Virus record (IMG/VR): IMGVR_UViG_3300009537_000025
Location: 1 to 47,586 of that record
Direction: 5' to 3' (one strand)
Source of the DNA: a virus
DNA length: 47,586 bases
Part shown: positions 1-47,586 of the stretch, piece after piece
Layout: the number at the start of each line of letters is the position of its first letter
Position numbering within the stretch: position 1 is the first letter of the stretch
Notes under the pieces: model-generated
Seen by the model: only the letters and a program-made list of their open reading frames with translations
The model's database searches: none
Told to the model about the DNA's origin: nothing
Translations under genes and position numbers: made by a program

Positions 1-99
1 GATCACGTTTGGTTGGTTGCCTTGACAATTTTATTAATATCGACAATCAAAAGACTTAAGATTTATGAAAAGTAAAAATGCGCTGAAAGCAATTGACAT
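1..99. repeat. 99-bp terminal direct repeat, identical to 47488-47586 (assembly overlap of a circular or terminally redundant genome)
   Basis: Read directly: gatcacgtttggttggttgcc...gcaattgacat is present at both ends. ORF 47224-47562 and ORF 65-574 both run through the repeat. Confidence 0.95.
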
Positions 100-574
100 A
101 CTCCAGAACGGAGGATTTGAAATTGAGGTCGATGGGAAGAAAACAAAGTTCTTCCTAGAGCCTCATGTATCGCTTGAAAGATTTCGGGCTTTACAAAAAT
201 TACAGTTGGAAATGGCTTATGCTACCGACTTTAAAACAATGTACGAGAACCTGAAGGAGATTTATGGGTTGCTCAATCAGACAAAGTTTGCTGATTCTGC
301 GGTCATGATTCGAGATATGATAGAAGGTTTTCATCGCATTGATGATAAAAACAATTATCCGGCAATCCTGAGATATGCCGCTTTGATTTTGAATACGGAT
401 GAGGAGGATAGAAATGCTTATGACGAGGAGGCAATGACCAGAAAGATAAAGCTCTGGGGGGAGGCAGGAGTTCCTATTCAGCCTTTTTTTACGATTGTTC
501 TTCATTCGGTACGTGGCTTGATGGAGAACTACAAAGAAATTGGCCAAAATATTTCGAAGGAGGAACAGGAGTAA
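65..574 (+). CDS. tail assembly chaperone (gpG-like), assigned by position
   Basis: 169-aa ORF directly upstream of the tape measure gene. It carries a T7 slippery run near its 3' end and is followed by a start-less -1 frame ORF. Confidence 0.6.
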   Translation: MKSKNALKAIDILQNGGFEIEVDGKKTKFFLEPHVSLERFRALQKLQLEMAYATDFKTMYENLKEIYGLLNQTKFADSAVMIRDMIEGFHRIDDKNNYPAILRYAALILNTDEEDRNAYDEEAMTRKIKLWGEAGVPIQPFFTIVLHSVRGLMENYKEIGQNISKEEQE

Positions 575-801
575 AAAAGAAAATATCACTCCGAAAGGCT
601 CAGAAAGATTTGGACGACTATTGGGACGGATTGCTCTGGGGGATGACGGATGGTAAAACGAGTGACATCAAAGAGTTAGGAAGAACCGAGATTTTCAGGT
701 TCTTTGCGTTGTATAATGCGTGGGAGAAAGATATTGAGAGAAAGAAATCATACATGGAAAAACGCAGAGCCGAGTTACGTAGAAACTCAAAAAGACGCTG
801 A
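490..801 (+). CDS. gpT-like extension, reachable only by -1 frameshift from ORF 65-574 (fusion of about 245 aa)
   Basis: The -1 frame is open from 424 to 801 and has no ATG. T TTT TTT at 484-490 sits in X XXY YYZ phase of the upstream frame (cct ttt ttt acg = PFFT). Confidence 0.45.
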   Translation, partial: YDCSSFGTWLDGELQRNWPKYFEGGTGVKKKISLRKAQKDLDDYWDGLLWGMTDGKTSDIKELGRTEIFRFFALYNAWEKDIERKKSYMEKRRAELRRNSKRR

Positions 802-816
802 TTTAAATATTAGCAT

Positions 817-3800
817 ATGGCTGTAGAAATTGAATTAATAGGGGACTCGACACAATTGTTAAACTCACTCCGCCAGATCAACGAGGATCAGGAGGAGATA
901 AAGAAGTCCAACAATGACATTGAAAAATCATTCAAAGATACTTTCGACAAATCAGCAAATGAGGTCGATAAAACCAACCGTGCATTAAAAGATCAGGTCA
1001 AAACACAGGAAAAAGTTGAGCGCAATGTTGAAATGGTTCAAAAGGAGTTCACCGAATTAGAGCGAAAGAAAAAGAAAGCGTTCGATGATAAGGAGGTAAA
1101 GGATTTCAATAAAGAACTCGACAAAACCGGAGATAAGGTTGACGACATTGGGGATGCCGAAGAAAAGGTTGGCGGATTGTTTGGCGGATTGAGTGAAGGT
1201 TTAGATGATGTCAAGGACGGATTTGCAAATATAGGAAGTGAGATTGTTGGAAGTGGCGGTGGAGGAGGTATTGTTGGCGGATTGGGTCAGGTTTTATCAA
1301 GACTTGGTCCGGTTGGGATTGCCGTTGCAGGGATAGTTGCTTCTATTTTTGCTATTGGTGCGGCAGTTGTTAGTGTTGACCAAAAATTCGACACACTAAG
1401 AGGGACGATTAATCAACTCACAGGAGAAACAGGTGATGGACTTGATAGTATTGCTATAAGTTTGGCGGCGATCGAGGACACATTTGGTATTGAGACAACA
1501 GAATCTCTCCAAGCAGTTAATGTATTAATGAAAGAGTTTGGTATCTCGGCACAGGAGGCAACCGGGTTACTCGAAAAAGGATTGTTATCAAACGCTAATA
1601 TTCAGGGCGACCTTATTGATAGTGTCAGAGAATATTCGACACAAGTTAGAGCCGCAGGAGGGGATGCTGATGATCTATTCACAATATTACAATCTTCAGG
1701 AACTGAGGGTGTTTTCTCAGATAAAGGTATCGATGCGGTGAAAGAGTTTGGACTCCGGATCCGTGAACAAGCTGATGCAACCACAGCCGCACTTGAAACT
1801 GCATTCGGGAAAGAGTTTGCCGATAGAATTTCACAAGGAATAAGCGACGGTTCGCTTACATCTATCGAGGCGTTGCAATTGGTATCAGCTGAACTTGGAA
1901 CTTTGGACGAAAGCTCAAAGGAGGCTCAGGCAGTTATTGCGGATGTGTTTGGTGGTGCCGGTGAAGATGCCGGATTCAGGTTTTTAACTACTCTGAAGGA
2001 TATCAACTCTGAACAAGGATTCACGATTGATGGAGCGAACGAATTAACCGAGGCTCAACAAAAGAATCTCGATGCGAATAAAAGATTGGCTGAGGTTCAG
2101 AATGAGTTATCAAAATCAATTGGGGATTCTTCTGCGGTTGGTCGTGTATGGACTGAGATTCAGATTGGATTCTTTGAGGTTATTGTAAATGTTGTTGAAT
2201 TTGTCAATAAATTGATTGAGGGGTTTGAATTACTTGCCACGGATCCAATTGAAGGATTGAAAGTATTGGGTGCGGCAATATTTGACTTATTGATCGCTCC
2301 TTTGAACCTTGCTATAGATGCTTTGAACTTCATTCCTAGTCTATTCGGCTTTGATGATGTAATACCACAAATAGGTTCAATAAGTGATGCGACAAAAGAA
2401 TGGAACAATCAGGAATTGATTCGTATCGATATTGGACAGAAGGCTATTGAGGTTATTCGTCAATATGATGCTGAAGCGAAAAGACGTATCGGTTTAATGC
2501 GTGATGAGTTTGATGTTCTTGAAAGCACAACAAAAAGTGAAGAAGAAAAACGTGCGGCAATTGAACGATTGAATGAAACTTATCCGGAACTTCTCGAAAA
2601 CATTGATCTCGAAAACGCATCGAGCGAGGAATTGGTTACGATTAAGAACAATCTAACCCGTGCAATCCTGGAGGAGGATATAGCCAGAAAGAAAAAGATA
2701 GCCACTCAACAGCTTGATCTCGAGATTCAAAAAAGAGAACGACAATTACAAGCGGCAACAACGGATGCTGAGAGAAAGCGTATCGAGGACGAGATTCTAT
2801 TTCTTCAGACCAAAGGAAAGGAACGATTGGATCAGGTTGAGAACGAGGTAAAACTTCAACTCGGACTTATTGAGCGAGGAGGGGATGAAATTGCAGATCA
2901 AGAAGAGGAGAACCAGAATAAAAGAACCTCAGCCGCTAAAGATGGTGCGGATGAAAGAAAGAAAATAGAAGATGATTTTCAGAAATCAGTAGAAGAACTA
3001 CTCAAAAGAGGTCAGAACGCCTTTTTAAATGACCAGACTGTTTCTGAGCAGGAGAGATTATTGAGACAACGAGATTTTCAACTTGAAGAACTCAATCAGC
3101 TTTTCGATCATATAAAAGAACTCAACGAAACATTGAACGATGGTAAAGAGTTGGATATTGGTATTATCGAGGCTTTCAATGCTGAACAGGAGCGAATTGT
3201 TCTGGAGTTCAACGATAAGATACGTGAGATTGAGAGAGCCGAAAATGAGAAGCGTAGACAGGAGGCAATTGCCAACCGTCAGGCTTTATTGGACATAGAT
3301 CAGGAAGCGTTTCAGATCAGATCAGACTTCCTTCAGGCTCAACTCGACGAGGAACTTGCTTTGATCGAGCAATCACAACGACGAGAAGGTGAAAGCGAAA
3401 GACAATTTGAGATCAGGAAACAACAAGATATCCTCGATGCTCAACAATTCTATGCCGATAGAAGAATTGAACTGATCCAACAAGAGCAACAATTGAAACT
3501 GGATGCGATTGATCAGGAGTTGTTGGCCATTGCCGATAAAGAGGGAATCGAGTACGAATTGAAGCGTCAAAATCTTGAAGATAAAAAGAAACTCATCGAG
3601 CAGGAAACGCAAACCCAACTTGAACAATTTAATCTTCAAAAACAAGGATTCCAACAGCAACTCGACGAACTTTCAGGAGCAGATACTCGAACACTTGGAG
3701 ATTTCTTTGCCGGGATCCAGGATCAATTGCAGGAGGCTTTCAATCTTGATTCTGCACAACTAAAAGCAATAGGTGATGCAGTTTCTCAGGTTGGAAAACA

Positions 3801-4665
3801 GATATTTGACACTATTAAGAATTCTTTGTCTGAACAATTATCGGCTCAGGATGAACTCCTTGATAAGTTGGGAGAAAGGGTGGATGAAGCTGAAGCAAGT
3901 CTTGACAGAGAGATAGAACTGAACAAACAAGGATTCGCTTCTAATGTTGAACTGAAGCGACAGGAACTTGATGCGATTAAATTTCAGGAGCAAAAGGCCG
4001 CCGCAGAACGTGCGGAATTGGTAAAGAAACAACAAAGGCTTGAAACGATAGAACAGACAGCTTCCTTGATAACGGCATCTGCTAACATATTCAAATCTTT
4101 ATCAGTATTACCTTTCGGAGTTGGTATTCCAATTGCCGCCGGACTTATAGGAACGATGTTCGCATTGTTTATTGCTCAGAAAAGAAAAGCCGCCGATATC
4201 ACCAAATTAGCCGAGGGTGGTTCTGGTGATGATCGAGGAGTAATATCCGGACGTCGTCATAAAGATGGAGGTGAGCGTTTTCTTGATCATGTTGAGGTTG
4301 AAGGAGGTGAATCCTGGGGAGTACTCAGTAGAAATGCAACGAGAAAATTCCAAGGACAATTTCACGATTTTGTCAAATATGCGAATCAGGACAACATGGA
4401 TGCGTTCAATAGAATTTATCTAAAGAAGGACGTCCCTAAAATGATCCTGAAAAAGAAACAAGTTGCTGAGACTATCCAAATGGAAATAAATACTTCTATT
4501 TTAGCAGACGAGATCGGAGGCGACCTGAAAAAATTGCACTCCATTGATGAAACGCTGAAAAAGACATACAAAAAGCCGGACATCCAGACTTACGAGAAAG
4601 GTGGCAAGATTTACAGAATTGAAACATATCCGAATGGATCCAAGAAAACAATAATCACGGAGTAA
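817..4665 (+). CDS. tail tape measure protein
   Basis: Largest ORF (1282 aa). It has long K/E/Q-rich coiled-coil stretches, a Gly run and hydrophobic segments (GPVGIAVAGIVASIFAIGAAVV; LPFGVGIPIAAGLIGTMFALFIA). It follows the chaperone pair. Confidence 0.85.
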   Translation: MAVEIELIGDSTQLLNSLRQINEDQEEIKKSNNDIEKSFKDTFDKSANEVDKTNRALKDQVKTQEKVERNVEMVQKEFTELERKKKKAFDDKEVKDFNKELDKTGDKVDDIGDAEEKVGGLFGGLSEGLDDVKDGFANIGSEIVGSGGGGGIVGGLGQVLSRLGPVGIAVAGIVASIFAIGAAVVSVDQKFDTLRGTINQLTGETGDGLDSIAISLAAIEDTFGIETTESLQAVNVLMKEFGISAQEATGLLEKGLLSNANIQGDLIDSVREYSTQVRAAGGDADDLFTILQSSGTEGVFSDKGIDAVKEFGLRIREQADATTAALETAFGKEFADRISQGISDGSLTSIEALQLVSAELGTLDESSKEAQAVIADVFGGAGEDAGFRFLTTLKDINSEQGFTIDGANELTEAQQKNLDANKRLAEVQNELSKSIGDSSAVGRVWTEIQIGFFEVIVNVVEFVNKLIEGFELLATDPIEGLKVLGAAIFDLLIAPLNLAIDALNFIPSLFGFDDVIPQIGSISDATKEWNNQELIRIDIGQKAIEVIRQYDAEAKRRIGLMRDEFDVLESTTKSEEEKRAAIERLNETYPELLENIDLENASSEELVTIKNNLTRAILEEDIARKKKIATQQLDLEIQKRERQLQAATTDAERKRIEDEILFLQTKGKERLDQVENEVKLQLGLIERGGDEIADQEEENQNKRTSAAKDGADERKKIEDDFQKSVEELLKRGQNAFLNDQTVSEQERLLRQRDFQLEELNQLFDHIKELNETLNDGKELDIGIIEAFNAEQERIVLEFNDKIREIERAENEKRRQEAIANRQALLDIDQEAFQIRSDFLQAQLDEELALIEQSQRREGESERQFEIRKQQDILDAQQFYADRRIELIQQEQQLKLDAIDQELLAIADKEGIEYELKRQNLEDKKKLIEQETQTQLEQFNLQKQGFQQQLDELSGADTRTLGDFFAGIQDQLQEAFNLDSAQLKAIGDAVSQVGKQIFDTIKNSLSEQLSAQDELLDKLGERVDEAEASLDREIELNKQGFASNVELKRQELDAIKFQEQKAAAERAELVKKQQRLETIEQTASLITASANIFKSLSVLPFGVGIPIAAGLIGTMFALFIAQKRKAADITKLAEGGSGDDRGVISGRRHKDGGERFLDHVEVEGGESWGVLSRNATRKFQGQFHDFVKYANQDNMDAFNRIYLKKDVPKMILKKKQVAETIQMEINTSILADEIGGDLKKLHSIDETLKKTYKKPDIQTYEKGGKIYRIETYPNGSKKTIITE

Positions 4666-6500
4666 TGTCCAAGTACAAATTTAAAATACAATACGGTCCG
4701 GACCAGATATTTGTCAATCCATTTGGCGATGTAACTCTCACATGGGAACAACAAGAAGGAACGAATTACTTCCGAAAGAAGCTCAGTTCCTTTACTCTGA
4801 ACATTAAAGAGCAGTATCAATTTATAAAGGATGTTGAGGAGGATGGAGATTTGTGTACAGATTTTCGTGTTATCGTAACGTCAAGATGTGATACAGAGAC
4901 AATAGTTGAATTCAACGGAACGTTCACGATCTCGGATTGTGAGTTTGATGATCATCTTTGCCAGGTCGAAATTGATCCACAACCGGATGATCCTTTTTCG
5001 TGTTTAAAAGCAAATGAGAGCAGAATTGTAAATCTGTTGGCAATAACTGATGAACAAACTGTGGATGCTGATGTACAGGATAATGTTTTCGTTTATAACG
5101 CTCCAGGCACCGAAACTGTTTTGAGAGTTCCGAACGGTGATCCTGCTCCGGATGTATCAGTACTCGCTCCTTATGTTGGTGATCCGGCTGAATTAGATTT
5201 GATAAAAATTCAGAAATTGGATCCGGATATTGGTTTGACTTATGATCATTATGTTGCGTGGGCTTATAGAAGATCAGTTCCTAAAGTTGGCTCAGGATGT
5301 CAACCAACATTATCAAGCGGATACGAGTTGATTGCTTCAAATGCCACTCATTGTTTTTATCAGAAATTACCTTCTTCAGTCGATTTTCTTGATATAGATA
5401 GGGCTAGTTGTGGCTCAGAGTTTCCAACTCCACCACCTCCGGGATGGAAACCTCCTTGGTCAGTTGATATTTGGAGTGGTGTTTGGCTCGATGAGGATCC
5501 GATTGATGGTATTTGTGTTTGGTATAGACCATTTCAGGGAACATACGACAGAGCGAGAAGATTGGATGATTGTTTGGATGCTTTTCTTTCTGATTGTGAT
5601 ATAACGGTGAAATCTGACTTCTTTCAGATCAATCCAGAGAATGTATCCGGAACGAATTATGTAACAGGAATGATATCAAGAACTGCAAACATACACTTCC
5701 TTCAGAAGTCAGATGCAATATATTTTGATTCTACCGAACCTGCAACAAACGGTAAAACGACATGGAAGGATTTCTGGGATGGGCTTTCAAAAATATTCAA
5801 CCTCGGATACACAATCGAGGACAATACGATAGTAATTGAACACATTAGCTTTTTCGACAATATTGTGTCTGTTCTTGATCTTACGCAGGATCCATACGAA
5901 AAATATATTACAGGCCAGAAGAAATACGCATATAAAAAAGAAACGCTCCCGTTCATCGAGACAATTCAACAGTCGGATTGGATAAATGAGGACTTTGAAC
6001 CAAGCCAGATCATATATGAGGGATCGAACGGAAAGAAACTCGGATGCGTTGGAGATAAGGAGGAAAATATTGCGTGGGGGATATTCACAACCGATTTGCA
6101 ATACTATCAGGAGGTTCCGGAAGGAGTTGGTTTAGATGGATGGGTTGTTCTATGTTGTGCAGTTCCGACAATGGCTACTCCTATTCCTTATGTATTTAAT
6201 GAGGTCGGGTTGAAGTCTGGGTTCAATCAGATCAATGGACATATAGCAGTAACAAATGCGGTAAATCATTATTACCTTCACGGGAGATATGCTGAGACAG
6301 GAAAGATAGATGGTGTGCAGACAGATTTTGAAACGAACATCAAAAAGAAAGAAGCGGATCCGATTGATGTTGTAATATGTTGTGAAGATCATGAATTTGA
6401 TCCTAACGAATCGATAAAAACACACCTTGGAGTTGGTAGTGTTACTGAGGCAACAAAAAACCTCAAAACAGGAAGTTTTAACTTGAAAATTGAATACTAA
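4665..6500 (+). CDS. tail tip / distal tail protein (positional)
   Basis: 611-aa ORF whose start overlaps the tape measure stop (ATG at TAATG). No motif recognised. Confidence 0.5.
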   Translation: MSKYKFKIQYGPDQIFVNPFGDVTLTWEQQEGTNYFRKKLSSFTLNIKEQYQFIKDVEEDGDLCTDFRVIVTSRCDTETIVEFNGTFTISDCEFDDHLCQVEIDPQPDDPFSCLKANESRIVNLLAITDEQTVDADVQDNVFVYNAPGTETVLRVPNGDPAPDVSVLAPYVGDPAELDLIKIQKLDPDIGLTYDHYVAWAYRRSVPKVGSGCQPTLSSGYELIASNATHCFYQKLPSSVDFLDIDRASCGSEFPTPPPPGWKPPWSVDIWSGVWLDEDPIDGICVWYRPFQGTYDRARRLDDCLDAFLSDCDITVKSDFFQINPENVSGTNYVTGMISRTANIHFLQKSDAIYFDSTEPATNGKTTWKDFWDGLSKIFNLGYTIEDNTIVIEHISFFDNIVSVLDLTQDPYEKYITGQKKYAYKKETLPFIETIQQSDWINEDFEPSQIIYEGSNGKKLGCVGDKEENIAWGIFTTDLQYYQEVPEGVGLDGWVVLCCAVPTMATPIPYVFNEVGLKSGFNQINGHIAVTNAVNHYYLHGRYAETGKIDGVQTDFETNIKKKEADPIDVVICCEDHEFDPNESIKTHLGVGSVTEATKNLKTGSFNLKIEY

Positions 6501-7993
6501 TGGATTTTGATAATCAATACGTAAGAAGATATCGGCAACACATTCCGTTTTACAAATCGGCGTTCCCTTTAGAAGATAGAAGAGTTTATTGGCACCATAG
6601 ACGTGCATTGTGTGATCAGGAATGCGTGTTCGGAATTCCTGTTGTTCAAGGTCAATTCCTAATGTTTGTTATTGAGGATAATGATTCAACTGGGATCGAT
6701 ATGGTATTTCACGGTGGATCCCAGAATTCAAGGATTGAGTTTTGTTGTATTGATCAAACTGATATTTCTGATTGTGATGATCTAACTTGGGAAAATATTC
6801 CACAAGAAACCCTTTCAACACATAAGAATTGTGTAATAGATGGGGAGTTGTTTCAGTTTCACTATATCAGAATGAAACTTCCGGACGATGCTCCTTGTGG
6901 ATTGAGATATTTCAAGTTTATCGCATACGAAGGAACATCTAATGAGCGAATATTTTACTCTGAGCCTGTTTATGTGTATGAGGATTCTAAAAGATTGTAT
7001 AAACTTAACATTAACGATCCGTGTGGAGTTGGTGGTGTAAATTGGGTTGATGTTTGGCAGGGTTGGCCTCTCAATGATGGATATGAGGTTTATCTTCCTC
7101 CGCTTACTGAGGTTGCGTTTGTTGATGAGGTTACAGAAAGCACAACAGTTGATAATGGGGACGGTGATCAGAAGCAAGTATTCGCCTCTGTTTCGTGGAG
7201 ATACCAATTCGATACTGAATTTATCCCGGAGCATTATGCTGAGATCATAAAAGAGATCACAAACACTCAGAACAATTCGATCACGTTTCCAGATAGACAG
7301 CAAGATCATTATGTAAAGATTGCGGATGCGGAAAGTGCAATATCAAGCGACGAGGACGGATGTTTCGTTCAGGTAAATATGCAATTTGAGATAAAGAGAT
7401 ATGTGGACAGGGTTTGTTGTAATGAAGCTCCTTGTCAATGTCCGCAGGATGATGCTATGACTGTCATATCTTATACCACGGACGAGTTGGATGCGGAATT
7501 GGTGTTTGGAAATACTTATATTGTTCCGGATGGAGCGGCCGGACCAAACAATCCTGCGTGGTCAGCACATCAAAATGAGATTGCCATATGGAACGGATCA
7601 GGTTGGGATTTCTCTACTTCCCCTGTCAGAACCATTGCATATGTTGAGGACGAGGAGAACTATTACATATCAATAGGCGGAGGCGGCACTTGGAGTGATA
7701 ATTTAATGATAATCACAAATGCAACTTACAATGGAGCCGGGACTTGTACCTGGACTGTTGAAGGTGTTATCCCGAACTTAACGTGGGGTAAATTACAATG
7801 GAGTGTAAGTGGTTCAGGAGTTTGGAATGATGCGGACGGTGTTTATGAAGATGCAGATGCTTGGGCTTCTGGAGTTGAGGTTTATTTACCTGCGATAAAC
7901 AATTACGATCTTCGAATTGTTCCTCTTGATATTGGTTGCGACCTTGTAAACAGTGAGGAATACGGCATATCTCAGACTGAGTCCTGTATTTAG
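6500..7993 (+). CDS. tail tip / baseplate-associated protein (positional)
   Basis: 497-aa ORF whose start overlaps the stop of the previous gene. No motif recognised. Confidence 0.45.
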   Translation: MDFDNQYVRRYRQHIPFYKSAFPLEDRRVYWHHRRALCDQECVFGIPVVQGQFLMFVIEDNDSTGIDMVFHGGSQNSRIEFCCIDQTDISDCDDLTWENIPQETLSTHKNCVIDGELFQFHYIRMKLPDDAPCGLRYFKFIAYEGTSNERIFYSEPVYVYEDSKRLYKLNINDPCGVGGVNWVDVWQGWPLNDGYEVYLPPLTEVAFVDEVTESTTVDNGDGDQKQVFASVSWRYQFDTEFIPEHYAEIIKEITNTQNNSITFPDRQQDHYVKIADAESAISSDEDGCFVQVNMQFEIKRYVDRVCCNEAPCQCPQDDAMTVISYTTDELDAELVFGNTYIVPDGAAGPNNPAWSAHQNEIAIWNGSGWDFSTSPVRTIAYVEDEENYYISIGGGGTWSDNLMIITNATYNGAGTCTWTVEGVIPNLTWGKLQWSVSGSGVWNDADGVYEDADAWASGVEVYLPAINNYDLRIVPLDIGCDLVNSEEYGISQTESCI

Positions 7994-8029
7994 TGTCAAA
8001 TTGCTATTTTTAAATCGATAGTGCGTTCA

Positions 8030-8037
8030 TATCTTTG
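8030..8037 (+). promoter_or_regulatory. Bacteroidota-type -7 box TAtcTTTG
   Basis: Exact match to TAnnTTTG in the 7994-8061 spacer. It overlaps the TTG start proposed by the ORF track at 8035. Confidence 0.4.
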
Positions 8038-8061
8038 GTTCTGAAATCAAAAATTACAGAG

Positions 8062-8649
8062 ATGTTGAACTTATTTTTAAATGCACTTGAAATGATTCAA
8101 AGAAGTCCGGTACCAACGTGTCCGACTGATTGTGATTCTGTTCTACCAGATGTGGAATTTGACGAGTGTAATCCAGAAACCAATGATGGACAGATTTACA
8201 AATTGTATATTACAAATCTTGGAAATCCGTTTGTTGATGTTACTAACCTTGCTGAGTGGAATTCTCGTTTGGCTCAAACAGGAGGTGCGGCTGATTCTAT
8301 CAGAACACTTCATGTAATAGGGTCAAAACCTGTTCCAACTTCAGAGGAGAAAGAAATCTCTTTAGGTCGTAAGATCAATTCAAAGAAAACTCACATCGTT
8401 AATTTCTCAATTGACGAGACAAACCAAACTAACCACGATATGTTGAGACAAATGGAGTGTGGTGCCAACTTTTTGTTCTGGTATGAAACTTCAGGAGGAT
8501 TACTATTCGGTGGTAATGATGGTATTGAGGGGTCTTTCATACTTGACATGGAAATCCCTGAATCAGAGACTGAGTTTTTGGTATATACTGGAAAGGCTGA
8601 ATGGAAAGCCAAGTTTACTGAAGAAAGAACGCTGTCTCCATTGGCCTAA
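8062..8649 (+). CDS. virion-associated hypothetical protein (start moved to ATG 8062)
   Basis: ORF 8035-8649 in the track. The -7 box at 8030-8037 makes the TTG start at 8035 unlikely. ATG 8062 gives MLNLFLNALEM... Confidence 0.6.
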   Translation: MLNLFLNALEMIQRSPVPTCPTDCDSVLPDVEFDECNPETNDGQIYKLYITNLGNPFVDVTNLAEWNSRLAQTGGAADSIRTLHVIGSKPVPTSEEKEISLGRKINSKKTHIVNFSIDETNQTNHDMLRQMECGANFLFWYETSGGLLFGGNDGIEGSFILDMEIPESETEFLVYTGKAEWKAKFTEERTLSPLA

Positions 8650-8674
8650 TTTACTAACCTTAAAAATTTAGGTC

Positions 8675-9025
8675 ATGGCAGAATTAGATTGCGGAAATAA
8701 TAACCTTAGCCCAGAATTATACCTTAGAGGTACATTAGGTTTGGATGGAAACGGGAATTGTGCATTTCGCATAGTTCCGGTTCTCGATGCAAACTTACCT
8801 CTTCAAAGTTGTTCACTTAACAATCTATCAGCATTGGAATTATTGAAGATGTTGATTGAAGTTGATGGAAATGGCAACCTTGGGATCCGTGTGATCGAGG
8901 GAGTTGATTCAGGCAACCAATGTATTGACTGTGGTAATACTTATAATTCATTCGAGGAATTGATCGCGAATGCAGTTATTGGTTTAGCTACGGACGGAAG
9001 ACCAGCGTTAAGGTTGATATCTTAA
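8675..9025 (+). CDS. hypothetical protein with an internal DGNGN...R(I/V) repeat
   Basis: 116-aa ORF. LDGNGNCAFRIVPVLD and VDGNGNLGIRVIEGVD repeat within it. Confidence 0.65.
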   Translation: MAELDCGNNNLSPELYLRGTLGLDGNGNCAFRIVPVLDANLPLQSCSLNNLSALELLKMLIEVDGNGNLGIRVIEGVDSGNQCIDCGNTYNSFEELIANAVIGLATDGRPALRLIS

Positions 9026-9044
9026 CTCTTTTGATGTCGATATG

Positions 9045-9069
9045 AAAAGGAGGTTTCGGCCTCCTTTTT
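9045..9069 (+). terminator. rho-independent terminator
   Basis: aaaaGGAGGtttcggCCTCCttttt: a 5-bp GC stem extended by A/T pairs, followed by a T run. Confidence 0.7.
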
Positions 9070-9084
9070 ACTAAAACTAATAAG

Positions 9085-9468
9085 ATGGCAGAAGGCGATA
9101 AATATTTTACTTGCGACAGACCAGTACCAGGAGATTGGAGTGATTTCTTTGCTGAATTAATTATTGAGGATGCATTGGGGAACCCTTGCCTTAAAACCTG
9201 CGGTGACGGTGGAGGTGGAGGCGGAGGTGTTCAGGGCATTCCTTCTTTAACCGATGCAAAGAATACATCTGGAACTTTATCTAACTACAAATCGGTTACA
9301 TTTGCTTTTACAGATCAGGTTGAGATCGATGGAGTAATGGTACAACCAGATTTTAGTCCTATTACATTTTCAGACGATAACGGCCTTGCTGATATCAATT
9401 TTGATGCTACTCAGGCGACAACCGGAGTGGTAGGAGGTTCTGAATTAATCATTGCTTTAATCGAATAA
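9085..9468 (+). CDS. hypothetical tail-region protein with a Gly run
   Basis: 127-aa ORF containing GDGGGGGGGVQG. Confidence 0.65.
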   Translation: MAEGDKYFTCDRPVPGDWSDFFAELIIEDALGNPCLKTCGDGGGGGGGVQGIPSLTDAKNTSGTLSNYKSVTFAFTDQVEIDGVMVQPDFSPITFSDDNGLADINFDATQATTGVVGGSELIIALIE

Positions 9469-9469
9469 T

Positions 9470-10942
9470 ATGTCAAGGACTAATACAAATATAGGTTTAC
9501 CACTTCATTTGAATACTCCAAAGACGCACCATGTCATGGTTGGAGCAAAGGCTAATCGTGCAAAACCATATTCTTTGAAATATCCATACGCAAGTATTCA
9601 GGATTGTTTTGATCTTGCTTATGTTGATGGTGATATTATTTTTATTCATTCTGGATCATATAATGAGGAAGACATTCTTTTCACAGTAAAAGGAGGAGCG
9701 GTTTCTCATGTTGATCTTGTTTTTGAAGAAGGAGCAATAATTACTGCATCAACAGTTAATACCGAAATGTTCAATTCAACAGGGGTGACATATAGTGTTT
9801 ATGGTAGAGGAGAATTTATTCACGACAATGCAGGAAATGGAAATGTAACAACAGTATTTCAAACCGGGACAGCTTGTTACATATATGGAGCAAAACGAAT
9901 CTATTCAGAAACAGGAGTGCCTTTAGGTGTTAGAACATCTCGTGTTGAAAATGTGGATATTGTAGAGAGTGGAAATAATTATGCGATGTGGATGACAGTT
10001 GCATCAAACCCACTTAGAAACGGCAGAGACAAAGGTGTGTTCAGAAATACATACTTCAAGGGGTTTTATGCTGTTTCAGTTCAAAATCCTGTATCAGAAT
10101 CTGTATTATTTGAAAATTGCCATTTTGAATCTTTTTCAAATTATATAATCACTAATTTACTTGCCGACTCCAGAGCCACATTCAATAATTGTACATTCAA
10201 AGGAACTTCGGCGACTGCGAGAGGCTTATTGATTGGAGGTTATTTGACTTTTAACAATTGTAAAATTGAATCTGCTGGTGCCGGCTTAGAAACTATTTTG
10301 ATAAGTCCTTCACCCGTTACGGACAGAAACAATCCGAGAATAATTTTCAACAATTGCGATATTAAGAACATAGGCACTGGACCTTGTGTCAGATCAACAT
10401 ACCCTGCAATATTTAATGGATTGAATAAAATCCAAGCAGTTAATAATGTTGTTTACGGTCCTGTCAGAGGATTGGAAGAAGCTGAAAATATTATCAACGG
10501 TACAGTTGTTGTCAACACATTGCCGTTATCCGATAGTGTTCAAACATGGCGTTTCTTTGATTATGAGGATCCGCCAACAGTAGGAGAAACATATACAATC
10601 AATTCTCCAGAGGGAGGTTCAATAAGCTATATTGTTCAGGTGGCAGATACCGTTGATGATGTAATTGATGGGTTAATAGCCGCATGGCAAGCAGAAGCAA
10701 TTGCTGATCCGGATGGACAATTTGCGAAATACAACGACCTGACTCCTTTTTATGTTTCTGGTAATTTTCAAGCGGCGGCATTGGATCCATTAGATAATTT
10801 CGATGGAGAGAATGGATTTACCGTTTCAACAAGCGGAACAGATACGTTTGATGTTACATACATTGGAACTGAAGGATTCGGTTGGAAAGGATTTGGTAAA
10901 TTTGTTGTGAATGATGATTTGTTAATTCCAAATATTGACTAA
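9470..10942 (+). CDS. tail spike/fibre with right-handed beta-helix-like repeats (possible polysaccharide depolymerase)
   Basis: Periodic NxxF / NNC repeats: FENCHFESFSN, FNNCTFKGTSA, FNNCKIESAGAG, FNNCDIKNIGTG. It lies in the tail module. Confidence 0.55.
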   Translation: MSRTNTNIGLPLHLNTPKTHHVMVGAKANRAKPYSLKYPYASIQDCFDLAYVDGDIIFIHSGSYNEEDILFTVKGGAVSHVDLVFEEGAIITASTVNTEMFNSTGVTYSVYGRGEFIHDNAGNGNVTTVFQTGTACYIYGAKRIYSETGVPLGVRTSRVENVDIVESGNNYAMWMTVASNPLRNGRDKGVFRNTYFKGFYAVSVQNPVSESVLFENCHFESFSNYIITNLLADSRATFNNCTFKGTSATARGLLIGGYLTFNNCKIESAGAGLETILISPSPVTDRNNPRIIFNNCDIKNIGTGPCVRSTYPAIFNGLNKIQAVNNVVYGPVRGLEEAENIINGTVVVNTLPLSDSVQTWRFFDYEDPPTVGETYTINSPEGGSISYIVQVADTVDDVIDGLIAAWQAEAIADPDGQFAKYNDLTPFYVSGNFQAAALDPLDNFDGENGFTVSTSGTDTFDVTYIGTEGFGWKGFGKFVVNDDLLIPNID

Positions 10943-11724
10943 TGGCAACTACTTTAAGACAAAATATCGAGGCTATTATTGCACCAAAATCGAATCCAAA
11001 TGGTGATGGCGCAAGAAGTAAGAATCAATTACTTGCTCAATATCATGTGAACAATTTTGAACTTTCATTGATCAGAACTGAACTCATAAATGATGGAGGT
11101 ACTTTTGTTGAAGAATTTTTCAATAAAGAAACTGAATCATGGTTGGTTTGGAATTCAAAAGCACAACAATTCATTGAAAAAACGACGGGAGAGCCTTTCT
11201 TTATATCATTGTTCGTTGATGATTTCTCTGATCTTGTTCAAAGCGCACTCGATTGGACATTTGCTAATGGTACAGGAGTAAATGATTGGGTTTTTGGTTC
11301 TGCAAACCCGGCTCCGGCTGGAGTGAACTCAATGTACATATCTAATGATGTAGGAGTAACAAATGCATATTCAGGAGGAGTGCCTAATGTAGGAGTATCT
11401 CATGCTTCTGTTGATGTTGTTATACCTGCCGGACAATCGGTGAGGGTAAAGGTTCAAATGCTTTGTAATGGAGAGCCTTTATTTGATGATTTGAGGGTGT
11501 TCGCTTATAACGTAGCAACTGTCCCTGTGGCAGATGTGTTGCAAAACATTGCAAGTCAAAAACTACAATTGTCCGGATCAGGAGCGTTCATCGAGTATGA
11601 GTTTGATCTACCGAGCAGTTTCACAGGAACTACAATGACCCTTTCTTTTCAATGGCAAAATGATGCATCAGTTCAGAATGATCCTCCTGCGAATGTTGCA
11701 AAAGTTGAAGTATTATACAAGTAA
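10942..11724 (+). CDS. tail fibre-region hypothetical protein
   Basis: 260-aa ORF whose start overlaps the previous stop (TAATG). Confidence 0.6.
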   Translation: MATTLRQNIEAIIAPKSNPNGDGARSKNQLLAQYHVNNFELSLIRTELINDGGTFVEEFFNKETESWLVWNSKAQQFIEKTTGEPFFISLFVDDFSDLVQSALDWTFANGTGVNDWVFGSANPAPAGVNSMYISNDVGVTNAYSGGVPNVGVSHASVDVVIPAGQSVRVKVQMLCNGEPLFDDLRVFAYNVATVPVADVLQNIASQKLQLSGSGAFIEYEFDLPSSFTGTTMTLSFQWQNDASVQNDPPANVAKVEVLYK

Positions 11725-11727
11725 AAA

Positions 11728-12432
11728 ATGGAATTATTACAAGATAAAATAACATTTGAATTTGGTATCTATAAGGATGGTACTGATGTTGCTAATCCTG
11801 GTAAATTCACTAATCATAGCGATAGTATTGGTTATTGGATTGAGAAGGGTTTTGCTTTGAGTGATGCAAAAGTTGTAAAGGCTGAGATCAGGAGAATCGT
11901 TGATCTTCAAGAAGGAGAAAACATCGACTCTAAGTTTAATGCATTGCCTACAGACGAAATTAAATTCATGGCTGGAACAGAGATTCTCTTTGATCTGAAA
12001 AAAGCAACACTTGTACCATCGATAATGACTGATCAGGAATATGATTCAGCTAGACTATATCGTCAGTCAAATTCATTTATTGCTAGACAATCGAGATGGA
12101 ATGAAATGATGAAAGGATTGTCGGATCCTCTCGCACTTGCAAATACTGGTAAAATTGCATTCCTTACAGAAGAGTTAAAAAAATATCAAGAGGACTATTT
12201 GTATGCTGACAACAAAATATTTGAAGCATTTATTACCAAAACTGATCATGTATTGAGTACTATAACCGGATATCCTCGTACAGTAAATTTTGCAACAATA
12301 TCTACTAATTCGCTCGAAGGACTTGCTTTGTGGGACGACGTTAATCTTGGTGGTCCGGATGCGGCGTATAAAACGTTGGTGGTTGACATCATAAAGAATA
12401 CTATTATTAATACCACTCAATACGAATCATAA
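11728..12432 (+). CDS. hypothetical protein
   Basis: 234-aa ORF, tightly packed with its neighbours. Confidence 0.65.
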   Translation: MELLQDKITFEFGIYKDGTDVANPGKFTNHSDSIGYWIEKGFALSDAKVVKAEIRRIVDLQEGENIDSKFNALPTDEIKFMAGTEILFDLKKATLVPSIMTDQEYDSARLYRQSNSFIARQSRWNEMMKGLSDPLALANTGKIAFLTEELKKYQEDYLYADNKIFEAFITKTDHVLSTITGYPRTVNFATISTNSLEGLALWDDVNLGGPDAAYKTLVVDIIKNTIINTTQYES

Positions 12433-12710
12433 TGGATACACTACTTGAAAGCAAACCTATACAATTCACCGGAAAGACGGCGTTTGCCATTGGACTTATC
12501 GGTGGTGCATTAAACCTCATAACTCGAATGGAATTTTTACAAACAGGCATCGTCATTGTATCCGGTATTCTCGGAATTATTTTTGTGGTATATAAAATTG
12601 CAATGATCCGGTTGCAGTACTTTGAGAAAATTCAAGAAATGAAGAAGGCCGGAAAGAAAATACCAAAATTCTTCTCATGGAAATCTCAAAAGAACAATTC
12701 CAAAAAATAA
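12432..12710 (+). CDS. holin candidate (two predicted TM helices)
   Basis: 92 aa with TAFAIGLIGGALNLI and GIVIVSGILGIIFVVYKIAMI segments and a basic C-terminus. It heads the lysis cluster. Confidence 0.5.
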   Translation: MDTLLESKPIQFTGKTAFAIGLIGGALNLITRMEFLQTGIVIVSGILGIIFVVYKIAMIRLQYFEKIQEMKKAGKKIPKFFSWKSQKNNSKK

Positions 12711-13162
12711 TCAGGAGTCGTACATTCTGGGGACACGTAATTCGATTTTTTTCTACAATTGGAGTGGCACTTGGTATTGTTTGGGGATATGCTGAAGTTT
12801 ATCTCGATAATAAAATCGACAATCGCATAGAACTTTATGAGAAAGAAGAAGAAGAGAGGAACAAACCATTTCGGGAGATTCTCGCTGAACAGATGGATAT
12901 TCCTATCCAAATGGTACCATATGAAATAGTATGGAAGCTTGAAAAATTGGATAGTCTTTTGGTGGATGTAGATGAATTCTCAGAAACAATCCTGCCACAC
13001 ATTGAAAAGGAAATGAAATGTATCCGTCCAAGGCTTGAAATCGATCCAGAAACCGGAGAGGAATGGTGGTATGGAAAGGACGGCAGAAAGTATCAGGTAA
13101 TTTATAATGATAATACCGGGAAAATATGGTATCACGGACAATGGATTGAGATATGGAGATAA
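12677..13162 (+). CDS. N-terminally membrane-anchored protein of the lysis cluster
   Basis: 161 aa with one hydrophobic segment, FFSTIGVALGIVWGYAEVYL. Confidence 0.55.
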   Translation: MEISKEQFQKIIRSRTFWGHVIRFFSTIGVALGIVWGYAEVYLDNKIDNRIELYEKEEEERNKPFREILAEQMDIPIQMVPYEIVWKLEKLDSLLVDVDEFSETILPHIEKEMKCIRPRLEIDPETGEEWWYGKDGRKYQVIYNDNTGKIWYHGQWIEIWR

Positions 13163-13440
13163 AAGAGAGATTATTCAAAAAGCTGATCAAATCAGACACG
13201 AAAGAAAGCACGAAGCGATATCTGGCTATTTACGCCACGATAGTCCTTTTCATTTGTTGTGGTTGGATTGCGTATTTTCATGGTGAAAAACATGGCATGA
13301 ATGTAATCTGGGCATTGATCTCATTCATTCTTATTCTCCTGGGACTTGCTTCAGTAGAAACAGTTGCAACAATAATCACTTCTATTTTTAATAGAAATAA
13401 AATTGAAGAAAATGGATCCGACGAAGCTACAAACGGGTGA
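13153..13440 (+). CDS. small membrane protein (holin/antiholin candidate)
   Basis: 95 aa with hydrophobic segments YLAIYATIVLFICCGWIAYF and VIWALISFILILLGLASV. Confidence 0.5.
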   Translation: MEIKERLFKKLIKSDTKESTKRYLAIYATIVLFICCGWIAYFHGEKHGMNVIWALISFILILLGLASVETVATIITSIFNRNKIEENGSDEATNG

Positions 13441-13900
13441 TGTTCTGCATTGCAGTAGAAACACTATCCTCAGCAGATTGATAAGATGGTTCACTGTGTC
13501 AAAGTGGAATCATACAGCTGTATTCATTGAAATATGGGGACAACCATATATCATCGATGCTCAGAAAAACGGAGTAACTCCAAAGGCATACGACAAATGG
13601 ATGGAAGAATACGGATACTTCTGGATGGCTCACAGGAATCCTTCTCTGACAGATCACGAAGCGTTCTCGATAAAAGCCATGTCTGTTTCCGGTATTACCG
13701 GATACGACTTTACGTCTTTGCTCATTAAACAGCCCTGGAAAATAATCACTGGATCCTGGAAGAAAAAAGATGATGAGAGCGAGAGGATGTATTGTTCAGA
13801 ATATGCAATGTGGACGCATGGAATTGAGAAAGCCTATCGAATGTCCCCGGAGGACGCATTTCAATATTGCCACGATCACAATTGGGAGTTTGTGAAATAG
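13403..13900 (+). CDS. permuted papain-fold (YiiX/C92-like) peptidase, putative endolysin component
   Basis: GDVLHC...WNHTAVFI...YCSEYAMW follows the GD-h / H / CSE order recalled for permuted NlpC/P60-like amidases. It lies in the lysis cluster. Confidence 0.45.
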   Translation: MKKMDPTKLQTGDVLHCSRNTILSRLIRWFTVSKWNHTAVFIEIWGQPYIIDAQKNGVTPKAYDKWMEEYGYFWMAHRNPSLTDHEAFSIKAMSVSGITGYDFTSLLIKQPWKIITGSWKKKDDESERMYCSEYAMWTHGIEKAYRMSPEDAFQYCHDHNWEFVK

Positions 13901-13927
13901 TTGTATATTTACTGAAAATTCATCGAC

Positions 13928-14506
13928 ATGACCACTTATGAATTATTGAAACAGGCCGTTGAGAGCAAAGGATACAAGTTCTTTGAGGGCGAAATGAATA
14001 TCAACCTTATTGGTGTTAGATCATCAAACGTTGTAACGAACGAATTTGACGACACACTTCTTGTTGCGTTCGAGTTGAATGGACAAAAGATCGTCCTCAC
14101 CTTCAAAGATTTCACGACGGATCCAGGCTTTTACTATCTCAAACAGAAATTCCTCAATCCGAAAGGTTGTGCAATTTTGAAGCCTGGTCAATATCCTGGA
14201 ATGTGGACAATCGGAAAGCACCGAGGCAAATATCCTGCTTTGGTTCAGGTTGGTAAGTGTACGGTTTATAGAGATCGTGACGGGGATAATCAGATCGATA
14301 CGGATACAGAGCAATCTGGATTGTTTGGTATCAATATGCACCATGGATATGATGCTGAAGATATCAACAAATATTCTGCCGGATGTCAGGTTCATTCTCA
14401 TGACGAGCAGTTGAACGTTATTATTGCGTTGTGCGAAATGTCAGCTGTAAAATGGGGAGATGCTTTCACATACACTCTTCTCGAAAAAGCTGATATCGAA
14501 ATATGA
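13928..14506 (+). CDS. putative peptidoglycan hydrolase with a His...SAGCQV catalytic-type motif (YkuD-like)
   Basis: NLIGVRS...TTDPG...GINMHHG...YSAGCQVHS. The Cys/His arrangement resembles L,D-transpeptidase-fold enzymes. It lies in the lysis cluster. Confidence 0.45.
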   Translation: MTTYELLKQAVESKGYKFFEGEMNINLIGVRSSNVVTNEFDDTLLVAFELNGQKIVLTFKDFTTDPGFYYLKQKFLNPKGCAILKPGQYPGMWTIGKHRGKYPALVQVGKCTVYRDRDGDNQIDTDTEQSGLFGINMHHGYDAEDINKYSAGCQVHSHDEQLNVIIALCEMSAVKWGDAFTYTLLEKADIEI

Positions 14507-14946
14507 GAAAAGTCATATTTATATTTTTGGCTTTTTTAGCCGTTTCCTGCGCTCCTCAAAAAAAACTGGCTCGGTTGATAAAGAAACACCCTGAACTGGT
14601 CAGAGATTCAAGTTATGTCGATCTGGACACGTTTATTGTGAATATCCCGTCGGTTCATTCTGATAGTGTTGTTTATATCAATACAATTCGCCACGATACC
14701 TTTGTAATGGAAAAAGAACGACTCCGGATCCGGACGTTCATTTATAAGGACTCATTGTTCATTGAGGGGGAGTGCGACGAGATACACGACACGATCATTC
14801 AAAAAGAGACTATCACCTTCCCGGTTGTTGTGAACGAAACCACGACCGATTGGAAAACTTCTGCTCTTATCGGCCTTGCCTGTATCATAGCAGGACTTCT
14901 TTTGGCTCGTTATCTTCCTGACAGAAATACGGACGACGAAAAATAA
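14503..14946 (+). CDS. unimolecular spanin candidate (N-terminal lipoprotein, C-terminal TM helix)
   Basis: MRKVIFIFLAFLAVSC lipobox, plus a C-terminal ALIGLACIIAGLLLARYL helix. It is the last gene of the lysis cluster and overlaps its upstream neighbour at ATGA. Confidence 0.55.
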   Translation: MRKVIFIFLAFLAVSCAPQKKLARLIKKHPELVRDSSYVDLDTFIVNIPSVHSDSVVYINTIRHDTFVMEKERLRIRTFIYKDSLFIEGECDEIHDTIIQKETITFPVVVNETTTDWKTSALIGLACIIAGLLLARYLPDRNTDDEK

Positions 14947-14977
14947 TTCTATTTTCTTTCGATAATATTTGGTTGTT

Positions 14978-15000
14978 TTAGATTTAAGGCTTATGTTAGC
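14978..15000 (+). promoter_or_regulatory. copy 1 (diverged) of the repeated intergenic motif TTAGAnTTAAnGnTTAnnTTAGC
   Basis: ttagatttaaggcttatgttagc lies in the spacer upstream of the first early gene. Confidence 0.4.
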
Positions 15001-15010
15001 AGAAATTTAA

Positions 15011-15027
15011 AACACATCAAGAAAATG
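15011..15027 (+). promoter_or_regulatory. start-proximal 17-mer AACACATCAAGAAAATG (copy 1)
   Basis: Exact 17-mer ending in the start codon of ORF 15025. Confidence 0.5.
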
Positions 15028-15303
15028 GAAAAATCAGATTTTAAAGGAACAAAAGGAGAATGGTGGGTATCGAATTCAAATGAAATTTTATCAATGCCAT
15101 CTCAATGCAAGATTTCAAACAATATTTCAGGATGGAGTCCTGAAGAAGCTGAATCCAACGCAAAACTAATAGCAGCAGCACCTGATTTATTAGAGGCTTT
15201 ACAAAGTACAAGAAGATTAAACCTTCACCAATACAAAGAGGGTTCAATTGGATATGATGTTTACCAAAAAATAGAAAAAGCAATCAAAAAAGCACTAGAT
15301 TAA
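15025..15303 (+). CDS. hypothetical early protein
   Basis: 92-aa ORF containing NAKLIAAAPDLLEAL, a string common in small phage proteins of unknown function (recollection). Confidence 0.7.
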   Translation: MEKSDFKGTKGEWWVSNSNEILSMPSQCKISNNISGWSPEEAESNAKLIAAAPDLLEALQSTRRLNLHQYKEGSIGYDVYQKIEKAIKKALD

Positions 15304-15318
15304 CACATCAAGAAAATG
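15302..15318 (+). promoter_or_regulatory. start-proximal 17-mer AACACATCAAGAAAATG (copy 2)
   Basis: Exact 17-mer ending in the start codon of ORF 15316. It begins inside the previous stop codon. Confidence 0.5.
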
Positions 15319-15510
15319 AAACAAGTATCCGATAGTGAATTTTACCGAGAACTTTATGATCAGGAAAAAGACATCGATATTAATTGTGTACAAACAAATC
15401 CTGATATAATCAGTGAATTTAAATTCAAATCTAATCGAGAATTATTTGGAAAATCCATATCTAAAGGATACGGAGAAAGAAAATATTTTATTAACACATC
15501 AAGAAAATGA
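15316..15510 (+). CDS. hypothetical early protein
   Basis: 64-aa ORF. Confidence 0.6.
   Translation: MKQVSDSEFYRELYDQEKDIDINCVQTNPDIISEFKFKSNRELFGKSISKGYGERKYFINTSRK
15493..15509 (+). promoter_or_regulatory. start-proximal 17-mer AACACATCAAGAAAATG (copy 3)
   Basis: Exact 17-mer ending in the start codon of ORF 15507. Here it also encodes the NTSRK C-terminus of ORF 15316-15510. Confidence 0.5.
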
Positions 15511-15977
15511 GTTTCAAAATTCAAGACTTAATCACAAGGCATGAGGACGGCACGATGTCCGGACCAATGTCGCCAGTAGAGTTCGCAAAAATAATGTGCG
15601 AGGAATGGGAGATGTCTCTGACAGGATTATTCAGGGTTTATTTCGATGATAACGAGATCAACCAATGGTATGAGAGTAAAAAGTCTGGAGGCTTTCAGTC
15701 TTTGACAGGATTGGACACGCTTGTCATTTGCGACACAACTGCAATGGCTATGTTTATTGACACAGGAACATCCGGGATTCCGGTTGCGATTACATTCTTT
15801 GACGAGGACGATGTCGTTATGACTCCCATTTATGAGAAATATCACTTCGAGAAGAAACTTTCGAAGGACGAGATATCAGAGATTTTTAATTCAATACAAC
15901 AACAACATGAGCAAAACAACAACGGATCCGACATTCAGCCAGAAGTTGAAAATGATGGATCAGAAAACGGAGGTTAG
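15507..15977 (+). CDS. hypothetical early protein
   Basis: 156-aa ORF overlapping its upstream neighbour at ATGA. Confidence 0.7.
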   Translation: MSFKIQDLITRHEDGTMSGPMSPVEFAKIMCEEWEMSLTGLFRVYFDDNEINQWYESKKSGGFQSLTGLDTLVICDTTAMAMFIDTGTSGIPVAITFFDEDDVVMTPIYEKYHFEKKLSKDEISEIFNSIQQQHEQNNNGSDIQPEVENDGSENGG

Positions 15978-16095
15978 TTTTTACAACTTTCCTATTGATG
16001 AAATTCCAGAAAAAAAGGATAAATTAGACGACGATCCTGCTTGGTTTGAAGAGATCGATGGAAAACGTTGTCTGATTATCAGATCAACGCTATGA
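15907..16095 (+). CDS. small hypothetical protein, start uncertain (ATG 15907, 15952 or 15955)
   Basis: The track ORF 15832-16095 overlaps 15507-15977 by 146 nt. Internal ATGs give a shorter and more plausible product. Confidence 0.35.
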   Translation: MSKTTTDPTFSQKLKMMDQKTEVSFYNFPIDEIPEKKDKLDDDPAWFEEIDGKRCLIIRSTL

Positions 16096-16364
16096 GACGA
16101 AATATTAATATCAGATACAGAGAACGAATGAAAAAGGAAATTAATTCCGGGAATTTATCAGACTTAGATTCTCACAAGATCAGAAACAATAGCCTTGGCC
16201 AGAAAACTGCAAAGGCTTTGAAAAATAAGAAAATTAAATCTCCACCGATAAAAGCGAGAATCCACGTAAAAGGTAAAACATGGATGGTGCCTAATCGAGA
16301 GTTGAAAACGGAAGATGAGATTCAGTCCTGGAGGCAAGAAATGATTGAAAAATATAATCTTTAA
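16068..16364 (+). CDS. basic hypothetical protein
   Basis: 98-aa K/R-rich ORF. Confidence 0.6.
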   Translation: MSDYQINAMRRNINIRYRERMKKEINSGNLSDLDSHKIRNNSLGQKTAKALKNKKIKSPPIKARIHVKGKTWMVPNRELKTEDEIQSWRQEMIEKYNL

Positions 16365-16367
16365 TAT

Positions 16368-16652
16368 ATGTTAGAAATCAAATTATCAACTCACTCCGTC
16401 GAGTGGTACAAGGAAAAGACTTCACAGATCGCAGAAAAAAGAGACCAGGCAATCACAGCCGCATTTTTAGCCGATCAAGTTGTCAGCAAATCCCAGAAAG
16501 AAAGAAACGTCAGATTATGCGAACAGAGATCGAATCCTACAATCACCAGATTGTTTCTGAGTATTAGAGTTCCACACTACGGAATGACAATTGCTGAGGC
16601 TTGTTATAGATTATCTTATTTTAGACATGAACTGCGAAAAGTTAGTTTTTAA
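16368..16652 (+). CDS. hypothetical protein
   Basis: 94-aa ORF. Confidence 0.6.
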   Translation: MLEIKLSTHSVEWYKEKTSQIAEKRDQAITAAFLADQVVSKSQKERNVRLCEQRSNPTITRLFLSIRVPHYGMTIAEACYRLSYFRHELRKVSF

Positions 16653-16662
16653 TTTTGAATAA

Positions 16663-16686
16663 TTAGATATTAGTTTTATATTAGCC
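16663..16686 (+). promoter_or_regulatory. copy 2 (diverged) of the repeated intergenic motif
   Basis: ttagatattagttttatattagcc matches copy 4 at 16 of 24 positions, including both TTAG(A/C) ends, and is followed by the same CAAAAA. Confidence 0.35.
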
Positions 16687-16700
16687 AAAAATTTACAACA

Positions 16701-17078
16701 ATGAACACATCAAGAAATTTAACATTAAAAATGATCGGGGACATAGTTGCCTCCAGGATCAGCGTCGAGTTCTCCAGAGAGGACTATCGAAACAATTCCG
16801 GACCAATCGAATTGGAGATATGGGACGGAAAATCTACAGTACTTTTAAAGATCGATCCAGAAAGGTTCGACAAATTGAATCCAGAAATAATCGGAGGCAA
16901 TGTCAATGTTGATGGTGAGGACTTTAAAATTGTAAAAAAAGATGCCAAAAAGATTTCTCTCCCGAACGACGTTTTAATGGAACTGAATGAATTTTATAAC
17001 AAGAACGTTGAGGTATTCGGAGGATTGAGTAATACTCCGGATAGTGTCAATGGACTATCAATTTTAGCTTTATGTTAG
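16701..17078 (+). CDS. hypothetical protein (alternative start ATG 16731)
   Basis: 125-aa ORF. AACACATCAAGAAAT lies at 16704-16718, just after ATG 16701, so the real start may be 16731. Confidence 0.6.
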   Translation: MNTSRNLTLKMIGDIVASRISVEFSREDYRNNSGPIELEIWDGKSTVLLKIDPERFDKLNPEIIGGNVNVDGEDFKIVKKDAKKISLPNDVLMELNEFYNKNVEVFGGLSNTPDSVNGLSILALC

Positions 17079-17323
17079 AGACACAAAAGGTAACCTTAGA
17101 AAAATTTTTAAAGATCACAATGGCCAACAACGATACAAAGTTGAAGGATATTGCTGAAATCAGGGGTAAATCAGCCGGCTCCTTATCGGTAACGATGAAA
17201 CAAAAGTCAATGAATCTCGATACACTTGCCTCAATTCTGAAGGCAATGGATGAAGATGTTGTTTTGACATTGAAGAACGGTCAGAGTTATTTAATTATAT
17301 TTGACGAGGATGGGAGCAACTAA
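17072..17323 (+). CDS. small helix-turn-helix DNA-binding protein (candidate regulator)
   Basis: KLKDIAEIRGKSAGSLSVTMKQKSMNLDTLASILKAM reads as an HTH segment. Confidence 0.45.
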   Translation: MLETQKVTLEKFLKITMANNDTKLKDIAEIRGKSAGSLSVTMKQKSMNLDTLASILKAMDEDVVLTLKNGQSYLIIFDEDGSN

Positions 17324-17354
17324 GAAGCTTTTCATGGAAATACGTCAAGCGCAA

Positions 17355-17370
17355 ATACATCAAGAAAATG
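17355..17370 (+). promoter_or_regulatory. start-proximal motif ATACATCAAGAAAATG (copy 4)
   Basis: ACATCAAGAAAATG is identical to copies 1-3 and ends in the start codon of the ERF gene. Confidence 0.5.
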
Positions 17371-18036
17371 AGCGACAAAAAGACAAACATCTTCTCCAAA
17401 CTTTTGGAGGTAAAAAGGAAAGTCCCAAGCATAAGCAAAAACGCTGAAGGATTTAATTTCAAGTATGCAAACCCATCTCAGGTTCTAGGAACGCTGAATC
17501 CTTTGCTAAATGAGGCAGGAATACTTCTGAAAACAGAGGTTATCAATGTAGAAAAAGAGAGAGTATTTACAAAGAAGAAGTCTATTAAATATTATCTAAA
17601 TGGTTCTCAGGTAGAAGAGGTTATCGATGTTTATGAAACATTATTCCATTTGGATTTTCGTTTTACATGGATTGATATTGATACAGGAGAAAAGGATGAG
17701 AATCTATTCTCCGCCTCTGGAATGAACTCCGATGATAAAGGACTTGGATCAGCGTTGACATATGGTGAGAGATATTTCATGTTGAAATATTTCAACATAC
17801 CAACAGACGAGGACGATCCAGACCATCTTTCTAATGCACAAAATGGAGTGAAAAAGGAGTCTGATCCGGTACAGGCGAAAGAATGGTTGACGAAAGATCA
17901 GTTCGAAAAAGCAATGAAATCCGACATTAAAGGCATTGCCGCAACTATCACCAAATATACCTCAGCCACTCATGGCATGAAGAAGGAGTATCGTGAAAAA
18001 CTTACTGCTCAACTAGCAGAACTTAAAAATAAATAG
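17368..18036 (+). CDS. erf: ERF-family single-strand annealing protein
   Basis: FNFKYANPSQVLGTLNPLL...GLGSALTYGERYFMLKYFNIPTDEDDPD is typical of ERF recombinases. It is followed by a nuclease gene. Confidence 0.7.
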   Translation: MSDKKTNIFSKLLEVKRKVPSISKNAEGFNFKYANPSQVLGTLNPLLNEAGILLKTEVINVEKERVFTKKKSIKYYLNGSQVEEVIDVYETLFHLDFRFTWIDIDTGEKDENLFSASGMNSDDKGLGSALTYGERYFMLKYFNIPTDEDDPDHLSNAQNGVKKESDPVQAKEWLTKDQFEKAMKSDIKGIAATITKYTSATHGMKKEYREKLTAQLAELKNK

Positions 18037-18864
18037 ATGAACAAAGTAACATTTGAGGACATCCTTCAGAGGAGGATTAGTTCGACCGCACTCAAAGCGG
18101 CCAAAGAAAGCACACGATCTCTTGTGCATTATTATGAAAAACCAAAGGAGAAAAAGGACTACTTCGATTTTGGAAACGCTATGGAATTATATCTCATTGA
18201 TCAAGACGCCTTTGAAGAAAAGGTTGCCATATTCGACGACCGGGAGTTTCTTGCAGACTTAATGGTTGAGAAACCAGAATTGAAAGCACCGACAAGTACT
18301 TCAGCATATCGAAATTTCAAGGCTGAGTTTATGGAGGCAAATGAAAGCAAGTACATCATTAACTATGAAGGACAGGATAGTTTTCAAACAATCAAGATGC
18401 TCCACAAACTTGCATCTGCGCATCCTTGGTTTACTGAATTAACCGGAGAATATCAAACTCCTTTCGAATGGACTTGTCCTAGAACTGGATTGAAAAGATA
18501 TGCCAGAACTGATTTGTATTGCAATAAGCGTAATATCATCATCGATATTAAGACGGACGCTCAGGGAGATTTTCTAAGGGCGGCAAACAACGCAGATCAC
18601 TTTCTCCAGGCGTTCGACCAGATCACTGGAGCAATTGAATCCGGAAAGATGAAAGAAGTCGTCGGATACTATTGGTTTGTTTTGACAAAGAAAGAACCAT
18701 ATTTCGTTGACGTGTATTTCATGGATCCGACCAAAATGTTAAAAGTCGAGGAAAGTTATTGGTCAACATTGATGAGGTTGAAAGATGATCTAACATCCGG
18801 ACGAAATATTGTCTGGCATCAACTTGACGTTCAAAAGATTAATGTACCTAATTATTACAAGTAA
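18037..18864 (+). CDS. PD-(D/E)XK-type exonuclease (recombination partner of ERF)
   Basis: ARTDLY...IIIDIKTD gives a D...(D/E)xK arrangement. It is adjacent to erf. Confidence 0.55.
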   Translation: MNKVTFEDILQRRISSTALKAAKESTRSLVHYYEKPKEKKDYFDFGNAMELYLIDQDAFEEKVAIFDDREFLADLMVEKPELKAPTSTSAYRNFKAEFMEANESKYIINYEGQDSFQTIKMLHKLASAHPWFTELTGEYQTPFEWTCPRTGLKRYARTDLYCNKRNIIIDIKTDAQGDFLRAANNADHFLQAFDQITGAIESGKMKEVVGYYWFVLTKKEPYFVDVYFMDPTKMLKVEESYWSTLMRLKDDLTSGRNIVWHQLDVQKINVPNYYK

Positions 18865-20057
18865 TGGAAACAAAAAAAGAACTATCAGTGGTTGACCAAC
18901 TTGAAACGGTCAAGAATGTGATCTCAGAAGCCAACGGGATCATTAAATTAGAAAGCATCGAGGCGACTTCAGTTTTTCTGACTGATCTCAGAGAAAAATA
19001 CAAAGACTTCAAGGTTTCAGAGGACAATTACGAGGAAGCGAAAAAGGTCCGGATGGAACTTCGGCAACCTCGATATGATCTTCAGAATATCGAAAAGAAT
19101 AATATCCGGGTGATCGAGGAGGAGAAAAAAGCAATGAAGTCTGCATATGCGGAACTAATTGATATCAACAAGGATGTAGAAGCTCGTATCGATTCAGAAA
19201 TTAAAGCAGTCGAGGAAGAGAAAAAAAGACGGGCTGAAGAGAAGAGACTTGCCGAACAGAAACGGATCAACGAAATAAAGGACAACATCCAGGAGTGGAC
19301 GACAACACTTGCTACGGTTTACGAAAATTGTGTGTCGCTCAGATCAGAAAAGAACCTGGTGGATAAGATCGAGGAGTTGAAGCAGGAGAATTTCGCTGAG
19401 TATCAATTCAAGGTGGATGACCTTATCGAAAAATATCAGGAGAAGTTGCCCGGTCTAAAGGAGCGCATTCAAAAGATCATCGACAAGGAGGCTGAGAATA
19501 AAAGACTAGCAGAGGAAAATGAACGGTTGAGAGTTGAGAAGATAAAAGATGATATCGAAAATTACACGGCATTAATGACAACACTCAGCGCACTTGGAGG
19601 AGATATTTCAAACCTGGAACGAACAACCGAGAATCCACCAACCAAGGAAGATTTCTATAACATTAACAGATTGATCGTAGATGCAACGAAACCGGCTCCG
19701 GATCCTGAGAAAGAAAAAACCGAGAAAAAGGTTGAGGAGGTTCTCGATGAACCGAAAAAAGCTGTTGAAGAGATCAAGCCAGAAAAATCAGATCAAGAGA
19801 ATAAACTGGACGATTATAAGAAAAAGCGCGATGAGATCATTGCTGAGGAAGAAAAGGCAAAAATTCCGGAACAGCTTTTAGATGGGGATATTGAGATCAT
19901 GGATTTGCGTGTTATCTGTTCTGATTACATTGATTTTCTGAACAATGATGATGAATACAGTGAGGACAACGATTACAGCCATTACATCTTTGAAAAAGCA
20001 ATGGAAACATTGTACGGAAAAGAAGTGTGGGTTTGGATAAATAACCGAAGAAAATAA
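18864..20057 (+). CDS. coiled-coil protein, DUF1351-like
   Basis: 397 aa and strongly E/K-rich. It occupies the position after the annealase/exonuclease pair that DUF1351 proteins take in siphophages (recollection). Confidence 0.4.
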   Translation: METKKELSVVDQLETVKNVISEANGIIKLESIEATSVFLTDLREKYKDFKVSEDNYEEAKKVRMELRQPRYDLQNIEKNNIRVIEEEKKAMKSAYAELIDINKDVEARIDSEIKAVEEEKKRRAEEKRLAEQKRINEIKDNIQEWTTTLATVYENCVSLRSEKNLVDKIEELKQENFAEYQFKVDDLIEKYQEKLPGLKERIQKIIDKEAENKRLAEENERLRVEKIKDDIENYTALMTTLSALGGDISNLERTTENPPTKEDFYNINRLIVDATKPAPDPEKEKTEKKVEEVLDEPKKAVEEIKPEKSDQENKLDDYKKKRDEIIAEEEKAKIPEQLLDGDIEIMDLRVICSDYIDFLNNDDEYSEDNDYSHYIFEKAMETLYGKEVWVWINNRRK

Positions 20058-20073
20058 TAACTTTGAATTTCTT

Positions 20074-20126
20074 GATGTGAGGGGGAGGAGTGTTGGGTCT
20101 TTTTAACCTCCTTTCCCGTTCACATC
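20074..20126. repeat. long imperfect inverted repeat (7 bp, then a 2-nt bulge, then 10 bp, with a 17-nt loop)
   Basis: GATGTGAGGGGGAGGAG...CTCCTTTCCCgtTCACATC paired by hand. The 5' arm and its flank contain the reverse complement of CACATCAAGAAA. Confidence 0.7.
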
Positions 20127-20181
20127 TTTGCTAACCTCATCTTTTCTATTTAAGTTAGCAGGAATTCACAACAACAACAAT

Positions 20182-20994
20182 ATGAGCCAGGAATTACCCT
20201 ATTTCAAATTTGCTCCATCCGAGTGGCTTCTCAACCGGATTTCATTTCAAAATTACAGAGTAAAAGGAATTTTTATTGATGCTTGTTCTTACTATTGGCA
20301 CCGAAACTGCTCCGTAACTTCAGCAGAACTTGGTCGGAAGTTAGGCAAAACTCAACTAAAAGTCCTCCTAGATGGAAATTTTTTGGTGGAAAAAAATGGA
20401 GAGATTTTTATTGATTTTTTAGACGATCAATTTGCGGAACTCCTTGAATTAAAAGAGAAAAGAATTAAATCAGGCAGGAAAGGAGGTCAAGCAAAACCGA
20501 AGCAAAGCTTAAGCAATGCTTCCAGTTTGCCGAAGCATTTAGAAGAAGAAGAAGATAAAGAAGAAGAACAAGATATTACTGTTCCTCAGTCGAAAACTGA
20601 GGGGACAAAAAAACGACCAGATTTCATCGACCAGATTATCGAGGTTTTCATAGATGAATACAAAAAGGTACACTCCGATACTTACGAGATAGTAAATTTC
20701 GGAAAAGAGCGGGCCGCCGCCGGAAAAATTTCGAGACTCCACAAAAAAAGCTTTCCAGATCACGACACGGATCAAGCCTTGGAAAAGATCAGAGAGTTTT
20801 TCGAGATTTGTCTTAACGTCGAGGACGAGTGGTTGTGGCAAAATATGTCTCCCACTCTCATAATATCAAAATACAACGAAATCAGAAACGCAATCAAACA
20901 TGGCAAAATTAGGAAAAATAGCGTCGGAAATAATCAAAAAGGAATCTCGGACGAGCGACTTGCAAAAATCATCGTCGACACCTTCGTTGGTTAA
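20182..20994 (+). CDS. DUF1376/YdaU-like replication-associated protein (start moved to ATG 20182)
   Basis: MSQELPYFKFAPSEWLLNRISF matches the N-terminal YFKF..dWL signature recalled for DUF1376. The track's TTG start at 20128 lies inside the hairpin. Confidence 0.5.
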   Translation: MSQELPYFKFAPSEWLLNRISFQNYRVKGIFIDACSYYWHRNCSVTSAELGRKLGKTQLKVLLDGNFLVEKNGEIFIDFLDDQFAELLELKEKRIKSGRKGGQAKPKQSLSNASSLPKHLEEEEDKEEEQDITVPQSKTEGTKKRPDFIDQIIEVFIDEYKKVHSDTYEIVNFGKERAAAGKISRLHKKSFPDHDTDQALEKIREFFEICLNVEDEWLWQNMSPTLIISKYNEIRNAIKHGKIRKNSVGNNQKGISDERLAKIIVDTFVG

Positions 20995-21412
20995 GAAAGA
21001 TGGCCACTATGACATATCGGTCTATTCTGATGATCTCACAGAAGAAGGAATAGTTTCCAACACGCTCAGGTTAAAAAGTGCGTTCCCGGCTTTGAATGAA
21101 GGGTTTTACTCTGTTTTCTTATCCAGGATCAAGGAGAGAGGGTTTGGAGATTCTCAACTGAAGGATGCAATAGATCATGTGATCGACAATTGCACGTATC
21201 CAACTCCGACGATTGCACAATTTCTGAGCTTCGATAAGCGGATCAAGTTTTATGATTACAAGCAATTCATGGACTTGAATGATGAAATGCACGGATCCGG
21301 TCGTCAATTTTATGAACTCGTCAAACTTGAATGGATGGACAAACCAATGTACTGCCACAAGAACGACGTCAAATTGTATAATTTACCAATATTTAAATAT
21401 CAAGAAAAATGA
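20900..21412 (+). CDS. hypothetical replication-module protein, start uncertain
   Basis: 170-aa ORF overlapping the previous gene by 95 nt. There is no internal ATG until residue ~125. An in-frame TTG at 20987 would reduce the overlap to 8 nt. Confidence 0.5.
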   Translation: MAKLGKIASEIIKKESRTSDLQKSSSTPSLVKKDGHYDISVYSDDLTEEGIVSNTLRLKSAFPALNEGFYSVFLSRIKERGFGDSQLKDAIDHVIDNCTYPTPTIAQFLSFDKRIKFYDYKQFMDLNDEMHGSGRQFYELVKLEWMDKPMYCHKNDVKLYNLPIFKYQEK

Positions 21413-22089
21413 AACCAATTTTATTCAGTACGCCTATGGTCCAGGCGATTTTAGATGGATCAAAAACTCAAACGAGGAGAATAGTTAAGCCTATTCCGGT
21501 AAAGGATTGTGATCAGGTAGTTTATGATCCTGCCATTGGATTCCGATTTAAATATGACTCCAACAGAAAATGTCCATATGGAGAGGTTGGGGATATTCTT
21601 TGGGTTCGTGAAACTATTAAAATTGGAGCGTGGAGAATTGATGAAGGAAAAATAGCGTGGGATTATAAAGCATCCCCAGAGATTAAAAATACTGAGTGGA
21701 CATATCCGTACGCTCCAGAGAGATTTGATAAAGAAATTGAAAAAGCAACGAATTATTTAATCAAAACGGAATACCCGATGGATGATGATGGGTATTATAA
21801 TTGGAAACCAGGCGAATCTCCACTTCCTTGGAAACCATCTATTTTTATGCCGAAAGAAGCGTGTCGAATTTTTCTAAGAATCAAAGACGTTGAAGTTCAG
21901 CGATTGAAGAATATCACAATATTAGATTCACAAGCTGAAGGTGTTAGTGCAACTGAAACTTGTACAGCCAAAGAGAGTTTCATAAAATTATGGATATCAA
22001 TAAACGGATCCGATTCATGGAACAAAAATCCTTGGGTATGGGTTATTGAGTTTGAGAAATGTGATAAACCTGAAAATTGGCCAGTATGA
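21409..22089 (+). CDS. ASCH/PUA-like domain protein
   Basis: MKPILFSTPMVQAILDGSKTQTRR...GDILWVRE...PSIFMPKEACRIFLRIKDVEVQRL is a widespread phage N-terminal signature (recollection). Confidence 0.4.
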   Translation: MKPILFSTPMVQAILDGSKTQTRRIVKPIPVKDCDQVVYDPAIGFRFKYDSNRKCPYGEVGDILWVRETIKIGAWRIDEGKIAWDYKASPEIKNTEWTYPYAPERFDKEIEKATNYLIKTEYPMDDDGYYNWKPGESPLPWKPSIFMPKEACRIFLRIKDVEVQRLKNITILDSQAEGVSATETCTAKESFIKLWISINGSDSWNKNPWVWVIEFEKCDKPENWPV

Positions 22090-22418
22090 CAGCAACACAG
22101 ACATCAATAAATTTTGATCAAGATAAACCAAAGGCAGTTCAAAAGTTTGAACAGTTTCACATGAAACATCCAAGGGTTTACCGAGCGTTCAAAAAGAAAG
22201 CACTCGATTTGATTGGAAAGAAACCAACCAGAGTAATATCCGGGAGGATGATCTTTGAATCCGTTCGATACGATATTTTCATCCAGAACGACGACGAGGA
22301 ATTGTATAAATTGAACAACAACTACTGTCCGGCCTATATCCGGATGTTCGTGAAAGAATATCCTGCTTATGATGGTTTGATACCAACCAAGGAGAGTGTG
22401 TACGATAATTGGATTTAA
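22077..22418 (+). CDS. hypothetical protein
   Basis: 113-aa ORF. Confidence 0.65.
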   Translation: MASMTATQTSINFDQDKPKAVQKFEQFHMKHPRVYRAFKKKALDLIGKKPTRVISGRMIFESVRYDIFIQNDDEELYKLNNNYCPAYIRMFVKEYPAYDGLIPTKESVYDNWI

Positions 22419-22450
22419 CCCCTCCCCACAGGAGTAAATAAATAGAGATT

Positions 22451-22633
22451 ATGAAAACAAAATATTTTATAGTTACTGAAAATGGAAGAACTCAATATAT
22501 CAAATTAGAATCTGAGTGGAGCTTTTCTAAAGAAGAAGGGATTGCAACCATAAAGGAAAGCAGACCGAATGCAGAAGTTGAATATATTGCTAAAGCAAAA
22601 GCCGAAAAAATGCTTCAACTACATAAAAGTTAG
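22451..22633 (+). CDS. hypothetical protein
   Basis: 60-aa ORF in its own spacer-bounded slot. Confidence 0.5.
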   Translation: MKTKYFIVTENGRTQYIKLESEWSFSKEEGIATIKESRPNAEVEYIAKAKAEKMLQLHKS

Positions 22634-22685
22634 TATGCTAATTATCTACAGTTAATTAACCCCAACAAATTAAAAACTAACGAAA

Positions 22686-23123
22686 ATGGCACTTTATAAT
22701 TTCGACAACGAATCAGACCGGGAAAAAGGCATTTCCTATTTCAAACGCCTCCTCGATCTCAGGTGCATAGTTGATCTAACGAAAAAGAAGCCTGTACGAT
22801 CTGACAACCAAAACGCATATATGCACCTAATCATTGGTTGGTTTGCAATAGAAACCGGATACTCCCCTGAGTATGTGAAGCGAGAGTTTTTCAAAATTCA
22901 TTGCAATTCTGAACTGTTCATTTACGAAAAAGTAGGTAAATTGGGGACGGTAAAGGATTTGAGGAGTTCCGCTGATCTGGACACGGCAGAAATGACAACT
23001 GCGATAAAGAGGTTCAGAAATTGGTCTGCCTCTGAAGAGGTTGGGATTTATTTGCCTGAGCCACATGAACAACAAATGCTCGAACAGATAAGAGTTGAAC
23101 TATCAAGAATTGATCACGTATGA
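22686..23123 (+). CDS. NinB/Orf-like recombination protein (tentative)
   Basis: KKKPVRSDNQNAYMHLIIGWFAIETG resembles the RSxxQN..h core recalled for NinB. Confidence 0.35.
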   Translation: MALYNFDNESDREKGISYFKRLLDLRCIVDLTKKKPVRSDNQNAYMHLIIGWFAIETGYSPEYVKREFFKIHCNSELFIYEKVGKLGTVKDLRSSADLDTAEMTTAIKRFRNWSASEEVGIYLPEPHEQQMLEQIRVELSRIDHV

Positions 23124-23863
23124 AAATAGTAGAACGAGACTTCGGAACGCATAAAATAAGATTCATTCACGCTGACAACATGGAATGGATGAAAAACCAC
23201 GTCTGCTCCACATACGATTTAGCTATTGTTGACCCTCCTTATGGAATTGGTGCCGGTAAAAACGGATTCAGTACTGTTGGAAATAATGCGGATGGACTTG
23301 CCACACGAAAAGACTATGGTGCAAAGGATTGGGATAATGCAATACCTGGTCCGGAATATTTTGAACTCCTCATGAAATCATCAAAGAATCAGATCATTTG
23401 GGGAGGCAATTATTTCATCGATCATCTTTACAACACGTCCTGTATGATCGTTTGGGATAAAGACAATGGAGAATGGTCAAACGCTGATTGTGAACTTGCA
23501 TGGACATCATTCAAGACTGCCGTTCGAAAGTTCAAATGGTTGTGGAATGGAATGCTTCAGCAAAACATGAAGAAAAAGCAAGAACGAATTCATCCAACAG
23601 AAAAACCTATTGAATTATACGAATGGCTTTTAATGAAATACGCTAAACCAGGACAAACGATCTTAGATACTCACGGCGGATCCGGATCGATTGCAATAGC
23701 CTGTCACCGGATGAAATTTGATCTTGATATCGTAGAATTGGATGAGGAATATTTTGAGAACATGATCAAGCGATTTGACGAACAACCAGAAAGCCGCCGA
23801 ATTGAAAAGGATGGTAAAGTTTCTACAGAAGTACAAACCAACATATTTGACCAAGGAGCATGA
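23120..23863 (+). CDS. DNA N6-adenine/N4-cytosine methyltransferase (beta class)
   Basis: The IVDPPYGIG catalytic motif lies N-terminal and the LDTHGGSGSIAIAC SAM-binding motif lies C-terminal. Confidence 0.8.
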   Translation: MKIVERDFGTHKIRFIHADNMEWMKNHVCSTYDLAIVDPPYGIGAGKNGFSTVGNNADGLATRKDYGAKDWDNAIPGPEYFELLMKSSKNQIIWGGNYFIDHLYNTSCMIVWDKDNGEWSNADCELAWTSFKTAVRKFKWLWNGMLQQNMKKKQERIHPTEKPIELYEWLLMKYAKPGQTILDTHGGSGSIAIACHRMKFDLDIVELDEEYFENMIKRFDEQPESRRIEKDGKVSTEVQTNIFDQGA

Positions 23864-24741
23864 AACACGCACCATTATTTGCCGGAATTAATGGATTCGG
23901 TTTAGCGGCTGAAGAAATGGAGTGGGATCAACAATTTCATTGTGAGATAGATGAATTTTGCCAAAAAATAATACAATATTATTGGCCACAATCAAAACCA
24001 TATTATGACATTAGACAAACAGATTTCACTATTTGGAGAGGACTCATCGATGTCCTCTCAGGAGGATTCCCTTGCCAACCATACAGTCAGGCAGGAAAAA
24101 GACTTGGAAAAGAGGATGACAGACACCTCTGGCCGGAAATGCTTAGAGCAGTTCGAGAAATTCAACCGCCATGGGTTGTGGGCGAAAACGTTCGCGGCCT
24201 TACTAATTGGAATGGAGGGTTGGTATTCGACGAAGTGCAGGCTGATTTGGAAGCTGAAGGCTACGAAGTCACACCGTTTTTACTTCCAGCTTGCGCCGTC
24301 AACGCTCCCCACAGACGGGATAGAATCTGGTTTGTGGCCTACAATAACAGCAGTTCAAAGAGGAAATCCGGAAAAAATGAGAAAGCTGAAGGAAAAGGGA
24401 CTTCCTCTTCAGAGCAGGGAACTAGGGGACGGATCGAGACAGTTCTCAATTCTGGATTATGCGGAATATCACGGTCTACTTCCGACGCCACAAGCGGCAG
24501 ACGGATTCAAGACTACGAGCAATTCTGGTCAGAAAAACTTAAATGTTTTAGCTCCGGTTGGGAGTGGTTCCCAACTCAATCCCCAATTTGTAGCGGAAAT
24601 GATGGGATTTCCTCCAAACTGGACGGAATTACCTTTCCTAAATGGAGAGCAGAATCAATCAAAGCCTACGGAAACGCAATAGTTCCACAGGTAGCACTTC
24701 AAATATTTAAAGCAATTCAAGAATATGAAAATTTACGTTAG
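23860..24741 (+). CDS. DNA cytosine-5 methyltransferase (short form, frame 0)
   Basis: FAGINGFG (motif I-like), CEID, GGFPCQPYS (24061-24087), ENVRGL (24184-24201), HRRDRIWF (24310-24333), YGNAIVPQV (24667-24693). Confidence 0.85.
   Translation: MKHAPLFAGINGFGLAAEEMEWDQQFHCEIDEFCQKIIQYYWPQSKPYYDIRQTDFTIWRGLIDVLSGGFPCQPYSQAGKRLGKEDDRHLWPEMLRAVREIQPPWVVGENVRGLTNWNGGLVFDEVQADLEAEGYEVTPFLLPACAVNAPHRRDRIWFVAYNNSSSKRKSGKNEKAEGKGTSSSEQGTRGRIETVLNSGLCGISRSTSDATSGRRIQDYEQFWSEKLKCFSSGWEWFPTQSPICSGNDGISSKLDGITFPKWRAESIKAYGNAIVPQVALQIFKAIQEYENLR
24005..24682 (+). CDS. nested +1-frame ORF (225 codons) inside the C5-MTase gene; reads like the long C-terminal/TRD region of other C5-MTases
   Basis: The frame is open from 23972 to 24682. 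It contains SGRKC, GWYSTKCRLIWKLKATK, FQLAPSTLPT, LWPT, LLPTPQAADG and LNPQFVAEMMGFPPNWT. It is more than 3 times longer than any other same-strand alternative-frame ORF in the track. Confidence 0.5.
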   Translation: MTLDKQISLFGEDSSMSSQEDSLANHTVRQEKDLEKRMTDTSGRKCLEQFEKFNRHGLWAKTFAALLIGMEGWYSTKCRLIWKLKATKSHRFYFQLAPSTLPTDGIESGLWPTITAVQRGNPEKMRKLKEKGLPLQSRELGDGSRQFSILDYAEYHGLLPTPQAADGFKTTSNSGQKNLNVLAPVGSGSQLNPQFVAEMMGFPPNWTELPFLNGEQNQSKPTETQ

Positions 24742-25036
24742 TGGAAAAATAACCGGGCTTGATCTCGAAGTAGCACATCAAAATTTCGATGTCGGTGTCC
24801 AGTATTTAAAAGCACAGGGATTTGAACCTATCAATCCGATGGACTTAGTGCCTTATCATCCGGACCTAACCTGGAAGGATTACATGAGAGCCGATATAAA
24901 AGCCCTATGCGATTGCGACGGGATACTTATGATCTCAGGTTGGAGAAAATCGAAAGGAGCGAAACTTGAACGACACATTGCGAAATCGCTTGGACTTAAT
25001 ATCATGTATCTACACACAAACGCAATAAAAGTTTAA
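24725..25036 (+). CDS. DUF4406 / nucleoside 2-deoxyribosyltransferase-like protein
   Basis: MKIYVSGKITG...INPMDL...DYMRADIKALCDCDGILMISGWRKSKGAKLERHIA matches the DUF4406 pattern (recollection). Confidence 0.55.
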   Translation: MKIYVSGKITGLDLEVAHQNFDVGVQYLKAQGFEPINPMDLVPYHPDLTWKDYMRADIKALCDCDGILMISGWRKSKGAKLERHIAKSLGLNIMYLHTNAIKV

Positions 25037-25061
25037 AATAATAGGATTAAGTTTTGTTAAG

Positions 25062-25084
25062 TTAGAATTAAAGTTTAAATTAGC
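25062..25084 (+). promoter_or_regulatory. copy 3 of the repeated intergenic motif TTAGAATTAAAGTTTAAATTAGC
   Basis: Near-identical to 32132-32155 apart from one extra A. It lies in the spacer upstream of ORF 25100. Confidence 0.5.
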
Positions 25085-25099
25085 TGAAAACAACAACAA

Positions 25100-25354
25100 A
25101 TGGGAACAGTAAAAATAGTAAGATTCCGAAGTGATAAAGGTAAAGTGTCTGAACTTCGGTTTGTAGGTGAAAATCCGACCAAGGTTAACACGTCGATCTG
25201 GATTGATATTGAATCTGGAGAACCTCTGAACATACCAAACGACCGTATGGATGACAAATATGAGTTTTATCACACTCTGAAGGATGCTCAGTCTCATGCG
25301 GCTAAATGGCACGAAACACAAGCGAAAATTTTAATCAATAAAATATCATCATGA
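25100..25354 (+). CDS. hypothetical protein
   Basis: 84-aa ORF overlapping ssb at ATGA. Confidence 0.65.
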   Translation: MGTVKIVRFRSDKGKVSELRFVGENPTKVNTSIWIDIESGEPLNIPNDRMDDKYEFYHTLKDAQSHAAKWHETQAKILINKISS

Positions 25355-25755
25355 ACAGTTTAAACTCAGTACACCTGATCGGCAACATCGGTCAGGATCC
25401 GGAAATCATTAATTTTGATAACGGACACAAACTCGCAAAGGTCAGTCTGGCCACGTCGAGAACTTATAAGAACGCACAAGGCGAAAAAATCCAAGATACC
25501 GATTGGCATAATGTCATTTTCTGGAATAAAGCCGCAGAACTCGTTGAAAAGTATCTGAAGCAAGGGTCAAAGATTGCCGTTGTCGGTGAGATCAAGTACT
25601 CCTCTTATGAGACAAAAGAAGGCGAAAAGCGATATCGAACTGATATCCACGGACGAAATCTTGTGTTTTTAGATAAAAAGGATTCAAGTCAATCCGGACC
25701 AAGTGATAATCCAGACACCTTTGTTGCTGAGGGTGACGACGATTTACCTTTTTAA
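25351..25755 (+). CDS. ssb: single-stranded DNA-binding protein
   Basis: OB-fold N-terminus (VHLIGNIGQDPEI...TDWHNVIFW) and an acidic tail ending DDDLPF. Confidence 0.9.
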   Translation: MNSLNSVHLIGNIGQDPEIINFDNGHKLAKVSLATSRTYKNAQGEKIQDTDWHNVIFWNKAAELVEKYLKQGSKIAVVGEIKYSSYETKEGEKRYRTDIHGRNLVFLDKKDSSQSGPSDNPDTFVAEGDDDLPF

Positions 25756-25782
25756 TATGAGAATAATTTAAAATTTGAAAAA

Positions 25783-26679
25783 ATGCAAAAAAAGACAATT
25801 ACCAAAACGATTCAAGCATATTTGGAAGAATGGCTCGAATCAATTAATGACAAAGAACTCAGAAAGGAAGTCAAAGAAAACGTTATTGTAAGCGGAGGCG
25901 CGATCGCATCAATGTTTCTGGGAGAAAAGGTAAATGATTATGATATTTATATTCAGGATCGAAACGTTCTGATAAAATTGGCTAATTATTATGCCAAACC
26001 TTATAGTGAGATACAGATATTGGATGGCGAAGAAAAGTACGATGATGAAGGATACAACAATCAATGGTCTATTGCACTCAGAAACCTCACAAAGGATAGA
26101 GTGAGGATTTTCGTTGAAAATGATAGAGGGGTTTTCAAAGTTGATCAGGTGAAAGCCAGTAAAGGATTAAAAGAAGGAGAAGAGCTTCCGAAATTCAGAC
26201 CGCTTTTCTTTTCTCCAAATGCAATCACATTAACTGATAAGATTCAGATTGTCATAAGGTTTCATGGAACTCCAGAAGAAATCCACAAGAACTACGATTT
26301 CATTCATGCGACCAACTATTTCACCTTTAAAGACGGAGTAGTGACAAATCTTCATGCAATGGAATCTTTGATTTCAAGGAGATTGTATTATCAGGGATCA
26401 CTTTACCCGGTTGCTTCAATATTTAGAATCCGAAAATTCATGAAAAGAGATTGGGATTGTGGTGCCGGTGAAGCCTTAAAGATAATGTTTCAAATATCTA
26501 AACTGGATTTGACTAACGTTGATGTATTGGAGGAGCAATTGATTGGAGTTGATGTTTTTTATTTTGAAAAACTGATCAGCGCAATCCGAGAATCAATGAA
26601 AAAGGATCCAGCTTATGAGATCACAGATACCAAACTCGGAAAGTTGATTGACGATATATTTGAGGAAGATCACGAATAA
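25783..26679 (+). CDS. nucleotidyltransferase-fold protein (pol-beta superfamily; CCA-adding/poly(A)-polymerase-head-like motif)
   Basis: VSGGAIASMFLGEKVNDYDIYI fits the hG[GS]x9-13Dh[DE]h motif. Confidence 0.45.
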   Translation: MQKKTITKTIQAYLEEWLESINDKELRKEVKENVIVSGGAIASMFLGEKVNDYDIYIQDRNVLIKLANYYAKPYSEIQILDGEEKYDDEGYNNQWSIALRNLTKDRVRIFVENDRGVFKVDQVKASKGLKEGEELPKFRPLFFSPNAITLTDKIQIVIRFHGTPEEIHKNYDFIHATNYFTFKDGVVTNLHAMESLISRRLYYQGSLYPVASIFRIRKFMKRDWDCGAGEALKIMFQISKLDLTNVDVLEEQLIGVDVFYFEKLISAIRESMKKDPAYEITDTKLGKLIDDIFEEDHE

Positions 26680-26915
26680 TGAAAGAATCTACCAAAGAAG
26701 GATTTTTGTTTGTTGTTGTAGCCACGATTTTGACTCTCGGAGCATATCTTCAACATGAAGAGCCGTGTCCGGAGTCAGATTCATGGCGACCGCATCCAAG
26801 ATCATTCGAAGGTAAAATAGGATATGAGATACCGGATACAACTTATGAGAACAAACCCGTTGAGCATATTGATCCGATTCTCGGAAAGCCGATTAAATAT
26901 TACGTAGACCAATGA
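26679..26915 (+). CDS. small N-terminally anchored membrane protein
   Basis: 78 aa with an FLFVVVATILTLGAYL segment. Confidence 0.6.
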   Translation: MKESTKEGFLFVVVATILTLGAYLQHEEPCPESDSWRPHPRSFEGKIGYEIPDTTYENKPVEHIDPILGKPIKYYVDQ

Positions 26916-27259
26916 AAGAAAAACTTCAAATGACATACTATTGCGACTTTTGCAAAAAAATGTATGTCAGAAAAAGTGCTTGTGAAACGCATGAAAAAGG
27001 ATGTTCACATAATCCAGAGAACGACCGAAAGTGTTTTGGATGTAAGCATTTGAAAAGAGAGAATATTGATCGATATTTTGATACTTATATTGGAGAGCAA
27101 TCTGAACAAGTGAGTGTCTTTTATTGTGAAAAACTGGATACTTGTCTTTATCCACCAAAGGTTGAAGCCAAAGGAAATGCATTTGAGTTTGGCGACATTA
27201 ATAATATTCCGATGAAATCAGAGTGTGAACACTTTGAAGATTATATATTTGAATTTTAA
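26912..27259 (+). CDS. Cys-rich (zinc-finger-like) protein
   Basis: CDFC...C..H..GC and CFGC pairs. Confidence 0.6.
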   Translation: MKEKLQMTYYCDFCKKMYVRKSACETHEKGCSHNPENDRKCFGCKHLKRENIDRYFDTYIGEQSEQVSVFYCEKLDTCLYPPKVEAKGNAFEFGDINNIPMKSECEHFEDYIFEF

Positions 27260-27269
27260 ACAATCACAT

Positions 27270-27509
27270 ATGAAAAAGTTGATATTTTTTTCGACAATGT
27301 TGATATTTATCTCCTGCGAGAAGGAGTGGAAATGTACAACAGTCACGAATGATTTAGGGATGAATTATGAATCATCCGAAACGATCACAGGATCCAAGGA
27401 GGACGCTGAAGCCTATGAGCAAGAACATACATCGAGCGAGGAAGTTTACTCCTGGAGTCTGGACACAACGTACACAGTTTCTCAGGAAACTACGTGTGTT
27501 CGCAAATAA
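27270..27509 (+). CDS. small lipoprotein (start moved to ATG 27270)
   Basis: MKKLIFFSTMLIFISC signal peptide with lipobox. Track ORF 27225-27509. Confidence 0.6.
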   Translation: MKKLIFFSTMLIFISCEKEWKCTTVTNDLGMNYESSETITGSKEDAEAYEQEHTSSEEVYSWSLDTTYTVSQETTCVRK

Positions 27510-27513
27510 TTTT

Positions 27514-27521
27514 TATCTTTG
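27514..27521 (+). promoter_or_regulatory. TAtcTTTG -7 box at the start of the long non-coding spacer
   Basis: Exact TAnnTTTG match. It overlaps a weak hairpin, GAAGGG-n9-CCCTTC (27521-27541), that may terminate the lipoprotein gene. Confidence 0.3.
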
Positions 27522-27862
27522 AAGGGCTAATGAGACCCTTCTTTGAAGGATGCAAGGCTTTATTTTATCGGAGAGTACTCTGAGCCTGTAAACAATTACG
27601 AATCAGTCAACAACTCCGAGCTTTCTGGGGTAGCTTGATCGCTTAACCAGGAACATAAAACAGAGAGGGCGGATAAAGTCATTTTTTCAAAGTCTGATCA
27701 ACCGAGGAAAAATTTCACAGCCCATATTGCAGAGTTGAGGATGATGTTGGGATTGATCACCAATTGAGTCCTCCGGTCTACCACCTGGGAAAATGGTTTT
27801 TGATTGACCGAAAGGATATCATGTTGCCGGACGGAAAAAATAAGGAACGTCCGGCTTTTTTT
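27522..27862 (+). ncRNA. candidate structured non-coding transcript / long untranslated spacer
   Basis: No ORF longer than 17 codons from an ATG in any + frame, and no ORF of 60 or more codons on either strand. Hand-foldable helices (for example 27737-27773) are present, and the region ends in a strong terminator. Confidence 0.3.
27826..27862 (+). terminator. rho-independent terminator
   Basis: GCCGGACG-n14-CGTCCGGC followed by T7. Confidence 0.8.
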
Positions 27863-27863
27863 A

Positions 27864-27871
27864 TATCTTTG
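27864..27871 (+). promoter_or_regulatory. TAtcTTTG -7 box
   Basis: Exact TAnnTTTG match 20 nt upstream of ATG 27892, immediately after the terminator. Confidence 0.45.
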
Positions 27872-27891
27872 ATTTTATCAATTTTTAATTT

Positions 27892-28113
27892 ATGGAAAAA
27901 GTAAGAGCAAAATTCAAATGCGATTCAGTTGAAAATACTGAATATGGATCAAAAGTTAAATTCACAGCGGTTTGTTCAGATAAAGGAGAAAACCAAGACA
28001 TCTGTTCAGCAACTCCGAACGGTAATTGTGAGATGTGGATTGAGAAAGGATATCCTGCGGCAGAATATTTTGAGCCTGGAGGAGAATATTATCTTAACTT
28101 CGAAAAAGCCTAA
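27892..28113 (+). CDS. small acidic hypothetical protein (moron-like unit)
   Basis: 73-aa ORF between a -7 box and a downstream terminator. Confidence 0.6.
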   Translation: MEKVRAKFKCDSVENTEYGSKVKFTAVCSDKGENQDICSATPNGNCEMWIEKGYPAAEYFEPGGEYYLNFEKA

Positions 28114-28129
28114 ATTATATTTTGGTTAA

Positions 28130-28291
28130 ATGAACGGGGATTACGTTTATGAACTCTCGGATGTCTTCGGGAGGGTACGGATTGCCTCGCTAAACAATGT
28201 GACCCAACAGCCTCACGGTGCCAAAGTCGGATTGTCATGCGTAAACCTGAGTAATCTTAAACTCATTGAGGGAAAGGCTTTTCAAGACTGA
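28130..28291 (+). CDS. possible 53-codon ORF (below the track threshold); could instead be part of a structured RNA
   Basis: ATG 28130 to TGA 28291, translated by hand (MNGDYVYELSDVFGRVRIASLNNV...). The CGGATT(G/C) repeats at 28178, 28228 and 28333 are read in different frames, which argues against coding. Confidence 0.25.
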   Translation: MNGDYVYELSDVFGRVRIASLNNVTQQPHGAKVGLSCVNLSNLKLIEGKAFQD

Positions 28292-28328
28292 CACGGGAAA
28301 GACCGATAGCCTGTCACTACTAGCTATG

Positions 28329-28357
28329 CCTCCGGATTCACTAACCGGAGGTTTTTT
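28329..28357 (+). terminator. rho-independent terminator
   Basis: CCTCCGG-n9-CCGGAGG followed by T6. Confidence 0.8.
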
Positions 28358-28394
28358 CTTTCATTCTGTAATATCGCTCTGACATTCAAATTCG

Positions 28395-28402
28395 TATCTT
28401 TA
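28395..28402 (+). promoter_or_regulatory. near-consensus -7 box TAtcTTTa
   Basis: Matches TAnnTTTG at 7 of 8 positions, 30 nt upstream of ATG 28432. Confidence 0.3.
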
Positions 28403-28431
28403 CCAGATATTAATCAAAAAACCAAAATTTT

Positions 28432-28755
28432 ATGGCAACTGAACAAGAGATCATTGATGCTAGATTACAGATCAATGACAATCAGGATTTAGAGAGCGCA
28501 CTTGTTGATCTTTCAACAATCGTAGGTGGAGCGGGTGATTTTGAACTTTTCATCAAAAGAGGCGACACGCAATTCAATCTCGGTAGATTGAAGAGTGTCC
28601 TTGAATCAAGGGATGCAAATTACGATACAATGGTATCAGACATCGAGACTGCTATCTTAACCTTGCTTGGTCCGGATGAAATAACTGCTTCGACAGTAAG
28701 AAAAGCACTTCGCGATCTTGTTACGGCAAATGAAGCGAATATTGCGGCAACTTAG
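28432..28755 (+). CDS. acidic 107-aa protein in a single-gene transcription unit
   Basis: Hand count gives 19 D/E against 9 K/R. It is flanked by a -7-like box and a terminator. Confidence 0.65.
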   Translation: MATEQEIIDARLQINDNQDLESALVDLSTIVGGAGDFELFIKRGDTQFNLGRLKSVLESRDANYDTMVSDIETAILTLLGPDEITASTVRKALRDLVTANEANIAAT

Positions 28756-28774
28756 ATTTTATTATTTGAGTAAG

Positions 28775-28803
28775 AAGGTCGGCAGTGATGTCGGCCTTTT
28801 TTT
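28775..28803 (+). terminator. rho-independent terminator
   Basis: AAGGTCGGCA-gtga-TGTCGGCCTT (10 bp including G-U pairs) followed by a T run. Confidence 0.75.
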
Positions 28804-28827
28804 ATACATTTACCCAAAATTACATCA

Positions 28828-30390
28828 ATGGAGATATCAATGAGATTAGTGGATGAACTCATCCCTTACGTAAACAACCAGAAACTACATCCGGACGCTC
28901 AGATCACGAAAATAGCTTCTTCGATAAAGGAGTTCGGATTCACTCAACCAATTGTCATAGACAAAGAAGGTGTCGTAATAATTGGACACGGAAGGCTTAT
29001 GGCCGCAAAGAAACTCAAAATGAACGAAGTTCCTGTGTTGCTTATGGACGATCTTTCGGATGCACAAGTTAAGGCACTCAGAATTGCCGATAATAAGCTG
29101 AACGAATCAGATTGGAGTAATGAAATGCTGAGGTCAGAGTTTGATATTCTGGACGAAATGGATTTTGATCTTGAATTGACCGGGTTTGATCTGGACGAAA
29201 TAGTTAATATCAGGGACGAGGATGGAGATGCCGGTACCGAACCTGAGGGAGGGGATGAAGTTCCGAAAGTTGCCGATATCATCATTATAAAACCAGGCGA
29301 TCTTATTGAAATGGGAAAACACCGTGTCCTTTGTGGAGATTCTACAATAAAGGAAGATGTTGAAAAACTCATGAATGGAGAACTCGCTGATCTTGCTCAT
29401 AATGACCCTCCTTATGGAATGAAGAAAGAAAACGACGGTGTACTGAACGATAACCTCAACTATGACGATCTTCTGGATTTCAATCACAAATGGATTCCTC
29501 TTCAGTTTGAACATTTGACCAAAAAGGGATCCTGGTATTGTTGGGGGATAGATGAACCTCTGATGGACATCTACTATTCAATCCTGAAAGGTTACATCAA
29601 AGAAAACAAAATCACATTCCGAAACCTGATCACCTGGGACAAAGGAAATGGTATGGGACAACTCTCAGAGCTTCATAGAATGTATGCGACTGCGGATGAA
29701 AAGTGTCTTTTCGTAATGATGGGTAAACAGGACTTGGTTCAGAATAAAGACCAATTCCCGGACGAGTGGCGTCCAATGCTAGACTATTTCATTAATGAGA
29801 GGGAAAAGATGGGATGGACAAATAAAAAGGTCGTTGAGATCACAGGCAAAACCACTGCCTCTCATTATTTCACCGAATCACAATTCCTTCTACCAACTGA
29901 GGATGCTTATGAGAAAATACAGAAAGCCGCAGGAGGTAAAGCATTTACAAAACCGTTCGACCAATTATCGATGGTTACATTTGGCAATACTGATAAAGGG
30001 AAGGACGTGATCGAGGACATGAAGAAGAACCGTGCATATTTTAACAATACGCATGACAACATGAACAATGTTTGGCACTTTTCGAGAACTAGCCAGGAGG
30101 AGCGAATTGATACCGGAGGACACGCAACTCCAAAACCAATCGGTCTTTGTGAGCGAGTTATCGTAACATCATGTCCGGAGAAAGGTTTGGTTCTTGATTT
30201 CTTTCTCGGATCCGGGTCAACACTTATAGCTTCAGAGAATAGAGGTCGTAGATGCTACGGAATAGAACTCGATCCAAAATACGTTCAGGTTATCATTCAG
30301 CGTTGGTGTAATCACACCGGACAAGATGATATCAAGATCAACGGAAAGAAAGTTTCGTGGGAAAAATTCAAATCAGAGTCCACACAATAA
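28828..30390 (+). CDS. ParB-like nuclease domain fused to a DNA N6A/N4C methyltransferase
   Basis: N-terminus: QPIVIDKEGVVIIGHGRLMAAKKL...RIADNKLNE (ParB-type). Middle: HNDPPYGM. C-terminus: VLDFFLGSGSTLIASE...GIELDPKY. Confidence 0.8.
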   Translation: MEISMRLVDELIPYVNNQKLHPDAQITKIASSIKEFGFTQPIVIDKEGVVIIGHGRLMAAKKLKMNEVPVLLMDDLSDAQVKALRIADNKLNESDWSNEMLRSEFDILDEMDFDLELTGFDLDEIVNIRDEDGDAGTEPEGGDEVPKVADIIIIKPGDLIEMGKHRVLCGDSTIKEDVEKLMNGELADLAHNDPPYGMKKENDGVLNDNLNYDDLLDFNHKWIPLQFEHLTKKGSWYCWGIDEPLMDIYYSILKGYIKENKITFRNLITWDKGNGMGQLSELHRMYATADEKCLFVMMGKQDLVQNKDQFPDEWRPMLDYFINEREKMGWTNKKVVEITGKTTASHYFTESQFLLPTEDAYEKIQKAAGGKAFTKPFDQLSMVTFGNTDKGKDVIEDMKKNRAYFNNTHDNMNNVWHFSRTSQEERIDTGGHATPKPIGLCERVIVTSCPEKGLVLDFFLGSGSTLIASENRGRRCYGIELDPKYVQVIIQRWCNHTGQDDIKINGKKVSWEKFKSESTQ

Positions 30391-30399
30391 AAATTTTCG

Positions 30400-30407
30400 T
30401 ACATTTG
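30400..30407 (+). promoter_or_regulatory. TAcaTTTG -7 box
   Basis: Exact TAnnTTTG match 17 nt upstream of ATG 30425. Confidence 0.45.
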
Positions 30408-30424
30408 TTTTCAAGACATCAAAG

Positions 30425-30697
30425 ATGAGTGATACATCAACCGAAAATAAGAGTCCGAGCAGGAAAGAGATAAAGAGGCAGTTGAAGTTGGCAAAACGTG
30501 CTGAGAAGAAAGCTAAATTTCTCAAAAAGATGAAGGACGCATCACAATCGATGCGGATTTTACTTTATCTGAAATATCACGCATGGACTCTTCTCTCAAT
30601 GCAACTATACGCTATAATTATTTTTGGAATCGTCATGGGATTTGTGGCGAAAATAATCTGGGAGATATGGTCGATGATTTTCAGCATACATCTTTAA
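30425..30697 (+). CDS. small protein with a basic N-terminus and a C-terminal TM helix (start moved to ATG 30425)
   Basis: The track ORF 30326-30697 would overlap the MTase. ATG 30425 follows the -7 box. The TM segment is LYAIIIFGIVMGFVAKIIWEIW. Confidence 0.6.
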   Translation: MSDTSTENKSPSRKEIKRQLKLAKRAEKKAKFLKKMKDASQSMRILLYLKYHAWTLLSMQLYAIIIFGIVMGFVAKIIWEIWSMIFSIHL

Positions 30698-30927
30698 AGG
30701 ATGTCCTACCTAAATTGTATCAGAGGCAGTTTTTAGAGGCTTCGATATACAGTTGGATCCGTGGGCAGATTGCGCTCCTTCCGAATATCACCATTGAACA
30801 GGCGATTGACGGATTTTATAAGGAGTTCCAGATCACAGAATCAGACGTGTCTCGAAGCTCGATAAGAACTACATACCACCGAATGGTTAAAGAGTTTTAC
30901 GAGAATGAAAGGACAAAAGGAACATAG
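30667..30927 (+). CDS. hypothetical protein (start moved to ATG 30667)
   Basis: Track ORF 30583-30927. The internal ATG minimises the overlap. Confidence 0.5.
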   Translation: MVDDFQHTSLKDVLPKLYQRQFLEASIYSWIRGQIALLPNITIEQAIDGFYKEFQITESDVSRSSIRTTYHRMVKEFYENERTKGT

Positions 30928-31276
30928 ATTGCAAGTCGCCTGTATCAATTGGTTCAGGTATATGTATCCTAAATATCGCAGACTCCTTTGGGCGACTCCA
31001 AACGGAGGCACCAGAAATAAACTCGAAGCGATCAAACTCAAAAAAGAGGGAGTTCTCCCTGGAGTATCTGATCTGTCTTTAATGATACCGAATAAAGACT
31101 ATCCAGGTTTCTTTATTGAACTGAAGGTCGGATACAACAAACAGACCGATAATCAAATTCTCTTCCAAGAAGATGTCAGAAAGATGGGATTCCGATACGA
31201 GGTTATCCGGACCTTTGACCAATTCGTCGAAGAGGTTACTAAATACATGGAAAATGAGATTCAAAGTATGGGATAA
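30905..31276 (+). CDS. VRR-NUC domain nuclease
   Basis: EHRLQVACINWF...GVLPGVSDLSLMIP...FFIELKVG...QTDNQILFQEDVRKMGF gives the D...ExK...Q layout typical of VRR-NUC. Confidence 0.65.
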   Translation: MKGQKEHRLQVACINWFRYMYPKYRRLLWATPNGGTRNKLEAIKLKKEGVLPGVSDLSLMIPNKDYPGFFIELKVGYNKQTDNQILFQEDVRKMGFRYEVIRTFDQFVEEVTKYMENEIQSMG

Positions 31277-31667
31277 AGTCGAAAACAAATGGTTTGAAGA
31301 GATCAACCAGGCTCAGGACGGGAAAATAGTTCAGATGGTTCTATTTCCGAAAGGATTCCTTGTTTTGAGACAAAACGACAAAATGATCCATTGTGAAAGT
31401 ACATGGTCGGGAAGATTTCATCCGGTTATGGGATCAATGATGCCAGATAAAACAAAGACTGAAATATTCCTGGGGGATGTTCTCAGGATACGAGGAACGA
31501 AAGAACTTGGAAGAGTAGTATTTGCAAAGGGGATGTTCTGCGTTCAGCTTATCGGGACAAATGAAATGCATCCACTTGTAGATTATGCTCCGATATCGAA
31601 AATTATCGGAAATCAATACGAGCAACCTTTTTACCTAAATATAAATATCAATGGAGAATCTAAGTAA
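31254..31667 (+). CDS. YopX-like protein (start moved to ATG 31254)
   Basis: MRFKVWDKVENKWF...EIFLGDVLRI...IIGNQYEQP matches the YopX pattern (recollection). Confidence 0.55.
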   Translation: MRFKVWDKVENKWFEEINQAQDGKIVQMVLFPKGFLVLRQNDKMIHCESTWSGRFHPVMGSMMPDKTKTEIFLGDVLRIRGTKELGRVVFAKGMFCVQLIGTNEMHPLVDYAPISKIIGNQYEQPFYLNININGESK

Positions 31668-32121
31668 TTACATCACAATAGCCGTAATAGGTGGAATCAT
31701 CTTGACGGCCTTAACATTCATTATAGTAAAATCGATCCGACGTTCGAGAGAATCCAAATACGGAAAGACTTTGGATAAACTTCGAAAGAACATGGTTGGG
31801 GACGAGAAAGTTCCTGATTGGAAAAGATCGACGACGGAGCTTATCGATAAGTTTCATTGGTACATGGGATTTCCGAAAGATCTTACCGGGCTTAACAGAC
31901 AACAGAGAAGATCGGTCAAACGACACTATAAGAAATTCCTCTGGAGTTGGCACTTGATCCCTAAAAAGAAACAGGATATTGGTGCAATCGTGAAGTTTTT
32001 GGCTCAGGCAAAATGCAATGACTTTGTTGTGTTGAGATATCTGTTTCCAGGCGAGAAAAGGGAGTGGTATCAGACCACCGGAAAAAAGATCATGAAAAAC
32101 CGTGAATTATCTCTCGGTTAA
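31651..32121 (+). CDS. N-terminally anchored membrane protein
   Basis: 156 aa with YITIAVIGGIILTALTFIIV, followed by a basic region. Confidence 0.6.
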   Translation: MENLSNYITIAVIGGIILTALTFIIVKSIRRSRESKYGKTLDKLRKNMVGDEKVPDWKRSTTELIDKFHWYMGFPKDLTGLNRQQRRSVKRHYKKFLWSWHLIPKKKQDIGAIVKFLAQAKCNDFVVLRYLFPGEKREWYQTTGKKIMKNRELSLG

Positions 32122-32131
32122 TTTGGTGTTT

Positions 32132-32155
32132 TTAGAATTAAAGTTTAATTTAGCC
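32132..32155 (+). promoter_or_regulatory. copy 4 of the repeated intergenic motif TTAGAATTAAAGTTTAATTTAGCC
   Basis: Near-identical to 25062-25084. It lies in the spacer upstream of ORF 32169. Confidence 0.5.
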
Positions 32156-32168
32156 AAAAAAGAAACTT

Positions 32169-32357
32169 ATGGGAATGACTATTAAATCTATCGGAGGACA
32201 ACATATTGGACACCGATTTAAATTTGAAAAGACTGAGTATGAAGTCATAGAATTTATTGACAATAAAAAACTCAGAGGTAAAACAAAAGACGGCAAAGAG
32301 ATTGATGTAAATTTTGATGAAGTTGAATTTATCGACGAACCCAAAAAAATCAAATAA
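32169..32357 (+). CDS. hypothetical protein
   Basis: 62-aa ORF. The antisense ORFs over the same region are judged to be shadows. Confidence 0.55.
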   Translation: MGMTIKSIGGQHIGHRFKFEKTEYEVIEFIDNKKLRGKTKDGKEIDVNFDEVEFIDEPKKIK

Positions 32358-32359
32358 CA

Positions 32360-32488
32360 ATGCTAAACCTTTTCATATTGACATCCATTTCCTACGGGTT
32401 AGGATTCCTTGTTTGCTTTCTCATTCAGAGAAAAAAGATCAAGAAACTCAAAAAAGAACTTATCAGCATCCCGGACATGGGATTCTAG
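32360..32488 (+). CDS. 42-codon single-pass membrane peptide (not in the ORF track)
   Basis: Hand translation gives MLNLFILTSISYGLGFLVCFLIQRKKIKKLKKELISIPDMGF. It starts 3 nt after the previous stop. Confidence 0.4.
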   Translation: MLNLFILTSISYGLGFLVCFLIQRKKIKKLKKELISIPDMGF

Positions 32489-32503
32489 GTTATCAACGAT
32501 AAA

Positions 32504-47586: not shown

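Follow-up and report, generated by a model that had tools for sequence, protein, structure and literature searches.

We examined a 47,586-nucleotide stretch of viral DNA (IMG/VR record IMGVR_UViG_3300009537_000025; hereafter the window), in which two genes lie on the same strand (+) and overlap in different reading frames. The alpha gene (23860..24741, frame 0, 293 aa) encodes a large-domain chain of a DNA (cytosine-5) methyltransferase (C5-MTase), composed of motifs I-VIII, a read-through linker and motif X; the identical protein was called by JGI on the same contig (P0255). The beta gene (24005..24682, frame +1) is wholly nested in alpha and comprises an N-domain, a region of LLPTP modules and motif IX. 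No stop interrupts the +1 frame from 23972 to 24682, and its product from the ATG at 24005 has 225 aa, corresponding to 77% of the alpha gene. The two genes overlap over ~680 nt, of which ~180 nt are under double purifying selection. An earlier note, made from the sequence alone, had singled out the +1 frame as a size outlier. Our analysis bears this out, together with all the positions it gave for both frames and their motifs: the second-longest nested same-strand ORF in the window (GC 39.6%) is 71 aa. The gene pair sits in a phage-like replication module.

Read along the DNA, all on the plus strand, the features alternate between the frames. Motif IV (GGFPCQ, 24061..24078, within GGFPCQPYS at 24061-24087) holds the catalytic Cys in the alpha frame and is invariant in 59 relatives; the same bases read EDSLAN in the beta frame. 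A doubly constrained block (24125..24304) carries alpha motifs V-VII (codons about 90-148), with ENVRGL at 24184-24201, and the beta N-domain (aa 41-100). The conserved core of alpha ends at motif VIII, HRRDRIWFVA (24310..24339; HRRDRIWF at 24310-24333), whose bases also encode the first GLWPT unit of beta, of the LLPTP type. The module region of beta, its putative target-recognition part (24341..24568, beta aa 113-188), includes HGLLPTPQAADG at 24470-24505 and LLPTPQAADG at 24476-24505, and reads as an unconserved stop-free linker in the alpha frame. Motif IX follows in the beta frame as SQLNPQFVAEMMGFPPNWTELPF (24569..24637; LNPQFVAEMMGFPPNWT at 24575-24625), with variation at beta third positions. 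At the junction ATT ACC TTT CCT AAA TGG (24628..24645) selection passes from the beta to the alpha frame. Motif X (YGNAIVPQV, 24667-24693) and the C-terminal helix of alpha (together 24667..24738) show variable alpha third positions, the ordinary single-frame pattern, and the beta stop codon (24680-24682) lies inside this region. Peptides specific to the beta frame of the window are LLPTPQAADGFK and CLEQFEK.

The alpha and beta chains

Alpha is a member of the C5-MTase family. It matched PF00145 (E 5.9e-43) and TIGR00675 (E 1.4e-33), and phmmer aligned it with residues 15-174 of M.HhaI (E 7e-17). Motifs I, IV, VI and VIII (QxRxR-type) occur in order on the chain, which ends in a GNAV-type motif X helix. 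The AF2 model of alpha was confident for residues 1-167 and for the helix at 276-292 (pLDDT >90); residues 168-272 were modelled at pLDDT 29-47, and Foldseek comparison with M.HhaI and M.HaeIII gave a match over about 165 columns only. The middle of alpha (~100 residues) is thus predicted to be disordered, an unconserved read-through. The earlier note had taken frame 0 for a complete short C5-MTase, which our results contradict: canonical motif IX is absent from the alpha frame and present in the +1 frame only, and alpha does not carry motif IX and a TRD between motifs VIII and X on one chain. A PF00145 search with the alpha-only C-terminal 63-mer gave no match; a 59-aa peptide joining beta motif IX to alpha motif X aligned to PF00145 profile positions 278-323 (E 3.4e-4). 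The oddity noticed earlier in motif I is real. Alpha reads FAGINGF there, with Asn where 98% of relatives have Gly (G11N), one of 10 departures from near-invariant columns in its first 42 residues. Given these departures in its sequence, the window's own alpha copy might be impaired.

The +1 translation had been judged not junk-like, and the searches agree, returning more than 1,400 strong homologues (n=1,448, best E 3.5e-88). The beta family counts 14,088 cluster representatives at E<=1e-3, and beta matched the PHROG family phrog_1008, labelled 'DNA methyltransferase' (E 2.3e-21); nothing significant was found in Pfam, NCBIfam, PADLOC or PDB sequence searches. Homologues begin at the same M..KQISLF, and a beta-frame ATG lies upstream of motif IV in 60 of 60 relatives. 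In phages Rani and K1H, whose hosts use Shine-Dalgarno-like motifs, such a motif precedes the beta ATG (GGGAGG and GGAG, respectively). Invariant residues of the N-domain are G43, C46, W59, G69, W73, C78, W82, T87, R91 and Y93. Across relatives beta is 190-660 aa long and carries from 1 to about 6 LLPTP modules, which are swapped between homologues. AF2 folded beta alone poorly (mean pLDDT 52.6), so that motif IX and a process of exclusion are the grounds for taking it as the small domain.

Conservation and selection in the two frames

The same two-frame layout was found in about 200 independent viral and bacterial contigs. All 80 IMG/VR loci share one arrangement, in which frame f carries motifs IV, VI and X while MMGFP is read in f+1, 71 nt ahead of GNA; this exact spacing of motif IX, out of frame with motif X, holds in all standard loci. 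Of 82 loci, 81 have neither frame interrupted, and the same is true of 35 of 38 loci from bacterial genomes, mostly Bacteroidota. Sixty loci were fetched by the alpha core only, a retrieval without ascertainment bias toward an open beta frame, and these contained a single beta-frame stop versus 157 expected. More distant phages of Paenibacillus, Lacticaseibacillus, E. coli (K1H and a T4-like phage), Synechococcus and Bacteroides likewise harbor nested +1 ORFs of 200-330 aa; their +2 frame is open for only 43-67 aa. When the 12 kb surrounding the gene were compared with phage genomes by megablast, no match was found. The earlier note had placed the TRD-like region of such enzymes in series after the core, but in every relative examined it is nested and out of frame. 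A search for in-series fusions in close relatives brought up 8 long beta-family proteins, none with a PF00145 domain. Together these sequence comparisons show an ancient layout, shared by phages whose hosts belong to several (at least four) bacterial phyla.

We then asked of the codons what keeps each frame open. Synonymous-codon permutation predicted 150 stops in the beta frame, where 0 were observed, and, for 60 genes, 330 stops in the alpha frame, where 1 was observed. For the window itself, synonymous shuffling of alpha gave about 2.5 stops per gene in the +1 frame and shuffling of beta gave 5.7 stops in frame 0; neither frame contains any. Synonymous codon diversity of alpha falls from 0.50 upstream of the overlap to 0.246 in the doubly constrained block (measured at codons 94-148; Mann-Whitney p 1.5e-6). 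It is lowest where the beta protein is most conserved, and alpha Tyr135, for example, is always TAC, giving beta Thr87. Along the gene, codon-position diversity follows the order alpha, alpha plus beta, alpha, beta, alpha; in the module region beta position 3 is the most variable (0.64 vs 0.50 and 0.48). Beta-frame similarity exceeded the synonymous-permuted null in the Paenibacillus (z 4.4), Lacticaseibacillus (z 3.1) and coliphage (z 2.6) comparisons, and at this deep divergence such nulls exclude conservation of beta as a passive by-product of alpha. At the junction (24628..24645) ACCTTT and TGG are invariant because both proteins are encoded there (alpha ITF.KW, beta LPFLNG). The junction also holds a U_UUC run (beta-frame CCT TTC), which could in principle slip by -1.

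These codon patterns show that both frames are held open by selection, and that each segment is under purifying selection in its assigned frame. With the homologues, the open +1 frame in relatives and the suppression of synonymous variation in frame 0 where +1 is conserved, these patterns support the genuine overprinted gene that the earlier note had offered as one option, and likewise its second option, in which the enzyme is split between a core read in frame 0 and a TRD-like subunit read in frame +1.

A few loci depart from the standard layout. In a variant found in identical form in two samples (L213/L214), alpha stops 9 codons past motif VIII, and the beta ORF continues in frame into motif X, so that alpha has motifs I-VIII only and beta has the TRD, IX and X. 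Since motif X is on the beta ORF in this variant, the beta frame must be translated for an enzyme with motif X to be made. The only other in-series arrangement of IX and X was a fragment on a 1x-coverage contig (L215), in which the two motifs are fused in frame as a -1 slip would give. In the rare loci L216-L218, LLPTP modules are in frame with motif X and motif IX is orphaned; if real and functional, these loci would not fit the proposed two-chain enzyme. L215, L217 and L218 appear indel-scrambled.

Comparison with known methyltransferases

The earlier note had cited M.AquI as a precedent. M.AquI is a C5-MTase that occurs naturally as a heterodimer, divided within the variable region between adjacent, slightly overlapping ORFs, and in this sense the comparison holds for the idea of a split enzyme. 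However, its genes are sequential and its second subunit carries both IX and X, whereas the window has a nested beta and keeps motif X on the alpha chain; the motif division of M.AquI is essentially that of L213/L214. The closest precedent in layout and motif division is M.EcoHK31I of E. coli HK31 (Lee, Kam and Shaw 1995), a two-polypeptide C5-MTase whose beta chain, carrying motif IX, is encoded wholly inside the alpha gene in another frame (PMC2836561, PMC3404938). Its alpha is inactive without beta (PMC2836561), and the N-terminal part of its beta is required for association with alpha (PMC2836561, PMC3404938).

The window has the same organization: both ORFs run along one strand, that of beta wholly within that of alpha but read in another frame, with motifs I-VIII and X on alpha and IX on beta. 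The part of M.EcoHK31I beta needed for association may parallel the conserved N-domain of the window's beta. The two systems differ in what beta contains. For M.EcoHK31I, alpha is credited with the TRD, and its beta is a small protein carrying motif IX, whereas the middle of the window's alpha is without amino-acid constraint in its own frame, the conserved modular sequence is in the beta frame, and beta has in addition an N-domain overprinted on motifs V-VII and LLPTP modules. They differ also in setting, M.EcoHK31I being part of a restriction-modification system and the window's gene lying in a phage-like replication module.

Two other phage systems share single features with the pair. In multispecific Bacillus phage C5-MTases (of the M.SPRI and M.phi3TI type), the variable region contains several recognition modules in tandem. 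As in the beta family, the modules of these phage enzymes vary in number and identity between relatives, but the enzymes are single chains with their TRDs in frame, unlike the nested beta. By analogy, LLPTP modules may be individual TRDs. In the ShiLan element, an HNH endonuclease is encoded out of frame within the methylase gene of an actinophage (PMC11855218). There too a second protein occupies another frame of a phage methylase, the methylase frame is stop-free and the region is read as a loop; yet the ShiLan insert is a mobile homing endonuclease unrelated to methylation, whereas the window's nested protein has a methyltransferase motif and is an ancient, fixed feature. A literature search for the arrangement or function of the phage nested pair found no description of it, and returned only M.EcoHK31I, M.AquI and the unrelated ShiLan.

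A candidate two-chain enzyme and its rivals

We consider it likely that the locus encodes a C5-MTase made up of two polypeptides, the products of genes that overlap in different frames. Alpha, translated from the ATG at 23860, would provide the AdoMet-binding, catalytic large domain (motifs I-VIII), then read through ~100 stop-free codons whose sequence is dictated by the beta frame and which would form a disordered tether, and finish with the motif X helix. In known C5-MTases this helix packs back onto the large domain. Beta would start at the internal ATG 24005, and its N-domain, overprinted on alpha motifs V-VII, its LLPTP module or modules and its motif IX would jointly stand in for the small, target-recognition domain. 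Both chains would assemble into an active enzyme, as those of M.EcoHK31I do. The parts of this proposal differ in strength. Alignment of the two frames shows motif IX on beta and motif X on alpha, and beta apparently holds the whole recognition half. Beta probably initiates independently. By analogy with M.EcoHK31I we infer that the chains physically associate. The N-domain is the presumptive docking domain, and the LLPTP modules are the candidate target-recognition element.

The order of motifs in the DNA (I-VIII, TRD, IX, X) is that of a canonical single-chain enzyme, and programmed frameshifting could restore one polypeptide, either by a +1 shift after motif VIII and a -1 shift back to motif X, or by the -1 shift only, fusing beta to X. 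The IX-to-X offset is always 3n+2 nt, the invariant ACCTTT at the junction includes U_UUC, the sole candidate element, and in-frame IX-X fusions exist in L215 and L213. Still, double coding fully accounts for the invariance of the junction, whose sequence is unconserved in Rani, K1H and S-H1; synonymous sites at the 5' junction vary freely and hold no conserved element; and RNA structure downstream of either junction is not significant (z -0.93, -1.28). The slippery site with stimulator and the alternative frame open only downstream of the shift, which characterize programmed frameshifting, were not found. Frameshifting also leaves unexplained that the +1 frame is open, ATG-initiated and selected over 110 codons upstream of motif VIII, and that frame 0 is stop-free across the module region. 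We regard it as improbable, and the recoding into TRD isoforms that the earlier note had entertained is not supported by the same findings at the 5' junction and downstream of it. Frameshifted products would yield junction peptides such as IWFVA-TITAVQR, NWTELPF-PKWR, IWFVATITAVQR and NWTELPFPK. Another reading accepts beta as a real overprinted protein but makes it, for example, a regulator or an anti-defence factor, with alpha as the sole enzyme, recognizing its target minimally through the low-complexity middle. That searches of Pfam, NCBIfam and PDB gave no match for beta and its predicted fold is of low confidence, that alpha is open throughout with its catalytic motifs kept, and that L216-type loci have no expressed motif IX would fit such a role. 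The small, DNA-recognition domain of C5-MTases includes motif IX as one of its conserved parts. Here this motif is on beta in fixed register with alpha motif X, L213 carries motif X itself on the beta chain, the alpha middle is unconserved and predicted disordered, and M.EcoHK31I alpha is inactive without its beta; a non-subunit beta is accordingly unlikely, if somewhat less so than frameshifting.

Suppressed synonymous variation alone does not name its cause, and the +1 frame might be kept untranslated for a nucleic-acid reason such as RNA structure, a binding site or codon bias. This is very improbable, as the suppressed sites are those that fix beta residues (Tyr135 TAC, beta Thr87), beta substitutions are conservative and protein-like with modules shuffled as units, the +1 frame is stop-free over variable lengths of 190-400 codons, and local RNA folding is not significant. 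An artefact of compensating sequencing indels, a pseudogene or a chance ORF is effectively refuted: some related contigs do look indel-scrambled (L215, L217, L218), but about 200 independent assemblies, produced by different projects, and genomes of isolated phages all have this layout, and permutation excludes chance openness.

If the two-chain enzyme is correct, M.EcoHK31I would no longer be an isolated curiosity but the first known case of a design common among phages. A stop-free, otherwise unconstrained read-through would be a neat answer to the topology of C5-MTases, in which the chain returns to the large domain after the small one. More tentatively, and as a possibility that we would not yet favor, a very large cross-phylum clade of phage and prophage 'orphan' C5-MTases may be obligate heterodimers, in which the whole specificity half (docking domain, 1-6 exchangeable LLPTP cassettes, motif IX) is overprinted in the catalytic gene and the alpha read-through serves only as a tether to motif X. 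This clade would comprise thousands of sequence clusters and would include phages of Bacteroidota, Bacillota, Pseudomonadota and cyanobacteria. If so, cassette swaps could re-target the enzyme or multiply its targets with the catalytic chain untouched, an overlapping-gene design for evolvable anti-restriction.

Among long overlapping genes on one strand in bacterial viruses, alpha and beta form one of the clearest pairs. Standard gene callers disallow nested same-strand genes, and public databases therefore carry alpha or beta for a given contig. If the two-chain enzyme is real, thousands of 'hypothetical proteins' are methyltransferase subunits, and many annotated 'DNA methyltransferases' are without their recognition half, which affects expression work and specificity prediction. 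The nested phage pair is already annotated in some GenBank phages. Paenibacillus phage Rani (gp50/gp51, NC_029084; beta homologue by tblastn, E 1e-15) and Escherichia phage K1H (ORF29/ORF28, NC_027994; E 2e-4) have both genes annotated, both labelled DNA methyltransferase, and only alpha is annotated in the records of S-H1, Delraymugoa, BKO1-TP3 and R9.1. The homologue in K1ind1 has the GenBank label 'Mte8-like protein'.

Division of methyltransferase motifs between two nested frames

The alpha ORF (23860-24741, plus strand, 293 codons) encodes the cytosine-5 methyltransferase in frame 0 and matches PF00145 in Pfam (E 5.9e-43) and TIGR00675 in NCBIfam (E 1.4e-33). These matches span motifs I-VIII only, and alpha residues 4-164 align by phmmer to M.HhaI residues 15-174 and no further. 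Inside it on the same strand, shifted one base to the right, lies the beta ORF, which runs for 225 codons from an ATG at 24005 to a stop at 24682. An earlier note, made from the sequence alone, had called frame 0 a complete short C5-MTase; this does not hold, as motif IX is encoded by beta and not by alpha, and alpha resumes only with motif X. Its motif coordinates all proved correct when re-read against the window, and its view of the +1 ORF as an outlier stands, the second-longest nested same-strand ORF in this 39.6% GC window being 71 aa. An N6/N4 DNA methylase gene (23120-23863, plus strand; PF01555, E 1e-15) directly precedes alpha, its stop overlapping the alpha ATG (ATGA), so the window holds two tandem DNA methyltransferases; an N6_N4 MTase likewise adjoins the C5-MTase of the related locus L216. 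Downstream, a plus-strand gene for a DUF4406/nucleoside 2-deoxyribosyltransferase-like protein (24725-25036) shares 17 nt with the 3' end of alpha.

The beta translation had no match in Pfam, NCBIfam, PADLOC or PDB sequences. A word-indexed search with it returned 1,448 proteins of 200-400 aa (best E 3.5e-88, 40-65% identity across ~95% of the query), bearing out the earlier remark that the +1 translation is not junk-like; all are labelled 'hypothetical' and carry no Pfam domains. When searched exhaustively by profile, 14,088 cluster representatives scored E<=1e-3 and 1,447 reached E<=1e-30, and in PHROGs beta belongs to phrog_1008 'DNA methyltransferase' (E 2.3e-21), separate from the alpha family, phrog_363. 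The +1 frame encodes a real and very large protein family. Its members share the start of the window ORF (M..L.KQISLFTEE), an invariant N-terminal block (G43 C46 W59 G69 W73 C78 W82 T87 R91 Y93), LLPTP-type modules in varying number and a near-invariant C-terminal end, SQLNPxFVxEMMGFPPxWTELPFLNGETNQSK. The nested +1 protein of Synechococcus phage S-H1 (627-1442) has a different N-domain, containing SGRWPRQGLMRNGHVY, followed by LLPTPRA and LNPSFVEEMMGFPIGWT; more than one type of N-domain therefore exists among nested partners.

In C5-MTases such as M.HhaI the chain runs from the large domain (motifs I-VIII) through the small domain (TRD and motif IX) and returns to the large one with motif X. 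The window keeps this order in its DNA, with the small-domain part in another frame. In an AF2 model of alpha (51 homologues) confidence is high for the large domain (residues 1-167) and for the C-terminal motif X helix (276-292), and residues 168-272 have a pLDDT of 29-47. Foldseek matches of alpha to M.HhaI, M.HaeIII, DNMT1 and others cover only ~165 columns, equal to the large domain; among them are two structural-genomics prophage C5-MTases, PDB 3g7u and 3lx6, of E. coli CP-933R and Shigella flexneri. A 59-aa chimera of beta SQLNP...ELPF and alpha PKWR...GNAIVPQV matches profile positions 278-323 in the C-terminal part of PF00145 (E 3.4e-4), and the alpha-only peptide from the same DNA gave no PF00145 match. 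We infer that alpha makes up the entire large domain together with a tether, and that beta is the small-domain equivalent with an extra N-domain.

Conservation of the layout and selection on both frames

On the first three contigs with a beta homologue, gene calling had picked up beta alone, and in the -1 frame an MTase ORF (motifs I-VIII and X) lies across it. Motifs IV, VI and X share one frame in 80/80 IMG/VR loci, with MMGFP in the next frame, exactly 71 nt 5' of GNA. Both frames are open in 81/82 loci and in 35 of 38 loci from bacterial genomes in which the core is complete; these 38 come mostly from Bacteroidota (Pedobacter, Flavobacterium, Dyadobacter, Alistipes and others), and their distance from motif IX to motif X is always 3n+2. 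To avoid bias toward an open beta frame, 60 further unique loci were fetched by the alpha core alone; their beta frame held 1 stop versus 157 expected. The +1 frame thus stays open in relatives, a check that the earlier note had proposed, and the two-frame layout is conserved and no quirk or error of the window's contig. Exceptions to double openness are L003 (3859-4872) and L092, with one stop each in the alpha linker, and L151, with one stop in the beta frame within the core.

The JGI gene call on the window's contig is alpha (P0255) without beta; public protein sets therefore hold one partner per locus. One viral contig, L002, carries two tandem nested alpha/beta copies (3973-5256 and 5844-6806), with beta called for the first and alpha for the second.

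We permuted synonymous codons within each gene, keeping protein and codon usage. Across the alpha core, 2.5 stops per gene were expected in the beta frame (150 in 60 genes, 0 observed), and across the beta-coded region 5.5 per gene in the alpha frame (330 in 60 genes, 1 observed); for the window's alpha frame 5.7 were expected and 0 observed. An artefact or chance ORF is excluded by these counts and by the recurrence of the layout in relatives.

With 59 alpha cores aligned by codon, mean synonymous diversity was 0.50 before the overlap (codons 1-48) and, within it, 0.45 in codons 49-93, 0.246 in codons 94-148 and 0.54 in codons 149-160. The drop at codons 94-148 (Mann-Whitney p 1.5e-6), a suppression that the earlier note had suggested looking for, coincides with the invariant block at beta residues ~41-100; alpha Tyr135 is invariably TAC, which fixes beta Thr87. 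Reading the frame under selection per segment from codon-position diversity, we found alpha only at beta 1-40, both frames at 41-100, alpha only at 101-112, and beta at 113-211 (modules and motif IX), where variation falls mostly at beta third positions; the only constraint on the alpha middle is thus to stay free of stops. From the junction ATT ACC TTT ... TGG (24628-24645) onward the selected frame is alpha, with ordinary third-position variation through motif X. Together the results show that both frames are kept open by selection and that one block is doubly constrained.

Two subunits or a single chain

A beta-frame ATG lies 5' of motif IV in 60/60 relatives, and a Shine-Dalgarno-like motif precedes it in Paenibacillus phage Rani (GGGAGG) and coliphage K1H (GGAG). 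We consider a two-subunit mechanism fairly probable, in which beta would be translated from its own ATG and would join alpha to give an active enzyme. Nested alpha/beta C5-MTases are a known kind, with the experimentally characterised M.EcoHK31I as precedent. According to two sources (PMC2836561, PMC3404938), its beta is encoded wholly within alpha in another frame, alpha holding motifs I-VIII, the TRD and motif X, and beta motif IX; alpha is inactive by itself after silent removal of the beta starts, and its association needs the N-terminal 42 residues of beta. The window pair likewise has motif IX on a nested beta and motifs I-VIII and X on alpha. Unlike M.EcoHK31I, whose TRD is on alpha, beta here appears to carry the whole variable/recognition region and an N-domain.

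In a natural variant (L213/L214, 1287-2277), identical in two JGI samples, alpha ends nine codons past motif VIII, and the +1 ORF runs in one frame from the beta N-domain through the LLPTP modules and motif IX to an inserted segment and then motif X, a division of motifs equal to that of M.AquI. As motif X is there in frame with beta and alpha is cut short, it could be produced only from the beta frame; the variant's sequence thus supports translation of that frame. The inserted segment resembles an alpha-frame copy of the motif IX region.

Programmed frameshifting at two sites, after motif VIII and again between motifs IX and X, would yield a single chain. We reject it, since it leaves without explanation both the open, ATG-initiated and independently conserved beta frame 5' of motif VIII and the stop-free downstream alpha frame; furthermore, synonymous sites vary freely at the 5' junction, and no significant RNA structure follows either junction (z -0.93 and -1.28). 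A single -1 slip at the invariant CC-UUU-C may fuse some beta to motif X. Exactly that fusion is present in L215 (1786-2154), where an extra T in the junction T-run joins motifs IX and X in frame at LPF/SKW; this contig has 1x coverage and covers just the C-terminal piece of the gene, an MTase core being absent upstream. The invariance of CC-UUU-C is fully accounted for by double coding (alpha ITF, beta LPF). Three observations disfavour beta as an overprinted protein unrelated to the MTase: motif IX is on beta, the register of motif IX with motif X is fixed, and there is variant L213.

Age, spread and departing copies

Beta matched 86 GenBank phage records by tblastn. The pair is annotated in Rani (gp50, with gp51 marked 'g50 Internal gene') and K1H (ORF29 with ORF28 nested), and alpha only in cyanophage S-H1, T4-like coliphage Delraymugoa, Bacteroides phage BKO1-TP3 and Lacticaseibacillus phage R9.1; in these four the open stretch is 203-329 aa in the +1 frame versus 43-67 aa in the +2 frame. 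When synonymous codons were permuted in both genes inside the alpha core, beta-frame similarity of the window exceeded this null against Rani (z 4.4, observed score reached in 0/2000 permutations), R9.1 (z 3.1, reached in 0.001) and K1H (z 2.6, reached in 0.008); the nested arrangement is ancient.

Homologous nested pairs were thus already known from annotation in a few phage records, and beta from its PHROG family. A literature search returned no description of a beta carrying the whole variable/recognition region and an N-domain overprinted on the catalytic core, of the alpha middle as a selected stop-free tether, of a range that takes in thousands of clusters and phages from four or more phyla, or of automated annotation systematically losing one partner. 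The nested design spans that range, and automated annotation systematically drops one partner of the pair.

In three rare loci, retrieved with a chimeric query, one frame encodes both the LLPTP modules and motif X, motif IX lies intact in the third frame with no start codon, and alpha stops after motif VIII: L216 (1188-2238), which occurs on four contigs, L217 (950-1908), whose contig name suggests long-read assembly, and L218 (962-1884). They may be copies scrambled by assembly indels, as two of three frames are stop-free and indel mutants would keep long ORFs, or decaying copies, or a different arrangement; should they prove real and functional, the simple alpha/beta model does not accommodate them.

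In the window's own alpha, 11 of 91 near-invariant core columns (>=90% conserved among 59 relatives) deviate, 10 of them within the first 42 residues (23860-23985). Among them are W19E, W30I and, within motif I, which binds AdoMet, G11N (FAGINGF where the family has FSGIGGF), so the Asn that the earlier note had remarked on is real. Window beta is almost consensus, deviating in 1 of 45 such columns. Behind the alpha deviations may lie an N-terminus of mosaic origin, a weakened enzyme or a relaxed constraint on AdoMet binding. Another alpha homologue (P0271, 465 aa) has an added HNH_3 domain (PF13392), recalling the out-of-frame or in-frame HNH insertions reported for actinophage methylase genes (PMC11855218).

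Follow-up and report, generated by a model that had tools for sequence, protein, structure and literature searches.

A short phage C5-cytosine methyltransferase gene with a conserved protein nested in its +1 frame, probably the second chain of the enzyme

Two open frames in one gene, probably two proteins

The window (the whole stretch of DNA analysed, 47,586 nucleotides of IMG/VR virus record IMGVR_UViG_3300009537_000025) contains a phage gene at 23860-24741 that, when the sequence is read back, carries two overlapping frames, both of them open (Table 1). We consider it likely that the two encoded proteins jointly form a single C5-cytosine DNA methyltransferase. Alpha, in frame 0, would comprise the large catalytic domain (AdoMet binding, motifs I-VIII), then a disordered linker of arbitrary sequence and finally a motif X helix folding back onto the large domain. 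Beta would be translated independently from its own ATG in frame +1, wholly nested in alpha, and would supply the parts that alpha is missing, i.e., motif IX, (G)(L/M)LPTP.A.D modules in varying number upstream of it and an N-terminal beta-hairpin domain, which together are probably the small, target-recognition domain (TRD). As ribosomes translating alpha must pass through the DNA of the beta modules, frame 0 would be kept stop-free there, with amino acids that mean nothing in alpha. We infer that both proteins are made and associate with each other, that beta carries the specificity, and that a pair of frame changes turned a colinear I-VIII/TRD/IX/X ancestor into this arrangement.

Table 1. 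Features of the overlapping alpha and beta genes (positions are those of the window)
Feature	Position	Strand	Reading
Alpha gene	23860..24741	+	Frame 0, 293 aa; C5-cytosine methyltransferase large domain, motifs I-VIII, non-conserved linker, motif X
Beta gene	24005..24682	+	Nested, frame +1, 225 aa; N-terminal domain, LLPTP modules, motif IX; start provisional
Doubly constrained overlap	24005..24342	+	Alpha catalytic core (motifs IV-VIII) on top of beta N-terminal domain
Alpha motif IV, GGFPCQPYS	24061..24087	+	Beta reading of these bases: (Q)EDSLAN(H)
Alpha motif VI, GENVRGL	24181..24201	+	Beta reading of these bases: (W)AKTF
Alpha motif VIII, HRRDRIWFVAY	24310..24342	+	Overlapped by first beta LPTP-like module
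First beta LPTP-like module, GLWPTITA	24329-24352	+	Frame +1
Central stretch	24343..24567	+	Beta: helices and GLLPTPQAAD; alpha: low-complexity linker (NNSSSKRKSGKNEK...), open, non-conserved
Beta module GLLPTPQAAD	24473-24502	+	Frame +1, inside central stretch
Beta motif IX, LNPQFVAEMMGFPPNWT	24575..24625	+	Frame +1; frame-0 reading TQSPICSGNDGISSKLD
Alpha motif X, PKWRAESIKAY-GNAIVPQV	24637..24693	+	Frame 0

Alpha is a methyltransferase without motif IX

The motifs FAGINGFG, GGFPCQPYS, GENVRGL and HRRDRIWFVAY mark alpha as a C5-methyltransferase. It matches PF00145 with E = 5.9e-43, yet only over profile positions 2-216 of 324, and TIGR00675 with 116.9 bits (cut-off, 100.65) over positions 4-172 of 329. 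The AlphaFold model is confident at residues 1-165 and 272-293, with pLDDT of 93-95 in the motif X helix, whereas residues 169-271 are mostly below 50 (169-248 all of them). Foldseek aligned the model with M.HhaI (2uz4_A; E = 1.8e-13) across only ~166-170 columns. Between motifs VIII and X, both length and sequence are hypervariable, the linker of the homologues ranging from near-absent to ~250 aa, and the pLDDT is below 50, which counts against a TRD in that region. Motif X is found in frame 0 and motif IX solely in frame +1, so that motifs IX and X do not stand in one chain with I-VIII; judged by its motifs, alpha evidently lacks motif IX, and beta possesses it.

Motif IX (frame +1) and motif X (frame 0) are nevertheless colinear with the canonical single-chain enzyme, and their spacing is normal except for one base. 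A peptide joining both aligns with positions 273-323 of PF00145 (E = 4e-4), and its best PDB match, a weak one (E = 0.35), is the C-terminus of 3g7u (residues 319-364). This colinearity and the fit of the joined peptide to the PF00145 C-terminus make it plausible that the locus originated when the frame of a colinear ancestor was disrupted. No single-frame ancestor-like enzyme was found among the 8000 closest database candidates for a 'repaired' chimera query (alpha core, beta TRD/IX, alpha X); the best match of this query was the window alpha itself, and no protein outscored the alpha-type proteins.

With motifs IX and X in different frames, one might at first suspect a sequencing or assembly frameshift error or a pseudogene. 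This can be virtually dismissed, as 73 independent metagenomic genes show the same frame relation, as do finished genomes of cultured phages, and the frame-0 ORF is full-length, as are thousands of its homologues.

Properties of the nested protein

The +1 ORF matches 1271 database proteins at E <= 0.01, and a profile built from the +1 protein retrieves 18,025 protein clusters at 50% identity; beta also matches phrog_1008 (E = 2e-21). The strings GLLPTP.A.D and SQLNP.FV.EMMGFPP.WTELPF are near-invariant (among 21 and 120 database proteins matching the +1 ORF), and the N-terminal domain follows the pattern SGRKCLEQF..GLWAKTF..WYS.KC.L.WKLK.TK..R.YFQL. The stretch NLNVLAPVGSGSQLNPQFVAEMMGFPPNWTELPF is also part of beta in frame +1, and the beta tail LNGEQNQSKPTETQ, which runs to the stop opposite the alpha motif X region, is unconstrained. 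Neither the +1 protein nor its profile gave a significant match in Pfam, NCBIfam or the PDB sequences, and neither Pfam nor NCBIfam holds a model for beta. The AlphaFold model of beta alone is weak (pLDDT 59.8, pTM 0.33), and a Foldseek search with it against the PDB returned only noise (best E = 3.3); the designation of beta as the small domain therefore rests on motif IX and its position. The N-terminal 110 residues contain no known domain and have no detectable relatives outside the nested ORFs, so a de novo origin of this part is possible. For beta as a whole, de novo overprinting without older homologues had to be rejected, since its C-terminus is a canonical motif IX.

Several ATGs may serve as the start of beta, among them those at 24005 (M1), 24050 and 24116 (M38). 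In most beta homologues, a conserved Met stands just ahead of (K/T)TS.KQISLF. A Shine-Dalgarno-like signal was not seen for the beta start of the window gene, and before the nested ATGs in phages of Firmicutes and E. coli the GGAGG-like strings are weak or badly spaced. The occurrence of relatives in Bacteroides and Porphyromonas phages points to a host from the Bacteroidota, which seldom use Shine-Dalgarno sequences.

Selection on both frames

A set of 73 distinct homologous phage genes was compared with 200 synonymous-codon shuffles per gene. Both frames are open in all 73 genes, the +1 frame for more than 150 codons, with a median of 254 codons vs ~91 in the shuffles, and for 65 of them none of the 200 shuffles matched the observed length; the +2 frame behaves as in the shuffles. 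Synonymous sites were analysed by their normalised wobble entropy, which in frame 0 falls from 0.80 ahead of the overlap to 0.58 over the core overlap 24005-24342 (p = 9e-6) and to 0.12 over motif IX (alpha codons 237-259; p = 1e-10), being about zero at most of these codons. From codon 261 on, and after the +1 stop, it is back to 0.80. In the core, the wobble positions of alpha V107 (GTG) and V111 (GTT) are frozen, corresponding to beta W59 and F63, and the entropy is zero at the codons supplying beta I68, S75, C78 and W82. These data clearly indicate that the +1 protein is at present under strong purifying selection.

The central stretch behaves differently. Wobble positions of frame +1 are free there (0.57-1.0, conserved LLPTP residues included), and in 577 of 600 gene pairs the +1 peptide shows higher conservation than its frame-0 counterpart. 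Frame 0 contains no stops in 40 genes, where 143 (3.58 per gene) would be expected, and just 3.2% of +1-synonymous shuffles keep it open. Frame-0 openness in this stretch thus appears to be selected, clearly so from these counts and without conservation of the sequence.

A conserved frame 0 fixes much of frame +1, and one could take the +1 reading for an evolutionary fossil or for a side effect of this conservation; indeed, shuffled genes still keep ~91 codons open and score 1-61 bits on average with the HMM of the +1 protein. We regard this as highly improbable. The +1 translations of six genes from cultured phages score 36-192 bits, which none of their synonymous shuffles reached; in this comparison with codon-shuffled controls, a check that the preliminary description had proposed, the pattern thus exceeds chance. 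Furthermore, synonymous sites are frozen inside the overlap only, the centre is conserved in frame +1 and not in frame 0, and the arrangement persists at 27-37% identity across four host phyla.

A single chain made through two programmed frameshifts (from frame 0 to +1 after motif VIII and back to 0 at ~24626-24669) would turn the order I-VIII / TRD-IX / X canonical, and the one-base deviation in the IX-X spacing fits this idea. The preliminary description had likewise held that a canonical order of IX and X would need a -1 shift at about 24626-24669, where slippery or stimulatory elements should be sought, and had named the frame-0 tail alone as the alternative. No signal for such a shift was found there, nor is the shift required: an X_XXY_YYZ heptamer is lacking in this interval and in the +1 frame of 24590-24690 as a whole, and the RNA fold of 24626-24745 is insignificant (z = -0.69), so the locus was rejected as a programmed frameshift gene. 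In addition, a double frameshift would not demand selected openness of frame 0 through the centre, and the +1 ORF reaches ~110 codons upstream of motif VIII with its own conserved Met and selected residues. Finally, the first GLLPTP module shares its bases with motif VIII (RIWFVAY), so a frameshift there would cost the enzyme one of the two. Taken together, this makes the double frameshift very unlikely, and independent translation of beta remains the preferred explanation.

One motif as the shadow of another

The preliminary description had noted that the bases encoding motif IX give a second family-typical string when read in the other frame. This proved correct in almost every detail. On re-reading, 24599-24625 is ATG ATG GGA TTT CCT CCA AAC TGG ACG (MMGFPPNWT, frame +1 relative to 23860), 24598-24624 is NDGISSKLD in frame 0, GNAIVPQV occupies 24670-24693 in frame 0, and the +1 frame stops with TAG at 24680-24682; only QEDSLAN, given at 24062-24082, lies one codon off, at 24059-24079. 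The motifs named there (of the DG.P.R.D type, LLPTP and LNP..MGFP..WT) are indeed family-conserved, being near-invariant among the homologues. In frame 0, this holds for the tail W..FPTQSPIC.G[ND]DG[LIFV][SP]..LDGITFPKWR.ESIKA.GNAIVPQV (18 and 74 homologues), which, searched alone, has no match in Pfam, including the C-terminus of PF00145.

The codon logic holds as well: [ND]DG[LIFV][SP]x[KR]LD is MMGFPxxWT read one base earlier, and FPTQSPIC is the frame-0 reading of +1 SQLNPxFV. Frame 0 varies as the +1 codons permit (RAT, N/D; NTT, L/I/F/V; YCC, S/P). As the centre is conserved in frame +1 only and frame 0 is nonetheless stop-free, the string DG[LIFV][SP]..LD is mostly a passive shadow of +1 MGFP..WT; constraint of its own over motif IX is confined to F-P-T, C and T-F of frame 0.

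The interpretation built on this logic, in which one of two enzyme architectures may have arisen from the other and this phage retains both readings, is another matter. In the relatives examined, the LLPTP and LNP..MGFP..WT strings are always encoded by a distinct gene that is nested in the short methylase gene and has a conserved ATG of its own, and every one of these relatives has both readings, so neither two alternative classes nor anything special to this phage is supported. Of the proposed origin by frameshift or overprinting, the frame disruption of a colinear ancestor stays plausible. The preliminary interpretation is thus supported in part.

Relatives and variants

The same nested +1 ORF is present in seven cultured phages from five host groups, e.g., Paenibacillus phage Shelly (SHELLY_56, annotated as 'g55 internal gene'), E. 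coli phage K1H (ORF28, annotated as 'Mte8-like protein'), Lacticaseibacillus phage R9.1, Bacteroides phage BKO1-TP3, Synechococcus phage S-H1 and Klebsiella phage Salado. The pattern holds at 27-37% identity among phages of Firmicutes, Proteobacteria, Cyanobacteria and Bacteroidota, and thus clearly recurs, at the level of sequence, among phages of distant hosts. Two variants deviate from it. In one relative (L088), alpha stops after motif VIII and a +1 ORF of 660 aa unites the LLPTP modules with motifs IX and X in a single frame, so that an enzyme with motif X would need translation of the +1 ORF. In another (L089), an HNH insertion interrupts the +1 ORF and leaves alpha intact; unless this insert is removed by splicing, at least one relative may therefore do without an intact beta. 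A search of the insertion for a group I intron gave no match to any Rfam intron family.

Overlapping C5-methyltransferase frames were noted for the S. thermophilus 5093-group phages, in a paper that also cites pneumococcal MM1 and Tn5252 (PMC5601072). In contrast to the window, the phage 5093 methylase is a complete single chain with motifs IX and X in frame. It keeps a 143-codon +1 ORF (0/200 shuffles) that spans motifs IV-VIII only and has no similarity to beta above shuffles (1.9 vs 0.2 +/- 3.0 bits). Its enzyme thus turned out to be a normal monomer, and its +1 ORF is not detectably related to beta.

The possibility that beta is real and selected but is no methylase subunit (e.g., a regulator, an anti-restriction factor or a DNA-binding protein) has to be weighed here. 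Selection was demonstrated for the +1 protein, whereas its partnership with alpha is deduced; its N-terminal 110 residues resemble no known domain; and phage 5093 keeps a long +1 ORF beside a complete enzyme. However, that ORF is not beta-like, and beta ends in a canonical motif IX, precisely the motif missing from alpha, at the canonical distance from alpha motif X. The L088 +1 ORF holds motif X as well, and M.EcoHK31I is a working heterodimer of the same design. A function outside the methylase thus appears unlikely, and a two-chain enzyme remains our preferred reading.

Implications

Experiments on M.EcoHK31I have already established the two-chain nested design, and the nested ORF is annotated in some phage entries of GenBank. 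The breadth of the nested family (18,025 protein clusters) seems unappreciated; in the searchable literature we found no analysis of it and no function for it, only the remark on overlapping frames in S. thermophilus phages. Gene callers mostly report alpha alone, and beta, when called, is mostly a 'hypothetical protein' or nameless, so that thousands of phage 'Dcm' genes are annotated as complete though they lack motif IX. The string DG.P.R.D before GNA.VPQ, used to spot short phage Dcm proteins, is largely the shadow of a motif of another protein and no structural element of alpha.

The abundant phage 'short Dcm' may even be two genes in one as a rule, which we regard as a serious possibility rather than as an expectation. 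Specificity would then reside in a +1 protein with 1 to 10 LLPTP modules, the 'variable region' of alpha would be mere read-through filler, and motifs IV-VIII and the beta N-terminal domain would be under dual purifying selection over more than 100 codons in phages of several bacterial phyla. If true, few out-of-frame dual-coding regions in dsDNA phages would be longer or more widespread, and for M.EcoHK31I-type enzymes the textbook placement of the TRD in alpha would have to be reconsidered. The gene may also serve as a test case for overlapping genes, as single-coded, doubly constrained, open-but-meaningless and shadow segments occur in it side by side, with boundaries sharp to the codon. 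For targeted methylation, a methylase that is split by nature and whose recognition subunit is modular is also of interest.

Comparison with known systems

M.EcoHK31I was reportedly described as a two-polypeptide enzyme by Lee, Kam & Shaw in 1995, and M.AquI is said to have been introduced as a two-subunit enzyme by Karreman & de Waard in 1990. The two ORFs of M.AquI overlap in different frames. According to the published descriptions of M.EcoHK31I (YGGCCR, E. coli HK31), beta lies entirely inside alpha in another frame and is translated from internal ATGs, several of them usable; alpha comprises motifs I-VIII and X, beta comprises motif IX, and both chains are needed (PMC2836561, PMC3404938). 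In these descriptions the TRD is placed in alpha and beta is given only motif IX (PMC2836561, PMC3404938); the enzyme has been employed for targeted methylation (PMC2836561). The window shares the nesting of beta in another frame of alpha, a likeness of layout as taken from these descriptions, and the same split of motifs (alpha, I-VIII and X; beta, IX). It differs in the conserved LLPTP modules of beta, in the low-complexity, predicted disordered spacer between alpha motifs VIII and X, and in the overlap of beta with the catalytic core (motifs IV-VIII), where both frames are under selection. The nested ORFs of phages Shelly and K1H are, like that of the window, located in the +1 frame of a short C5-methyltransferase gene (27-37% identity of the homologous products); they are annotated only.

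M.AquI (CYCGRG) is a two-subunit C5-methyltransferase split in the variable region (PMC3404938). The L088 relative resembles it, with motifs I-VIII in alpha and the modules, IX and X in the +1 ORF. An assignment of the window gene to this type of split failed, as its motif X is located in frame 0 on alpha and its beta ends inside alpha, being nested along its whole length, instead of continuing beyond it. Finally, M.HhaI and the enzyme of prophage CP-933R (3g7u) have the large-domain fold and motifs I-VIII and X in common with alpha, and LNPxFxxEMMGFPxxW of beta is the counterpart of their motif IX (ITPREAARLQGFPDW in 3g7u); in these enzymes, unlike in the window, the small domain and motif IX belong to the same chain and the same frame.

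A second gene within the C5-methyltransferase gene

The gene for the C5-cytosine methyltransferase (alpha, read in frame 0) contains a nested ORF in frame +1 (beta). Reading back the bases confirmed that the preliminary description had correctly assigned MMGFPPNWT to frame +1, NDGISSKLD and GNAIVPQV to frame 0, and the frame +1 stop; QEDSLAN is present as well, one codon earlier than described, which was the sole slip. A gene for an N6/N4 DNA methyltransferase (PF01555, E = 1e-15) lies directly upstream of alpha; its stop codon and the start codon of alpha overlap (ATGA, 23860-23863), and the phage thus has two adjacent methylases. Downstream, alpha overlaps a DUF4406 gene that begins 17 nt ahead of its stop; an SSB gene comes next, so that the methyltransferase belongs to a compact replication module on the + strand.

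Coordinates of features in the window and in other loci (L088, protein P0243; L089, protein P0017; L090)
Feature	Source	Position	Frame	Remarks
N6/N4 methyltransferase gene	window	23120-23863		
alpha ORF	window	23860-24741	0	293 aa
beta ORF	window	24005-24682	+1	225 aa, nested in alpha ORF
QEDSLAN	window	24059-24079		
A_AAA_AAT	window	24372-24378	0	
NDGISSKLD	window	24598-24624	0	
MMGFPPNWT	window	24599-24625	+1	
LNGE.NQSK..TQ (beta tail)	window	24638-24679	+1	
GNAIVPQV	window	24670-24693	0	
Stop	window	24680-24682	+1	
DUF4406 gene	window	24725-25036		
SSB gene	window	25351-25755		
alpha	L088	2823-3428	0	201 aa, ends shortly past motif VIII
+1 ORF	L088	3001-4983	+1	660 aa, overlaps L088 alpha
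HNH_3 insertion	L089	2278-2787		510 nt
C5-methyltransferase gene	L090 (Streptococcus phage 5093, NC_012753)	6067-7026	0	canonical single chain, motifs IX and X in frame
Open +1 stretch	L090	6212-6640	+1	143 codons, over motifs IV-VIII

Alpha is a real, conserved protein without motif IX. It matches PF00145 (E = 5.9e-43) only at profile positions 2-216 of 324 and TIGR00675 at positions 4-172 of 329, and its full-length matches in the database, at 60-67% identity, run into the thousands. In homologue alignments, motifs I-VIII and the tail W..FPTQSPIC.G[ND]DG[LIFV][SP]..LDGITFPKWR.ESIKA.GNAIVPQV are near-invariant; the stretch between them is hypervariable, of low complexity and from nearly nil to ~250 residues long. 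The AlphaFold model is highly confident at residues 1-165 and 272-293 (confidence < 50 at 169-248 and 258-271), and it aligns with M.HhaI over only ~166-170 columns, i.e. the large domain.

The beta ORF is a second conserved protein, with 1271 database matches at E ≤ 0.01. The best 120 of those listed have no Pfam domain, and any that are named are called hypothetical; a profile built from 120 of the matches retrieved 18,025 clusters at 50% identity. Conserved are an N-terminal region (SGRKCLEQF..GLWAKTF..WYS.KC.L.WKLK.TK..R.YFQL), 1-10 modules (G)(L/M)LPTP.A.D per protein (median 3, with indels in between) and the C-terminal string SQLNP.FV.EMMGFPP.WTELPF. In most relatives, Met immediately precedes a conserved (K/T)TS.KQISLF. 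Beta matches phrog_1008 ("DNA methyltransferase", E = 2e-21), an NCBIfam search returned no model, and beta alone folds poorly in silico.

Selection on the two frames

The 80 related IMG/VR loci sampled represent 73 distinct genes, all of which (73/73) have more than 150 open codons in frame +1 (median 254, equal to 79% of gene length). When codons were shuffled synonymously so as to preserve the frame-0 protein (200 shuffles per gene), ~91 codons stayed open, and in 65 of the 73 genes none of the 200 reached the observed length; frame +2 did not differ from its shuffles (37 vs 44). When the +1 codons of the central stretch (24343-24567, between motif VIII and the motif IX overlap) were shuffled synonymously in 40 genes, each gene gained 3.58 stops in frame 0 on average (143 over all 40) and only 3.2% of shuffles stayed open in frame 0, against no stops in the real genes.

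These data bear on programmed frameshifting as a source of the product. It is unlikely, because frame-0 openness in the central stretch is under selection, a selected stretch of 110 codons of the +1 ORF lies upstream of motif VIII, and the interval between motifs IX and X, where the preliminary description had suggested looking for slippery or stimulatory elements, contains no slippery heptamer and no significant RNA structure (z = -0.69). Note that A_AAA_AAT in the central stretch is formally a -1 slippery heptamer; it would enter the closed +2 frame and is probably meaningless.

At conserved residues, the third codon positions in frame 0 have a normalised entropy of 0.80 both before the +1 ORF (alpha codons 3-50) and after its stop (codons 261-290). 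The value is 0.58 in the motif IV-VIII overlap (codons 54-161; 12/88 sites < 0.2; Mann-Whitney test against the non-overlapped parts, p = 9e-6) and 0.12 in the motif IX overlap (codons 237-259; p = 1e-10). The frozen wobbles are the bases encoding beta W59, F63, I68, S75, C78 and W82. In the central stretch, the conserved LLPTP residues vary freely at their +1 third positions (0.57-1.0), and the +1 peptide is better conserved than that of frame 0 in 577 of 600 gene pairs; here beta evolves like any gene coded in a single frame, and frame 0 is devoid of information. Where the frames overlap at motif IX, most +1 wobbles are free; the exceptions are S200, Q201, F206, L220 and P221 in open-stretch numbering (S189, Q190, F195, L209 and P210 from the ATG at 24005), so that alpha P238, T239, C244, T258 and F259 are constrained in their own right. 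What is left of the "family-typical" string in frame 0 passively shadows MMGFP..WT, i.e. it is a conserved-looking peptide imposed by the codons of the other frame. The beta tail also appears conserved in protein alignments; since the frame-0 wobble is free there, it is only a shadow of alpha KWR.ESIKA.GNA, which calls for caution about conservation seen in called +1 ORFs.

Distribution and variants

The nested arrangement is old and broad. Using tblastn, the +1 protein was found in 86 phage records, and each inspected match was frame +1 of an annotated short C5-methyltransferase gene. The frame-0 tails ADGVPNRLDRIKALGNAVVPQ, ANGIPARVGRLRGYGNAIVPQV and GDDGLSNRVDRLKALGNAVVPQV of cultured phages are shadows of WLMGYPIGWT, WLMGYPPEW and EMMGFPIGWT; the short-Dcm tail motif given in the preliminary description is therefore real and is explained by the +1 motif. 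The cross-frame comparison with codon shuffles proposed there was run on six phages, and in none of them did a shuffle reach the real score.

Scores (bits, beta HMM) of +1 translations and of their synonymous shuffles (mean ± sd)
Phage	Nested ORF	Real +1	Shuffles
Paenibacillus phage Shelly	annotated "g55 internal gene"	116.7	26.1 ± 9.4
E. coli phage K1H	annotated "Mte8-like protein", as in fKuEco01	36.2	1.4 ± 4.1
Lacticaseibacillus R9.1	match inside short C5-methyltransferase gene	114.0	44.3 ± 11.8
Bacteroides BKO1-TP3	match inside short C5-methyltransferase gene	191.9	61.4 ± 15.4
Synechococcus S-H1	match inside short C5-methyltransferase gene	48.9	1.7 ± 5.5
Klebsiella Salado	match inside short C5-methyltransferase gene	37.0	4.5 ± 6.9

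Joining beta motif IX to alpha motif X gave a peptide matching PF00145 at positions 273-323 (E = 3.8e-4); the frame-0 tail alone matched nothing. The best PDB match of the joined peptide, weak alone (E = 0.35), is the C-terminus of 3g7u, the prophage CP-933R methylase, with LNPQFVAEMMGFPPNWTELPFPKWRAESIKAYGNAIVPQV aligned over ITPREAARLQGFP-DWFRFHVTKWH--SFRQIGNSVSPIV. Motifs IX and X are colinear with normal spacing and a one-base offset, which fits an origin from an ancestor coded in one frame. A query with a repaired chimera (alpha core, beta recognition region and motif IX, alpha motif X) turned up no close relative of single-frame type among its 8000 best candidates.

Three other loci differ from this arrangement. 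The +1 ORF of L088 carries in a single frame ~10 LLPTP modules, MMGFPPDW (motif IX) and then FPTQSP..ISFPKHRNESIKAYGNAICPQV (motif X of the frame-0 type), a split resembling the M.AquI architecture; judging from the sequence, motif X supply would require translation of this ORF. In L089, an insertion encoding an HNH_3 (PF13392) endonuclease lies within the doubly coded motif IX site (junctions DGLSSR/HNH/LDGITF in frame 0 and MMGFPPD/stops/WTELPF in frame +1). It is in frame with alpha, interrupts the +1 ORF and matches no Rfam intron family; it could represent an intron, a homing endonuclease inserted in frame, or loss of beta. Streptococcus phage 5093 was rejected as a nested-beta example: its enzyme is a normal monomer, and the similarity of its +1 ORF to the beta HMM is not above that of shuffles. 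The length of this ORF was nevertheless reached by 0/200 shuffles, and long +1 ORFs over the C5-methyltransferase core may be a wider phenomenon.

Comparison with known two-chain methyltransferases

Overlapping C5-methyltransferase frames have been remarked on in Streptococcus phages (PMC5601072), and nested ORFs are already annotated in some GenBank phages. Our literature search found no paper covering the nested-beta family as a whole; how widespread it is, which residues are selected and which are shadows at the level of codons, and the likely location of recognition modules in beta therefore appear unreported. A heterodimeric C5-methyltransferase of alpha and beta is the best-supported reading. 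Alpha would contribute the large domain and, through a read-through linker, the motif X helix; beta, translated from its own frame +1 start, would be the motif IX and recognition subunit. The two-polypeptide design is already known from M.AquI and M.EcoHK31I (1995). In M.EcoHK31I, beta lies wholly within alpha in another frame, as shown experimentally; alpha carries motifs I-VIII as well as X, beta carries motif IX, both chains are required, and internal ATGs are used (PMC2836561; PMC3404938). The pair in the window would share this design.
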